Source of the DNA: Bdellovibrionales bacterium
GTDB taxonomy: Bacteria; Bdellovibrionota; Bdellovibrionia; Bdellovibrionales; UBA1609
DNA length: 64,000 bases
Assembly (NCBI GenBank): GCA_965199825.1
Contig: OZ241329.1
Location: 320,001 to 384,000 of the forward strand
Direction of reading: 5' to 3'
In this document: positions 1 to 64,000 of the stretch, one piece after another
How positions within the stretch are numbered: the first letter of the stretch is position 1
How the letters are laid out: each line of letters opens with the position of its first letter
Translations under genes and position numbers: made by a program
Notes under the pieces: model-generated
What the model was told of the DNA's origin: nothing
The model's input: only the letters and a program-made list of their open reading frames with translations
The model's database searches: none

Positions 1-1
1 T

Positions 2-1273
2 TTTGAATTTTCTGACGAAAGCAATTTTTCTCAAATCTTTTCAACCCAATTAAAGGCTTTATTTTTGTTTCGGCAGAGTTTCCTTAAACAAGAGCTTCCG
101 CTTTATGAAGAGCTCTTTGAATCGCAGCACAAAGATGAACTGGTGTTTCCAAAGATTACCGACAACAGCATCAATATTATTGGTTACGCTCTCAACGATC
201 TTGGTATTGGTGAAGATTGCAGGGCTTTGTATCACGCGCTAAATGACGGTAAAAACAATGTGAGGCTCATCGCCTTAAAACCGGCAGGTCGAAATTTTGA
301 TGCATTTCCTCAACTCAATAAACACTTGAGCCAAGAATTAAAAGGCAAGATCAATATTTTTTGTATGCCGCTCGTTGATTTCATGACCCAGAAATTAAAA
401 TTTGGAAATCGCATTCTTGATGGCCATTACAATATTTGTTTTGCCCCTTGGGAATTTGATGAATGGCCCAAGGATTATGATTTTTGTGTCAAGGGACTAC
501 AAGAAATTTGGGGAATTTCAAATTTTGTCACCAAGGCTTACGAACGATTTGATATCAAAGTCTTGAGCATGCCAAATATCGTTTTAAAAGGCGAAACCGC
601 ACAATTGAGTCGAACCGATTTTGGGCTCGACCCCTCGGCCTTTACATTTATGTTCTGCTTTGATTTTAATTCCTCGATCAAACGTAAAAACCCATTTGGT
701 GTGATCAAAGCTTTTCAACTGGCATTCCCGCAAAACGAGACCCATGTTCAACTGGTGATTAAAACTATGGGTGGACCTGGATATGACAAGCAGCGGAAAC
801 ATTTATATCAACTCGCTGAGCAAGATCCGCGAATCCATTTGATTCACGATCAGCTTGAACGCGCCGCTTTTAATTCTTTGATTTCGTTGAGCGATTGCTT
901 TGTTTCGCTCCACCGCTGCGAAGGTTTTGGTCGAGCATTGGCAGAAGCGATGCTGTTTGATAAGCCGGTGATTGCCACAGATTATTCGGGCTCAAGCGAA
1001 TTTCTTAATTCTCAAACCGGATTTCCGGTGAGTTATCAACTGACCGCAGTTTTGCCAGAGGAATATCCAATGGCCGAAGGTTTATTCTGGGCTGAACCTA
1101 ATTTGGACTGTGCTGCTAGACAAATGCGCGAGGTCAGGCAAAACTCTGAGCGTGCAAGAGACATTGCTCAGCAAGGTCATCGATTTATTACACAAAATCA
1201 TGGGGCCGATACCGCTCGCAAGAAACTACAAAATCGAATCAACGCGATATTTCAAGAAATGGTGATCAAATGA
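2..1273 (+). CDS. Glycosyltransferase family 4 (GT-B), probably 5'-truncated by the window edge
   Basis: SLHRCEGFGRALAEAM (E-x7-E) and KPVIATDYSG motifs, RKNPFGVIKAF. The frame is open from position 2, upstream of the TTG at 65. Confidence 0.85.
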   Translation, partial: FEFSDESNFSQIFSTQLKALFLFRQSFLKQELPLYEELFESQHKDELVFPKITDNSINIIGYALNDLGIGEDCRALYHALNDGKNNVRLIALKPAGRNFDAFPQLNKHLSQELKGKINIFCMPLVDFMTQKLKFGNRILDGHYNICFAPWEFDEWPKDYDFCVKGLQEIWGISNFVTKAYERFDIKVLSMPNIVLKGETAQLSRTDFGLDPSAFTFMFCFDFNSSIKRKNPFGVIKAFQLAFPQNETHVQLVIKTMGGPGYDKQRKHLYQLAEQDPRIHLIHDQLERAAFNSLISLSDCFVSLHRCEGFGRALAEAMLFDKPVIATDYSGSSEFLNSQTGFPVSYQLTAVLPEEYPMAEGLFWAEPNLDCAARQMREVRQNSERARDIAQQGHRFITQNHGADTARKKLQNRINAIFQEMVIK

Positions 1274-2289
1274 ATAAAATATTTTTTACCTCTTCCGCAG
1301 CCAATTACTTTCCAAAAGTAAAACTTCTTTTTGATTCACTTCGCAAATATCAACCCGATTGCACTCTGGTCTGGTTGGTGGCCGAAAAAAAACGTGAGGA
1401 TGCCCAAAAATTAGCAGAGCTCAACCGATACGAAATTCTTTTTGCCGATGATCTTGAAGTGGGCAAACAGTCGGCTTGGCTTTTTGGAATGAATATTGTC
1501 GAATTGGCAACCGCACTCAAACCGTTTGCGGCCCAGGTGCTGCTTGAAAAGTATAATTCTACCGGAGTCATCTATCTTGATCCAGATATTGTGACCTTTC
1601 GAAATCTGGATGAGTTGTCACAGGGTTTTGAGACCTATGATGTTATTTTGACCCCTCATTTGAACAAGCCCGAGACCGATCCAAAATTGGTTTTAGACAA
1701 TGAGCTTTGTGCACTTAAACACGGCGTATTTAATCTCGGATTTTTTGGAGTTAAAAATTCGTTTGAAGGTTTAAGGTTTTTGAGTTGGTGGCAAGAGCGG
1801 GTCTATAAATTTTGTTTTACTGATCTTGCCTCAGGAGTGTTTACCGACCAAAAGTGGATTAACTTTGCGCCCATTTTTTTTGAAAATGTTTGGATCAATC
1901 GCGATCCAACCTTGAACGTTGCGCCATGGAATTTAGGTCAGCGACACTTCAGCGGCGGCATGAAAGAGGGCTATCAAGTCGACGGCAAACCACTTGGTTT
2001 TTATCACTTTACCGGATTCGACAGTGGGGCCCATCTGATTGCGGCAGCCCCTTACCTCACAACCAATCCTTCGCTAAAAAGTTTGGTGACCTGGTATCAA
2101 GAAAAATCTTCTAACTCCGGCAGCACCAAAATCGATCCGCGCTGGGGGCTTGGATTTTACTCAAGTGGTGAAAAAATAAATGATGATGAGCGAAAGATTT
2201 TTCGCGAAACCGCGGAGCTACAAAAAAATTATTCAAACCCCTATGAGGCACGCCCTCATATCCTGGCGCTAAAGGAATCCGTGGTTTAA
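1270..2289 (+). CDS. GT-A fold glycosyltransferase (GT8-like nucleotide-diphospho-sugar transferase)
   Basis: YLDPDI DxD motif, ELATALKP, FNLGF, DQKW, FYHFTG; ATGA overlap with the upstream gene. Confidence 0.75.
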   Translation: MNKIFFTSSAANYFPKVKLLFDSLRKYQPDCTLVWLVAEKKREDAQKLAELNRYEILFADDLEVGKQSAWLFGMNIVELATALKPFAAQVLLEKYNSTGVIYLDPDIVTFRNLDELSQGFETYDVILTPHLNKPETDPKLVLDNELCALKHGVFNLGFFGVKNSFEGLRFLSWWQERVYKFCFTDLASGVFTDQKWINFAPIFFENVWINRDPTLNVAPWNLGQRHFSGGMKEGYQVDGKPLGFYHFTGFDSGAHLIAAAPYLTTNPSLKSLVTWYQEKSSNSGSTKIDPRWGLGFYSSGEKINDDERKIFRETAELQKNYSNPYEARPHILALKESVV

Positions 2290-2292
2290 TTC

Positions 2293-3462
2293 ATGGCAGT
2301 TTTGCATATCGGTCACTCCTGGGGAGGTGGACTCAACCGTTGGGTTGACGATTTTATGACCGCAGATGAACGCCAAAGTTTTCTTTTAACTTCCTCAGGA
2401 AGTCTTGCAAGCTATAGCCTCAATTTTATTATCAAAGATAAATATGGTTTGAATATTCAGAGTCTTACCCCAAAAGACCCGATCCACCGGGCGCAACTGA
2501 CCTCGCCCGAGCTTTACCAATGGACCCTCGACTTTATTAAAAAATCAAATGTCGACACCGTGATCTACTCTGCACCCTTTGGGTTTTCATTAAATCTGCT
2601 TCATTTGCCGGTTAAAAAAATTATTGTGCTGCATGATTTTTCTTACGTGTGCGCAGGAACCTACGGTTATTTCAACAAGCCGTGTGTGAAATGCACCTCT
2701 TCTGATCTTAAAACTTGTATCGAGACCAATCCGGGCGCCTCATTGTACTCCGGCGTTAGCTATGAAGACTTCAAGCAGATGCGAGAATTTTTTGTTCAGA
2801 ATCTTTCAGACGTTGTATTGGTTGCTCCATCAACTTCTGCAGCTGAGAGAATCAATATGATCGAAAATCGATTGCTCAACCAAAAGATCAATATCGTCCC
2901 ACACGGATTGAGCCTTCAATTTGAAGATTGTTTTGGTCAAGCCCTGCCCGATCGCAAACTTAAAATTGCGGTGATGGGATCCTACTATTGGCATAAAGGA
3001 TGGGGACTGTTCGATCAGATTCACGAACAATTTAAAGATAGAATTGATTTCTATGCTCTGGGTTGTGGACCACTGGGTCAAGATAAGCTGAAGACCCAGT
3101 GTGTGGATTTGGTGGTCGAATATAAAAATAATGAGCTCCCCGGAATTTTAAAAAAAATAAAACCCGATGCAGGACTTCTGATTTCCCTCGTGCCCGAAAC
3201 TTTTTCTTACACCTACTCTGAACTGTCGGCGGCCCGTATTCCGGTGATTGCCTCGCGTTTAGGTGCCTTGCCTGAGCGCATGGTTGCGGGCACAGGATTC
3301 CTGGTTGAACCTACGGTAGAGTCGATTGCTCAATGTCTTAACGATGTGCTTCAAGATCGATCTTTACTGATCAGCGCTTATCACAATCTCAAAACCCAAA
3401 CTGCGCACTCGGTAAAACAAATGGTAAAAAATTATATAAATTTGCTAGATCCCCAACCTTAA
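2293..3462 (+). CDS. Glycosyltransferase family 4
   Basis: HSWGGG, LHDFSYVC, HKG, PETFSYTYSE, PVIASRLGALPER. Confidence 0.85.
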   Translation: MAVLHIGHSWGGGLNRWVDDFMTADERQSFLLTSSGSLASYSLNFIIKDKYGLNIQSLTPKDPIHRAQLTSPELYQWTLDFIKKSNVDTVIYSAPFGFSLNLLHLPVKKIIVLHDFSYVCAGTYGYFNKPCVKCTSSDLKTCIETNPGASLYSGVSYEDFKQMREFFVQNLSDVVLVAPSTSAAERINMIENRLLNQKINIVPHGLSLQFEDCFGQALPDRKLKIAVMGSYYWHKGWGLFDQIHEQFKDRIDFYALGCGPLGQDKLKTQCVDLVVEYKNNELPGILKKIKPDAGLLISLVPETFSYTYSELSAARIPVIASRLGALPERMVAGTGFLVEPTVESIAQCLNDVLQDRSLLISAYHNLKTQTAHSVKQMVKNYINLLDPQP

Positions 3463-3522
3463 AAGGTTGATACGAGAGACATGAGAGATAAAACAACTGT
3501 CCAATTTTGATAGCTCAAAAAT

Positions 3523-3597
3523 GTGAACCATCAAAAGCGCATCTTCGCAGTCATTCCCTGTTATCGTGTGCGAGATCAAATCATAAACGAGCATTGA
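3523..3597 (+). pseudogene. Orphan N-terminal fragment of a GT2 glycosyltransferase (continues at 9598)
   Basis: Translates as VNHQKRIFAVIPCYRVRDQIINEH*. IxVxIPCY is the typical GT2 first strand. Confidence 0.6.
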
Positions 3598-4418
3598 TTT
3601 AGACGACCATATGTGGAGTCTTTAAAACATGAACTATTTAGTCCTCAATTTGTTTGGCCGGTCGTTCCTATACTTGAGGTCTGCACACAAAAAAATTAGC
3701 AATACGGTTGAATTTTGATAGTCCATCGCACAACGCTGAGGCAGATAGGCAATGGTTGCGATTCCGTCGATGATTTAAAAATAATGTTTGCGCGTGGGTT
3801 TAGTATTCAGTTTTTTAGCCTCAATCATTTGCCCGTAATCGAATTCATTTTCAATAGCGTTAACTCTCCAAAGGTATCATCATTTAATCCTCAAGAAAAT
3901 TCTAAGCAATAGATCTCGGTAATGGGTTCTGGGGATGTTTCAAGCTTTTGTTTTTAAGATCACCCCCTACTGTTTTAATGTACATTCAAAGTGGTTAGCA
4001 AAAATTTCGATCTTGTATTTATTTCTGAGCGATGACCAGTGACTGGAAAAGGCCACATATGTCGGAGTATTTCACTTATTTCTAGATTAATTTTATTTCT
4101 TATCAGTGACGAAATTTACACCAATGAAATTTATTTTTTATTACAACCATTCGAGTGTATTAGCCGCTACTCTAAAATTAATATGGTCCTGCAAAATAGA
4201 ATCTAAACAATAAACTCAGTGCCAAGTGGTTTTCGATGTGGAATTATTCATAGCACTTGTGCTGGAAATATTTTCTTCTCTATTTTTGCATCCCGCTTTG
4301 ATTCCTTCGATACGGGCTCGACTAGGCGTGACGCCTAGGTGCAGAGAAAGCGGTTGCGCTGATAAAAAAATGTAACATCAAACAGATTTTATTTGATTCG
4401 TTTTTATTCTGTGGATTT

Positions 4419-5843
4419 TTGATTTTCTTTTCGATGCCGCTCGTGACCACTTTTGATTCGGCAGGGTATCATAGGTACGCGCGTATTTTATTTGGCGAAG
4501 ATCCCTGGGAAACCTGGGATTTTTTTAGAGGAATAACGGTCCCGCTTTTTACTGGTTTATCGCAACGACTTTTTGGTTACTCCTCACAAGGATTAGTGTT
4601 GGCGCTATTTATTGTGGGTGTTCTGACCTTAAAATCATTTGCTATGCTTTCCAAGAAAATCACGATGCCCGCCGTTACTGCCTTGACCATTTGCTATTTT
4701 TGTATTGATCCCATTATTCAAGGATATTTTCACGTGTTATTGCCTGAACCGCTTACGGTTCCGCTTTTACTTTTGCTAAGCTCGATGTGGTTAAATCCCA
4801 ACCCGGATAGATTTACTTTGATCGCAACGCCATTTCTCCTGGTATTGCTTTACCAAATTAAAGAACCGCAAATTCTTGTTGGAGTTGGATTCTTGGGGCT
4901 TATTTTACTCAAGCATCTTGCAGAGCGTGATAAGCGCAAGACGGCACAAATTCTTTGCATGTTTGGCGCTTTTTTCATGCTTAACAAAATAGTGAATAAA
5001 ACTTTGATTTACAAAGTTGGTCACGGTTCACTCTTTGGCAACGTGCACATTCTCAACAATGGAATTGGTTTTGCCGGGCTTAGTGGCAATATGTTCGGCG
5101 ACACGGTTGTGCGCGACTACAATTTGCTACAAAAGGTGGAGTCAACCAAACCTTTATCTGGATCTATCAGACGATGTTCGATTGAGTCTGGTAACACAGT
5201 GTTTTATTTTTTAAGTAATGGCGAAATTATTCAGTGTCTTGCTCCAACAACTCTTTTAGAAGCTATTCGCTTACGCGGTTTTTTCACATACTCCTACCCA
5301 CTTGCGACTATAAAATCTTTTGTCTTAAATTTTTTGGAAATTATTCGTGTTCTTCCGAATCGTTTTGATGAGATCAAGACCGTGGGCAATTTTGCTTTCA
5401 ACGCGTCAGATACCAATTCCAATGTTAGCTCAATTCCAAAAGATTATATTTTTCATGACGCCTTCACAAGTTATGTAAAGCCCTACCGTGTGGACTCCTC
5501 GAACCCGGTAGGCTATATGGCAAAAATCGACTCGTATTTGTGGCCGTTGGCCCAATTTGTTTACCCGCTAAGCTTTGTATTGATGTTGATCTGGATCGTG
5601 CTTGTGTCGATCCAAAAAGATCGTAAATCAAATTTGTTTTTTCTAGCTCTGAGCAATTTGCTCTATCTTGCGTTCAATGCATTTTTAGGATTGGTTGATG
5701 ATCGTTATGGATTTATTTGTTATCCTTTAGCATTAATCTTTGCAGTCGATTGCGTGTCTAAACAGATTCCTGCACTATACGGACGGAGTTGGCCATCACG
5801 ATATAAGTCGTCGGCGTCCCCGGAACACTTGTTAAAACACTAG
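4419..5843 (+). CDS. Polytopic membrane protein, probable GT-C fold glycosyltransferase or O-antigen modification protein
   Basis: Many hydrophobic segments; FDSAGYHRYA after TM1, R..TVPLF, LLPEPL, a large periplasmic loop, late DDRY. The frame is open from 4332, so the start is uncertain. Confidence 0.55.
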   Translation: MIFFSMPLVTTFDSAGYHRYARILFGEDPWETWDFFRGITVPLFTGLSQRLFGYSSQGLVLALFIVGVLTLKSFAMLSKKITMPAVTALTICYFCIDPIIQGYFHVLLPEPLTVPLLLLLSSMWLNPNPDRFTLIATPFLLVLLYQIKEPQILVGVGFLGLILLKHLAERDKRKTAQILCMFGAFFMLNKIVNKTLIYKVGHGSLFGNVHILNNGIGFAGLSGNMFGDTVVRDYNLLQKVESTKPLSGSIRRCSIESGNTVFYFLSNGEIIQCLAPTTLLEAIRLRGFFTYSYPLATIKSFVLNFLEIIRVLPNRFDEIKTVGNFAFNASDTNSNVSSIPKDYIFHDAFTSYVKPYRVDSSNPVGYMAKIDSYLWPLAQFVYPLSFVLMLIWIVLVSIQKDRKSNLFFLALSNLLYLAFNAFLGLVDDRYGFICYPLALIFAVDCVSKQIPALYGRSWPSRYKSSASPEHLLKH

Positions 5844-7329
5844 TATCGACAACATGAACGTTCTTCGTGCCATAAGGACGTCCAAATTCATCAGTCTCAT
5901 AAAGTCCGGGTTTTGTTTTCATCGGAAGAGTCCCGCCGAAATGTTGACTTCGACCTGAAGGGCCCGTCTTTTTGAAAAACGGCAATGGAATGCCGCCGAG
6001 TTTCCACGCATTGCGGATTAAAGTTCTAAACGCCTCGCCAGCAACTTTTTTTGATCGCCTAGACGGGCGCCCCGTTAAGCTTGCTAATTGCTGTGTTTGA
6101 TCAGCATTGATTTTTAACCCAAGACTGCCAGAATCTTCAGAGTGAAGATAAACCATTCCAATCATCAGTCGATCAAATATCGGCTTCAGAAGTTTAAAAC
6201 CCAGATCTGCAAGCACGCCAAATGTGTGACGCAAAGATTCTAAAACAATTTCATTAAACGGATACAGTTGAAAGTGAACAAGTTGGTGGGTTCGCTTAAG
6301 GGTAGCAAGTTGGATAAAAATCTGAGCTAGAGTATTTTGTGGTGCTACCGAAGCTCCGCGCGTGCGTTTAAACGTTATAAATGGAAAATAATATTTTTGC
6401 GAATCACGAATGGTAAATTCATGGCCCGACCATCCCATGGAACGTGCCACCAAAGCTGTTGTTCCTAAAACACCTGCGCCAATAAAAACTTTGTCATAGG
6501 TTTCAGTAAAGTTTTGATGAGTGTCTATGTTTTTAAATTGAACCTCAACGCCCTGTGATTTTTCAGAATATGATAGTGCGAGAGAGTGCGGCTTGTATGA
6601 GATTTTTTTGGCGGAAATAAGTTCTTTTATTACATTGGCCGCATTGAAAATAGCATTGTAAGAGCAGCCATGCATACACATGCCACAAGAGACGCAACCT
6701 TGCGACTCATAAGAATATCGTGTGCCGCAGGCGATTTTTGCCCTCCCTACATGAATCCCTTTAAGCTTTAAAGCAGGCGCCTTTTTATTTGATTGAGTTA
6801 AAACATTTAGCCCCTGGGGCCCTAATGGATATTGAGGTTTCCCGTGAATACGAACACTGTAAAGCTCGTCAACGGCGTCATTTTCGGTTGAGACATCAAC
6901 AAAATTCTCTAGGGTTCGAAATGCATTTTTTAATCGATCACTTTTAAATGGCCAGTGAACCATATCGCGATCGGCAACTGTGCCAACATTCGCGCCCCAT
7001 ACATTGCTTAAGCCGCCAAGTGCAAAAGAAGTTAAAACTTTCGATTTCGAATCAAGCTGAATTGCACCGCCTGGTACGGTCTTGTAAACAAACCTTGACC
7101 CAAAGCACAGCTTTTCTGGAAGTTCGGAACTTGCGCCATCGTGATCTGCACGCCTTTGACGGATTTTTGCTAAGGATTCTTCAGGCGTATGTCCGGGCCG
7201 AGTTAATGATTTTAAATTGTCCTCAAGTTCGTAACCCACGTCATAAACCGTGACGTCAGCGCCTTTTTCCACCAATGCGTACGCGGCCGAAGCGCCCGCA
7301 GGCCCACTTCCAATAACTGCGACTTTCAT
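5758..7329 (-). CDS. FAD-dependent GMC-family oxidoreductase
   Basis: VIGSGPAG FAD motif, LGGLSNVWGA, CVSCGMCMHGC, C-terminal HFGGT, NVHVVDTS and PT...MANS. Confidence 0.85.
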   Translation of the reverse strand: MKVAVIGSGPAGASAAYALVEKGADVTVYDVGYELEDNLKSLTRPGHTPEESLAKIRQRRADHDGASSELPEKLCFGSRFVYKTVPGGAIQLDSKSKVLTSFALGGLSNVWGANVGTVADRDMVHWPFKSDRLKNAFRTLENFVDVSTENDAVDELYSVRIHGKPQYPLGPQGLNVLTQSNKKAPALKLKGIHVGRAKIACGTRYSYESQGCVSCGMCMHGCSYNAIFNAANVIKELISAKKISYKPHSLALSYSEKSQGVEVQFKNIDTHQNFTETYDKVFIGAGVLGTTALVARSMGWSGHEFTIRDSQKYYFPFITFKRTRGASVAPQNTLAQIFIQLATLKRTHQLVHFQLYPFNEIVLESLRHTFGVLADLGFKLLKPIFDRLMIGMVYLHSEDSGSLGLKINADQTQQLASLTGRPSRRSKKVAGEAFRTLIRNAWKLGGIPLPFFKKTGPSGRSQHFGGTLPMKTKPGLYETDEFGRPYGTKNVHVVDTSVLTSVPGTPTTYIVMANSVRIVQESV

Positions 7330-8516
7330 AATTTAAACCCTTCATCCAAGTGAGTGTTGATCCATCCGGACCGTGGGAGGTCAACTTGTCGATCTAAATG
7401 CCTTTGCATACAAATATTTTGTCCTTTGCAAGGCGCGTAATCTGCAACATGGATACAAGGCGAACAATACACCTTTCTGTAATGTATTTGCTCAGGCTGA
7501 TCAAAAGGATATGGAGCAAGCCGTGTCGAAGGATCAGTTGGACCCCAGTACGACGTAATTTTTAAGCCTAAAAGACGTGCGATATGATTCAAACCCGAGT
7601 CAATCGTTAGAAGCTCTCCGACTTCGTGTAAAACAGCAACGGACTCTTTAAGGCTTAGCTTTCCAGCGACATTAATTATTTTTAAATTCGGAGCAAGTGA
7701 TAAAAACTCACGCTCGTAATTTTTAGCGCTTTCAACGTCAACCTTGCCTCCTAATAAGTAAATGGCCAATTCCTCACGGGGATATTTGTGTTCGATAATG
7801 TAAATCCATTCTTTCGCTGTAAACATCCGTTCAGGCCCAAGTTCGGAACAAAACGGTGATAGGCAAATACTTCGGCCTGTAGCTCGGAGCACGGAAAGGG
7901 GCAGTTCGGACTTGAACTGCATTCGAAACCTTCGTACACACTCGTAGCGTTGGTCGACATGCCCTCCTAATTCCTCCGCCATTTGGTCGTAGGCTTGATA
8001 TATAGGCGCAATTCCATTGTAAAAAAATGCGTGAGTCGTGAGGCCATATTGCCATCGGCTCCAGACCATAAAAAAACCAAAGCGGTTGCGGGCGCATGAC
8101 AGCAAAGAAAACACCCCCGAAAGCCTTGAGTGCAGTTCAAAATTTAAAATGCAGTCCGCGCGAAACGCAGCCAACAAACACTGCGTGGCAGTTACAACAA
8201 TCCGCCGAACCGAGGATGTTTCGAGCACGTAGATTCGATCAAAACAATTCATCACATCCGCAAAACCTTTAACCGCGGGCGTGCAAATCAAATTTAACTT
8301 TTTGTTTGGATACCTAGTTTTGATTGCGATTAACGCTGGATAGGCAGAAACGACACTTCCTCCGCCAAGGAGCTTAAAAACAAAAACGCTTTTTTGAATT
8401 TCTGAGCTGTGATCTCGCCGCAAAATTACGCCAAGAAATAAAGAAATTGGACGCAAAATTATGATCAGTAAATTCCCAAGATAGTAATCGGCCGATTTCA
8501 TTTGCTCTAAGTTCAT
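7326..8516 (-). CDS. Glycosyltransferase family 9 (heptosyltransferase-like)
   Basis: AGKLSLKE, IDSGLNHIA, WGPTDP and C-terminal CSPC...PC...C motifs. Confidence 0.85.
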   Translation of the reverse strand: MNLEQMKSADYYLGNLLIIILRPISLFLGVILRRDHSSEIQKSVFVFKLLGGGSVVSAYPALIAIKTRYPNKKLNLICTPAVKGFADVMNCFDRIYVLETSSVRRIVVTATQCLLAAFRADCILNFELHSRLSGVFSLLSCARNRFGFFMVWSRWQYGLTTHAFFYNGIAPIYQAYDQMAEELGGHVDQRYECVRRFRMQFKSELPLSVLRATGRSICLSPFCSELGPERMFTAKEWIYIIEHKYPREELAIYLLGGKVDVESAKNYEREFLSLAPNLKIINVAGKLSLKESVAVLHEVGELLTIDSGLNHIARLLGLKITSYWGPTDPSTRLAPYPFDQPEQIHYRKVYCSPCIHVADYAPCKGQNICMQRHLDRQVDLPRSGWINTHLDEGFKL

Positions 8517-8525
8517 TAATCACTC

Positions 8526-9473
8526 TTAAAGTTTTTGCATATCACGCATACCCGCTTCAATGCTGATTATGGGTTGATAGCCTAAAAAGCGCTGCGCTTT
8601 CGCAGTATTCAATGTGCACGAGTTAATCATCATTTCAACAGGCAGTCGAGCAATGGGCGGCGCAGATCGAAGAGGCAAAAACCGCCAAGCAACCTCAATA
8701 ATACTTGCAAGAATTCTTGCAACTCTCGGTGGAATGGATTTCTTGGGAAGGTGAATTCCCTGAGTCGATGCGTAACGAGCGAGAAAATCATGGGATGAGA
8801 TAATAGGTTCACCGTCTGAAATAAAATAACATTCTCCGCCGCTGCCCTGGGTAAGGCTCAATTCAATAGCATGAACAAGATTTAGAATATGAGTTGTCGA
8901 ACCCAAAGACCTACCATGCCCAATCCAGCGAAATCGCCCATTTTGCGCCATTGCCGCAATCTTTTTTAATCGCTTATCCCCGTTGCCCCAAACTAAGCGG
9001 GGTCGCAATGCGAGAGTGACAAAGTCATCCGAATTGGCCTGGAGCACGAGCCTTTCCGCAATAGCTTTTGATCGGACATATAAAAATTTTGAATCCACGG
9101 CAAGCGGGGTCCCTTCGTCAATTTTCAGTAAATCTCTTGGCTGGAATACAACAGCTTCGGATGAAATATGTATGAAACGCTTTACCCTTGCTTCACGCGC
9201 AATTTGTAACAGATGTTTCGTACAGTCCACATTAGCATGATAAAATTGAGACTCGGAACCCCACCAATCGGTATAGGCAGCACAGTGAATTACAACATCG
9301 ATACCAGTGAGATCGTGGGCGGTTATTTCAAGAAGGTCATTTCGGTGTAGGATTTGACCGAGGACTGCATTTGTTTTGCGCCGTGAAAAACTTAAAATCT
9401 TATGGGAGGACTTTAACTTTTCGACGACAGCCGCGCCAACAAATCCTGTCGCTCCCGTTATGAAAATTTTTAA
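8526..9473 (-). CDS. NAD-dependent epimerase/dehydratase (extended SDR, 3-beta-HSD-like); no canonical start codon
   Basis: The frame extends 81 codons upstream of the GTG at 9230 as LKIFITGATGFVG...VIHCAA, followed by HISS, YVRSK and LRPRLVWG. Confidence 0.8.
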   Translation of the reverse strand, partial: LKIFITGATGFVGAAVVEKLKSSHKILSFSRRKTNAVLGQILHRNDLLEITAHDLTGIDVVIHCAAYTDWWGSESQFYHANVDCTKHLLQIAREARVKRFIHISSEAVVFQPRDLLKIDEGTPLAVDSKFLYVRSKAIAERLVLQANSDDFVTLALRPRLVWGNGDKRLKKIAAMAQNGRFRWIGHGRSLGSTTHILNLVHAIELSLTQGSGGECYFISDGEPIISSHDFLARYASTQGIHLPKKSIPPRVARILASIIEVAWRFLPLRSAPPIARLPVEMMINSCTLNTAKAQRFLGYQPIISIEAGMRDMQKL

Positions 9474-9597
9474 GGAGCACCCCCGACAAATGAGAAAAAA
9501 GATCCTTTAAGTCTTGTGCCATTGCAACTTGGTTTAGTCTAGTCAATCATTTAGTCGGAACATGTCAATGGGCTGGCCAAGTGCACGCTGCTGATTA

Positions 9598-10297
9598 GTG
9601 AATGATATTTCACCTGTTGATGGTGTAATTGTAGTCGATGACTGTTGTGCTGAAAATTCAGGCGATCTTGTTCAGACCTCAATTACTGATGCAAAGGCAA
9701 CAGTCATCAAGAACGAATTTAACCAAAGCGTGGGTGGCAGTGTCTTAAATAAATTTAGTTATGCCATCAAACAAGGGGTGGAAATTCTTTTGAAAATCGA
9801 TGGCGATGGTCAAATGGATGTGCGCTTAGGTATTGGATTTTGATGGATCCAACAAATGGATATCTTGCAATTGAGAGTTCAACTTTCAAGCAGCTCCCCA
9901 TAAGTAAAACAGCGCGCCGGTATTTTTTTTGGAAGTGATATTTTATTACAACTAAATTTTTTGAGTGCATGAGTGGTTCAAACCTCATGCAGGCGCTCTG
10001 CGCCAATGAGAAGAGTTCCCTTTCTCTAAAGAATATTAAAAATTTCTTTAAACGAATGGTTTTTCCTATTTTGTTCTCGATTTTAATACGGGGTCTATTG
10101 CTTTATTGTGTAGCTTATTTATGTTTGGTCTGGGGCTGAGTATTAGGCTCTACTATTGGATTCCCTCTATATTGAATGGACATCTCGCCACCAGTGGCCA
10201 AGTGAAGATGGCCGCATTGCCAACATTATTGGCATTCCAGAGCCTTTTTTTCTTTTTCCCAATTGCTATTGCTAGTTCGCAAAGGCAAATGAGCTAA
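9598..10297 (+). pseudogene. Decayed GT2 glycosyltransferase with C-terminal TM helices
   Basis: Fragments in different frames: VVDDCC...NQSVGG...KIDGDGQMD; YWILMDPTNGYLAI...RRYFF; ATSGQVKMAALP. Frameshifts, stops and an internal deletion. Confidence 0.75.
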
Positions 10298-10369
10298 AAA
10301 AATTAACACTATCCATATTGATTCTAATTCATCGCTTACGCTAAGGTCGTCACTCTTCTGGAGTCTTAT

Positions 10370-11770
10370 TTGCTATTTGCATCGATGATTTTTATTTTTT
10401 GTTTTTTGCCGCTGACTCTCGCACTCTATTTTTTTCGCCCTTCCATCAACTACCGTAATTCTGTTTTATTAGTCACGAGTGTCTTGTTTTATATTTGGGG
10501 CGAACTGTGGAACGTTTGGATTATTTCCCTCACCGTTTTTGTGAGCTACATTTTTGCGCTCTCTCTTTCAAAAGAAGATCATCATCCGCGGCGACAAATC
10601 AAACTGAGCATGGGCATTGGTCTTATTCTCATAATTCTTATTTACTTCAAATATGCTGGATTTTTGATCGATTTGGTCAATCACATATTACCGCTCAACT
10701 TTTCAATTCCTGTCGTAGTGACAACAATCCCTCTAGGAATTTCATTTTTTTCCTTTCATGCAATTTCATACCTTATTGATGTTTTTCACAATCGAGTACG
10801 GGCAGAAAAACGACCCCATGTCGTGGCTCTCTATTTTTTTCTGTTCCCCCATCAGATTGCCGGTCCCATCGTTCGCTATCAACTTTTCGCAAGCCAAGTC
10901 TTTCAGCGCTCACAGACTCTGGAAGATTTCGCTCAAGGGATTGAGCGCTTTATTATTGGTTTGGCAAAGAAAGTTTTGATCGCCAATTCGGTTGCAAGCA
11001 CAGCCGATGTGGTGTTTGGACTACCCACACATCATCTGAGCACAGCTCTCGCATGGTATGGAATTCTCAGTTACGCACTACAAATTTATTTTGATTTCTC
11101 AGGATACTCAGACATGGCCATAGGACTTGCGCGCGTATTTGGAATTCATTTTCATGAGAACTTTAATTACCCTTATCGATCTTTAAGTGTGACCGAATTT
11201 TGGCGACGCTGGCATATTTCGCTTTCAAGTTGGTTTAGGGATTACCTTTACATCCCTTTAGGTGGAAACCGGCATTCTCCTTTAAGAACTTATTTGAATC
11301 TTCTTGTGGTCTTTTTCTTTTGTGGTCTATGGCACGGGGCGAGTGCGACTTTTATTGTTTGGGGAATTTGGCACGGCCTATTTTTAGTTTTCGAACGTTT
11401 AGGGATTTCAAAAATCCTTAAAAAAATAAAAATCCTCGGCTTCTTTTGGACTCTGCTTGTTGTTTTGTGTGGTTGGGTCTTTTTTAGAGCTGACAGTTTG
11501 AGTTCTAGTTTTGCTTTTCTCAAAACCATGTTCGACGGCTGCGTTGGCGGAGAGGAGGCCCATTACCAGTTGGCCTTATTGTTCTCCAATCAAGTGGCAA
11601 ATCTTGGATTTTTAAGCGGTCTCATTTTTTCTAGCGGTCATGTCGCTCAATGGATCAGACGGCCCAGATCCTCTTACATCTACAATTGTAGTCTATTACT
11701 TCTTTTTATTTTAACTTTAAGTCGTCTTGCTGATGGTACATTTAACCCATTCATTTATTTTAGATTTTGA
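10370..11770 (+). CDS. MBOAT family O-acyltransferase (AlgI/PatA type)
   Basis: PLGISFFSF, FPHQIAGPIVR, QIYFDFSGYSDMAIG, FWRRWHISLSSWFRDYLYIPLGG, GLWHGA, FNPFIYFRF. Confidence 0.93.
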   Translation: MLFASMIFIFCFLPLTLALYFFRPSINYRNSVLLVTSVLFYIWGELWNVWIISLTVFVSYIFALSLSKEDHHPRRQIKLSMGIGLILIILIYFKYAGFLIDLVNHILPLNFSIPVVVTTIPLGISFFSFHAISYLIDVFHNRVRAEKRPHVVALYFFLFPHQIAGPIVRYQLFASQVFQRSQTLEDFAQGIERFIIGLAKKVLIANSVASTADVVFGLPTHHLSTALAWYGILSYALQIYFDFSGYSDMAIGLARVFGIHFHENFNYPYRSLSVTEFWRRWHISLSSWFRDYLYIPLGGNRHSPLRTYLNLLVVFFFCGLWHGASATFIVWGIWHGLFLVFERLGISKILKKIKILGFFWTLLVVLCGWVFFRADSLSSSFAFLKTMFDGCVGGEEAHYQLALLFSNQVANLGFLSGLIFSSGHVAQWIRRPRSSYIYNCSLLLLFILTLSRLADGTFNPFIYFRF

Positions 11771-12888
11771 TGAAAAACTCTGCTTGTTTTATTTTTGTAA
11801 TTGGTTTTTTGATCTGCATCGGTGTGCCCCCTGTGGTTATGGGGTTTAAGTGGGGACAGCCAATAAATCTCGAAGAAAATCGGACTGCAGCACCACTTCC
11901 GCAGTGGCCCAGACACTTGCAAGAAATCAAAAATTTTTGCACTCAATCTGAAAATTACATTAATGATCATTTTGGTTTTCGTTCTTATTTAGTAAAAATG
12001 AGCAGAGCTTTTATTTTATCTGTGCTTAAAACATCGACCAGCAGTTCGGTAATGATTGGCCAAGAGGGTTGGCTTTTTTTTCGCGGTGATAAAAGTATTG
12101 AATCCTATAGAAACATCGAACCCCTCGATTCGAAAAAAATTGAAGCGTGGAAAACTTTTTTTAATAATTTTAAAGAGCGTGCAGCAGGTCTTGGTATGCA
12201 CTTAGTGATTCTAATTCCGCCTGCTTCAACAACTATTTATCCTCAATATCTTCCTTCTTATGTGAATAAAATTGGCAAAACTTCAGCGCTCCAGACAATC
12301 CATCAAATCTTAAAAGATCTCGATCTCCGATTTGCTGATCCAGCACCTTTGCTCATCGAGCAATCAAAACATCAGCCCGTATTTTTTAAAAGTGATACCC
12401 ACTGGAATTCTCTCGGTGCTTACTTTGGCTACACTGCACTTCTACACAAAATTCAAGAAGCTTATCCCGACCTCACCATTCTTCCATTTAGTTCTTATGA
12501 GCTTACCGATGGTCCCCTCACAAATTGTAATGTAGGAAATTGTGATCTTGCAGTGATGTTGGGTTGGCCGGCACATTACGCACAACAGTTAATTGAGCTC
12601 AAATCTCGCAGAAAATCCTATGCAAAATTGAATAAAGCTGAGGGAGCATTTCAGGGCTCAATCCTTGAATACACCAACGACAAAAGTGCCCCTTATAAAT
12701 TATTGGCCTATCGAGATTCATTTTTTACTCATCTCATCCCATTTGTGAGCGAGCAATTTTCTGAATCTATTTATATCTGGCGCCGTGATATCTCTTGGAA
12801 ACTGATTGCCGAATACAAACCAAATATTATCGTTTTTGAAATTGCCGAGCGTTTTTTGGCCTTTGATCCCCCTCAACATTTGGACTGA
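11767..12888 (+). CDS. AlgJ/AlgX-like SGNH periplasmic O-acetyltransferase
   Basis: N-terminal TM, ENR, DHFGFR, GQEGWLF, catalytic DTHWN, RDSF, EIAER; follows the MBOAT gene. Confidence 0.85.
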   Translation: MMKNSACFIFVIGFLICIGVPPVVMGFKWGQPINLEENRTAAPLPQWPRHLQEIKNFCTQSENYINDHFGFRSYLVKMSRAFILSVLKTSTSSSVMIGQEGWLFFRGDKSIESYRNIEPLDSKKIEAWKTFFNNFKERAAGLGMHLVILIPPASTTIYPQYLPSYVNKIGKTSALQTIHQILKDLDLRFADPAPLLIEQSKHQPVFFKSDTHWNSLGAYFGYTALLHKIQEAYPDLTILPFSSYELTDGPLTNCNVGNCDLAVMLGWPAHYAQQLIELKSRRKSYAKLNKAEGAFQGSILEYTNDKSAPYKLLAYRDSFFTHLIPFVSEQFSESIYIWRRDISWKLIAEYKPNIIVFEIAERFLAFDPPQHLD

Positions 12889-12895
12889 GACATAA

Positions 12896-13509
12896 ATGTA
12901 TAAAACCATTTTTGCATTCTTTTCGTAATTATCGGCCTTCTTTATTTTGTGCTCACCTACCCTGGTCATTTGTCTTTGATTCCGTGATGAATATCATTGA
13001 AGATCTTGGTGGAAAATATATTTCCTTCCATCCGTCCTTTGTTAGTTTTTTATTCGGAAAGCTCTACGGGCTAGTACGAAATCAAGCGATCATTCTCGCA
13101 CTCCATATTGCACTTTTGATTTATGGCGTGAATTCCATTTTTGCTCAGAAATCAAAATTGACTCTGTGTACCTCGCTCATCGTTTTGATTTTCCAGTTGG
13201 ATTTTGGGATTTTACGATACACCGCAGTGCTTGCTGGCTGTGGTCGTTTACAACATTGATTTAGAAAATTCTATTGCTAAAAACCAAACGCAATCGGGGT
13301 TTACAGATTCCCTGCGCACTTACGGGAACTGGGGAATCATATATGGCTTTTTCCAACCCTATTTCTATTTGATTTTATGCCTTCTTGGCGCAATCCTCAT
13401 TTTGTATTTAGGCATTTTAAAATACTGGTATTTTCCATGCTTGGCTTCAACGGTCTGCTTTATTTATGCCGCAGGCGAACTCGAAACTTATTTAAAAGCA
13501 AATCGGTAG
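12896..13509 (+). pseudogene. Decayed membrane protein (GT-C-like) in several frames
   Basis: Joining frames gives ...LLYFVLTYPGHLS/FDSVMNIIE..GKYISFHPSFVSFLFG followed by hydrophobic fragments; too short and frameshifted to be intact. Confidence 0.5.
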
Positions 13510-14447
13510 CCAAGCTCAATATCTTCGGCGGCAAGATCCCAGGTGCAATGAGACCGGATCAGTTCTTGGCCTTCTAAATTTTTTGTTTTTTTTAAAGCTG
13601 CGCTTAAACCTTTTTCGATTGAAGCCTGATCGAGTGGATCCACATAGGTCGCTGACTTACCAAAATATTCTTCGGTGGGCCCCTCTTGTGTGATTAAGAG
13701 AGGTGCCCCTTGGGATACCGCCTCAAGGGCAGCAATGCCCGGAGTTTCGCACAAACTAGGAAGCGCAAAAACCAAACAAGATTGATAGGCCGACTTTAAG
13801 ACCTCAATGTCATTGATCGGACCCAACCAAAAAAAATTATCCATTTTTTGTAAGGATCTAAAATAATCTTTATCGCGAATCTGACCTATCGCCACGACCG
13901 CAACACCCATGTTTTTTGCCGCTAATAAAAGTCGATGGGTATTTTTCCTCTGGTCAATATTGGCCACCGACAGCACAAACTCATCCGGCACCGAATAAAA
14001 ATGTCTAAATCGATCTCCACCATCTCCATCAGTTGAGTACTCGCCGCCAATAGCATTGCGCACTTTAAAGAATTTTTGAGGAGGCAACTCAAACCAATCA
14101 GCAATTTTTTTATTCTCGGCAAGAGAATTGGTTAAAACCACATCGGCCTTTAATAAAAGATCGCGATAGTAGTGAAAATTAAAAATATCTTTCGGTGGCA
14201 TTGTCCACATAATTGGAGCAAGAGCAATTTTTGCTCCACGTTCGCGGTAGCTATTCAAGACATGATGGGTCCCCACCTCAACCGAAAATTGATGGTAAAG
14301 GTCCACTTCTCGCTGTGGACTCCAAACATCAAACAGATTCACTTTATGCCCTCTTTTTTCTAGTGCCTTCTTTGATTGCTCGAGTTGGACTTCGCCCCCA
14401 CCCCGAGTAAAATAGGCTCCGGGCCAGGTATTAAAGACCAATTTCAT
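13488..14447 (-). CDS. Glycosyltransferase family 4
   Basis: Start revised to the ATG at 14447 (MKLVFNTWPGAYFTRGGGEVQ); RKN, PSLCETPGIAALEA. Confidence 0.88.
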   Translation of the reverse strand: MKLVFNTWPGAYFTRGGGEVQLEQSKKALEKRGHKVNLFDVWSPQREVDLYHQFSVEVGTHHVLNSYRERGAKIALAPIMWTMPPKDIFNFHYYRDLLLKADVVLTNSLAENKKIADWFELPPQKFFKVRNAIGGEYSTDGDGGDRFRHFYSVPDEFVLSVANIDQRKNTHRLLLAAKNMGVAVVAIGQIRDKDYFRSLQKMDNFFWLGPINDIEVLKSAYQSCLVFALPSLCETPGIAALEAVSQGAPLLITQEGPTEEYFGKSATYVDPLDQASIEKGLSAALKKTKNLEGQELIRSHCTWDLAAEDIELGYRFAFK

Positions 14448-15744
14448 TTTGAATTTCGGACTTATTAACCACGTGGCGAAATTTACTTCTCCATCCCACC
14501 GTTTTAAATTGATCAAAATTGACAATTTCTACAGCTAGCCCTTTTGGAAATCGCTTAAGAACCTCATTCCGAATCCGCTGATGATCGGAGGGATATTCGG
14601 CTGCAATATTGAGTAGCGGTAGTTTTGAATCTTGAATGACGATTTGAAATTCACGAACGCCCTGCACCCGGTGATCAAGAAAATCCATAATGTAGTGAGT
14701 GGCAAAAACATCTTGATCTATTTTGACCAAATCATGAATACGGCCGCGAAGATCAGAAATAAAAGTGCCATCCTCTCGATTGTTTACCGTAGCCACATCG
14801 CCCGTATCATAGCGGACAAGTGGAAAACCAAAGTTGGTAAAATTGGTCACGATCAAATTTTGAGCCTGGCCTTCTTCAGCATAAAACGCTCGATCAAAAA
14901 CTTTTAATTTTTTGTAATCATCTTTTTCGCTATGAGCGACCACACCAAATTCTGCATTTCCGTAACGGTTGACCACTCGACATTGAAACGCCTTTTTGAT
15001 CTTAATCACCATCTTATCATTTAAGGCTTCACCCGAGGGTTCAAACACCGCACAAAGGGGAATGATTTTGAGATGTTTGCGATCAATATAATTGGCCATC
15101 GCGTAGGCCGATGAAGGGTGACCTTGTAGCAAATAAGGAGGATTTTTTTTTAGCTCACTCACCAAAAGCGAAAGCTGTTGATCACTAAACGAATCAATCA
15201 TGAGTCGCTTTCGGTTGTGGGCGGCCTGAATCACAGCATCTTTGACCTTGGACTTTAGCGTTGTGGGATGGAGTTGAAGTTCTGCTGCGATATGACATTG
15301 CGACTGATATAATTTTTTGCCCGCCATCTCATACGCTCTCAAATTGATTGCTGCGGTCCAATCAAGTCCTTGGGCATCGTAGTAAAACATCACCGAGGTG
15401 CCAGTAGAGCCGCCGGTTTTTCGGAGTACCGATGCCATGGGTGAGCGCAACTGAATTGTATGATCTCGAACCTTATCCTTGGTCAAAAGAGGAAGGTCTT
15501 GAACGTAGCGAATATCTTTCTTAATTTTTTCGAGATCAAGACGGATGGTCTCTCGGTAATAGGGCACATTGGTTTTGCAATAAACCAAAAACTGATACAG
15601 TTGGTTTTTTTGAATTTGAAGTTGTTCGCTGCGAGTGACACTTTCAAAACGATGCAATTCTTTAAGCTTTGATTTCACATTTCGCCCCGAAAATCTTTCG
15701 AGTAAGGGCAGCAAAATGTAAGCATTAAAATGTCCTAAATGCAT
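14431..15744 (-). CDS. Phenylacetate-CoA ligase family (CapK-like) adenylate-forming protein
   Basis: VPYYR, LPLLTK, TGGSTG P-loop, YGNAE, PLVRYDTGD, GRIHD. Probable ATG at 15744. Confidence 0.85.
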   Translation of the reverse strand: MHLGHFNAYILLPLLERFSGRNVKSKLKELHRFESVTRSEQLQIQKNQLYQFLVYCKTNVPYYRETIRLDLEKIKKDIRYVQDLPLLTKDKVRDHTIQLRSPMASVLRKTGGSTGTSVMFYYDAQGLDWTAAINLRAYEMAGKKLYQSQCHIAAELQLHPTTLKSKVKDAVIQAAHNRKRLMIDSFSDQQLSLLVSELKKNPPYLLQGHPSSAYAMANYIDRKHLKIIPLCAVFEPSGEALNDKMVIKIKKAFQCRVVNRYGNAEFGVVAHSEKDDYKKLKVFDRAFYAEEGQAQNLIVTNFTNFGFPLVRYDTGDVATVNNREDGTFISDLRGRIHDLVKIDQDVFATHYIMDFLDHRVQGVREFQIVIQDSKLPLLNIAAEYPSDHQRIRNEVLKRFPKGLAVEIVNFDQFKTVGWRSKFRHVVNKSEIQNEIGL

Positions 15745-15823
15745 AAGCAGAAGTTTTGCGTGCTGCTCACAAAATTGCAATTCTTAAATGATTCTTATTC
15801 AGTCGCGAGGTAGGCTCTCAACC

Positions 15824-16816
15824 ATGAATATCTTGGTGACAGGCGGAGCGGGTTATATTGGTGCAATCACCTGTCGTCAGCTGATCGAGCAAGGCCACGA
15901 TGTTGCGGTTTTTGATCAATCGCACCTCCGGCCAAATTTAAATTTTATAAAACAATTTGTGTGTGGAGATGTGAGAGACACCGATCTGTTAAGACAAACG
16001 GTTCAAAAATATAAGATCAACACAGTTATCCATTTTGCCGCAAAAATTAATGTGGCTGAATCGATGCTAAAGCCTCTCGAGTATTATTCAAATAATGTGG
16101 GAGGTCTCTTAAGTGTGCTTCAGATTTGTACTGAGTTTAAAATTACCAAATTCATTTTTTCTTCAACCGCTACGGTTTATAAGGGTCAAAGTCTTGATCC
16201 GCTTAAAGAAACAGACGCGCTCGCACCCATCAGTCCTTATGGTTGGTCAAAACAAATGGGCGAAACAATTCTGCTCGACTTCAAGTCGTCGTGGCCACAA
16301 TTTCAACCATTAATTTTGCGCTATTTTAATGTGGCGGGTGCAACTTTAGATAATCAATTGGGCCAACCCGATCAGATGGCGCCTCATCTGATCGCGACCG
16401 CATGCCGTTCGGTTGCTCAGGGCTCTTTGAAGTTAAAAGTTTTTGGTACCGATTATCCAACGCCCGATGGAACCTGCATTCGTGACTACATTCATGTAGA
16501 AGATTTGGCATCGGCACATGTTGATGCTGTAAAGGCGGTAAACTTAAATCATCCCGGAGGAATTTTTAATTGTGGCTACGGTAAAGGGGCAAGTGTCACC
16601 GAGGTGATCGAAGCGGTGCAAAAAGTTGCGGCAAAAAATTTATCGCTACAATATTGTGATCGTCGTGAGGGTGATCCCGCGATTTTGATCGCCGACAACA
16701 ACAAGTTGCGCCAAGAGTTCGGTTGGTTTCCTCAGCATGACTCTTTAGAGGTCATCTGCAAAACCGCTCTTGCATGGGAACAAAAACGCATTCTAGAATT
16801 GGGCTTGAGAGTATGA
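15824..16816 (+). CDS. galE: UDP-glucose 4-epimerase
   Basis: MNILVTGGAGYIG, FSSTATVY, PYGWSK, LRYFNVAGA, DYPTPDGTCIRDYIHV. Confidence 0.92.
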   Translation: MNILVTGGAGYIGAITCRQLIEQGHDVAVFDQSHLRPNLNFIKQFVCGDVRDTDLLRQTVQKYKINTVIHFAAKINVAESMLKPLEYYSNNVGGLLSVLQICTEFKITKFIFSSTATVYKGQSLDPLKETDALAPISPYGWSKQMGETILLDFKSSWPQFQPLILRYFNVAGATLDNQLGQPDQMAPHLIATACRSVAQGSLKLKVFGTDYPTPDGTCIRDYIHVEDLASAHVDAVKAVNLNHPGGIFNCGYGKGASVTEVIEAVQKVAAKNLSLQYCDRREGDPAILIADNNKLRQEFGWFPQHDSLEVICKTALAWEQKRILELGLRV

Positions 16817-18672
16817 CTGATCTTCGCCAAATTTTAATAAACAACACAACACCTCTCATCGCAGACGGCGGCATGTCCACATCGCTTTATGATCGTGGAT
16901 TTTATATCAATCGCAGTTTTGAAGAGCTCTGTCTCACAAGCCCCCAAACAGTCATTGAGGTCACATCCGAATTTAAAAAAGCGGGCGCAAATCTTTTGCT
17001 CACCAATACATTTAGTGCAACCCTTCCAAAGCTCACCCGTTACGGATTACAAGATCAGCATCAAAAAATAATCCAAGCCGCATGTGAAATTGCAAAACAA
17101 GTGGGCGCCAAGGAATGCTTCGTTTTGGCAAACATGGGCCCATTAGGGATCGTGCTCGAACCTCTCGGCCCGACGAGTTTTGAAGAAGCTGTTGATCACT
17201 TCAAAATAACTGCCGAAATCTTTGAGCACTCTCAAATAAATGGATTTAATTTAGAAGGTTTTCATGATTTAACGGAGCTCGAAGCGGCTGTTCAAGCGGT
17301 GCGTTCGATTTCACAAAAGCCTTTGTTTGTTCACGTAGCTATAAAAGAAAATTTGCGCACCTCTTATGGTCATTCACTGCAAGAGTTTGCCGAACGATTT
17401 AAAAAATACGAAATCGATGTCTATGGAATTTCAGGCGACATTGGACCGAGTGGAATGTTGAGCGCACTCGAAGTTCTAAGACCACTTGTTGAAAAACCAA
17501 TTTCTCTCAAGCCCAATGCGGGCCTTCCCCAATATGTGAATGATCAATACATTTACCTTTGTAATCCCGACTACATCGCAAAATATGCCAAGCGATTTAT
17601 TCAAGCTGGGGCACGCATTGTCGGCGGCGGCTCGGGGGTGTCTGAGTCTCATATCAAAGCGATCAGCAATACCCTTCGCATGCTCGAGCCGCAGTCTCGG
17701 ACGGAAGTAAAAAAAATTGAGATTAACCAAAAACCAACACATAAAACGTTAACCACCAAAATTGAAAATCGATCTAAGCTCGGATCTTATTTTAAAGAGA
17801 AAAAACCGATTTATTCAGTCGAGATCAATCCTCCCAATGGAGTGCGGCTCGACAAATTTTCTGAACATTGTAAGGCACTGGTCCGTGGCGGCGTTGAGTT
17901 CGTCAATATCCCCGATGGGGCAAGAGCAATGGCTCGGATGAGTTCCCTTCAACTGGCAATTTTTGTTAAAAATAATTTTGGTTTAGAACCAATTCCCCAT
18001 TTTACCTGCCGCGATCGCAATTTGATTGGTTTACAGTCTGATCTGTTGGGTTGTTTTGTAAATGGTGTACGAAATGTTTTACTTGTGACCGGCGATCCAC
18101 CAAAATTGGGCAACTGTCCCGATGCCACAGCGGTCTATGATGTCGATGCGATCGGACTCACCCACATCGTTTCACGAATGAATAAGGGACTTGATCTTGG
18201 TGGATCCGATTTTGGTGAGCCCACCCAATTTATGGCAGGGGTCGCATTAAATCCAACAGCTCACAACCAAGAATTAGAAATTAAAAGATTTAAATATAAA
18301 GTCGAAGCGGGTGCAGACTACGCGATCACCCAACCGATTTACGATCTTGAAGCTTATAAAAGATTTCTTGATCGCCTTGGCCCAATTTCAATTCCGATTG
18401 TTATGGGAATTTGGCCATTGGTCAGTTTGCGCAATGCTGAGTTTTTAAAAAACGAAGTCCCCGGAGTGGAAGTGCCCAACTGGGTGATTACAGAAATGGA
18501 AAAAGCAGGAGAATCAAAAGAAGAAGCTCTAAAGCGAGGAATTGAAATTTCGATTGAAACCATCAACGCTGCAAAAGATTTGGTCGATGGCTTTCAAGTC
18601 AGTGCGCCTTTTAATAAAGTCGAAATCGCACTTCAAGTGATTCACTCGGTGTCCAATGCCATTTCGACTTAA
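16813..18672 (+). CDS. YitJ-type fusion of a homocysteine S-methyltransferase-like domain and methylenetetrahydrofolate reductase; HMT Zn ligands missing
   Basis: N-domain ADGGM, TNTF, PNAGLP. C-domain VEINPP, HFTCRDRN, TGDPP, KVEAGADYAITQP. ATG at 16813 overlaps the galE stop. Confidence 0.88.
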   Translation: MTDLRQILINNTTPLIADGGMSTSLYDRGFYINRSFEELCLTSPQTVIEVTSEFKKAGANLLLTNTFSATLPKLTRYGLQDQHQKIIQAACEIAKQVGAKECFVLANMGPLGIVLEPLGPTSFEEAVDHFKITAEIFEHSQINGFNLEGFHDLTELEAAVQAVRSISQKPLFVHVAIKENLRTSYGHSLQEFAERFKKYEIDVYGISGDIGPSGMLSALEVLRPLVEKPISLKPNAGLPQYVNDQYIYLCNPDYIAKYAKRFIQAGARIVGGGSGVSESHIKAISNTLRMLEPQSRTEVKKIEINQKPTHKTLTTKIENRSKLGSYFKEKKPIYSVEINPPNGVRLDKFSEHCKALVRGGVEFVNIPDGARAMARMSSLQLAIFVKNNFGLEPIPHFTCRDRNLIGLQSDLLGCFVNGVRNVLLVTGDPPKLGNCPDATAVYDVDAIGLTHIVSRMNKGLDLGGSDFGEPTQFMAGVALNPTAHNQELEIKRFKYKVEAGADYAITQPIYDLEAYKRFLDRLGPISIPIVMGIWPLVSLRNAEFLKNEVPGVEVPNWVITEMEKAGESKEEALKRGIEISIETINAAKDLVDGFQVSAPFNKVEIALQVIHSVSNAIST

Positions 18673-20128
18673 GGCACAACATGGCCAACTCAATTATGAC
18701 TTGACCGTAAGTCTCGCTGGACCAACCTTGCTTGAGCATTTGCAAAATGCCGAAGTCCCAATCAAATCAAGTTGTTTAGGTAAGGGATTATGCCGGCAGT
18801 GTCGGGTGCAAATTTTAAAAGGAATTGCACCTGTAACCGCAAACGATAAAAAAGCCTTTAGCGACTCTCAACTCAAAAATGGTTGGCGTTTGAGTTGCGG
18901 GATCAGGCCCCGCTCGGCAATGGAATTTCAGTTTCCCCAAATATTTATCTATCAAGAGGACATTAAAAAATCTCGCGAGCCTCATAAGCCTTGGTGGTTT
19001 TGCTGTGATCTTGGTACAACTGGTGTGGAGCTTGCGGGAGTCGACCATCAAGGCATTTGGTGTACCTTAAAGGGATTAAATTCTCAGGTCAGCATGGGGG
19101 CTGATGTGATGACTCGCCTCGAATACACTCAGCGAAATGGAGTCGAGCCATTAACCAGACGGATTCGTTCGCAGCTCACTCATTACACAAAAAAAATATC
19201 TCAGCAGACGTCGATAGAGGCTCAAAAAAAGATGTTTGTTGCGGGCAATTCGGCAGTGACCGCATTTCTAGCTCAGCAACCTGTGGATCAACTTGCGGTT
19301 TCTCCCTACAAACCCAATTCGCTCGAATCTCAAACGTTTTCATTCAATGATTTTGCCATCGAAACATTACCCCTGCTCTATAGTTTTGTGGGTGGGGATC
19401 TCTTTGCCGGTTTATTTTTGATTTGGCAGCGCCCCGAAATATTGGCCGAGCCATGGATTTTGGTAGATGTTGGTACCAACTCCGAAATTTTATTTTGGGA
19501 CAAACAAAAACTATTTGTATCTAGTACTCCTGCAGGTCCTGCATTCGAGGGATCAAGTATTAGCATCGGTATGCGAGCCGAAAACGGCGCAGTGGTGAAT
19601 CCGATTTTTACCACAGACCATTGGCAATTTGATATTTTAGGAAATGATTTAGCTCGTGGACTTTGTGGTACGGGACTTATCCAAATGATTTCGGAGGCGG
19701 TCGACAATGGGATCGTCTCACACGACGGCGAGGTTTTAAAACCGCAACAGCTTTCACTGAATTCAGAACTCTTTTTATCCCAAGATGATATTCGCGAATT
19801 TCAACTCGCCAAATCGGCAATTCAAACCGGCATTGAGCTGGTACAAAGTCAAAGTATCACAAAAGCTAAAAAACTTTTTTTGGCTGGTTCATTTGGTGAG
19901 CACTTGCCTCTAAAGGCGTGCCGTCATCTTCAACTTTTACCTGAGCTTGAATGCGAAACTTTAGGAAACGCGAGCCTTGATGGCACCGTGCTGTGGAGTC
20001 AAAGTTCCTCACAACTCAAAACTCAATATCAAACTTGGCTAGCCCAAGTATTAACTCCCCTTGATCTTGCCTTGTCCGATCAGTTTCAAGAACGATTTGT
20101 AAACAATATGAATTTAGGAGCAACATGA
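18656..20128 (+). CDS. 2Fe-2S ferredoxin / ASKHA ATPase (DUF4445, RACo/RamA-type reductive activator of corrinoid proteins)
   Basis: CLGKGLCRQC...RLSC 2Fe-2S motif; DLGTT, GADVMTR, FVGGD, DVGTNSE, AGPAFEG, GLCGTG, QDDIREFQLAK, LAGSFG. Confidence 0.88.
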   Translation: MPFRLKAQHGQLNYDLTVSLAGPTLLEHLQNAEVPIKSSCLGKGLCRQCRVQILKGIAPVTANDKKAFSDSQLKNGWRLSCGIRPRSAMEFQFPQIFIYQEDIKKSREPHKPWWFCCDLGTTGVELAGVDHQGIWCTLKGLNSQVSMGADVMTRLEYTQRNGVEPLTRRIRSQLTHYTKKISQQTSIEAQKKMFVAGNSAVTAFLAQQPVDQLAVSPYKPNSLESQTFSFNDFAIETLPLLYSFVGGDLFAGLFLIWQRPEILAEPWILVDVGTNSEILFWDKQKLFVSSTPAGPAFEGSSISIGMRAENGAVVNPIFTTDHWQFDILGNDLARGLCGTGLIQMISEAVDNGIVSHDGEVLKPQQLSLNSELFLSQDDIREFQLAKSAIQTGIELVQSQSITKAKKLFLAGSFGEHLPLKACRHLQLLPELECETLGNASLDGTVLWSQSSSQLKTQYQTWLAQVLTPLDLALSDQFQERFVNNMNLGAT

Positions 20129-22632
20129 ATCCGCGCTACACTTTATTTCGTGAAGCTCTCGCGAATCGACTTCTTCTGCTCGATGGTTCGATGGGCGCCC
20201 TACTGCAAAAAAGAAATTTGCCCGCAGGCTATGCCCCAGATCTGTGGAATCTTGAAAAACCCGAAGTGATCGAACAGGTCCATCGAGAATATATTGAGGC
20301 CGGTGCCGATATCCTTATCACAAACACCTTTGGAGCCTCAAAACTTCGCCTGCAAGAGTACGATGCCTACGATAAATTAACCGCAATCAATACCGCAGCG
20401 GTTCGTCTCGCACGACGTGCGGCCGGAAATAAATTTGTGGCGGGCGACATCGGCCCTTGTGGTGACACGATATTTCCCACGGGATCTCGTCCATTTGGCG
20501 AAGTGGTCGAGATTTTTAAGGAACAAGCCACTGCTCTGATCGATGCCGGTGTGGACTGCATCATCATTGAGACCATGTTTGATTCTCTCGATTACAAGGC
20601 GGCCTTGTCTGCGGTTCGAAGTGTCAGTCAGCACATTCCGATTATTGCGCTGATGACATTCAATACCGACACTGTGTCTGATACAGGCATCACTCCAGAA
20701 TCTTGTGTGGCGATTGCTGAGGGATTCCATGCCGACGTGGTCGGTGCCAACTGCTCGGTGGGTCCCGATGCGATGATCGAAGTGATAAAAAAAATGAAGG
20801 CCATCAGCAATTTGCCTTTATGTGCCCAACCCAATGCCGGACTTCCCGTCTTAAAAAATGGCGAAACAGTTTTTCCGCTCGATGCCGAAAACATGGCGGG
20901 ATTTGTTGAGAATTTTTTTAAAGCTGGTGCGCGAATTTTGGGAGGCTGCTGCGGAACAACTCCTGAGTTTATAAAAAAACTAAGACACATCGTCGATTCA
21001 CACCAAAATCTTTTTCAATATTCCAAAACTGAACATCGTCAAAGGGTCTTACTCTCGTCAAAAATGCGAACAGTCTGCATTGGATCCGATTATCCGTTTG
21101 TCATGATTGGCGAAAAAATCAATCCCACGGGTCGAAAAAAAGTTGCCGAAAATATTCGTAAGGGAAATATCGAAGCTCTTTTAGCCGATGCTCATGCCCA
21201 ATTTCTTGCAGGCGCTCATTGTCTCGATGTTAACGTGGGAGTGCCGCTCATCGATGAGCCCGAGATGATGTCCACAGTGATTTGTGCGCTCCAAAATTCG
21301 ATCGAAACCCCTCTCGTGATCGACTCCAGTTTTTCTGAAGCATTGTTAAAAGGCGGCCAGGTGTATTACGGCAGACCCCTCTTAAATAGCGTCAATGCCG
21401 AAGACGAAAAGATCGAGGAAGTTTTGCCCATCGCAAAAGCGGTGGGTGGAGCTGTGCTTGCGCTTGTCACCGAAACCGAAGTGCCCGAAAAAGCCGAAGA
21501 CCGCCTAAAATACGCACAAAAAATACTAGATCGATTTTTGGCTGCGGGCTTTCATCGCAACGATATTGTGTTCGATGTTTTAAGCCTGACCGTTTCGGCG
21601 ATGAGGCAAGGCAGTATTGAAACTTTTAAAACAATCGAGCTCATCAAAAACGAACTCGGGTGCGCCACCACCTTTGGTCTTAGCAACTCTTCGTTTGGAT
21701 TGCCCAATCGTCGTTTTGTTCACCAAGCCTACCTGATGATGTGCATTCAACGTGGGCTTACATCCGCGATCATGAATGTGCTCGAAAAAGATATCGTCAC
21801 ACGTGTGGCTGCGAGTGACCTCTTCACCCAAAAACAAAATGCGGTATCTGAATATCTGCAATCCTGGTCCTCTCCCATTGCCGAAGGAGAAAGTTCAAAC
21901 ACACAACCGACTTTACAATCCACAGAAGAAGACCCTACCCTCAAACTCAATCTTGATCCCCTCCAAAAAGAAATCTTTTGGGATATTGCCGAAGGCAAAA
22001 AAGATAAGATTGAAAATGATGTGAACGAGTTTATTAAGACCAGGAGCTCTCAATCTTTCGAATTATTTTTGAATGTGATGACTCCAGGAATTCGCTATCT
22101 TGGCGAACTTTTTGGTAAACGCAAAAGGTTTATTCCGCATCTCGTCGCAGCCGCCGAAGCAATGAAGATTGGAGTCAAAATTCTTGAGCCCCACTTCAAT
22201 CGCAATGAAAATGAAGTTCAAAAAGGCACGGTGATCTTTGCTACTGTTAAAGGGGACATTCACGACATCGGAAAAAACATCTGTGTTTTAATGCTCAAAA
22301 ATTTTGGCTACAATGTGATCGATTTAGGACGAAACGTTGCAATGGACACCATCTTTAATGCGGCTCGCGAAAACAAAGCCGAGATCATCGCACTCTCTGC
22401 ACTGATGACCACCACAATGATCCAAATGAAACTCTTGATCGAAGAAAATCGAAAGCAAGGGTACGGCTACAAGGTGATGATCGGTGGAGCTCCTGTCACT
22501 TCAGAATTTGCAAAAGAGATCGGGGCAAATGGACATTGCGAAGATGTGGGCGGAATTGTCAACCAGACCGAATTGCTGTTTAGCGCCCTTGGTTTTCAGA
22601 GCGTTTCATCTGGCAAACACCCCACCATGTGA
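20125..22632 (+). CDS. metH: Cobalamin-dependent methionine synthase lacking the C-terminal reactivation domain
   Basis: Hcy domain (GANC, GGCCGT), pterin domain (IGEKINPTG, GLSNSSFG), cap and B12 domain (GDIHDIGKN, SALMTTT, IGGAP). Ends at 835 aa. Confidence 0.9.
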   Translation: MNPRYTLFREALANRLLLLDGSMGALLQKRNLPAGYAPDLWNLEKPEVIEQVHREYIEAGADILITNTFGASKLRLQEYDAYDKLTAINTAAVRLARRAAGNKFVAGDIGPCGDTIFPTGSRPFGEVVEIFKEQATALIDAGVDCIIIETMFDSLDYKAALSAVRSVSQHIPIIALMTFNTDTVSDTGITPESCVAIAEGFHADVVGANCSVGPDAMIEVIKKMKAISNLPLCAQPNAGLPVLKNGETVFPLDAENMAGFVENFFKAGARILGGCCGTTPEFIKKLRHIVDSHQNLFQYSKTEHRQRVLLSSKMRTVCIGSDYPFVMIGEKINPTGRKKVAENIRKGNIEALLADAHAQFLAGAHCLDVNVGVPLIDEPEMMSTVICALQNSIETPLVIDSSFSEALLKGGQVYYGRPLLNSVNAEDEKIEEVLPIAKAVGGAVLALVTETEVPEKAEDRLKYAQKILDRFLAAGFHRNDIVFDVLSLTVSAMRQGSIETFKTIELIKNELGCATTFGLSNSSFGLPNRRFVHQAYLMMCIQRGLTSAIMNVLEKDIVTRVAASDLFTQKQNAVSEYLQSWSSPIAEGESSNTQPTLQSTEEDPTLKLNLDPLQKEIFWDIAEGKKDKIENDVNEFIKTRSSQSFELFLNVMTPGIRYLGELFGKRKRFIPHLVAAAEAMKIGVKILEPHFNRNENEVQKGTVIFATVKGDIHDIGKNICVLMLKNFGYNVIDLGRNVAMDTIFNAARENKAEIIALSALMTTTMIQMKLLIEENRKQGYGYKVMIGGAPVTSEFAKEIGANGHCEDVGGIVNQTELLFSALGFQSVSSGKHPTM

Positions 22633-23326
22633 GGCCCGGAATAAATCGAACAAAACTCAAAATTTTTGCATCGAATACTAACATCGCGGTAATCAACTTG
22701 GTGAGCAGTGGCCCCCCACCCCAACCGGCGATCGTTTTTTGTTTGGCATTTTTGGATTCTTTTAATTTTTCCAATATGCGAACAAGCAGCGCGATCACAA
22801 AAATTTGGCCAGTTTTTTTGGTCTCCAAACCACAGTTGATAATCAAATTTTTAATTTCTTCAGGCGAATATCTTCGAAAATGCTCGAGTCCGGTATCATG
22901 AGCGGTAAATAATTTTTGCCACTCAGGAACTGTAATGATCACCGATCCTTTTGGTTTTAGAGAATGAGTCACAAGATTTTTTAAAAAACTTCGGTCATCT
23001 TCAATGTGTTCCAAAATATCACATAAAAAAATCAGATCGAATTTTTGATTAGGCTGTTGGGTGACAAATTGAACATTTGCACTTCGGAGTGATTTTAATT
23101 GTTTGATATCATTTTGTTCATAGTTTTTGTCCCAACAGGTGATTTTCGAAATCGAGGTCGAATTTATTTTTAACTGATCGGCAAGCCATGCATCCCCCGA
23201 ACCCACGTCGAGGGCTTCAAGATCTTGCCCCTCAATTTGACTCACCAAGGATTGCAAAAATTTGGCGCGAGCCAACTCCCAAGGATGCCTCTTTGTTGGA
23301 TGAATTCGAAACTCTTTTAAATCCAA
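22580..23326 (-). CDS. Class I SAM-dependent methyltransferase
   Basis: LDVGSGDA motif I, FDLIFLCDILEH, LKPKG, ITVP, HD...HFRRY; TTG start with GAGGTG RBS. Confidence 0.85.
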   Translation of the reverse strand: MDLKEFRIHPTKRHPWELARAKFLQSLVSQIEGQDLEALDVGSGDAWLADQLKINSTSISKITCWDKNYEQNDIKQLKSLRSANVQFVTQQPNQKFDLIFLCDILEHIEDDRSFLKNLVTHSLKPKGSVIITVPEWQKLFTAHDTGLEHFRRYSPEEIKNLIINCGLETKKTGQIFVIALLVRILEKLKESKNAKQKTIAGWGGGPLLTKLITAMLVFDAKILSFVRFIPGLTWWGVCQMKRSENQGR

Positions 23327-23403
23327 TGATCACCTCGCATCGTAGTGTTTCATCACAGTGTTTTTGTTGCAATGATTTTTGGATTCACACATACTCGGGC
23401 CTC

Positions 23404-24138
23404 ATGGCAACTCTTCTTGTTATTCCATGCTACAACGAAGCTCAACGCATCCGCATTGAAGCTATCCAAGAGCTATTGCAAAATAAAGACTTACAAATTT
23501 TATTTGTTGATGATGGTTCAAAAGATTCTACTCTTTCAATTCTTAATGATTTTTGCCGACGCTTAGAACGCATTGAGATTTTGACCCTCAAACAAAATAG
23601 TGGCAAAGCCGAGGCAGTCCGTCAGGGGTTGCTCAAAGCTTTAGAAAGTTCGACGGAGCTCATTGGGTATTGTGATGCTGACTTTGCAACACCCCCAAAA
23701 GAGGTTTTAAGAATTATCGACGAGTGCCTTTTTCACCACGAACGTCAGTGTGTGATTGGATCAAGAATACGACTCCTCGGTTTAGATGTGAATCGCAGTT
23801 TTTTTCGCCATATCTTAAGTCGGATCTTTGCAACTCTTGGCTCTTGGACACTTCAAATGACGGTCTACGATACTCAATGTGGTGCAAAGTTTTTTAGACC
23901 AAGTCCCCTCTTAAAATTTGTTTGTACTGAGAAATTTATTTCTCGTTGGGCTTTTGATGTTGAACTGCTCGGACGTTTAAAAAAGGGTTCGGCTCAATTT
24001 CAAGGTCTTCAGCCTAAGGATTTTTTAGAAATTCCTCTTAAACAGTGGAGCGAAGTATCGGGATCCAAAATGACCTTGAGAGCCGCATTGAGAATGGGCT
24101 TTGATCTTTTTAAAATTGCGAGACGACTTCACCGTTGA
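23404..24138 (+). CDS. GT2 polyprenol-phosphate glycosyltransferase (DPG-synthase-like)
   Basis: VIPCYNE, VDDGSKD, NSGKAEAVRQG, DADFATP, DTQCGAK, WAFDVE. Start revised to the ATG at 23404. Confidence 0.88.
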   Translation: MATLLVIPCYNEAQRIRIEAIQELLQNKDLQILFVDDGSKDSTLSILNDFCRRLERIEILTLKQNSGKAEAVRQGLLKALESSTELIGYCDADFATPPKEVLRIIDECLFHHERQCVIGSRIRLLGLDVNRSFFRHILSRIFATLGSWTLQMTVYDTQCGAKFFRPSPLLKFVCTEKFISRWAFDVELLGRLKKGSAQFQGLQPKDFLEIPLKQWSEVSGSKMTLRAALRMGFDLFKIARRLHR

Positions 24139-25187
24139 AGAAGTTTTTGGCTTCCCTTCTCCTTTTTTTACTGGCAATCGGTATTGATCATCGAAGGGAC
24201 TGGAGCTGGATCTACACCCATTGGCTTTTTGATTATCATTTTGGATTTATCAAGCGCGGCTTGGTCGGCGCAGGTCTTCATTTAATTTCATCCTCACTGC
24301 CGTTACTCGAAGTGCAAATTTTGTCTATCCTAATGGCTGCAGCAGTGACGATTTTCTTTATTAAATTTTTTTGGGATTTGCGCGCTTGTTGGAATCATTC
24401 AATCTTAATTTTTGCGGTCTTCGTCTTTTTCTCACCACTTTCAGTCAGAAACTATTTTTACGACTTGGGTCGATTTGATCAACTGAGTATGGTTTTGATC
24501 TTACTTCAGTGGTTCAATATTCCTCTGCTAGTTACTGCTGCTTTGGCCACAGCCCTGGTGGCGGTGCATGAGAACTTCTTTTTTATTTTTCTTCCTGCCC
24601 TCTCATTTATTTTGTACCAAAAGCACGGACTCAAAAAAACGATGGCTGTCATCTTCAGTGTCACGATGGCCACATTTTTTGTTTTTATTTTCGGCCACCC
24701 CAGTGTTGGGCGCTCGACTTTATTTGAATATCTCCAAAGCAAGGCCACAATCGCTCTCGACGACAATCTGGATCTTTTTTATGTCAATGCTCAAGAACAG
24801 TTCAAAGCAAATATGGCGCATTTTGAAATTCAAAAACATTTTTGGTACGGCTATTTATTGTATGCGAGCTTTTTGATTCCACTGGTCCTCACCCTAAAAT
24901 CAATCACAACCGATAAATTTGAAAAACTAATTTTTGCCGGATTGGTCAGCGGTTATCTCTTTATTTTTATTTTCACCTGCGACTGGTGTCGCCATCTCAC
25001 CAATCTCTTTCTGATCTTGGCCTTTCTCATTTTGTATTTGTACCGACAAAAAAAATTGGTGACCGACTTTGAATTTTTCAAATCCCGATGGCGCTACTTT
25101 TATTTCGTTTTATTTTTATTGCCCGCGGCGGGAGTCGAGATCCCAAGGCTGGTGAAGTTATTTCCCGTATTCGCGAAGTACCTCTGA
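24135..25187 (+). CDS. Polytopic membrane protein (possible GT-C glycosyltransferase)
   Basis: About 10 hydrophobic segments; YHFGFIKRGLVG, RFD, VHE, DWCR; coupled to the GT2 gene. Confidence 0.55.
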   Translation: MKKFLASLLLFLLAIGIDHRRDWSWIYTHWLFDYHFGFIKRGLVGAGLHLISSSLPLLEVQILSILMAAAVTIFFIKFFWDLRACWNHSILIFAVFVFFSPLSVRNYFYDLGRFDQLSMVLILLQWFNIPLLVTAALATALVAVHENFFFIFLPALSFILYQKHGLKKTMAVIFSVTMATFFVFIFGHPSVGRSTLFEYLQSKATIALDDNLDLFYVNAQEQFKANMAHFEIQKHFWYGYLLYASFLIPLVLTLKSITTDKFEKLIFAGLVSGYLFIFIFTCDWCRHLTNLFLILAFLILYLYRQKKLVTDFEFFKSRWRYFYFVLFLLPAAGVEIPRLVKLFPVFAKYL

Positions 25188-25886
25188 AGAGGTAGAATCA
25201 ATTTTTAGCCGATGCTGATCAATCCAAATAGCTCGATCACACATCCGCTCCACATCTCCAGCCGAATGCGAAACCAAAACGATTGTCACTCCGGTTTTTT
25301 TAAAAGCGAGCATCCGGTCCATGCACTTGGCTTGAAACGCAGAATCCCCTACCGCCAAAACCTCATCGACCAATAGGATCTGAGGATCAAGATTCGCCAC
25401 CACAGAAAATCCTAGACGCGCCAGCATGCCAGAAGAAAATGACCGAACCGGCTGGTCAATAAATTCTTCCAACTCAGAAAACTCAATAATCGCATCCACT
25501 TTTTTGGCAACTTGCTTTCGCGAAAGTCCGAGCAACACACCATTGAGTCTTATATTTTCAAGCCCGCTCAAGTCGGGATGAAATCCTCCACCCAATTCTA
25601 AGAGTGGTGAAACTCGTCGGTTCACCACCACATCGCCAAGGCTTGGCTTGAGCACTCCGGCAATCAATCCTAATGTTGTACTTTTGCCAGCACCATTTCG
25701 CCCGACAAAGGCCACCGACTCGCCCTTTTGAATTTCAAAGGAAATATTTTCGAGCGCGGTAAACCGGGTTTGCCGCATCTCCTTTATTGCCCGAGGCAAA
25801 TTAAAAATCAGGCGTTTAAGTCCTGAGGTCATATGATGATAAAGCGGATAATGCTTGGTCACATTTCGAAATGAAATATCGGTCAT
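25158..25886 (-). CDS. wzt: Polysaccharide ABC exporter ATP-binding subunit (Wzt/TagH-like)
   Basis: GRNGAGKST, FSSGMLARLGFS, LLVDEVLAVGD, VSH. Start at ATG 25886. Confidence 0.92.
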   Translation of the reverse strand: MTDISFRNVTKHYPLYHHMTSGLKRLIFNLPRAIKEMRQTRFTALENISFEIQKGESVAFVGRNGAGKSTTLGLIAGVLKPSLGDVVVNRRVSPLLELGGGFHPDLSGLENIRLNGVLLGLSRKQVAKKVDAIIEFSELEEFIDQPVRSFSSGMLARLGFSVVANLDPQILLVDEVLAVGDSAFQAKCMDRMLAFKKTGVTIVLVSHSAGDVERMCDRAIWIDQHRLKIDSTSSEVLREYGK

Positions 25887-26641
25887 CAAAGTACCTCCGC
25901 AAAACGCCACTGAAGCCTTTGATAAATAACTTGAGAAATCAAAACACAAACGAGCACCCACACGCTCGTCCAAAATACAAAACTCCAATTCAGACCTGAA
26001 CCCATCAGGATATTTCGCCAGTTGATAATCAACATGGCAAAGGGCTGATAAACTAAATAAGACCTATATTGATCAGGAATCATATCGGCGCTGTAAATTA
26101 CGGGGGTAAAATAAAAAATTGCGGTCATCGAAAGTTGCAAAAGCCGCTCGAGATCGCGCAAAAAAAGATTCATGGTTCCCAGAAACAACATAAAGGCATA
26201 GGTCAAACCAAACTGCAGAATGCACAGTAGAGGGATTTGATAAAGCCAAGAAAGATGAAGCGGCATCTTAAATAGAACAAGGAAAAACACAATCACCGGC
26301 ACCGAGACCAAAAAATGAATCGCATCTTGCAGCACCTGCACAAATGCAATCAGATAACGGGGGAAATTGGTTTTTTTAATCAGCTGTGCATTGCCATAAA
26401 AAATCATCGGCCCGATTGCCAGTGAATTGCTCACCCACTGCCACGGAAATAATCCACAAATCAAAAACACCGGAAAATTTGGAGTTTGAACTTTTAAAAT
26501 TTGACCAAAAACAACGAAGTACAAAAACGCATGGGCAAGTGGGCTTGCCACCGACCACACATAACCGAGTGCCATGTGCTTGTATCTGACACGCAACTCT
26601 TTCATCAAAAGAGCCATCACGATGTCATAAAACCGTATCAT
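25886..26641 (-). CDS. wzm: Polysaccharide ABC exporter permease (Wzm)
   Basis: KELRVRYK...LGYVWS, RDL, FYFTPVIY; about six TMs; coupled to wzt. Confidence 0.9.
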   Translation of the reverse strand: MIRFYDIVMALLMKELRVRYKHMALGYVWSVASPLAHAFLYFVVFGQILKVQTPNFPVFLICGLFPWQWVSNSLAIGPMIFYGNAQLIKKTNFPRYLIAFVQVLQDAIHFLVSVPVIVFFLVLFKMPLHLSWLYQIPLLCILQFGLTYAFMLFLGTMNLFLRDLERLLQLSMTAIFYFTPVIYSADMIPDQYRSYLVYQPFAMLIINWRNILMGSGLNWSFVFWTSVWVLVCVLISQVIYQRLQWRFAEVL

Positions 26642-27765
26642 TTTCGAAATTTCTGCCAAGAGGAATTCACCATTGCTGTCATTTCATTTTGAAATCGAGA
26701 GCGAGAATAAAACCCCAACCGCCCAACATCAATCTTATAAGTTTTGCGATCAAAGGACTTTACCGCACCCATCAGGCTATTGACTGTTGGCTCATTAAAA
26801 AAATGGGTATCGGCATCGGTCAATGTCTCAAGCACTCCGCCTGCACGGTAAGCAATCACCGGCGTATTTGAGGCGAGGGCCTCGAGCGGAGCAATTCCAA
26901 AATCTTCGACTCCAGGAAAAACAAATGCTTGAGCTCGACCAAAATAACTAGCTACTTCGGCGCGAGACAACTCACCCAAAAATTCTATTTGGGGGCCCGC
27001 CATTTTTTTTAAAGCCAGCTCCTCTTGACCGCCACCAATAATTTTAAGTGGCAAATTTAATCGCGAAAATGCGTCGATCGCCAGATCCACCCGTTTGTTG
27101 GGAGCAAAAGCTGTGACCATCAAAAAAAAATCCTCTTTTTTCCAATCAAACTTAAAATCAGAGAAATCCACAAAGGGATAAATAATCTCAGCATCACGAT
27201 CCCAATATTTTCTGATTCTCTCGCGTACGAATTTTGAAATGGCCACAAACTGATCAACATTTTGGTTCGAACTCTTATCCCACCAAGTCAGTGCGGGCTT
27301 GAGCATCTTTGCAACTCCGCGAAGAGGACCGCGCGGAAAATACTGATCAAACTGGTCGTACATATACCGCATTGGCGAATAGACATACGACACATGAACA
27401 CTTCCCTTGGGCTTTTTCACACCTTTGATCACACAATGATGCGAACTTAAAAGCACATCCGTTTTTTTTATGTTCAAACTTTTTAATGCCATCGGCATCA
27501 TCGGCAAAAATTGGCGGTAGCGACTGGCAATATTGGGTATCCGGTTGAGCACACTTGTGGTGATCTGACGAGACTCAATGATGTCAGAGGTGCTCTTCAA
27601 TTTATGAAGAAGAGTGTAGATCGAGGCTTGCGGATAAATTTCGCACAAAGCCTCAAGACATCGTTCACCACCGCGAAAACCAACCAGCCAATCGTGAGCC
27701 AATGCCACCTGCGGCCCAACTAAAGAATTCTCATCTTTTTTCATTTTGAAAATCAAAGGTGTCAT
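26638..27765 (-). CDS. Glycosyltransferase family 4 (WbaZ-like mannosyltransferase group)
   Basis: HDWLVGFRGGER, YSPMRY, KRVDLAI, EDFGIAPLEALASNTPVIAY. Confidence 0.9.
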   Translation of the reverse strand: MTPLIFKMKKDENSLVGPQVALAHDWLVGFRGGERCLEALCEIYPQASIYTLLHKLKSTSDIIESRQITTSVLNRIPNIASRYRQFLPMMPMALKSLNIKKTDVLLSSHHCVIKGVKKPKGSVHVSYVYSPMRYMYDQFDQYFPRGPLRGVAKMLKPALTWWDKSSNQNVDQFVAISKFVRERIRKYWDRDAEIIYPFVDFSDFKFDWKKEDFFLMVTAFAPNKRVDLAIDAFSRLNLPLKIIGGGQEELALKKMAGPQIEFLGELSRAEVASYFGRAQAFVFPGVEDFGIAPLEALASNTPVIAYRAGGVLETLTDADTHFFNEPTVNSLMGAVKSFDRKTYKIDVGRLGFYSRSRFQNEMTAMVNSSWQKFRK

Positions 27766-27847
27766 GACTCAAACCTCTTTTCAATAATCATCCAAGTTGT
27801 TTTGACCGACGTGCCGATGTACGTTCCTTTTTTTATGGGAGAGTTTC

Positions 27848-29164
27848 ATGTCAACCTTTCTGGTGGCAACGATAGACGGCGCGTTTGTCCTCCTCTCATG
27901 GACACTTGCAATTCATATCCGAGCTCTCTTTGGCGAAACCCCGCCCGACATTCCGACCTCTCTTAAATTCGGAATTCTCCTGGGTTCACTGACCATCACC
28001 ATTTTTTCGCGTTTCGGTTTTTATGAAGATTCGGTCCTTCGCTCGCTCACAGCGCGTCCTTATGGAATCCTACGCGGCCTGATCGCTTCACTTTTTTTGT
28101 TTATTCTTTTCAATTATTTTTTTGGATTGGAACGTCTCTCGCGCGCAACCTTGTTGCTCTATTTGCCCATCAGTTTTTTTTTGGTTTATATTTTTCGGCT
28201 TTGTTACAGCAAATTTTTGCGGAAGACCATTAAGGATATTTTGCTTGTAGGTGGAGGAGAGCCGCTCAAAGAATATCTCGACCGAATTTTAAATCTGCCA
28301 AACTTAGGCTTTCGACCTATGGGCTGGTATGACCCTCCAGAATGGGCCAAACAATACAGTATCCCAACCGTGGGCGAAGAAATTGTAAATCAACCAAAAC
28401 CCTCGGCCTACGTGATTTCTTATTCTGCCGAGCAGTCTAAAAATATCGATACCTTCGTTCGCGATTTCTATAACGATGTGACCCGAATTTATATTCTTCC
28501 CACTTTTAACAGTTATGCATTACTCGGTGTTTACCTCGAGCAAATTGCGGGCGTTTCGATCTTAAGCATCAATCAACCCCGCCATGCCGCAATCGATCTG
28601 GCAATCAAGCGCACCATCGACCTATTGGGGTCCGTGATACTCATTATTTTTCTCTCACCTTTTTTGACATTTATCGCACTTGCGATTCGGCTCACGAGCC
28701 AAGGCCAAATTTTTTATTCACAAGAACGAATCGGTCTCGACGGCCTCACCTTTAAAATGTGGAAATTCCGCACCATGATCAACACGAATGATGCTCCTCA
28801 ATGGACTGTGGCCGATGATCCCCGCCGCACGGCCTTGGGCGCTTTCCTGCGCAAAACCTCGATGGATGAGCTCCCACAACTTTGGAATGTTTTTATCGGA
28901 CAGATGAGTCTGGTAGGACCTCGACCCGAACAGCCTTTTTTCGTAGGCAATTTTCGCAAAGAAATTCCTGCTTATATGCTTCGCCACAAGATGAAGGCCG
29001 GAATCACGGGTTGGGCGCAGGTCAACGGTTGGAGAGGAAATACCTGTCTCCATAAACGGATCGAGTGCGACATCTACTACATCAAAAACTGGTCACTCTG
29101 GCTCGATCTCAAAATTTTATGTTTAACTTTATTTAGAGGATTTTTTCATAAAAACGCTTATTGA
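27848..29164 (+). CDS. wcaJ: Undecaprenyl-phosphate glucose phosphotransferase (WcaJ-type initiating transferase)
   Basis: N-terminal TMs; [49 protein letters not shown]. Confidence 0.88.
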
Positions 29165-29721
29165 TTGAGTTGCGAAAAGTAATCGAGCGCATTTGGATCA
29201 TTCCACTTTTGGGCTCCTGCAATCTTTCGAATCAACCCGCCTGTTTTTGAAAACACATAGGACTCCGGCAAAACATCTGCACCGTAAAGATGAGCGACCC
29301 GCTGATCCGAATCCACCACGACCACCATATTTTTGGGCCGCTTTTCAAATGCTTTCAAAAAAGCATTTAAACTCTGCAAATCTTTATCACCAGAAATAGC
29401 CACGATCAAAAGTTGAGGCTGCTTTTTGGCAAGCTCAATCAACGAGGGAAATTCCTCAACACAAGGCCCACACCACGACGCCCAGAAGTTTAAAAGAACC
29501 ACATGCCCACTCAAAGACTTCGACGAATATGTCCCGCCTTCAAGGCGTGGCAATTCAAAACCAAACAGGCCTTCACGCTCAAGTTTTTCTAAGTATTGGT
29601 GGGAATCAGGAACAGATGAATCTTTGTCAAAAAAACTATAAAAACGTTTGTAACCAAAAAGTAAAACGGCAAGGATTCCGAAACAAATCAAAATCGCTTG
29701 CCCATGTTTAGACTTGAACAC
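29158..29721 (-). CDS. TlpA/ResA-family membrane-anchored thioredoxin
   Basis: N-terminal TM, LLNFWASWCGPCVEEFP, LPES. Confidence 0.9.
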   Translation of the reverse strand: MFKSKHGQAILICFGILAVLLFGYKRFYSFFDKDSSVPDSHQYLEKLEREGLFGFELPRLEGGTYSSKSLSGHVVLLNFWASWCGPCVEEFPSLIELAKKQPQLLIVAISGDKDLQSLNAFLKAFEKRPKNMVVVVDSDQRVAHLYGADVLPESYVFSKTGGLIRKIAGAQKWNDPNALDYFSQLNQ

Positions 29722-29725
29722 GTCT

Positions 29726-30226
29726 TTAAGCGCGCGCGGCTTGTCGTGCTTTGCTTTGTAGAGTTCGTAGGTGACGACGTTTTTTATCAGCCAATCTCAA
29801 AGTTGAGCGAACCAATTTTTTGCTTTCAACATCACCTTGAACAGTTTCTTCAGCCGATTTTTTTGGCAGCTTGTAATCAACAAATTCAATGAAAGCCATC
29901 TCTGCACAATCACCAGGCCGTTGTCCAAGTTTGATGATGCGAGTATATCCACCTTGGCGAGCTTTAAAATGAACAGCAAGCTTATCCATAATTGTTCCGG
30001 CCGCATCTTGACTTCCAATTCGGGAAATCAAAAGACGACGAGAATTCAAAGTTCCTTTTTTACCAAGAGTAATTGCGCGTTCAATATGTCGGCGCAATTC
30101 TTTTGCTTTAGCGACGGTCGTACGGATGCGCCCGTGCTCTACAAGTGAGCTCATCAAGCCCTTAATTAACGCCAATCGCGGCCCTTGACGCCGGCTAAAA
30201 GAATGACTGTGTGACTTGTGTCTCAT
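29726..30226 (-). CDS. rplQ: 50S ribosomal protein L17
   Basis: MRH..., RIRTTVAKAKE, GGYTRIIK; C-terminal extension. Confidence 0.96.
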   Translation of the reverse strand: MRHKSHSHSFSRRQGPRLALIKGLMSSLVEHGRIRTTVAKAKELRRHIERAITLGKKGTLNSRRLLISRIGSQDAAGTIMDKLAVHFKARQGGYTRIIKLGQRPGDCAEMAFIEFVDYKLPKKSAEETVQGDVESKKLVRSTLRLADKKRRHLRTLQSKARQAARA

Positions 30227-30249
30227 AAGTAAAGCTCCTTAAAAATATC

Positions 30250-31323
30250 TTAGGGTGTGGGACGTGTTTGTTGTGCTGCTGCGGGTGCGGCAGGTACTGC
30301 CATTGGCGCTGGTTTTTGAGGATTATTTGGATCCCAACCTGCAGGAGGCCATCCATCAATCTTCATTCCCAAAGACAAACCCATTGTCGACAAAATTTCT
30401 TTAATTTCATTCAACGATTTGCGACCGAAATTCTTGGTTTTCAACATTTCGGCTTCAGATCGGCAAACGAGTTCACCAATGTAGCGAATGTTTGCATTTT
30501 TTAAGCAATTTGCAGAACGCACCGAAAGCTCAAGATCATCCACCGAACGAAAAAGATTTTCGTTCAACTGGGGAGATTTTGTTTCTTCCTCTTCGTGCAT
30601 GGGCTCCATGCTCTCGTCGAAAGTCAAAAACACCTGAAGTTGTTCTTTTAAGATTTTTGATCCCAAAGAAATCGATTCTTCTGGCCGAAGCGAACCATCA
30701 GTCCAAATCTCAATCGTTAAAGCATCATAATCGGTTCTTTGAGCCACTCGTGCTTGAGAAACATTGTAGTTCACCCGTCGAATTGGACTGTGCAATGCAT
30801 CCACCGCAATGTAACCAATCGGTAAACTTTTTGATTGCGTACTTGCTTCCATGTAACCACGGCCAAAGCTCACAATTAACTCGACATCAAACCGACCTTC
30901 GCGACCCAAAGTTGCGATATGTTGATCCGGATTTAATACCTCAACATTATCTGTCAGTTGAATATCGGCAGCCGTGATAGGGCCAGCACCTTGCTTAGCG
31001 ATGCGAAGAGTTTTTGGTTCAGAATCATGTTGTTTAAAACGAATCTCTTTAAGATTTAAAATAATATCCGTCACGTCTTCAAGAACGTCAGGAATTGTGC
31101 TGAACTCATGGAGTACGCCTTCAAACTTCACCGCACTCACGGCAGAACCCATCATTGAACTCAAAAGAATTCGACGAAGAGAGTTACCAAGAGTAACGCC
31201 AAAACCTCTTTCCAAAGGTCGAACGTGAAATTTGCCGTAACGATCGGTGAGACTTTCTTTCTCAACTTCAAAGCCCTTTGGCTTAATCAGATCGCGCCAG
31301 AATTTGTAGTAGTGGGGCTGCAT
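30250..31323 (-). CDS. rpoA: RNA polymerase alpha subunit
   Basis: [46 protein letters not shown] at 31323 with GGGAG RBS. Confidence 0.97.
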
Positions 31324-31371
31324 ACTTAATTCTCCCACAGAGAACCTCGCTTCATTTTAGGGATTAAAAAA

Positions 31372-31770
31372 TTAAATTCTTCTTCGTTTTGGTGCACGGC
31401 AACCGTTGTGAGGTACCGGTGTAACATCTTTAAGAGTGGACACTCTCAGTCCCGCGGCTGCTAAAGCGCGAATGGCAGGCTCACGTCCTGCCCCAGGTCC
31501 ACTTAACCAAACATCAACACTTTTCATTCCATTTTCGAGAGCTTTTTTTGCAGCATCTTCAGCCGCAACCTGCGCCGCAAATGGAGTTCCCTTACGACTA
31601 CCTTTAAAACCTAACATTCCAGCAGACGACCAACAGACCGTGTTGCCATTGACATCTGTCATGGTCACGATAGTGTTCCCAAATCCAGCTTGGATGTAGC
31701 ATTTGCCGGTAGGCACGTTTTTCTTTGATTTTTTCTTGGTTGGCTTTGAGCCCGATTCTGGTTGCTTCAC
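31372..31770 (-). CDS. rpsK: 30S ribosomal protein S11
   Basis: [25 protein letters not shown]. Confidence 0.97.
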
Positions 31771-31790
31771 TCTACAAAACTCCTAAAAAA

Positions 31791-32165
31791 TTAAACAGCC
31801 ATTTTTTTGTTGGCAACAGTTTTACGAGGTCCTTTACGGGTTCTCGAATTCGATCGAGTCCGTTGTCCTCTTACAGGTAAACCTTTTTTGTGTCGCAATC
31901 CACGATAGCAACCCAAATCCATCAAACGCTTGATGGACATTCCGACTTCCCGGCGCAGATCACCTTCAACTTTAAAACTTTTTTCGATGATGGCTCGGAT
32001 CCGAGCAACCTGCTCGTCAGTCAAACTGTCTGACCGAAGACCAAAATCAAATCCTGCATCTTTCATTATAGAAGCGGCGCGCTTGCGGCCGATTCCGTAG
32101 ATGTAGGTCAACGCAACTTCTAATCTTTTGTTTCGCGGCAAATCGACGCCGGCAATACGTGCCAT
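31791..32165 (-). CDS. rpsM: 30S ribosomal protein S13
   Basis: [24 protein letters not shown]. Confidence 0.97.
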
Positions 32166-32168
32166 CTT

Positions 32169-32282
32169 TTAACCTTGCCTTTGCTTATGCTTGGGGTTTG
32201 CGCATATTACGCGGATCACTCCGCGACGCTTAATCACTTTACACTTGTTGCATATCTTTTTTACTGACGCTCTGACTTTCAC
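32169..32282 (-). CDS. rpmJ: 50S ribosomal protein L36 (Zn-ribbon type); not in the ORF track
   Basis: Manual translation [40 protein letters not shown] start. Confidence 0.96.
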
Positions 32283-32372
32283 TGCAAGCCTCTGAAATCT
32301 TTCAATTTTTCTGAATCATTCGTGTCGTTCTTATAAAAGATCGCTGAAAATACCATTTGACACTTCTCGCGT

Positions 32373-33029
32373 CTAGTTCTTTGCACTTCTTTTTTCTAGA
32401 CCGGACATGATGCGTTCATACACTTCTTCTTCAGAACCTATTCCATCCACAAGCACAAATAAATTTTTGCTTTTGTAGTAATCTTTTAGTGGTGCCGTTG
32501 CTGTATCGTAGGATTGAAGCCGTTGACCGATCACATCGGGATGATCATCAGACCTTTGATACAACTGAGCGCCACAAACATCACACACACCCGAAACTTT
32601 GGGTGGTTTAGTTTCAAGATGGAAAACGGTTCCACAACTCTTACAAACACGTCGACCGGTTAAACGCCCAATCAACACCCTATGGGGCACGTCAATAAAA
32701 ACAGCCGAGTGCAATTGCTTCTGCGATTTTGCAAGAAGCTTATCTAAAGCCTCTGCCTGATTTACCGTACGTGGAAATCCATCAAGAATAAAACTCCGGT
32801 CGTTAAGGTTTTTAAATTCCTCTTCAACCATTCCTATTACAATATTGTCTGGAACAAGCTGACCTTCATCCATAAACTTTTTTGCTTTATTACCCAAAGA
32901 AGTTTTGGCTTTGATTGCGGTACGAAAAAGCTCGCCCGTGCTCACATGAGCCATACGGTGTCGATCAATCAGGAGACTCGACTGAGTCCCCTTACCTGCT
33001 CCCGGCGGACCGAACAGCAGAAGATTCAA
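32373..33029 (-). CDS. adk: Adenylate kinase (Zn-LID type)
   Basis: GPPGAGKGTQ, LDGFPRT, CKSC...CDVC. Confidence 0.96.
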   Translation of the reverse strand: MNLLLFGPPGAGKGTQSSLLIDRHRMAHVSTGELFRTAIKAKTSLGNKAKKFMDEGQLVPDNIVIGMVEEEFKNLNDRSFILDGFPRTVNQAEALDKLLAKSQKQLHSAVFIDVPHRVLIGRLTGRRVCKSCGTVFHLETKPPKVSGVCDVCGAQLYQRSDDHPDVIGQRLQSYDTATAPLKDYYKSKNLFVLVDGIGSEEEVYERIMSGLEKRSAKN

Positions 33030-34348
33030 TATTGAACCCTCCGACTTTTCATTTTGACCCCTTTGAGCATACCTTCGTATTTCGAAGTCAAAAGATGAGA
33101 TTGAATCTGTTGGCTAGTATCAAGTGCGACACCCACCAAAATCAAAAGACTTGTTCCACCAAACGAAAATGAAACTTTAAAAAAATCGCTAATCATCGGT
33201 GGCAATACACACACAACCGAAAGATAAATCGCACCAGTCACTGTCAATCGATCCAAAACTTTTTTAATATAATCGGCAGTACTTCGCCCCGCGCGAACGC
33301 CCGGGATAAAGCCTCCGTATTTTTTCAGATTGTCTGCAACTTCATTGGGATTAAAAACAATCTCGGTATAAAAAAAGCAAAAGAACACGATCAGGCTTAC
33401 AAAAAAGACCATACCAAGGCCAGATCGAGGATCAAAATATTCACGAATATCTTTAAGCCAAGGCACATTCACAAATTGAGCAATCGTTGCCGGAAACATC
33501 AATAAGCTAGAAGCAAAAATTGGCGGAATCACGTTTGCAAAATTCACCTTTAATGGAAGATGACTCTGTTGCTGCCCCAATGCCTCACGGCCCGAAGCCC
33601 GAGTTGAGTATTGAATCGGAATCCTTCGCTGTCCCACTTCCATGTATACAATGGCTGCAATCACTCCAACCATTCCAAGTATCAACAAAAAAGCCAAACC
33701 AAACGATAACTGTTTATTCTGAATGCTGTGATAAAGATTCATCGCATTGCTTGGAATACCTGCAACAATCCCGGTAAAAATAATTAAGCTTGCTCCATTG
33801 CCAATTCCACGCTCGGTGATTTGCTCACCCAACCACATAATAAAACAAGTGCCCGCAGTGAGAGTCACTATAGTCACAAACCAAAAAGGCATAAGAGGAC
33901 CAAACGATAATGTCGTCACAACAGGCGTGTTGCCAGGTCCACTGGCACTTTGAATATATTTGGCCATTGCATAACCTTGAACAAGCGCAAGCAAGACGGT
34001 GGCATAACGCGTGTACTGGTTAATTTTTTTACGACCGTGTTCGCCCTCTTTTTTTAAAGACTCAAGATAGGGAACTGCAGTCTGTAAAAGTTGAAATATA
34101 ATAGAAGCCGAAATGTACGGCATAATTCCAAGTGCAAACACACTAAATTTTTCGAGCCCGCCACCTGTAAAGGTATTAAACATTCCGAAAAATCCGGTAG
34201 AGCCTTGGAACAAAGAGAGCACGGCTTGACCGTCGACTCCAGGACTGGGGACGTGTACCCCTAAGCGGTACACACATAAAATTCCGATGGTAAATAACAA
34301 TCTTCGTCGTAAATCTGCCGGAATAGTAAACCCCCCTGCTGTACTCAC
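33026..34348 (-). CDS. secY: Preprotein translocase SecY
   Basis: FALGIMPYISASII, WLGEQITERGIGNG, IPGVRAG, FGGTSLLI. Confidence 0.97.
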   Translation of the reverse strand: MSTAGGFTIPADLRRRLLFTIGILCVYRLGVHVPSPGVDGQAVLSLFQGSTGFFGMFNTFTGGGLEKFSVFALGIMPYISASIIFQLLQTAVPYLESLKKEGEHGRKKINQYTRYATVLLALVQGYAMAKYIQSASGPGNTPVVTTLSFGPLMPFWFVTIVTLTAGTCFIMWLGEQITERGIGNGASLIIFTGIVAGIPSNAMNLYHSIQNKQLSFGLAFLLILGMVGVIAAIVYMEVGQRRIPIQYSTRASGREALGQQQSHLPLKVNFANVIPPIFASSLLMFPATIAQFVNVPWLKDIREYFDPRSGLGMVFFVSLIVFFCFFYTEIVFNPNEVADNLKKYGGFIPGVRAGRSTADYIKKVLDRLTVTGAIYLSVVCVLPPMISDFFKVSFSFGGTSLLILVGVALDTSQQIQSHLLTSKYEGMLKGVKMKSRRVQY

Positions 34349-34788
34349 GCTGATATCACCTCGACTGTGCCACCGGCTTTTTCAATGGCGGATTTAGCTG
34401 ACTCACTGACTTTATGAACTTTGATATTAAAAGCGGCTTCGACTTCTCCGCTGCCAAGAAGTTTAACTTTGCAATTCTTAGAAACCATTCCAGCATCAAT
34501 CAAATTTTGGATCGACACTTCACCTTTGAAACGCTTTAAATCTTTTAGATTTACAATCTCAAATCGATTTGCAAACTCAACATTAGTGAAACCGAATTTT
34601 GGCATACGACGACTCAAAGGCATCTGACCGCCCTCAAATCCACGGCGAATCGATCCACCAGAACGAGCTTTCTGTCCTTTGTGTCCCTTTGTCGAAGTTT
34701 GGCCCATGCCAGAACCACGTCCACGTCCTACGATTTTTCTATAATGAGTCGAACCTTCGTTTGGCTTTAGTTGTCCCAGCATACTCAT
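34345..34788 (-). CDS. rplO: 50S ribosomal protein L15
   Basis: [23 protein letters not shown]. Confidence 0.96.
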
Positions 34789-34976
34789 TGAGCAGCCTCC
34801 ACTTTGACTTCAAGCAAATGTTGAACACGAAAAATCTGTCCACGATTCGCAGGATTATCTTTAATGATAACCTCATGATTAATTTTTCTTAATCCCAAAC
34901 AGCGGACCGTATCACGCTGCTGAGCGGTGCAACCGATTAAACTTCGCTTGAGGCGAACACGAAATTGCTTGGCCAT
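34785..34976 (-). CDS. rpmD: 50S ribosomal protein L30
   Basis: RSLIG, LGLRKI, VQHLL; position between rpsE and rplO. Confidence 0.95.
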
Positions 34977-35007
34977 AGATTCCTCTTCGCTTTCTTTTAG
35001 CTAACCC

Positions 35008-35475
35008 TTAGCCTTGTGATGGACGAGAATTAAGTAACTGTTCCAAACCGTCAAGCGTTGCTCGAACGGCGTTGTGTGGGTTTGTTGTCCCAACACATTT
35101 TGTCAAAATATCTTTTACTCCGAAGCACTCAAGAACGGCTCGCACCGGACCACCTGCAATAACCCCGGTACCCGCTGCTGCAGGAACCAGAATGACTTTT
35201 GCCGCACCGAAAGTTCCAACAACCTCGTGAGAAATCGTTCGACCTTCTTTAAGATTAAACTGCTGCAAAGATTTTTTTGCAATCCGGCTTGCCTTGCCAA
35301 TGGCTTCAGGAACTTCGCCCGCTTTACCAGTGCCGAATCCGACATTGCCAGATCCATTTCCGGTTACCACGAGTGCCGCAAAGGAGAATCGTCGACCCCC
35401 TTTTACCACTTTTGCAACTCGCTTAATTGCCACAACTCTTTCGAGTAAATCACCAGTCTGGTTTTGAGCTTCCAC
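35008..35475 (-). CDS. rpsE: 30S ribosomal protein S5
   Basis: [22 protein letters not shown]. Confidence 0.96.
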
Positions 35476-35492
35476 TACTATATTCCTCTTCC

Positions 35493-35870
35493 TTAAAACT
35501 TAAGGCCGGCTTCGCGCGCAGCTTCTGCTAACGCCTTTACCCGACCGTGATAGATGTAACCACTGCGATCAAACACAACATTCTGAATATTATTTTTTTG
35601 GGCTTCCTGAGCGATCGCCGCGCCTACCGCTTTTGCAGCAGCCACGTTCTTCGTCCCGCCTTTGATGTCGAGCTTAAGAGTTGATGCTGAGGCCAAAGTT
35701 CGACCCGAGCTGTCGTCAATAAGCTGAGCATAAAGGTGTCGACCACTGCGAAACATCGACAAACGTGGACGCTCCGCCGAGCCTTCGACCTTTTTGCGAA
35801 TTCGCGCCCTATTTTTTAGACGGCCAACAACTTTCTTATCTGTATTGCGTCCATATTTAATTCGTATCAC
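35493..35870 (-). CDS. rplR: 50S ribosomal protein L18
   Basis: [28 protein letters not shown]. Confidence 0.96.
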
Positions 35871-35882
35871 AATAAACCTCTT

Positions 35883-36425
35883 CTATTTAGATGCCGATTT
35901 TCCAGCTTTACGACGAATTGTTTCGTCAGCGTATTTAACACCTTTGCCAAGATAAGGCTCAGGTGGACGAAACCCACGAATTTTTGCCGCAGCTTTACCA
36001 ACGTTATCACGATTCGCACCAGTGACCGAAATCTTGGTCTGTTTTTCAACCTTGATCTCAATCCCGTCGGGAATGTCAAATTGCACAGGATGGCTAAATC
36101 CCAGAGTGAGCTCCAGTTTTTTACCATTTACGTTTGCACGATATCCCACACCATTGAGCTCAAGGTCCTTAGTCCAACCTTTTGAAACTCCGGTGACTGC
36201 ATTTTGCAACAAAGCTCGAGAAAGACCGTGATATGCCCGCGTATCTGAGTCTTCGTTAGCCCGAGTCAAAACGATTTTACCGTCCTCAACTTTGGCAATA
36301 ACTGCAGGACGCAACTTGACGCTCATAGTGCTTTTTGCACCTTTAACCACAACAGTATTATCGGGACTCACAGTCACCTGAACTGGCTTATCAAAATATA
36401 CGGGTGCTCTACCTACACGAGACAT
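35883..36425 (-). CDS. rplF: 50S ribosomal protein L6
   Basis: MSRVGR, GVGYRA, RPPEPYLGKG. Confidence 0.96.
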   Translation of the reverse strand: MSRVGRAPVYFDKPVQVTVSPDNTVVVKGAKSTMSVKLRPAVIAKVEDGKIVLTRANEDSDTRAYHGLSRALLQNAVTGVSKGWTKDLELNGVGYRANVNGKKLELTLGFSHPVQFDIPDGIEIKVEKQTKISVTGANRDNVGKAAAKIRGFRPPEPYLGKGVKYADETIRRKAGKSASK

Positions 36426-36432
36426 TTTTTAC

Positions 36433-36822
36433 CTACCACAACTGGCAGAGCAATTCTCCGCCAAGATTTTCTTTACGTGCTTGATCTCCACTCATCACAC
36501 CTTTGTTGGTGCTCAAGATGCAAAGACCATAACCCGACCGCACCTGCGGAATTTCGGTGGACTTAATATAAAGCCGGCGACCTGGTCGACTCAGCTTTTG
36601 TACAGTGTTGATCACTGAACGTCCTTCATCATTATATTTTAAGTACACGCGCATCACACCCTGTTTGCCATCACGAGCAACTTTGAATGTGCGAATGTAA
36701 CCCGTCTCTTGAAGAATCTTGGCAAGGCCCACTCGCATATTCGAGCTTGGGACATCCAATTTGTCATGCTTAGCAAGACCGGCATTACGAATTCGTGTTA
36801 AAAATTCAGCGATTGTATCCAT
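36433..36822 (-). CDS. rpsH: 30S ribosomal protein S8
   Basis: LTRIRNA, SRPGRRLY, LSTNKG, GGELLC. Confidence 0.96.
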   Translation of the reverse strand: MDTIAEFLTRIRNAGLAKHDKLDVPSSNMRVGLAKILQETGYIRTFKVARDGKQGVMRVYLKYNDEGRSVINTVQKLSRPGRRLYIKSTEIPQVRSGYGLCILSTNKGVMSGDQARKENLGGELLCQLW

Positions 36823-36830
36823 GAGCTCTC

Positions 36831-37373
36831 CTACTTTTTCCGAAACGGCATCCCGAGTTGCTCGAGAAGTGCTCGCCCGTCACCGTCAGATTGTGCCGTT
36901 GTGCAAATTGAAATATTCATTCCGCGCACCGACTCCACTTTATCATAATCAATTTCTGGAAAAACAATCTGCTCTTTAAGGCCCATATTGTAGTTTCCAC
37001 GCCCATCAAATCCGCGCGGCGAAAGCCCACGAAAGTCACGCAATCGAGGAAGCGAAAGATGAATCAAACGCTCTAAAAACGTCCACATTCTTTCTTTTCT
37101 CAATGTGACCATTGCTCCGATCGGCATGCCTTCACGAAGTTTAAAATTTGAAATCGCTTTTTTGGCTTTTGTAATAACCGCTCGCTGACCCGCAATCGCG
37201 GTCAATTCCTCAACAGCTTGCTGCAGAACTTTTGGGTTGCGAACAGCCTCATTGGTACAAACGTTAAGAACAATTTTGTCTAACGTTGGAACCTGCATGA
37301 TACTTTGATAGCCCATCTGCTTCATTAGAGCAGCGGCAATCTCTTCTTTATATCGACTCTGTAACTGGGTCAC
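36831..37373 (-). CDS. rplE: 50S ribosomal protein L5
   Basis: [30 protein letters not shown]. Confidence 0.96.
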
Positions 37374-37385
37374 AGTGAAAACTCC

Positions 37386-37754
37386 TTATAAAACTTCAGG
37401 AGCAAGAGAAACAATTTTAACAAACTGTTTAGCTCTTAACTCACGGGCTACGGGACCAAAAATACGAGTGCCGATGGGCTCTTTAGCAGCATTGATAAGT
37501 ACTGCTGAATTGTCATCGAACCGAATATAACTTCCATCAGCACGGCGGATTTTGTGAATCGTTCGCACAATAACTGCTTTAGCTTTTTCGCCTTTTTTAA
37601 CTTTTGAATTGGGCAAAGCATCTTTGATCGAAACAATAATGATATCACCGACAGCGGCGTATCGTCTTAGAGTTCCACCAAGTACTTTGATACACTGAAC
37701 CTCACGAGCTCCCGAATTGTCTGCAACTCGTAATCTAGTTTGCATCTGAATCAT
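37386..37754 (-). CDS. rplN: 50S ribosomal protein L14
   Basis: Start revised to [30 protein letters not shown]. Confidence 0.97.
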
Positions 37755-38055
37755 GAAGAACCTCCTGCGTAGGTGCACGTTCGACAATTTCGATCAGCTT
37801 CCAACGTTTTGTTTTGCTCAATGGACGCGTCTCAACCAATTTTACTCGGTCACCCACACGCGCTTCGTTTTTTTCATCATGAGCTTTGAATACCGAACTG
37901 CGCTTAATAAACTTTCCGTACTTGGGATGCTTCACAAGACGAAAAATTTGAACAGCAATGGTTTTATCCATCTTATTACTCACTACAGCTCCGGTGACTT
38001 CTGTTCGAACACCGCGTTCACTCTTCGATTGATTTTCTTCGGTTACATTCGCCAT
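37735..38055 (-). CDS. rpsQ: 30S ribosomal protein S17
   Basis: [26 protein letters not shown]. Confidence 0.96.
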
Positions 38056-38064
38056 TATTTCCTC

Positions 38065-38253
38065 TTAACTCAGCTTCCGAGTGAGAGCCGTTTGCATACG
38101 AGCCACATCTCGACGTTGCTCACGGATTTCAATTGGATTTTGCACTTGGCCTAGAGTGTGTTTCATTTTTGTTTGAAACATCTCTGCCCGTGTCTGAACA
38201 ATTTTTTTTCGTAACTCTTCAACAGTAAGATCTTTTAAATCATCAAATTTCAT
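38065..38253 (-). CDS. rpmC: 50S ribosomal protein L29
   Basis: Size, position, IREQRRDVARMQT. Confidence 0.93.
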   Translation of the reverse strand: MKFDDLKDLTVEELRKKIVQTRAEMFQTKMKHTLGQVQNPIEIREQRRDVARMQTALTRKLS

Positions 38254-38256
38254 AAT

Positions 38257-38664
38257 CTACTCACGCGCCACAAATCGGGTTTTAAATGGCAATTTATGTG
38301 CAGCCAAACGAAAAGCCTCTTGAGCCTGTTCTTTTGTCACACCATTCATCTCAAACAACACACGGCCGGGCTGAATTTTGGCTACCCACAACTCAGGATT
38401 TCCTTTACCAGAACCCATTCGAGTTTCGGCTGGCTTTTTCGTGATTGGTAAATGCGGAAATATACGGAGCCACAATTTTCCACCACGCTTGACCGACCGG
38501 CTAATCGCAATTCGACTTGCTTCGATTTGGCGGGCAGACAACCTGCCGCTCTCGATTGCAGCAAGACCAAAATCGCCAAAACTCAAATCGCTTCCGCGTG
38601 TAGCAAATCCTTTATATCGTCCACGGAATTGCCTACGCCATTTTACTCTCTTAGGACTTAACAC
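38257..38664 (-). CDS. rplP: 50S ribosomal protein L16
   Basis: [24 protein letters not shown]. Confidence 0.97.
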
Positions 38665-39316
38665 GACCCGCCTCCTCTAACTCACGAGCTGTAAATACAT
38701 CACCGCGATAGATCCAAACTTTTAATCCGATAAGTCCGTAACCGGTCAGCGCCTCAGCAGTACCGTAATCAATATCTGCACGCAGCGTGTGAAGCGGAAC
38801 GCTCTTCTCGTTATACCACTCTGACCGAGCGATTTCTGCACCATCGAGACGTCCACTCACTCGAATTTTAATTCCGCGAACGCCGCCACGAACTCCAGCA
38901 GCTAATGCTTTTTTAAGAGCTCGTCTCCATGAAATTCGTTTTTCAAGCTGAAGGGCGATATTTTCTGCCACAAGCTGGGCATCCATATCAGGCTTACGAA
39001 CTTCTTGGATGCTCACGATCACTTCGTTCGTGGTTTGCTTTTGAATATCTCCACGGAGCGCATCAATGCCTGTGCCTTTTTTTCCGATCACAACACCAGG
39101 ACGAGCCGTGTAGATGATGATTCGAACTTTATTTGCAGCCCGTTCCATCTCAATTTTTGAAACTCCAGCATGCTTGAGTTTATCTTTGATGTATTTTCTG
39201 AGTTTATAATCTTCGTGCAAATAGTCGCGATAAACTTTGCCTTTAGCAAACCATCGAGAATCCCAAGTACGAATAACACCAACTCTGAACCCAACTGGAT
39301 TGATCTTTTGTCCCAT
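38651..39316 (-). CDS. rpsC: 30S ribosomal protein S3
   Basis: [33 protein letters not shown]. Confidence 0.97.
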
Positions 39317-39326
39317 GGCTTATTCC

Positions 39327-39659
39327 TTATCTTTCATCCAAAACAACATTGATGTGACTCATCTTCTTTTTAACTTGGTAGGCGCGCCCTTGGGCACGTG
39401 GCCGAAATCTTTTGATTGCGGGACCTTCATCTACCAAAACCGTTTTAACAAATAAATTATCGATATCGATCACTTTGCGATCTTCAGCGTTTGCCACTGC
39501 AGACTCGATCAATTTTTTTAGTAAATAAGAACCTTTTTTATTGCTAAACGCCAACATGCGGATCGCTTGGTTTACATCCTTACCGCGAATGAGATCTGCG
39601 ACAAGGCGAGCCTTTTGGGCTCCAATTCTTGCGTAATGTAAACGTGCTCGAACTTCCAT
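39327..39659 (-). CDS. rplV: 50S ribosomal protein L22
   Basis: KARLVADLIRG, SAVANA, RPRAQGRA. Confidence 0.96.
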   Translation of the reverse strand: MEVRARLHYARIGAQKARLVADLIRGKDVNQAIRMLAFSNKKGSYLLKKLIESAVANAEDRKVIDIDNLFVKTVLVDEGPAIKRFRPRAQGRAYQVKKKMSHINVVLDER

Positions 39660-39669
39660 GGTCTACTCC

Positions 39670-39966
39670 CTATTTTTTCGGTGACGCTGCAGGGGCGGCG
39701 GCCGCTTTCTTTTCTGCGTGTCCATTAAAAACACGAGTTGGTGCAAACTCACCAAATTTGTGACCAATCATATTTTCGGTAACATATACGGGAACAAATT
39801 TACGCCCGTTATGAACCGCGAATGTGAGTCCTACTGCATCAGGCACAACTGTCGATCGGCGCGACCAAGTTTTAATCACTTTTTTGTCGCCTGTCGCTCG
39901 TGCTGTGTCGATTCTTTTAATTAAATGATGATCGACAAAGGGACCTTTTTTTACTGACCTACCCAC
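39670..39966 (-). CDS. rpsS: 30S ribosomal protein S19
   Basis: [27 protein letters not shown]. Confidence 0.97.
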
Positions 39967-39978
39967 GAAAACCTCTCC

Positions 39979-40803
39979 TTACCGAACATTACGGCGTTTG
40001 ATAATCATGCCGTTGGTGCGCTTGTTATGTCTTGTCTTATACCCTTTGCATGGCTGACCCCAAGGCGTAACGGGATGATGCCCTTTACCGACACCCTCAC
40101 CACCACCGAGTGGATGATCTACTGGATTCATCGCCATACCTCGAACAGAAGGACGTTTGCCTTTCCATCGATTACGACCAGCTTTTCCAATGCTAATATT
40201 CTCGTTGTCGGTATTTCCAACCTGACCAATGCTTGCTTTGCAAGTTGATAAAATTTGTCGAACCTCACCTGAGGGCAAACGCACTTGGCAATACGTCCCA
40301 AGCTTTGCAACGAGCGTAGCTTCTGCTCCCGCGCCGCGAACAATCTGCGCACCCTTACCAGGTCGCAACTCAACATTATGAATGATTGTTCCAACTGGAA
40401 TTGATGCAAGCGGAAGAGAGTTTCCAGGTTTAATATCCGCACCAGGGCCTGCTACAACTGTGTCGCCAACTCTGAGACCCACTGGGGCTAAGATATAACT
40501 TTTTGAACCGTCAGCATAGTTTAGCAAAGCAATTCGGCACGTGCGATTAGGATCGTATTCGACCGCCGCCACTTTCGCAGGGACATCGACCTTTGTTCGC
40601 TTAAAATCAATGATACGATATTTACGTTTATGTCCGCCACCCTTGTGTCGAACAGTAATTTGCCCAGTGTTATTACGAGCTCCACATTTATTAAGTGGGG
40701 CTGTTAAAGACTTCTCGGGTTTATCTTTAGTTATCTCTTTGAAGTCATATCCAGTCATTCCACGACGACCGGGACTCCGTGGTTTAAATACCTTAACACC
40801 CAT
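39979..40803 (-). CDS. rplB: 50S ribosomal protein L2
   Basis: [32 protein letters not shown]. Confidence 0.97.
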
Positions 40804-40805
40804 TT

Positions 40806-41084
40806 TTATGCTCCCTCAAATAGGGCGATTTTTTCGCCAGGCGCAAGTTGTACAAAAGCTTTTTTCCAATACCGAACGGTACCGGTCAAACCACGCACCG
40901 CTTTTTTGCGTTTACGGCAAATTGCGGTTCGCACCGACAAAACTTTTACTTTAAAAAACTTTTCTACAGCGACTTTGACTTCTGGTTTTGTAGAAGCATG
41001 CTCAACTTCAAAAACATAAATACCCTGCTCGGCGAGGGCACTGTTTTTTTCCGTCACAAGTGGACGCTTGATTGTAAATCCCAT
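40806..41084 (-). CDS. rplW: 50S ribosomal protein L23
   Basis: Start revised to ATG 41084 (GGAG RBS); [14 protein letters not shown]. Confidence 0.95.
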
Positions 41085-41086
41085 TG

Positions 41087-41710
41087 TTACTCCGCTCGAC
41101 AACGATTGACGATTTTGGCAATCGATTCTTTTGTGACAACAACGTTGTCATATTTTAAAAGATCAAAAACATTTAAGCCATCAACCGAAAAATATTTGTA
41201 AGAGCTCAAATTTTTTGTCGCTCTTTTAAAATTTTCGTTAACTGAACCGTCGATTAATAATGCTTTGGTAAGACCAAAATTTTGTAGTCTCTGAGCAATC
41301 TCTTTGGTCTTTCCTTGTGAATCCATTGACTCGACCACATGGAATTTTCCGTCTTTGACTGCCTGCGAAAGTGCACATCGCAGAGCTAGGCGCTTCATCT
41401 GTTTTGGAAATGCAAAAGAGTAATCGCGAGGACGTGGACCAAACAAAACTGCTCCACCGGGCATTAATGGCGAACGATTCGAACCTTGTCGCGCATTACC
41501 TGTACCCTTTTGCTTAAATGGCTTTTTACCACCACCGCTCACTTCTGCGCGTGTTTTTGCTTGATGCGTGCCTTGACGTCGACAAGCGAGCTGCCATTTG
41601 ACCGCGGCATGAAGAATATCGGCACGAACAGGTTGTTCGAAAATATCAGCAGGAAGCTCAAGCTCACTGCTGCTTTCTTTATTCCAATTTAAAACTTTAA
41701 CCTTAGACAT
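41087..41710 (-). CDS. rplD: 50S ribosomal protein L4
   Basis: RQGTH, RAEVSGGGKKP, QKGTGNARQGS. Confidence 0.97.
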   Translation of the reverse strand: MSKVKVLNWNKESSSELELPADIFEQPVRADILHAAVKWQLACRRQGTHQAKTRAEVSGGGKKPFKQKGTGNARQGSNRSPLMPGGAVLFGPRPRDYSFAFPKQMKRLALRCALSQAVKDGKFHVVESMDSQGKTKEIAQRLQNFGLTKALLIDGSVNENFKRATKNLSSYKYFSVDGLNVFDLLKYDNVVVTKESIAKIVNRCRAE

Positions 41711-41714
41711 CGTA

Positions 41715-42377
41715 TTAAACCTTCATCAATTTTACGAGTGAGTTTGGTGCTCCAGGAACCGCACCTTTAACGAGCACGACATTTTCGTCTTGGAGAACAT
41801 CGATGATTTCTACGTTTTTGATTGTTGTCATCTCATCGCCGTAGTGGCCTGGAAATTTTTTGCCAGGCATTACGCGACCAGGCCAAGTTCGATTTCCTAC
41901 TGATCCAGGACGACGATGGAAGTGAGATCCATGAGTAGCGGGTCCGCCCGCAACACTCCAGCGTTTAACAGAACCTGCAAACCCTCGGCCCTTTGATCGG
42001 CCGGTGAGTTTGACCATGTCGCCTTTTTTTACCGAATCGATCGATACCTTTTGGCCGACTTGAACTCCGGTGGAATCCTGACGAATTTCTTTAATAAACA
42101 AAGTTCCGTTTTCAAAACCTGCAGCTTTGCTGTGACCTTTTTCGCTCATCGAAATTCGGGATGCACGCGATGGACAAAAGCCCAATTGAACAGATGAGTA
42201 ACCATCACGCTCTTCGGTTTTCACTTGAGTCACGGTTGTTGGCTCAACTCGTAAAACCGTAACTGGAATTGATTCGCCAGATTCGCTGTAGATCGAGGAC
42301 ATTCCAACTTTGAAGGCATACAAACCTTGAAGTTGAACTGCGTTGCTTGTTGTTATGGTGTCAGATGTTTCGCTCAT
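41715..42377 (-). CDS. rplC: 50S ribosomal protein L3
   Basis: KVGM, PVTV, SKGRGFAG, HGSHFHRRPGS, KGAVPG. Confidence 0.97.
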   Translation of the reverse strand: MSETSDTITTSNAVQLQGLYAFKVGMSSIYSESGESIPVTVLRVEPTTVTQVKTEERDGYSSVQLGFCPSRASRISMSEKGHSKAAGFENGTLFIKEIRQDSTGVQVGQKVSIDSVKKGDMVKLTGRSKGRGFAGSVKRWSVAGGPATHGSHFHRRPGSVGNRTWPGRVMPGKKFPGHYGDEMTTIKNVEIIDVLQDENVVLVKGAVPGAPNSLVKLMKV

Positions 42378-42388
42378 TGATTAACTCC

Positions 42389-42706
42389 TTAAACAACCGA
42401 CAGCTTAATTTCCACGTCAACACCTGCCGAGAGATCAAGCTTCATCAGTTGATCAATGGTTTGTTGGGTGGGTTCTAAAATATCAAGAAGTCGCTTGTGT
42501 GTGCGCACTTCGAATTGCTCGCGTGATTTTTTATCAACGTGAGGAGATCGAAGAACGGTGTAGCGATTGATTCGTGTAGGCAAAGGAATTGGTCCAGCGA
42601 CTCGGGCGCCTGTGCGTCGAGCGGTATCAACAATTTCTCGGGTCGATTGATCAAGAAGTTTATGATCAAAAGCTCGTAATCGAATTCTTATTTTTTGACT
42701 CTGCAT
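42389..42706 (-). CDS. rpsJ: 30S ribosomal protein S10
   Basis: [32 protein letters not shown]. Confidence 0.98.
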
Positions 42707-42845
42707 TTCTACTCACTCGCTTTTTAGGTAAAAGACAAAAAAAGACCATTTCTGCATTCATCTCCCCATCGTTTCATTCGTAAATCAGTACTGATTTTTA
42801 TGACTTAAGGGGATGTTAGAAGCAAACTCCGGTAACAAGTTCGCG

Positions 42846-42875
42846 AGTATGCTAGCGGATAATCGCACTTGTCAA
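42846..42875 (-). promoter_or_regulatory. Putative sigma70 promoter of the S10 operon
   Basis: Minus strand TTGACA (42875-42870), 18 nt spacer, CATACT (42851-42846), just after the fusA stop. Confidence 0.6.
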
Positions 42876-42885
42876 AACAAAATTT

Positions 42886-44985
42886 TTATCTTCCGAGATG
42901 TGAGAGAATCTCTTGCTCGACTTTTGTGGGAACTAAAGCATAGCGATTGAACTTCATACTGAAGCTTGCGCGGCCTTGGCTCAGAGAGCGGATCTCAGTG
43001 GCGTAACCAAAGAGCGTCATCAGAGGAACTTCAGCCTGTATGACCTGCATTTGATTTTTCGTACTGTAGGAAACAACTTTTCCGCGACGTGAATTCAAAT
43101 CCCCAATTACACTGCCCATAAATTCTTCGGGAGTTTGAATTTCCACATCAAATAAGGGTTCAAGCAATTGTGTTTTGTTTTTGCCAACTGCATCTCTAAA
43201 AGCAAGAGTGGAGGCCACCTTACAACTCAGCTCTGTCGACTCTTTGTCTCGAAGTTGAACCTGTTTGAGCGTTAATTTCATATCAACAAATCGATATCCA
43301 CCTAAGGGCCCCACTTCAGCGGCTTCGCGAAGCCCTTGCTCAATGGCAGAAACAAATTCTTTTGGAATTTTAAAATCTTTAGGCAACTCATTTTCAAATT
43401 TTATTCCTGCAGCATTTTCGAGCGGCTCAATTTCGACCTGGACTTCGGCAAACTGGGCATCGCCGCCCACTTCTTTTTGAAACAAACCTTTGCCTTGGGT
43501 AGAATTGAATATGCGTTCTCTAAAAGAAACTTGGGGCTTACCCACACTCGCTTTGACTTTGTATTCACGCAGCAATCGATCAACCAAAATTTCGAGATGC
43601 AACTCGCCCATACCTGACAACAGCATCTGACCGGTCTCTGGATCTGTGCGCACACTGCTTGAGGGATCTTCTTGAGCCAGACGCTGAAGGCCTTGAAGCA
43701 TTTTTTCCTGATCGGCAACGGATTGGGCTTCAATCGCCACCGAAATGACAGGCTCAGGAAATTGAATGGTTTCTAAAACCACGGGACGTCCAACACTACA
43801 CAAGGTATCGCCAGTTCCTGTGAGTTTAAGCCCAATGACCGCGCCGATATCGCCAGCTTTGAGGCTAGGAACTTCTTCGCGAGAATTTGCGTGCATTTTC
43901 ACAAGACGTTGGATGCGTTCTTTTTTGTTGAGACGAGGATTTAAGAGAGCTTCACCCGCTTTGACCTCTCCAGAATAAACCCGGATGTACGTCAAAGAAG
44001 TGGCAAATGAGTCTACCGCTATCTTAAACGCGAGAGCCGCGGCTGGACTTTCGAAATCGGTTTTACATACAATTTGTTTATCTGGATCTTGAGTACTGAA
44101 ACCTACAATGTCAGGCACATCCAGTGGACTTGGAAGATAGGCCACAATTGAATCTAAAAGAGGTTGGATCCCTTTATTTTTAAAAGCTGCTCCGCAAAGT
44201 ACCGGCTGAAATTTTAGTGATAATGTGGCGTGACGGATTCCTTGTACGATTTCTTCTTCTGTTAGTTGATGACCTTCAAGATAGCGGGTCATAAGAACAT
44301 CATCGAGCTCGGCTATCTTTTCGATTAGGAATTCTCGTGCCTCTTTTGCGGCTTCTTCAAGTTCTAAAGGGATGGGAGCTAACTCAAAATCCTCACCCTT
44401 CCCTTTTTCGGGCCAGATGAGCGCCTGCATTTTGATAAGATCAATCACCCCGCGAAACTGATCCTCAGCCCCGATCGGAATTTGGAGAGGGACAGGATTG
44501 CCGCCTAGTTTTTCGCTAATAGTTTGAACACTGTAATCGAAGTCGGCACCAACTCGATCCATTTTGTTTATAAAGCAAATTCGTGGAACGTGATAGCGAT
44601 CAGCTTGCCGCCAAACAGTCACCGTTTGGGGCTCGACGCCATTGACGCCGTCAAAAACTGCAACCGCGCCATCCAGCACACGGAGCGAGCGTTCAACTTC
44701 GAGGGTAAAATCAACATGTCCCGGGGTATCAATCAAATTAAGACGATGATCTTTCCACTGCAAAGTGGTCGCAGCGGCAGTGATCGTAATGCCACGCTCT
44801 TGCTCTTGTTCCATCCAATCCATCGTGGTGTTGCCCTCGTGGACTTCACCAATGCGATGATTGCGACCGGAGTAATAAAGGATGCGTTCTGTGGTAGTTG
44901 TTTTACCAGCATCGATGTGAGCCATGATGCCGATATTTCGGGTCAGCCGCAGATCTTCAAGCTTTGAGGGTTCACCTGCGGCCAT
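42886..44985 (-). CDS. fusA: Elongation factor G (str-operon copy, divergent domain IV)
   Basis: [45 protein letters not shown]. Confidence 0.95.
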
Positions 44986-44997
44986 ACTAAAACGAAG

Positions 44998-45471
44998 TTA
45001 CCAATTGTAATGTGAAAACGCTTTGTTGGCTTCTGCCATACGGTGCACGTCTTCTTTTTTCTTAATTGCATTTCCGCGGTTGTTGTAAGCGTCTGCAATT
45101 TCTCCAGCGATTCTTAAGGCCATCGATTTTTCACCACGTTCGCGGCAATTGTCGACGATCCAACGCATTGCGAGTGCAAGCCTTCGTGATGGACGAACAT
45201 CCACTGGAACCTGATAAGTTGCTCCACCCACTCGGCGTGACCGAACTTCGAGAGAAGGCTTACAGTTTTCAATCGCTTTTTTAAATACGGTCAAAGGCTC
45301 TTCACCAGATACCTTTGTGCGCAACTCATCAAACGCCTCATAGACAGCTTGCTGAGCAACACTTTTTTTACCGCTGTACATCACCTTGTTAACAAATTTG
45401 GCCAATGTCAGATCATTGTAAACAGGATCTGGTTGGAATTCTCTTTTGTAGGTCCCTTTTCTTCGCGACAT
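44998..45471 (-). CDS. rpsG: 30S ribosomal protein S7
   Basis: [25 protein letters not shown]. Confidence 0.97.
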
Positions 45472-45479
45472 GATCTTCC

Positions 45480-45854
45480 TTATTTCTTAGGTCGTTTTGC
45501 GCCGTATTTTGAACGGGCGCGTTTGCGATCTTGAACACCTTGGGTATCTAATACTCCACGGATAATGTGGTATCGAACACCTGGTAGATCTTTGACCCGT
45601 CCACCCCGAACCAAAACCACACTGTGCTCTTGGAGGTTGTGACCAATACCTGGAATGTAAGAATTCACTTCAAAACCATTCGACAACCGAACACGGGCAA
45701 CTTTACGCAAAGCCGAGTTTGGTTTTTTAGGAGTGGTTGTAAATACGCGCGTACAAACCCCACGGCGTTGTGGGCAGCTATCAAGTGCGGGCGATTTAGA
45801 CTTATCTTTTTGCGCGCGACGTGATGACCGTATGAGCTGATTAATCGTTGGCAT
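45480..45854 (-). CDS. rpsL: 30S ribosomal protein S12
   Basis: [28 protein letters not shown]. Confidence 0.98.
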
Positions 45855-45938
45855 CTTTAACCCTTTGACGAAAAATAAAAACTAGTAACCTCACTGACCA
45901 TTTTCGTCAACTCATAGTCAGTGAGATCGTTTCAAAGA

Positions 45939-48900
45939 TTAATTAACAGTTTGTCCTTGAGCATTGGTCATCGGAAACCCACCTGGCAAAGATGAACTCA
46001 TATCGCCTGCAGTTTCATCGACAGTGACCTTCCATTTTTTGTAGGTAGAAAGTCCAGTGCCCGCAGGAACCAATCGACCCATGATGATGTTCTCTTTGAG
46101 TCCCATCAAATCATCGGTCTTCGAATTTACCGCAGCATCGGTCAAAACTTTTGTAGTCTCTTGGAAAGAGGCTGCAGAAATCCAGCTATCGGTACTCAGA
46201 GAAACTTTGGTGATTCCGAGCAATAAAGGATCACAGACTGCGGGTTGGCCGCCTTCTTTAATCACTCGCTCGTTCTCATCTTCGTACTCGTTTCTTTCGA
46301 CTTGTTCGCCATTTAAGAACCGAGTGTCTCCAGTATCAACAACCTGAACTTTTCTGAGCATCATGCGCACAATCACTTCGATGTGTTTGTCGTTAATGCC
46401 CACACCTTGAAGTCGGTAAACCTCTTGGATTTCGTTAACGAGATATGCAGCAAGCGCTTTGTCACCCAACACTTTTAAAATGTCGTGGGGGTTACTTGGT
46501 CCATCCATCAAAGCTTCACCAGCTTTAACGAACTCGCCTTCGCGTACCGCAACGTGTTTCCCTTTTGGAATTAAATATTCTTTTTGTTCACCCACGTCTG
46601 GAGTGACGATCACACGCTGTTTGCCTTTAACGTCTTTCCCGAAGGTCACATATCCATCAATTTCAGAAATGATCGCGGCTTCTTTGGGTTTACGAGCTTC
46701 AAACAACTCAGCCACCCGTGGAAGACCCCCTGTAATATCGCGAGTTTTTGAAGTTTCGCGGTGAATTTTTGCGATCACATCACCAGCATGAACCTCTTGA
46801 CCATCAACGATAATCAGCTGTGCTCCCACTGGAATCACATAGCGTGCAGGAATATTTCGATTGGGCAGATTAATGCTTTCACCCTGTGGAGTTTTGAGCA
46901 GCACAGTTGGTTTCGCTTCTGCCGATTTGCTATCGGTGATCACTTTGGTTGCGAATCCAGTTACAGGATCCACTTGCTCTTGCATGGAGACCCCTTCTTC
47001 AATGTCTTGGAAAAATACAGTTCCAGACACATCGGCAACAATGGGATTTGAGTAGGGATCCCACTCTGCAAGGACATCGCCTTTTTTAACTTCTTGGTTT
47101 TCTTTGAAGTTTAAAACCGCACCGTAAACAAGTTTGAAACGATCGCGTTCGCGACCCGAAGAATCGACGATGGTGAGATCACCATTTCGATTCATCACGG
47201 TCAATTTGCCGTTCTTATTTTCAACTGTATGGACGTCGACCAGCTTTAAAGTTCCCTCGTATCGAGCGGTATGAAGGGACTGTTCAACTGCACGTGAGGC
47301 CGTACCACCTAAGTGGAAGGTTCTCATCGTCAGCTGTGTTCCGGGCTCACCAATCGATTGAGCCGCGATAATTCCTACAGCTTCACCGAGGTTGACCACG
47401 TTTCCACGCGCGAGATCACGACCATAACATTTCACACAAGTTCCGCGACGAGTTTTACATGTCAAAACCGATCGGATGCTCACCATCTCGATACCGGCTT
47501 CATCGACACGTTTGACTACGTCCTCGGTGATTTCTTGATTGGCTTGTAGAATCACTTCGTCGCTGTAGGGGTCACGAATATCAGCAAGTGCGGTTCGTCC
47601 AAGGATGCGATCACCAATCGGTTGAATGATCTCGCCACCTTCAAGCAGTGGGCGAACTTCCATTCCGTTTGTGGTGCCGCAATCGATTTCGTTGATAACG
47701 ATATCTTGAGCCACATCCACTAAACGACGAGTGAGGTATCCTGAGTTTGCGGTTTTAAGTGCCGTATCTGCTAACCCTTTTCGAGCTCCGTGAGTCGAAA
47801 TAAAGTATTGCAAAACCGAAAGACCTTCGCGGAAATTTGCAGTGATTGGCGTTTCGATAATTTCGCCTGATGGTTTCGCCATCAAACCACGCATACCCGC
47901 AAGCTGTCGAATCTGAGCTGCGGATCCTCGTGCTCCAGAATCGGCCATAATAAAAATAGGATTAAAGCTTGCGCTCTCAACAGTTTTTCCATCGACCACA
48001 AAATTTTGTTTCTCGAGCTGAGCCATCATTTCTTTTGCGATCTTGTCACCGCACTGAGCCCAAATATCCACAACCTTGTTGTAGCGCTCACCATCGGTGA
48101 TCAAACCTTCATCATACTGCGCGCGAATTTCTTGAACCGCTTTTTCGGATTCACTCAACATCGTCGCTTTTGCTTCTGGAATATAAAGATCATCAAGACA
48201 GATCGAAATACCAGCCATCGTTGAATAACGAAATCCAAGGGTCATCAATTTATCTGCCAAGATGACAGTGGCTTTAGCACCGGCAAGTCGGAAAGATTTA
48301 TCGATTAAATCGGCAAGTGCTTTTTTATTCATCACTCGATTTGTAGTTTCAAACGGGACACCCATTGGGACGATATCACTCAAGATTGAGCGACCAACGC
48401 TTGTGTCCTGCATTTTTCCATTGATGCGGCAGCGAATTGCAGCTTGGAGGTCAAGATGTCCCATCTCGAATGCATAAAGAACTTCTTGGACCGATCCAAA
48501 AACTTTTTTGGTTCCTTTTGCTCCAGGACGAACGCGAGTCATCCAATAAATTCCAAGCACAATATCTTGTGTGGGATTGATGATCGGTTTGCCGTTAGCA
48601 GGACTTAAAATATTATTTGTGGACATCATCAAAACGCGGGCTTCAACTTGTGCTTCTACAGAAAGCGGTACGTGTACGGCCATTTGATCGCCATCGAAAT
48701 CGGCGTTGAAGGCTGTACAAACAAGCGGATGAAGCTGAATCGCTTTTCCTTCATGCAGAACCGGCTCGAAAGCTTGAATTCCAAGTCTATGAAGAGTGGG
48801 TGCGCGATTTAAGAGTACAGGATGCTCTTTGACCACGTCAGATAAAATATCCCAAACTTCAACCGATTCTTGCTCCACCAATTTTTTGGCTTGCTTGATG

Positions 48901-50078
48901 GTTGTGGCGAATCCGCGCTCTTCAAGCTTGTTGTAAACAAACGGTTTAAAAAGTTCGAGAGCCATTTTTTTGGGTAAACCGCACTGATGCAGTTTGAGTT
49001 CAGGTCCGACCACGATAACGGATCGACCAGAATAATCCACCCGTTTACCGAGCAAATTCTGTCTAAATCGACCTTGTTTACCTTTAAGCATGTCGCTCAA
49101 AGATCGCAGAGGTCGTTTGTTGGGGCCAGTAAATGTTTTGCCGCGGCGACCATTATCGAGCAACGCATCCACAGCTTCTTGAAGCATTCGTTTTTCGTTA
49201 CGAATAATAATGTCTGGTGCGTTTAATTCTTGAAGCCGTTTGAGACGATTATTTCGATTGATCACTCGACGATAAAGATCGTTCAAATCGGAAGTGGCGA
49301 AGCGCCCGCCGTCCAAGGGGACCAAGGGTCTAAGATCAGGCGGAATCACTGGCAATGCTTCAAGCATCATCCAGTCAGGTTTATTAATAGACTGTTTAAA
49401 AGCTTCGACAACTTTTAGACGTTTTGTGTGTTTTTTAATTTGGGCTTCGGATTTTGTATCCTTAAGATCGAGCCGCAATTTACGCGAAAGGTATTCAGGA
49501 TCCACCTTACGCAAAAGATCACGAACCGATTCGCCGCCCATTCCAGCTTTGAAATTTGGACCAAATTCGTTAAGAGCATTTTGATAAGCTTCTTCGGAAA
49601 GAATCTGTCCTTCTTCGAGCGAAGTCTCCATGGGGTCGATGACCACATAGGCTTCACAATAAAGAACCCGCTCGACATCTTTGAGAGTGAGATCAAGTAA
49701 ATTGCCGATTCGACTTGGAAGTGAGCGTAAAAACCAAATGTGTGCAACAGGTGTTGCCAACTCAATATGACCGAGACGTTCACGACGAACTTTTGTTTGG
49801 GTGACTTCAACACCGCATTTTTCGCAGATCACTCCGCGATATTTCATGCGTTTATACTTTCCGCACAAACATTCGTAATCTTTAATAGGTCCAAAGATTT
49901 TGGCACAGAACAATCCATCACGCTCGGGCTTGAATGTCCGGTAGTTAATGGTCTCTGGTTTTTTGACCTCACCAAACGACCACTCGCGAATCATCTCTGG
50001 CGAGGCCAGAGAGATACGCACAGAATCGAATGACAATGGATCTTTGGGTTTATCGAAAAAGTTTAATAGATCCTTCAC
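45939..50078 (-). CDS. rpoC: RNA polymerase beta' subunit
   Basis: NADFDGD active site, Zn-finger cysteines, [17 protein letters not shown]. Confidence 0.98.
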
Positions 50079-50088
50079 GCGTGCTCCT

Positions 50089-53000
50089 TTATTGCTCTAA
50101 CATTCCAGTTGGCTGTTCAGTTAGAATATCTGATTCGATCAACTCCACGTTCAGCGCCAAGCTTTGTAGCTCTTTGACTAAAACGTTAAACGATTCGGGC
50201 AGACCGGGTTCCAAAACATTTTCGCCTTTAACAATGCTTTCATACATTCGGGTTCGTCCAGCAACGTCATCCGACTTCACAGTGAGGAATTCTTGTAGAG
50301 AATATGCCGCACCGTAAGCTTCGATTGCCCAGACTTCCATCTCTCCCAAACGCTGACCACCGAACTGAGCTTTTCCACCCAGAGGCTGTTGCGAAACAAG
50401 AGAGTAGGGGCCGATCGAGCGTGCATGAATCTTTTCTTCAACCAAGTGATGAAGTTTGAGCATGTACATCACGCCCACTGTCACCGCGAGTTGGAAGGGC
50501 TCACCCGTTCGACCATCAAACAAAACTGTTTGGCCGCTGAGAGGAAGTTTGGCTCTTGCTAGTAAATCTTTAACATCTTTTTCTTTGGCGCCATCAAACA
50601 CAGGAGTTGCCACATGAATACCATATTTCACTTTATGAAGCATGGTTTTAAGCGACTGCTCGTCTGCGGTTTTGATCACCTCGGTGACTTCGTCGTCACC
50701 TTTAAAGGCGGCAAGCAAAGCCTGTCGAGAATCTTCAGCCTTAAAGTTGTCAATGTGCTGCGCCAATTGATGCCCAATTCCATGAGCGGCCCAGCCCAAA
50801 TGAACCTCTAAGATTTGCCCGATATTCATACGGCTCGGAACCCCAAGAGGATTCAAGACCATATCGACAGGACGACCATCTGCTAAAAAGGGCATGTCTT
50901 CGACTGGAAGAACTTTTGACACAACCCCTTTGTTTCCATGGCGACCCGCAAATTTATCTCCCACTTGGAGTTTACGTTTGATCGCAATGTAGACCTTGAC
51001 CATCTTGATCACGCCCGGAGGAAGTTCATCCCCTTTTTTGAGGCGATCCATTTTTTCAGAAAACACCATTTTGACCGCATCAAGCTGATTTCGTGCGGCA
51101 TCAATAATACGTGTGACTTGATATTCAATCTCTTGATCCAAGGGAACGTAGCTTAAAAGTTCAAATGGAATTGTTTCGAGATCGGCATTCGAAATTGTTT
51201 GGCCTTTGCTCAACAATTTTTGTGAACCATCTTCGTTTAACAAAACACCTGTAGTCACTTTTCCAACAAGCACATCTTTGAGTTTATCAAGTGCACTGTT
51301 GCGAATCACGTTTTGCTCAACCGAGAAATCTTTTTCTAATTTTTTGCGTTTCTCATCAATGATGCTTTGAAGACGCTCGTCACGATCAGATCCTTCGCGA
51401 CTGTAAACCTGAGCATCGATCACTGTGCCTTCGACACCTGATGGAACTCGTAGAGATGTGTCACGCACATCGCCCGCTTTTTCACCAAAGATAGCTCGAA
51501 GTAGTTTCTCTTCAGGTGAAAGCTGAGTTTCGCCTTTAGGAGTGACCTTACCAACCAAAATATCATTCGGCTTAACTTCAGCACCTATACGGATGATTCC
51601 AGATGCATCTAAATCTTTGAGAGCCTCTTCGCCAACGTTTGCGATATCTCGGGTGATTTCTTCTTTACCCAGTTTTGTATCGCGAGCCACACACTCGAAT
51701 TCTTCGATATGAATTGAGGTGTAGGTATCGTCTTGAACTAAACGCTCAGAGATCAGAATTGAATCCTCGAAATTGTAGCCCATCCAAGGTGTGAACGCGA
51801 CCAGGATGTTTTGACCAAGAGCCAACTCACCGAGTTCGGTGGAAGGACCATCGGCGATCACATCACTGCGTTTCACTTTATCGCCCACTTTTACGATGGG
51901 CTTCTGGTTAAAACATGTGTTTTGGTTGGTGCGTTGATATTTTGTTAAGTTGTAAATATCGACGTTAGCACCGAGTTCACCGCCCTTAGCAAAACGGCGG
52001 ACCACAACGCGACTTGCATCGACTTCTTCAACGATACCATCATTTTGACAGACCACGCTGGTTCCCGAATCACGAGCAACCAAGCGCTCAACACCCGTTC
52101 CAACGAGTGGAGCACGAGCTTTCAATAACGGAACCGCTTGGCGCTGCATGTTTGAACCCATCAAAGCGCGGTTCGCATCATCATGCTCAAGAAATGGAAT
52201 CAGCGATGCCGCGATCGACACCAACTGACTCGGCGAAACGTCCATCAATGAGACTTTATCTTTTTCGATAATTTCGTATTCACCATTGATCCGCACCGAA
52301 ACGTTGTCCGTGGTCAATTTGCTTTTAACCACGTCTTTACCGGCTTGAGCGATGTAGTGACCCGCTTCTTCTAGGGCAGACATGTAAACGATGTTGTCGG
52401 AGATCGATCCACCTTCGACTTTTCGAAATGGGGTTTCGATGAATCCATAATCATTAATGCGCGCAAAAGTTGCGAGCGAAGCGATCAAACCAATGTTTGG
52501 ACCTTCTGGAGTTTCGATCGGACAAATCCGGCCGTAATGGGTGGGATGCACGTCACGCACTTCGAATCCGGCGCGATCGCGAGTCAAACCACCAGGTCCA
52601 AGTGCTGACAAACGGCGTTTATGAGTAATTTCGGAAAGTGGATTTGTTTGATCCATAAACTGCGAGAGCTGGCTTGAACCAAAGAATTCTTTTACAACTG
52701 CGTTCACCGGTTTAGCGTTAACCAAATCATGGGGCATCATTGTTTCAACATCTTGAAGGCTCATGCGCTCACGAATTGCTCGCTCCATACGAACTAAACC
52801 AATTCTGTATTGGTTCTCTAACAATTCACCAACAGATCGAACACGGCGATTTCCTAAATGATCAATATCATCGATCACACCTTGACCGTTTTTAAGATCA
52901 ATCAGCGTTTTTACAACGGACATGATATCTTTTTCGGTCAGTGTTCGATGGTCCACAGGGCATTCTTCAAATGGAATACTAAAGCGGTGATTGATTTTTA

Positions 53001-54240
53001 ATCGACCGACTTCGCTTAAATCATAAGTTTCGGGATCAAAAAACAAACGTTTAAAAAATGCGGTTGCTGCATCTTCAGTTGGCGGCTCGCCAGGTCGCAA
53101 GCGCTTATAGATCTCGATTAAGGATTCTTCTTTGGTGGCGACTTTATCAACCAACAAAGTATTGCGGAGATAAGGACCTACTGCCAAGCCGTCAAAAAAG
53201 ATCACCGAGAATTCTTTAATTCCGGCCTTGATGGCGCGATCAACAATGCTTGCCGACATTTCGGTATTGGCATCCGCAATGATCTCACCGGTTTCTTCGT
53301 CGATCAGTGGTCGTGCGATTACTTTTCCATCAAGATCATCGCGCGCGACTTCGATCTCTTTCATATCAAGAGATTTTACTTTTTTAACAATGGCGCGGGT
53401 GATTCGGCGACCCGACTTCACAATCACTTCTTCAGTTTTAGGATCGATAATATCTGACAGAGCTCTTTGACCCGCCATTCGCTCGATATCGAGGGTGCGG
53501 TAGAGTTTGCCATCTTTTTTAACTTTTACGGTATCGAGATGATAAAAATGTTCGAGCAATTGTTCTGTGCCAAAACCCAATGCTTTGAGCAATATGGTCA
53601 CTGGAAATTTGCGTCGACGATCGATACGAACGTAAATTAAATCTTTTTGATCAAATTCAAAATCAAGCCATGAGCCGCGATAAGGAATCACACGAGCCGA
53701 ATAAATTAATTTTCCGCTCGCATTATTTTTACCACTATCATGATCGAAAAACACACCGGGTGACCGATGCAGCTGACTGACAACCACACGCTCGGTTCCG
53801 TTAATAATAAATGAACCATTGGCCGTCATGAGGGGTATTTCGCCAAGGTACACTTCTTGTTCTTTTACATCGCGAATGCTACGAGCTTCGGTCGCTTCAT
53901 CAACATCAAAAACGATGAGACGCAGAGTCACTTTAATGGGAGCAGCAAAGGTCATCCCACGCTGTCTGCACTCATCGACGTCATATTTTGCAGGCTCGAG
54001 TGAGAAACTCACAAACTCGAGGCTTGCGGTATTATTGAAATCTGTAATCGGAAATACCGATTTAAAAACGCCCTGAAGTCCTAGATCACCACGACGGTCG
54101 GGATCGACATCACGTTGAAGAAAAGCCTCGTAAGACTTCTTCTGAAGTTCGATTAAATTTGGAATGTCGATCAAATGTTTTGTTTTCGCAAAACTTTTTC
54201 TTAACCTGACATTGGAAGCGGTAATAGGAGTTAAGCTCAT
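50089..54240 (-). CDS. rpoB: RNA polymerase beta subunit
   Basis: [39 protein letters not shown]. Confidence 0.98.
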
Positions 54241-54275
54241 CCGGTCTCCTTAGCTTAATAAAAACCATTTACGAC

Positions 54276-54312
54276 AAAAAACAATGAAGGCCCTCCCTTA
54301 AGGAAAGCCCTC
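54276..54312 (-). terminator. Terminator/attenuator-like hairpin between rplL and rpoB
   Basis: Minus strand GAGGGCTTTCC-TTAA-GGGAGGGCCTTC followed by ATTGTTTTTT. Confidence 0.55.
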
Positions 54313-54330
54313 TTCTCAATCCGTGTGGGA

Positions 54331-54699
54331 CTACTTGATTTCGACGGTCGCGCCGGCTTTGGTTAAAGCCTCTTTAATTTTGTTCGCTTCGTCTTTTGAA
54401 ACACCTTCTTTTAATGCTTTTGGCGCACTCTCAACAAGATCTTTTGCTTCTTTAAGACCCAAGCCAGTCAGTGCTCGGACTTCTTTGATCGCATTGATTT
54501 TGTTTGCTCCAGCACTTGTTAGAATTACGGTGAATTCAGTTTGTGCTTCAGCAGGTGCAGCAGCAGCACCAGGTGCAGCAGCCATTGCCATTGGAGCAGC
54601 GGCGCTTACGCCCCACTTTTCTTCAAGAGTTTTGATCATTTCAGCCAATTCGATAACTGGCATGTTGGATAGGAACGTGACGACTTCTTCTTTGTTCAT
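54331..54699 (-). CDS. rplL: 50S ribosomal protein L7/L12
   Basis: [11 protein letters not shown], Ala-rich hinge, [11 protein letters not shown]. Confidence 0.97.
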
Positions 54700-54720
54700 T
54701 GTTACTCCTCTAAATAATTT

Positions 54721-55242
54721 TTAAGATTTTTGTTCTTTGTAAGCATTCAAGACTCGCGCAAAACCAGCTGGGACCGCCTGCATTGTGCCTAACAACTTGG
54801 TCATTGGAGCTTGCAGGGTTCCGAGCAACTGCGCACGCAATTGATCTTTACCAGGCAATGTCGCCAAATAGTTGATCTGGGCTTCACTTAGGTTTTTACC
54901 TTCCATTACGCCTGACTTGACTTGCAGGGTTTCCATTTCTTTTTGGAAACCTTGAAGCAATTTTGCAGACGCACTGGGGTCGGCATAAGAAAACACAATG
55001 GCGTTTGTACCGACCAAAGAATCGCTAAATTCTTTATAGTCCGGTTTATCCATCACGGCTCTCATTGCCAGCGTGTTGCGAACGACCTTCATTTCAGATT
55101 CAATTGGGCCGAGTGACTTTCTAATTTTTGTCACTTGTTCCACATTTAAGCCTTTGTAATCGACTAAAAATGCGGCTTTGGCTCGATCAAACCGTCCTGA
55201 GAGGTCGGTGATCTCTTGTGCTTTACGCTCTTTTGTCATCAT
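54721..55242 (-). CDS. rplJ: 50S ribosomal protein L10
   Basis: DYKGLNV, KVVRNTL, LATLP; position. Confidence 0.95.
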   Translation of the reverse strand: MMTKERKAQEITDLSGRFDRAKAAFLVDYKGLNVEQVTKIRKSLGPIESEMKVVRNTLAMRAVMDKPDYKEFSDSLVGTNAIVFSYADPSASAKLLQGFQKEMETLQVKSGVMEGKNLSEAQINYLATLPGKDQLRAQLLGTLQAPMTKLLGTMQAVPAGFARVLNAYKEQKS

Positions 55243-55289
55243 AAGCGATACACCTCCTTTTTCCCGTAAATTGTTGCGCGTTCAGAACT

Positions 55290-55380
55290 CACGAGAGGAG
55301 ATGTATAAACAAATCCTCGCTCGTCTCGGCGGGCGGAAAATCCATTATGCTTTAAGCACCACGCTATCTGTGACCGCGAT
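55290..55380 (-). promoter_or_regulatory. L10 leader-like autoregulatory RNA
   Basis: Minus strand GTCACAGATAGCG...GCTTAAAGC...CGCCGAGAC resembles the L10 leader core and lies between rplA and rplJ. Confidence 0.65.
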
Positions 55381-55401
55381 CGTTTCATAAAAATCATTCT
55401 C

Positions 55402-56106
55402 CTAGCTGACAAGGCTCTGAGTTTGACTCAAATCCATTCGAACTCCAGGACCCATGGTCGAGGAAATAGTAATACCAAGCAAATAATTGCCTTTGCTTGT
55501 TTGGGGTTTTGCTTTGAGCAATGCCGCCATCAGCGTGAGGTAGTTTTCTTTTAATTTATCTGCACCCATTGATTTGCGACCGACTACAGCATGCACAGTG
55601 CCAGCTTTGTCCACCCTAAAATCAAGTTTTCCCTTTTTTTCTGCGGTGACCGCAGCTTCCACGTTCATGGTGACAGTTCCGACTTTGGGGTTCGGCATTA
55701 AACCTCGAGGACCCAAAATCTTTGCAACTTTACTTACCGTTGCCATCATGTCTGGTGTGGCAATGCACTTATCAAAATCCAACCAACCACCTTGAATTTT
55801 AGCTACCAAATCGTCAGAGCCAACAACATCGGCACCCGCTTTTTTGGCTTCTTCTTCTTTGGGGCCTTTTGCAAACACAACCACGCGAACGTTTTTGCCC
55901 AAACCATTTGGTAAGGACACTGCTCCGCGAACTTGTTGATCGGATTGCTTTGGATCAACACCGAGATTGATTGCAACGTCGATGGCTTCGTCAAATTTTG
56001 CTTTGGCGCATTCGACAACTAACTTGAACGCTTCATCGACCGCGTAGCGTTGATTGCGATCGATTGATTCTAATGATTTTTTATAAGCCTTACTTTGTTT
56101 AGCCAT
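55402..56106 (-). CDS. rplA: 50S ribosomal protein L1
   Basis: [37 protein letters not shown]. Confidence 0.97.
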
Positions 56107-56107
56107 A

Positions 56108-56533
56108 TTACCCTACAACCTCTAAGCCCATGCTGCGGGCGGTTCCGATCACCTGACTTGCGGCGGCCTCGACTGTCATGCAGTTGAGATCGGGAAGTTT
56201 GGTTTTCGCGATTTCATTGATTTGCGCCATTGTCACTTTGCCCACTTTATCTTTTTGTGGGGTTTTTGATCCGCTCTCAACTTTTGAAGCTTTCTTCAAA
56301 AGAATCGAAACGGGCGCGGTTTTGGTAATGAAGGTAAACGTTCTGTCTGAGTAAACAGTAATAATAACGGGCACGATGGTATCACCCATCTTTTGCGTGC
56401 GCGCATTAAACTGCTTACAAAATTCCATAATGTTTACCCCTTGCTGCCCGAGCGCCGGTCCAACGGGAGGAGCTGGATTTGCCTTCCCTGCCGGTATTTG
56501 TAACTTGATGTAACCTGTAATCTTACGAGCCAT
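56108..56533 (-). CDS. rplK: 50S ribosomal protein L11
   Basis: [22 protein letters not shown]. Confidence 0.97.
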
Positions 56534-56572
56534 TTGCCCACTCCTAAAAACAGTTGGGGTTAATTAAATCTT

Positions 56573-57121
56573 TTAAGCTTTTTCTACTTGAACAAAATCG
56601 AGTTCGACTGGAGTTGGTCTTCCAAAAATACTGACCAACACTTTTACTTTTCCTTTTTCTTGATTAATTTCTTCGACGGTTCCATTGAAATTGCTGAACG
56701 GACCATCGACGACCATCACACTCTCACCCATAACAAATTTGACTTTTGGTTTGGGTTTTTCTGCTCCACTTTCCATTTGCTGAGTCACACGCATCACTTC
56801 ATTTTCGGGAACTTCGGGAGGACGGGTTTTTCCACCAACGAATCCGCTAACCTTTGAAGCATTTTTGACCAGGTGCCAAGTTTCGTCCGTCAGGTGCATA
56901 TTCACAAAAATATATCCGGGAAAAAACTTACGAGAGCGTGTTGCTTTTTTACCTTTGACCAGTTCCACCACATTTTCGGATGGAATCAGAATATCGCCGA
57001 TCATCTGATCTAATTTTTGCGATTTTGAGCGCTCCTCAATAGAAGCTTTTGCGGTGTTTTCGCAACCTGTTTGGGTGTTTACGATATACCATTTTTTATC
57101 CGATGCTGCTTTGGTTTCCAC
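56573..57121 (-). CDS. nusG: Transcription factor NusG
   Basis: [29 protein letters not shown]. Confidence 0.97.
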
Positions 57122-57132
57122 AAGATCGCTTT

Positions 57133-57510
57133 CTATTTCACAATCAGTTTAATGAATTCGCCCGAAATCAAATCGTAGAGCCCAAAGAAAACTCCCGCGG
57201 TCATCAGCATCATACAAACGACCATTGTCATTGCGGTTGTATCTTTTCTTGAGGGCCAAACGACCTTTCGAACTTCGGTCACACACTCATCGGCCCATAC
57301 CCAAATTTTTCGGTTAAATTGGAGGATCAAAAATGTGAGCACACCCACTGCCACCGGCAAGATATGCTGAACGGCAGGTTGGCTATTAAACTGAGCGACC
57401 ATCGGCAGCTGGGTTGCCAAAGCTTTTACTATCATCTCGATGACGAGGGCTGATAACAAACCGGCGATGACAAAACAGACCGTGATAATCTTGTTATTGT
57501 TTTTTTCCAA
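57133..57510 (-). CDS. secE: Preprotein translocase SecE (3-TM type)
   Basis: [16 protein letters not shown] start at 57510 with GAGGAG RBS (the ORF-track start lies inside tRNA-Trp). Confidence 0.93.
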
Positions 57511-57530
57511 ACTCTCACTCCTCAAAAAAT

Positions 57531-57606
57531 TGGCAGGGCAGGAGGGATTCGAACCCACAACCTACGGATTTGGAGTCCGCCGCTCTACCGTTAGAGCTAC
57601 TACCCT
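57531..57606 (-). tRNA. tRNA-Trp (CCA)
   Basis: Cloverleaf AGGGTAG...GCGGA-CTCCAAA-TCCGT...GGTTCGAATCC...GCCA. Confidence 0.95.
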
Positions 57607-57615
57607 ACAAATAGC

Positions 57616-57645
57616 TTTGGGGACCCTCTTTTTTGAGTCCCCAAA
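57616..57645 (-). other. Hairpin between tuf and tRNA-Trp (processing site or weak terminator)
   Basis: TTTGGGGAC / GTCCCCAAA inverted repeat; no strong U-tract. Confidence 0.45.
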
Positions 57646-57680
57646 ACTTTGATTTCAACAATGAAACGGGATTAAGAACA

Positions 57681-58871
57681 TCAGTCCTTAATTTCAACAA
57701 CCACTCCCGCACCAACGGTACGACCACCTTCGCGGATGGCGAATCGCAATTCTTTTTCCATTGCGATGGGTCCGATGAGCTCAACTTCCATTTCAACACG
57801 ATCTCCAGGCATAACCATTTCTGTTCCTGCTTTGAGAGTTACGACGCCTGTGACGTCTGTTGTGCGAAAATAAAATTGGGGGCGATAACCATTGAAAAAT
57901 GGAGTGTGACGTCCACCCTCTTCTTTTGTAAGAACGTAAGCTTCGCAACGAAATTTTTTGTGTGGAGTGATTGAACCGGGCATCGACAAAACTTGTCCAC
58001 GCTCAACTTCTTCTTTTTTGGTACCGCGAAGTAAACAACCTGCGTTGTCTCCAGCACGACCTTCATCAAGAAGTTTGCGGAACATTTCGATTCCGGTCAC
58101 GGTAGTTTTTTGAGTGGGTCGAAGTCCAACGATCTCAACTTCTTGGCCAATTTTGATAATTCCACGCTCAATACGACCAGTCACAACAGTTCCACGACCA
58201 GAGATCGAGAACACATCCTCAACAGGCATCAAAAATGGCTTATCGACCGCACGAGTAGGTTCAGGGATGTAAGCATCTACTGCATCCATCAATCTGAAAA
58301 TCGAAGGCTCACCCACATCGCTGGAATCGCCATTCAATGCTTTGAGTGCTGATCCTTTAACTATTGGGATGGTGTCGCCAGGGAATTCGTATTTTGATAA
58401 GAGTTCACGAACTTCGAGCTCAACAAGCTCAAGCAATTCGGCATCATCAACCATATCGACTTTATTTAAAAACACAACAACAGCTGGAACACCAACCTGA
58501 CGAGCAAGCAAAATATGTTCGCGAGTTTGTGGCATTGGTCCGTCAGCCGCGGAAACAACAAGAATTGCACCATCCATTTGGGCTGCACCCGTGATCATGT
58601 TTTTTACATAATCGGCGTGTCCAGGACAATCAACGTGAGCATAATGGCGGTTTTTGGTTTCGTACTCCACGTGTGCAGTGGAAATTGTGATTCCGCGCTC
58701 ACGCTCTTCAGGAGCTTTATCGATCATATCGTAAGCCATCGCTTTTGCACCACCCGCTTTGGCTAAAACCGTAGTGATAGCAGCTGTCAGTGTTGTTTTG
58801 CCATGATCCACGTGACCAATGGTCCCGATGTTCACATGAGGTTTATTACGCTCGAACTTTTCTTTGGACAT
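57681..58871 (-). CDS. tuf: Elongation factor Tu
   Basis: [37 protein letters not shown]. Confidence 0.98.
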
Positions 58872-58965
58872 TTTGCTTCACTCCTTATCGATGCCTGAAT
58901 TTTTCGCGCGAAAAATTCGTGATTATAAAAACATTTTTAAAACTCGTACACAGTCAGCCCAAAAG

Positions 58966-59040
58966 TGGAGCCCATGGTGAGACTCGAACTCACGACCTCA
59001 CCCTTACCAAGGGTGTGCTCTACCCCTGAGCCACATGGGC
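58966..59040 (-). tRNA. tRNA-Thr (GGT)
   Basis: Anticodon arm CACCC-TTGGTAA-GGGTG, GTTCGAG T-loop, CCA end. Confidence 0.95.
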
Positions 59041-59045
59041 CTAAA

Positions 59046-59122
59046 TGGAGCGGGAGACGGGTCTCGAACCCGCAACCCTCAGCTTGGAAGGCTGATACTC
59101 TAGCCAATTGAGCTACTCCCGC
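59046..59122 (-). tRNA. tRNA-Gly (TCC)
   Basis: GCGGGAG acceptor stem, TCAGC-CTTCCAA-GCTGA, CCA end. Confidence 0.95.
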
Positions 59123-59162
59123 CACAAACCTAAAACTATGGCCTCCATCGCCCCTAAATACA

Positions 59163-59248
59163 TGGTGGAGAGAGTAGGATTCGAACCTACGTAGGCGTGA
59201 GCCAACGGATTTACAGTCCGTCCCCTTTAGCCACTCGGGCATCTCTCC
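59163..59248 (-). tRNA. tRNA-Tyr (GTA)
   Basis: ACGGA-CTGTAAA-TCCGT, long variable arm, ACCA end. Confidence 0.95.
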
Positions 59249-59325
59249 ATCGGGCTACAATTTCCTTTTTTTAGGCTCCTTCAGACCGCCCGTTGACGGA
59301 AGATCTCAAGGAGAATAAAAAACTT

Positions 59326-59401
59326 TGGAGCTGGTTATGGGACTCGAACCCGCAACCTGCTGATTACAAATCAGCTGCTCTACCAATTGAGCTAAACCAG
59401 C
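59326..59401 (-). tRNA. tRNA-Thr (TGT)
   Basis: CTGA-TTTGTAA-TCAG, GGTTCGAGTCC, CCA end. Confidence 0.95.
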
Positions 59402-59411
59402 TTACGCGTAA

Positions 59412-59447
59412 CCCGCACATTTACTTGAATGCTAATCGTTGAGTCAA
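59412..59447 (-). promoter_or_regulatory. Possible sigma70 promoter of the tRNA-tuf operon
   Basis: TTGACT overlapping the rlmB stop, AT-rich GTAAAT 17 nt later, then GC-rich GTGCGGG. The -10 match is weak. Confidence 0.35.
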
Positions 59448-60166
59448 AGATTATTCCACTGCCGCGCTGTTTCGGAAATCGCAATTGCGGTTGCGACCGA
59501 AGCATTGAAACTCGCTGATGAATCTGTCTGTCGAATAGAAACAAGTTCGTCGCACACATTTGCACATGTTTTTCTAAGGCCGGAGTCTTCAGATCCCACA
59601 ACCCAAATTACTTTTTTGGGCAGTTCTAATTGCCACAGTTCCTGTTTTCCCTGATGAGCGAGACCATAAATCCAAAAATCGTGTTTTTTTATCTCTTCGA
59701 GTGTTTGAGGCAGATTGTGAACAACTTCGATGGCCACATGCTCTGCCCCACCTGATGCTACTTTAGCAACGGTTGCGGTCAATTGAGCACTACGACGTTC
59801 GGGTACAAACACTGCTTTGGCGCCAAACAGCCAAGCTGTTCTTAAAACCGCTCCCAAATTATGGGGATCTTCGACCTCGTCGAGCGCCACCAACAGCATT
59901 TGTTCGCTGTCGAGAGTTTTGTAATCAAACTTTGGCGACTCATCTAAAAAAATGCAAAGGCCTTGATGACCACTGCCGATGCGGTCCAAGTTGCGATCAC
60001 TTTGTTCTTTGATCACAATTTTTTTGGCTTTTGCAAAATCGGCCCAAACTTTGAGTTGTGCCGAACGCTCAAAGCCGGTTTTGAGCCAAATTTCTTTGAT
60101 GGCACGAGGACGTATTTTTTTGGCTTCAAGACAGGCATGAAGACCGATTACCGCTCGTAGACTCAT
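59444..60166 (-). CDS. rlmB: 23S rRNA 2'-O-methyltransferase RlmB (SpoU/TrmH family)
   Basis: HQG, DEVEDPHNLGAVLRTA, KVASGG, VGSEDSGL, SFNASVA. Confidence 0.88.
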   Translation of the reverse strand: MSLRAVIGLHACLEAKKIRPRAIKEIWLKTGFERSAQLKVWADFAKAKKIVIKEQSDRNLDRIGSGHQGLCIFLDESPKFDYKTLDSEQMLLVALDEVEDPHNLGAVLRTAWLFGAKAVFVPERRSAQLTATVAKVASGGAEHVAIEVVHNLPQTLEEIKKHDFWIYGLAHQGKQELWQLELPKKVIWVVGSEDSGLRKTCANVCDELVSIRQTDSSASFNASVATAIAISETARQWNNL

Positions 60167-60831
60167 TTGAGAGACTCAAAAATCATTTTGGCTTTGGCGA
60201 CTGGGTCTGCGGCGGACAATATAGGCCTGCCGATCACGAGGCACGACGCTCCCTCGGCCATTGCTTGTTGAGGGGTCAGAGTTCGGGACTGATCGTTTTT
60301 TTGATCCTCGTCGAGTCGAATTCCGGGTGTAACAAGAAAACTTTGAGAAAATTTTTGGCGCAAGTTTTTAACCTCATGGGGTGAACATACGAGACCTTGA
60401 ATTCCAGATTCGATCGTAAGTCTTGCAAGCTCTTCAACCTGCTGAGCGATTGGAATTTGCCGTAAAAAATTCGGCAATGTCTCTTGGGTAAAACTTGTTA
60501 ACACAGTTACCGCCAATATTTTTACTGATTTTATTTTTTGCAATGCTTCGAGGGCTGTGGGACCTGCTGCTGCATGGACCGTCACATAGTGGGCGCCAAC
60601 CTCAGCGCAGGCCTCAACAGCTGCGACCATGGTAGATGGAATATCAAAAAATTTAAAATCGATAAACAATGGGGCTAATTTTGCGAGAGATCGAGTGAGC
60701 TCTGGGCCACCTCGAAAAGCCAAACGTGGTCCGATTTTAAAACCACCCACATAAGGTAAAACTTTTTGGGCAAGATCCAATGCCTCTTTTGGTGAATCAA
60801 GATCGAGAGCTAAAAATGTGGGACTTTTCAA
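60163..60831 (-). CDS. pyrF: Orotidine-5'-phosphate decarboxylase
   Basis: LALD, DFKFFDIPST, VTVLTS, VTPGIR, VIGRPI. Confidence 0.95.
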   Translation of the reverse strand: MKSPTFLALDLDSPKEALDLAQKVLPYVGGFKIGPRLAFRGGPELTRSLAKLAPLFIDFKFFDIPSTMVAAVEACAEVGAHYVTVHAAAGPTALEALQKIKSVKILAVTVLTSFTQETLPNFLRQIPIAQQVEELARLTIESGIQGLVCSPHEVKNLRQKFSQSFLVTPGIRLDEDQKNDQSRTLTPQQAMAEGASCLVIGRPILSAADPVAKAKMIFESLK

Positions 60832-62555
60832 ATTTGGACCAACGGCAACAGACTTAACACTTTTTGAACAACCTCTTCAGGAGAAACCGAATCAACAGTT
60901 TTTGTTTTACGGGTGATGATCTCGATTTTATTATTTTGTAAGCCCCGTGACCCAATATTGATACGAACCGGAAATCCAAGCAGATCAGCATCCTTAAATT
61001 TGACCCCAGGCCGCTCGTCGCGATCATCTACAAAAACATCGATCTTATGTTTTTGGAGGCCTTGAACTATTGAATCGGACAATGTGGAGGCCGAAGAATC
61101 TTGCGGATCTAACAGCGCAATATGCACATGAAAAGGAGCAATCGAGGGAGGCCAAATAATTCCATCTTTATCGTGACTCTGCTCGACTGCGGCTTGAACT
61201 GTACGACTAATGCCAATCCCGTAGCAGCCCATTTCGATGGGTTTGAGTTGGGAGTCGATATCAAGAAATTGAGCCCCCATCGCCTTAGAATATTTTGTGC
61301 CTAAATAAAAAATGTGGCCAACTTCGATGCCGCGAATGGATTTAAGAACCCCTTCGCCTTGAGGGTTTTTATCGCCGTCTTTGGTCATGCGCAGATCAAC
61401 ATATTTTTGAACAGAGTAATCTCGAGGCGTATTGACGTTTTTAAGATGGAAATTATCTTTGTTTGCACCCACGATAATGTTTGTGAGTCCTTTGAGAGAT
61501 TGATCGGCATAAACAGGAATTGTTAACCCAACCGGGCCGCAACTTCCTGGCGATGCCCCACAAGCCGCTTTGACCTCTTGATCATTGAGCATGTTTGGCG
61601 GTTCACTTAAGCCCAACAGGTTTTTTATTTTGATGGGGTTGAGTTCATCTGAGCCTCTTAAAAGAATCGCAATTGGTTTTAGGTTTTTTGGATCATTGCT
61701 CGCCGAGAAAAATAAGGTTTTTACCAAAGAGTGCTCGGGTAATTTTAAAAACTTCGACAAGTCGCTAATGGTGCGGAGATTGGGAGTTGCGAATTCCTCG
61801 ATAGAAAGTTCGGGGCCTTGGACGGCTTGGGGAGTTGAATCGATTGCGGGACAGACCTCGGCATTTGCGGCAAAGTCATCATCTCCCACAAACAGCTGAT
61901 CTTCGCCGCTCTGAGCAAGCACATGAAATTCTTGCGAATGATCGCCGCCGATATTGCCCGCATCGGCAGTGACGATGCGAAATTCTAAGCCCAAACGCTC
62001 AAAGATTTTTTGATACGCATCCTTGAGGAGATGATAACTCTCCATCGCTTTTTGGGGGGTGGTATCAAAGCTATAGCCATCTTTCATAATAAATTCGCGG
62101 CCACGCATCAGACCAAAACGTGGTCGAATTTCATCACGAAATTTTGCCTGAATTTGATACAGTATAAATCCAAGATCGCGGTAGCTCTTGACGTCTTTTC
62201 GAACAAAATCGGTGACCACTTCTTCGTGAGTAGCACCCAAACAAAAATCGTGTCCGCTGCGATTTTTCATTTTTTGGAGGCCGTCGCCCATTTGTTCCCA
62301 GCGGTTGGTTTCTTGCCAAAGTTCTTTGGGTTGGACCATCGGCATTAAAAGTTCTTGGCAGCCTTTGGCATCGAGCTCTTCGCGCACAATATTTTCGAAT
62401 TTTTTTAATGCCCGCAACATCATCGGCCCATAGGTAAAAATACCGGGTGCGACTTTGCGTATAAACCCTGCGCGAATCAGCAGGATATGACTTGGAATTT
62501 CTGCGTCACTGGGCGCATTTTTGAGAGTAAATAAAAAACTTTTTGACCATTTCAT
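60828..62555 (-). CDS. proS: Prolyl-tRNA synthetase (with editing domain)
   Basis: ATHEE, KFRDEIRPRFGLMRGREF, GIEVGHIF, MGCYGIGISR, PGVKFKDADLLG. Confidence 0.97.
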   Translation of the reverse strand: MKWSKSFLFTLKNAPSDAEIPSHILLIRAGFIRKVAPGIFTYGPMMLRALKKFENIVREELDAKGCQELLMPMVQPKELWQETNRWEQMGDGLQKMKNRSGHDFCLGATHEEVVTDFVRKDVKSYRDLGFILYQIQAKFRDEIRPRFGLMRGREFIMKDGYSFDTTPQKAMESYHLLKDAYQKIFERLGLEFRIVTADAGNIGGDHSQEFHVLAQSGEDQLFVGDDDFAANAEVCPAIDSTPQAVQGPELSIEEFATPNLRTISDLSKFLKLPEHSLVKTLFFSASNDPKNLKPIAILLRGSDELNPIKIKNLLGLSEPPNMLNDQEVKAACGASPGSCGPVGLTIPVYADQSLKGLTNIIVGANKDNFHLKNVNTPRDYSVQKYVDLRMTKDGDKNPQGEGVLKSIRGIEVGHIFYLGTKYSKAMGAQFLDIDSQLKPIEMGCYGIGISRTVQAAVEQSHDKDGIIWPPSIAPFHVHIALLDPQDSSASTLSDSIVQGLQKHKIDVFVDDRDERPGVKFKDADLLGFPVRINIGSRGLQNNKIEIITRKTKTVDSVSPEEVVQKVLSLLPLVQI

Positions 62556-63850
62556 CCGAGATCGATTCCGTAGGCTTTAATTTTTCGATGAAGGTAACTG
62601 CGCTCAAGCCCGATAACTTCGGCGGTGCGACTGATGTTGCCATTGTTTTCAGAAATTTTCCTTAGGATAAATTCCTTTTCAAAATCGGCACGGGCTTCAC
62701 GAAAGGTAATGATCTCTTGAGAGTCGGTGGTTTCGATCAGCCCCGCAAATCTTAAATCTTCGACTGAAATCATCGGCTCAGAAATCAGAATGTAAAGACG
62801 CTCAACAAAATTATGGAGCTCACGAATATTTCCGAGCCATCTGTAATTGCTCAGGTTGACCAAAGATCCTTGGCTGAATTTTTTTAATTCATGCCCGCCT
62901 TCACGCACAAAGATTTCGCCAAAATGGGTGAGCAGTGCTGGGATATCATCCAAGTGTTCTCTTAAAGGAGGAATCTGGAGTGAATTCGATTTTAACATCA
63001 GATACAGTTGCTCAAGGAATTGCCCGCTTTGAACCTTTTGATATAAATCTGTTGAAGAGGTCGTAATGACTTTGAGATCAGGTTTTGAATTGAGAAATTC
63101 GATCAGCTTTTTTTGGCTCTCAAGCGTTAAAAACGAAATCTCTTCGAGCAGCAAAGTACCGCCGCTTGCGAGTTCACTTTTTGATTTGCTGATCACTTCG
63201 GTCACAGGTGTGATCAAGGGCCCAAAAATTTCGGCCAGCTGAAGTTCTTCGGGTCCACGACTGCAGCTGTATTCGACCAAATTTCTAGCCGCACGATGGG
63301 CAAGATAATGAATGTTGTGCGCCACCAAAGTTTTTCCAGAGCCGGGCTCCCCGAGGATTAAAACCGGGTCGTCATTTTGGGCGACTTGTGCAATTAAACT
63401 CTTTAGAGTTTTCATTTCGGCGGTCTCGCCGATCAAAGCCAAATTGCTACGAAGTTTGTTGAGCAAAGCCAACTTTTCGCGCTGCTCGTTTTGAAAACTA
63501 ATAATATTTTTAATTAAAATCGAAATCTTATCCATCGAAAGTGGTTTTTCGATGAAATCCCAAGCCCCATTTTTTACCGCTCGCACTGCGGTCTCGATCG
63601 TGCCGTGACCACTCATCACAATAAATTGGATTTTTGGTGCAATCTCTTTTGCTCGAGATAAAACATCGAGCCCATCAAGCTCGCCCGGCATCCAGATATC
63701 TAGAAAAACAATTTCTGGCGAATGCTGTTGAATAGCCTCAAGACCCGACAAGCCGTCACTCGCGGTTGTGACTTCGAAGCCATCGTCAGTCAGTGAAGCA
63801 TGCAAAACATCACGAATGGCTTTTTCATCATCAATGATCAGTAATTTCAT
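62552..63850 (-). CDS. NtrX-like response regulator (REC-AAA+-HTH) without GAFTGA
   Basis: IIDDE, LDIWMP, MSGHGTIETAV, GEPGSGKT, WLGNIRELHN, GLERSYLHRKIK. ATG at 63850. Confidence 0.88.
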   Translation of the reverse strand: MKLLIIDDEKAIRDVLHASLTDDGFEVTTASDGLSGLEAIQQHSPEIVFLDIWMPGELDGLDVLSRAKEIAPKIQFIVMSGHGTIETAVRAVKNGAWDFIEKPLSMDKISILIKNIISFQNEQREKLALLNKLRSNLALIGETAEMKTLKSLIAQVAQNDDPVLILGEPGSGKTLVAHNIHYLAHRAARNLVEYSCSRGPEELQLAEIFGPLITPVTEVISKSKSELASGGTLLLEEISFLTLESQKKLIEFLNSKPDLKVITTSSTDLYQKVQSGQFLEQLYLMLKSNSLQIPPLREHLDDIPALLTHFGEIFVREGGHELKKFSQGSLVNLSNYRWLGNIRELHNFVERLYILISEPMISVEDLRFAGLIETTDSQEIITFREARADFEKEFILRKISENNGNISRTAEVIGLERSYLHRKIKAYGIDLG

Positions 63851-64000
63851 TTGAGATCCTTTACGCAAAAGCTATTGGATTTAAATCACGAACCGGAAGT
63901 TCGATCACCATTTTTGTCCCTTGTGGGGGATGAGGCAAGGCGCGAATAAATCCATTGTGGTCTTCTATTGTGCGTTTAACTATTGCAAGTCCTAATCCAG

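Follow-up and report, generated by a model that had tools for sequence, protein, structure and literature searches.

The window, by which the whole analysed stretch of 64,000 nucleotides is meant, contains a yitJ/samT-type gene which is followed by the genes for a corrinoid activase and for cobalamin-dependent methionine synthase (MetH). These three genes form an overlapping series, and the yitJ-type gene also overlaps the GalE-like gene upstream of it, where stop and start share the letters ATGA. The following features, all on the plus strand, were assigned:

15788–16816, plus strand: GalE-like NAD-dependent epimerase, upstream gene (PF01370, 177 bits), the stop of which overlaps the yitJ start
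16813–18672, plus strand: yitJ/samT-type gene, 619 codons, N-terminal domain of the homocysteine S-methyltransferase (HMT) fold without zinc ligands plus MTHFR
16855–17673, plus strand: apparently disarmed HMT barrel, residues 14–286, full length (PF02574 positions 1–282 of 283, 163.6 bits)
17785–18666, plus strand: MTHFR domain (PF02219), keeping E336, H395, D427, and Q506
18656–20128, plus strand: RACo/RamA-AcsV-like corrinoid reductive activase, 2Fe-2S plus ASKHA (PF00111, PF17651, PF14574)
20125–22632, plus strand: cobalamin-dependent methionine synthase (HMT-pterin-cap-B12), 835 residues, GANC and GGCCG intact

Start and stop of the yitJ-type reading frame were checked (ATG at 16813, TAA at 18670–18672). 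This single frame fuses an N-terminal PF02574 domain (residues 14–286) to a C-terminal PF02219 domain (residues 324–585), and its product matches the YitJ model NF006396 over profile positions 9–604 of 611 with 625.3 bits, the cut-off being 453. Residue numbers are those of the protein P0001, counted from codon 2 (position 16816), and coincide with the numbering of Thermotoga maritima MetH from residue 206 onward. Close homologues that are named carry the label Bdellovibrionales and similar ones, which points to the phylum of the window. The activase scored 198 bits with the model NF040756, which is under the cut-off of 800. A domain profile search detected no reactivation domain in the MetH of the window, and the RACo-type activase is likely to be the protein which reactivates MetH.

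A preliminary description of the locus had reported that the HMT domain of the fusion protein lacks all three zinc-binding cysteines while the neighbouring MetH keeps them, and both statements proved to be correct. In the frame of the 619-codon gene positions 17422–17448 are translated to YGISGDIGP and positions 17620–17640 to VGGGSGV. The alignment to T. maritima MetH (PDB 1Q7M) is free of gaps at the motifs and pairs GISGDIGP with GINCSLGP and GGGSG with GGCCG, which leaves glycine, glycine, and serine at the places of Cys207, Cys272, and Cys273 of the Thermotoga enzyme:

17431–17439, plus strand: S206-G207-D208 instead of N-C-S, first zinc cysteine replaced by glycine (codon GGC, 17434–17436)
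17629–17634, plus strand: G272-S273 instead of C-C, second and third zinc cysteines gone in the alignment to 1Q7M (codons GGC, 17629–17631, and TCG, 17632–17634)

In the MetH of the window GANCS and GGCCG are both read in the sequence. That the altered domain is full length, in frame, and equipped with ADGG, TNTF, and PNAGLP was likewise borne out. An assembly error is excluded by the contigs of the runs X1 and X2, which stem from one study and of which X1 may be the source of this DNA; they are identical over 17148–17852, with no differing letter and no gap. In the parts of the literature consulted, zinc held by three cysteines is described as activating homocysteine in MetH and BHMT (PMC539065) and in Thermus thermophilus MetH (bioRxiv 10.1101/2024.08.29.610163). 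Judged by this known chemistry, a domain without the cysteines would not form an activated zinc thiolate and thus would not methylate homocysteine, and the lack of canonical HMT activity in this domain is very probable.

The loss of the cysteines is not a private mutation of this protein, as none of 120 rows, consisting of the query and 119 homologues of 55–72% identity (the best 120 of 6669 matches), contains the triad. Position 207 is glycine in all 120 rows. Position 272 is never cysteine and is histidine in 98 and glycine in four of them, while position 273 is serine in 78 and cysteine in 35, so that GGH(S/C)G is the commonest state among the relatives and the G272 of this protein a rarer one. 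A common replacement triad of cysteine and histidine was also considered and rejected for this protein. Cysteine 206 occurs in 42 of the 120 rows, and C206, H272, and C273 occur together in 21 of 120; the protein studied here has S206, G272, and S273.

A tree calculated from the MTHFR domain only (FastTree, 339 unique rows) united 125 cysteine-less proteins in one clade (SH-like 97), with 18 cysteine-keeping proteins as its sister, several of which share the order yitJ, activase, metH. Support for the clade was 0.69 in a 40-row FastTree of both domains that included the long-branch member L016. Within 124 rows of the clade position 272 is histidine in 101 and never cysteine, and position 273 is serine in 79 and cysteine in 37. 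The cysteine loss, for which a clade-wide distribution had been left to be checked, is therefore common to a whole clade. In the wider family the cysteines are the rule. All three were found in 126 of 136 full-length representatives of 50% clusters (150 listed, 14 dropped on length) and, out of 80 metagenome loci fetched, in 69 of the 73 that were not too short, the other four being of the cysteine-less type. A further 13 rows from nine lineages lack one to three of the cysteines, amounting to 10 changes in total as read from the alignment, some of them in single rows. Among 109 genomes of the window's own family 30 carry this type of MTHFR, in 28 cases as whole frames of 610–660 codons and in two cut by contig ends; 19 others encode a standalone MTHFR that is distantly related, and in 60 nothing matched this query. 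Neither C207 nor C272 occurs in any of the 28 whole copies and C273 occurs in five of them. Deletion of the domain in close relatives was looked for in the same 109 genomes and is excluded for the 28 uncut copies, all of which keep the whole HMT domain.

The MTHFR half had been described as intact, and nothing found here speaks otherwise. E336, D427, Q506, and H395, the last one in a PH motif, are present in this protein as well as in all 30 family copies and align with motif residues of the Escherichia coli and T. thermophilus enzymes. The catalytic glutamate, aspartate, and glutamine of E. coli MTHFR are named as E28, D120, and Q183 in the text consulted (PMC9900621). Going by these residues, the MTHFR half is likely to be active. 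The genome, which is rated 100% complete, has a single match to MTHFR and two to the HMT domain, namely the yitJ-type gene and MetH. MetK and SahH were found in it; MetE and LuxS were not. No SAM-I riboswitch was found in the genome, and an Rfam scan of the window returned tRNAs only and no riboswitch, unlike Bacillus subtilis yitJ, which carries a SAM-I riboswitch according to a work cited in PMC5743806. MetH adjoins the yitJ-type gene in many relatives. At 20 loci examined, four of which had no MetH reading frame in range, GxNC and GGCCG were kept in all 16 neighbouring MetH frames. Two types of neighbouring MetH occur, one of 835–850 residues which is 70–75% identical to that of the window, and one of 1230–1260 residues which is about 30% identical. 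A redundant MetH alone fails to explain the loss of the cysteines, because the cysteine-keeping sister also has an adjacent MetH. Other families of the phylum have related MTHFRs as separate frames of about 290–380 codons, which means that the fold needs no HMT partner in general.

It had further been suggested that the domain is maintained rather than decaying, and the measures of selection support this. Saturation has been reached at synonymous sites (mean pS 0.80; at least 0.7 in 96% of 231 pairs from 22 loci), and pN is 0.30 in the cysteine-less domain compared to 0.22 in MTHFR residues 330–470. In the 12 least saturated pairs dN/dS ranges from 0.18 to 0.29. A strain 98% identical has six synonymous changes and one exchange of isoleucine to valine across 403 bases of the HMT domain. 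When the distance in the HMT domain was divided by that in MTHFR, at MTHFR p-distances of 0.15–0.35, ratios of 1.50–1.63 were obtained in the clade, 1.13–1.22 in the sister, and 1.38–1.59 in other cysteine-keeping proteins; the corresponding FastTree branch ratios are 1.38, 1.10, and 1.24. On the stem branch the ratio is 4.0 for the clade and 1.8 for the sister, the MTHFR stem of the clade being short (0.072). Constraint on the domain thus appears slightly relaxed as compared to the sister, yet inside the range of the family. It is not absolute, since the clade member L016, from a genome of 1.6 Mb, is far more diverged in the HMT domain, with a p-distance of 0.70 as compared to 0.47 in MTHFR, a tip ratio of 2.5, and loss of PNAG. 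Apart from L016, pseudogene decay is excluded for this protein and for the clade by the dN/dS values, the distance ratios, and the 28 intact copies out of 28 uncut ones.

The changes are unevenly spread over the domain. In the HMT domain 15 sites which both cysteine-keeping groups conserve have been lost in the clade, as compared to two in MTHFR. From 46 sites which cysteine-keeping YitJ proteins have in common with 37 MetH-like domains, 28 are kept in the clade at a frequency of at least 0.8, mostly glycines and prolines plus TNTF and PNAG, and 14 have dropped to no more than 0.35, including G21, H50, E147, T148, N206, C207, C272, C273, T275, and P277. Pairs were compared at a matched MTHFR identity of 60–75%. 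Identity at the pocket sites is 0.42 in the clade (1500 sampled pairs), 0.94 in the sister (138 pairs), and 0.92 in other cysteine-keeping proteins (516 pairs), where the 0.42 is no independent test since the pocket sites were partly picked from the same data. The HMT domain outside pocket and rim has an identity of 0.50 in the clade, which is above that of the pocket. Three loops at the rim of the barrel behave differently:

16879–16929, plus strand: beta1 rim loop, candidate MTHFR interface, residues 22–38, pairwise identity 0.87 in the clade and 0.86 in the sister
17137–17175, plus strand: beta3 rim loop, residues 108–120, identity 0.80 in the clade, 0.75 in the sister, and 0.77 in other cysteine-keeping proteins
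17512–17601, plus strand: beta7 hairpin and helix 7, candidate interface, residues 233–262, identity 0.81 in the clade and 0.80 in the sister

D252, Y253, K256, and R260 are invariant in the 120 rows of query and homologues, and Y247 is kept in 123 of the 124 clade rows. As the cysteine-keeping sister conserves the rim loops to the same degree, the role for which they are retained looks inherited. In the pocket positions 21, 50, 106, 147, 148, and 206 drift. E147 is present in 39 of 124 clade rows, G21 in 1%, T148 in 0%, and position 106 has no majority residue. A lineage designated SCV (L102, L104, L136, L138) retains the motifs on the homocysteine side. The motifs for homocysteine are taken here to be DGxxG after beta1 and ET after beta4, with G21, position 106, and E147 as the presumed binding residues; G23, D105, E146, T147, N234, and Y247 are assumed to be those with roles at the zinc and homocysteine site of the T. 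maritima enzyme. In this protein D17, G18, and E147 are kept, and S21 and G148 differ. For HMT barrels in general it is described, in the text available, that carboxylates bind the amino group of homocysteine and backbone amides after beta1 its carboxyl group (PMC539065). Other residues have become newly fixed in the clade, namely H150 (119/124), G207 (124/124), E or D at 208 (120/124), and V275 (122/124), of which H150, G207, and V275 occur in about 1% or less of other YitJ proteins.

No solved structure of a YitJ was found among the PDB matches. AlphaFold models contained two intact barrels irrespective of the alignment used; pTM rose from 0.59 with 87 close rows to 0.81 with 150 diverse rows, a gain which describes the family and not the cysteine-less clade specifically, since most of the rows added keep the cysteines. 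In the deeper model pLDDT increased from 82–83 to 96 in the beta1 loop (22–38) and from 68/51/89 to 86/79/96 in the beta7 hairpin and helix 7 (233–262). Confidence climbed jointly in residues 21–40 and 231–260 of the HMT domain and 361–380, 391–410, and 421–450 of MTHFR, the last of which includes the loop bearing D427. The loop that aligns with it is the catalytic aspartate loop of MTHFR in the portion of PMC9900621 consulted. Read indirectly from pTM and pLDDT, the deeper model thus predicts a fixed arrangement of the two barrels with the conserved rim as candidate interface, which the shallower model did not show. In a mean-field coevolution analysis (411 rows, effective number about 206) the pairs between the domains all stood at rank 75 or below and did not form a clear cluster. 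Taken singly, the modelled HMT barrel superposes at an rmsd of 2.2 on MmuM 5DML (269 residues, Z 33.8) and of 2.3 on BHMT 1UMY (274 residues, Z 34.7). The modelled MTHFR superposes at an rmsd of 3.0 on 3APT, the MTHFR of T. thermophilus (280 residues, Z 29.4). Among the matches listed in the fold searches there is no structure onto which the two barrels fit together with a low rmsd.

With YitJ/SamT (NF006396, PRK08645) the protein has domain order, length, MTHFR motifs, and rim sequence in common, whereas the cysteine triad and the adjoining pocket motifs of most members are missing. Judged from the sequence it is a YitJ by descent which is not to be classed as bifunctional, as its HMT half is without the three zinc cysteines. 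The bifunctional label is given to SamT/YitJ in the part of PMC9618320 consulted, and the sections seen of PMC6302742 and PMC5743806 base the HMT activity of SamT from B. subtilis on homologues in yeast and not on an assay of SamT. The (Cys)3-Zn HMTs (homocysteine domain of MetH, 1Q7M and 3BOF; BHMT; MmuM; PF02574) have the same (beta/alpha)8 fold that is predicted here, and DG, TNTF, GP, and PNAG are kept, but their GxNC and GGCCG zinc ligands are absent. In the model the two barrels are placed differently from the homocysteine and folate barrels of MetH (TM 0.43–0.45, rmsd 15–16). A further likeness may exist to MetE, where, as far as described in PMC539065, the N-terminal barrel has lost metal and homocysteine binding and is retained beside an active barrel, as a cysteine-less barrel of the zinc and homocysteine type is proposed to be here. 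MetE arose by duplication, and its disabled barrel has a homocysteine barrel as partner, while the partner here is a flavoenzyme. A wide fold search gave no full-length MetE double barrel, in which the mouths of the two barrels face each other, among the 50 matches listed. Eukaryotic MTHFR also combines a catalytic barrel with an extra non-catalytic domain. Its SAM-binding regulatory domain is however C-terminal, whereas the present protein ends with the MTHFR barrel, and matches to eukaryotic MTHFR (8QA6, 8QA5, 6FCX, 8UY1/2) align with residues 317–621 only, leaving residues 1–300 unmatched. By analogy, and on the best reading of the data, the protein is closer to the disabled barrel of MetE than to eukaryotic MTHFR. 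No prior description of a cysteine-less YitJ was found in the open literature, subscription journals and supplements being outside the scope of the search.

The HMT domain had been proposed to be a pseudoenzyme domain repurposed as a sensor of methionine, SAM, or homocysteine which regulates MTHFR, or as a scaffold. The loss of the zinc triad and of the pocket motifs in a barrel that is nevertheless maintained agrees with the designation as a probable pseudoenzyme. Among its suggested functions that of a scaffold fits best, and the reading which has a somewhat better than even chance is a working MTHFR with a dead HMT barrel kept as structural partner of the only MTHFR of the genome. The MTHFR half would make methyl-THF, homocysteine would be methylated by MetH with the RACo protein as its reactivator, and the conserved rim loops would pack against the MTHFR barrel and support it, as an inherited interface that is still selected. 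The dead barrel would persist because the fused MTHFR depends on it for folding, for stability, or for ordering of loops near the FAD and folate site. That the domain has been repurposed fits less well: the new fixed residues H150, G207, and E/D208 are in its favour, yet the rim is equally conserved in the sister. Sensing of methionine or homocysteine in the old pocket is disfavoured because the residues of its motifs vary freely in the clade, whereas the newly fixed residues make a remodelled site possible, including one for SAM. H150, E/D208, and H272 (81%) are not accounted for by a purely passive role. These residues, together with the space freed by the exchange of C207 to glycine, would be used if the dead barrel bound SAM (or SAH or methionine) in a remodelled pocket and tuned MTHFR via the predicted interface, in analogy to the unrelated regulatory domain of eukaryotic MTHFR. 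Such an allosteric sensor, though unlikely, could draw on the new fixation of these residues and of V275, on the burst of HMT change on the stem of the clade, on the missing SAM-I riboswitch, and on the retention of D17-G18, TNTF, PNAG, and, in this protein, E147. Against it stand the drifting pocket positions, the absence of H272 in 23 of 124 clade rows including this protein, a conserved rim which is inherited rather than new, and the dependence of the high stem ratio on the short MTHFR stem.

The overlap of yitJ, activase gene, and metH and the adjacent MetH of many relatives would also suit a barrel mouth which binds the cobalamin module of MetH, or the RACo protein, and keeps MTHFR near MetH for transfer of methyl-THF. 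In MetH itself the cobalamin domain docks on the mouth of the homocysteine barrel according to the portion seen of bioRxiv 10.1101/2024.08.29.610163, and the well-kept Y247 points the same way, but the same rim is found beside two quite different types of MetH, which makes an interface specifically adapted to MetH less plausible, and its sequence is like that of YitJ and not of MetH. This makes docking or channelling improbable. A little less credit still is given to a domain without any role, held as a slow vestige since clean deletion of half a gene is rare and misfolding costly; the mild relaxation as compared to the sister, the decayed copy of L016, and the nine more small lineages missing one to three cysteines are what such a vestige would leave, but surface loops at 0.80–0.87 identity against 0.50 in the rest of the domain, and 28 of 28 uncut family copies remaining whole despite saturated synonymous sites, are not. 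Lowest in probability, by a trace, is that histidine, glutamate, and cysteine rebuild a metal site or serve another methyl transfer. H150, E/D208, and H272 could serve as ligands of a metal, cysteine appears in 42 of 120 rows at position 206 and in 35 at position 273, and a precedent exists in MetE, the metal ligands of which are histidine, cysteine, and glutamate in the account consulted (PMC539065); no more than 21 of 120 rows, however, combine C206, H272, and C273, none of the three is found in this protein, and the substrate-side motifs drift.

What is new here is a clade-wide, probable pseudoenzyme version within the known YitJ family. YitJ is widespread, and in the literature, as far as consulted, the role of its HMT half rests on homology. 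More than 120 natural proteins without the catalytic centre but with the barrel separate the two possible jobs of this domain, and the cysteine-less clade and its cysteine-keeping sister form a natural comparison pair. If a response to a ligand proved true, it would mean a bacterial allosteric MTHFR, allostery being regarded as a eukaryotic trait in the passages seen of a 2026 review, which states that prokaryotic MTHFR is not regulated by SAM as the eukaryotic one is (PMC13001107). It is doubtful, though conceivable, that the fused HMT turned into a sensor of SAM or of the methionine cycle and thus into an N-terminal bacterial counterpart of the feedback on eukaryotic MTHFR, in which case the repeated cysteine losses in YitJ would show that regulation and not catalysis preserves the HMT domain. 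Names given to these proteins in public databases, for example "homocysteine S-methyltransferase" or, with the prefix "bifunctional", "homocysteine S-methyltransferase/MTHFR", are likely to overstate their chemistry, and this would affect metabolic reconstructions, as these cells would rely on B12 and MetH for methionine.

The Cys-less YitJ can lie beside either of two MetH types. A short MetH of about 835–850 residues together with a RACo activase is found in the window (18656-22632) and at the homologous loci L030, L061, L063, and L141; a long MetH of 1230–1260 residues is found at L062, L064, L067, L070, and L096. The MetH type is exchanged inside the clade of Cys-less YitJ proteins. Two genes of these kinds appear split, by a frameshift or an assembly error:
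L061, 7879-9556, RACo-like gene, appearing as two overlapping ORFs
L066, 2215-5987, metH, appearing as two overlapping ORFs

In family f1, to which the window belongs, matches to the YitJ-type fusion were obtained in 30 genomes and to a distant standalone MTHFR in 19. As both were never matched in the same genome, a replacement of one by the other is suggested.

In the window the methionine genes are enclosed by a polysaccharide/glycosylation locus (7326-29164), with ORFs which by eye are glycosyltransferase-like, MBOAT-like, sugar-transferase-like, and an ABC transporter. The GC skew is near zero and from about 24000-26000 on about -0.10 to -0.16, up to 60000. Further features are:
22580-23326, minus strand, SAM-dependent methyltransferase, in the polysaccharide/glycosylation locus
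57534-59401, minus strand, five tRNA genes

Cysteine loss occurred also outside the window's clade. The four YitJ proteins of L102, L104, L136, and L138, from records labelled Chlorobiota, Ignavibacteriae, Kapaibacterium, and Hyphomicrobiales, form a clade apart in the tree (support 97):
about 6001-7800 within the 13.8-kb loci, YitJ ORF, close to the match

A third independent loss is represented by L040 (NCLKGP and GGGSG) and the homologous protein P0128 (NGGNGP and GGCSG), each of which has one cysteine left, a different one in either case. A strongly diverged copy, inside the window's clade, is L016:
G006:C1:363425-365191, minus strand, YitJ, 1.6-Mb genome

Its HMT domain is full length yet strongly diverged, with GVGGWSG present and PNAG absent, and its MTHFR motifs are intact. 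L016 illustrates the decay path of the HMT domain.

The proteins of the L102 clade carry N-S-T-V-G-P, PSAG, and GGCVG and lack two cysteines and N234. The pocket sites G21, H50, E147, T148, and N206, which drift in the window's clade, are all retained. This clade would be a better candidate for a dead domain sensing amino acids than that of the window.
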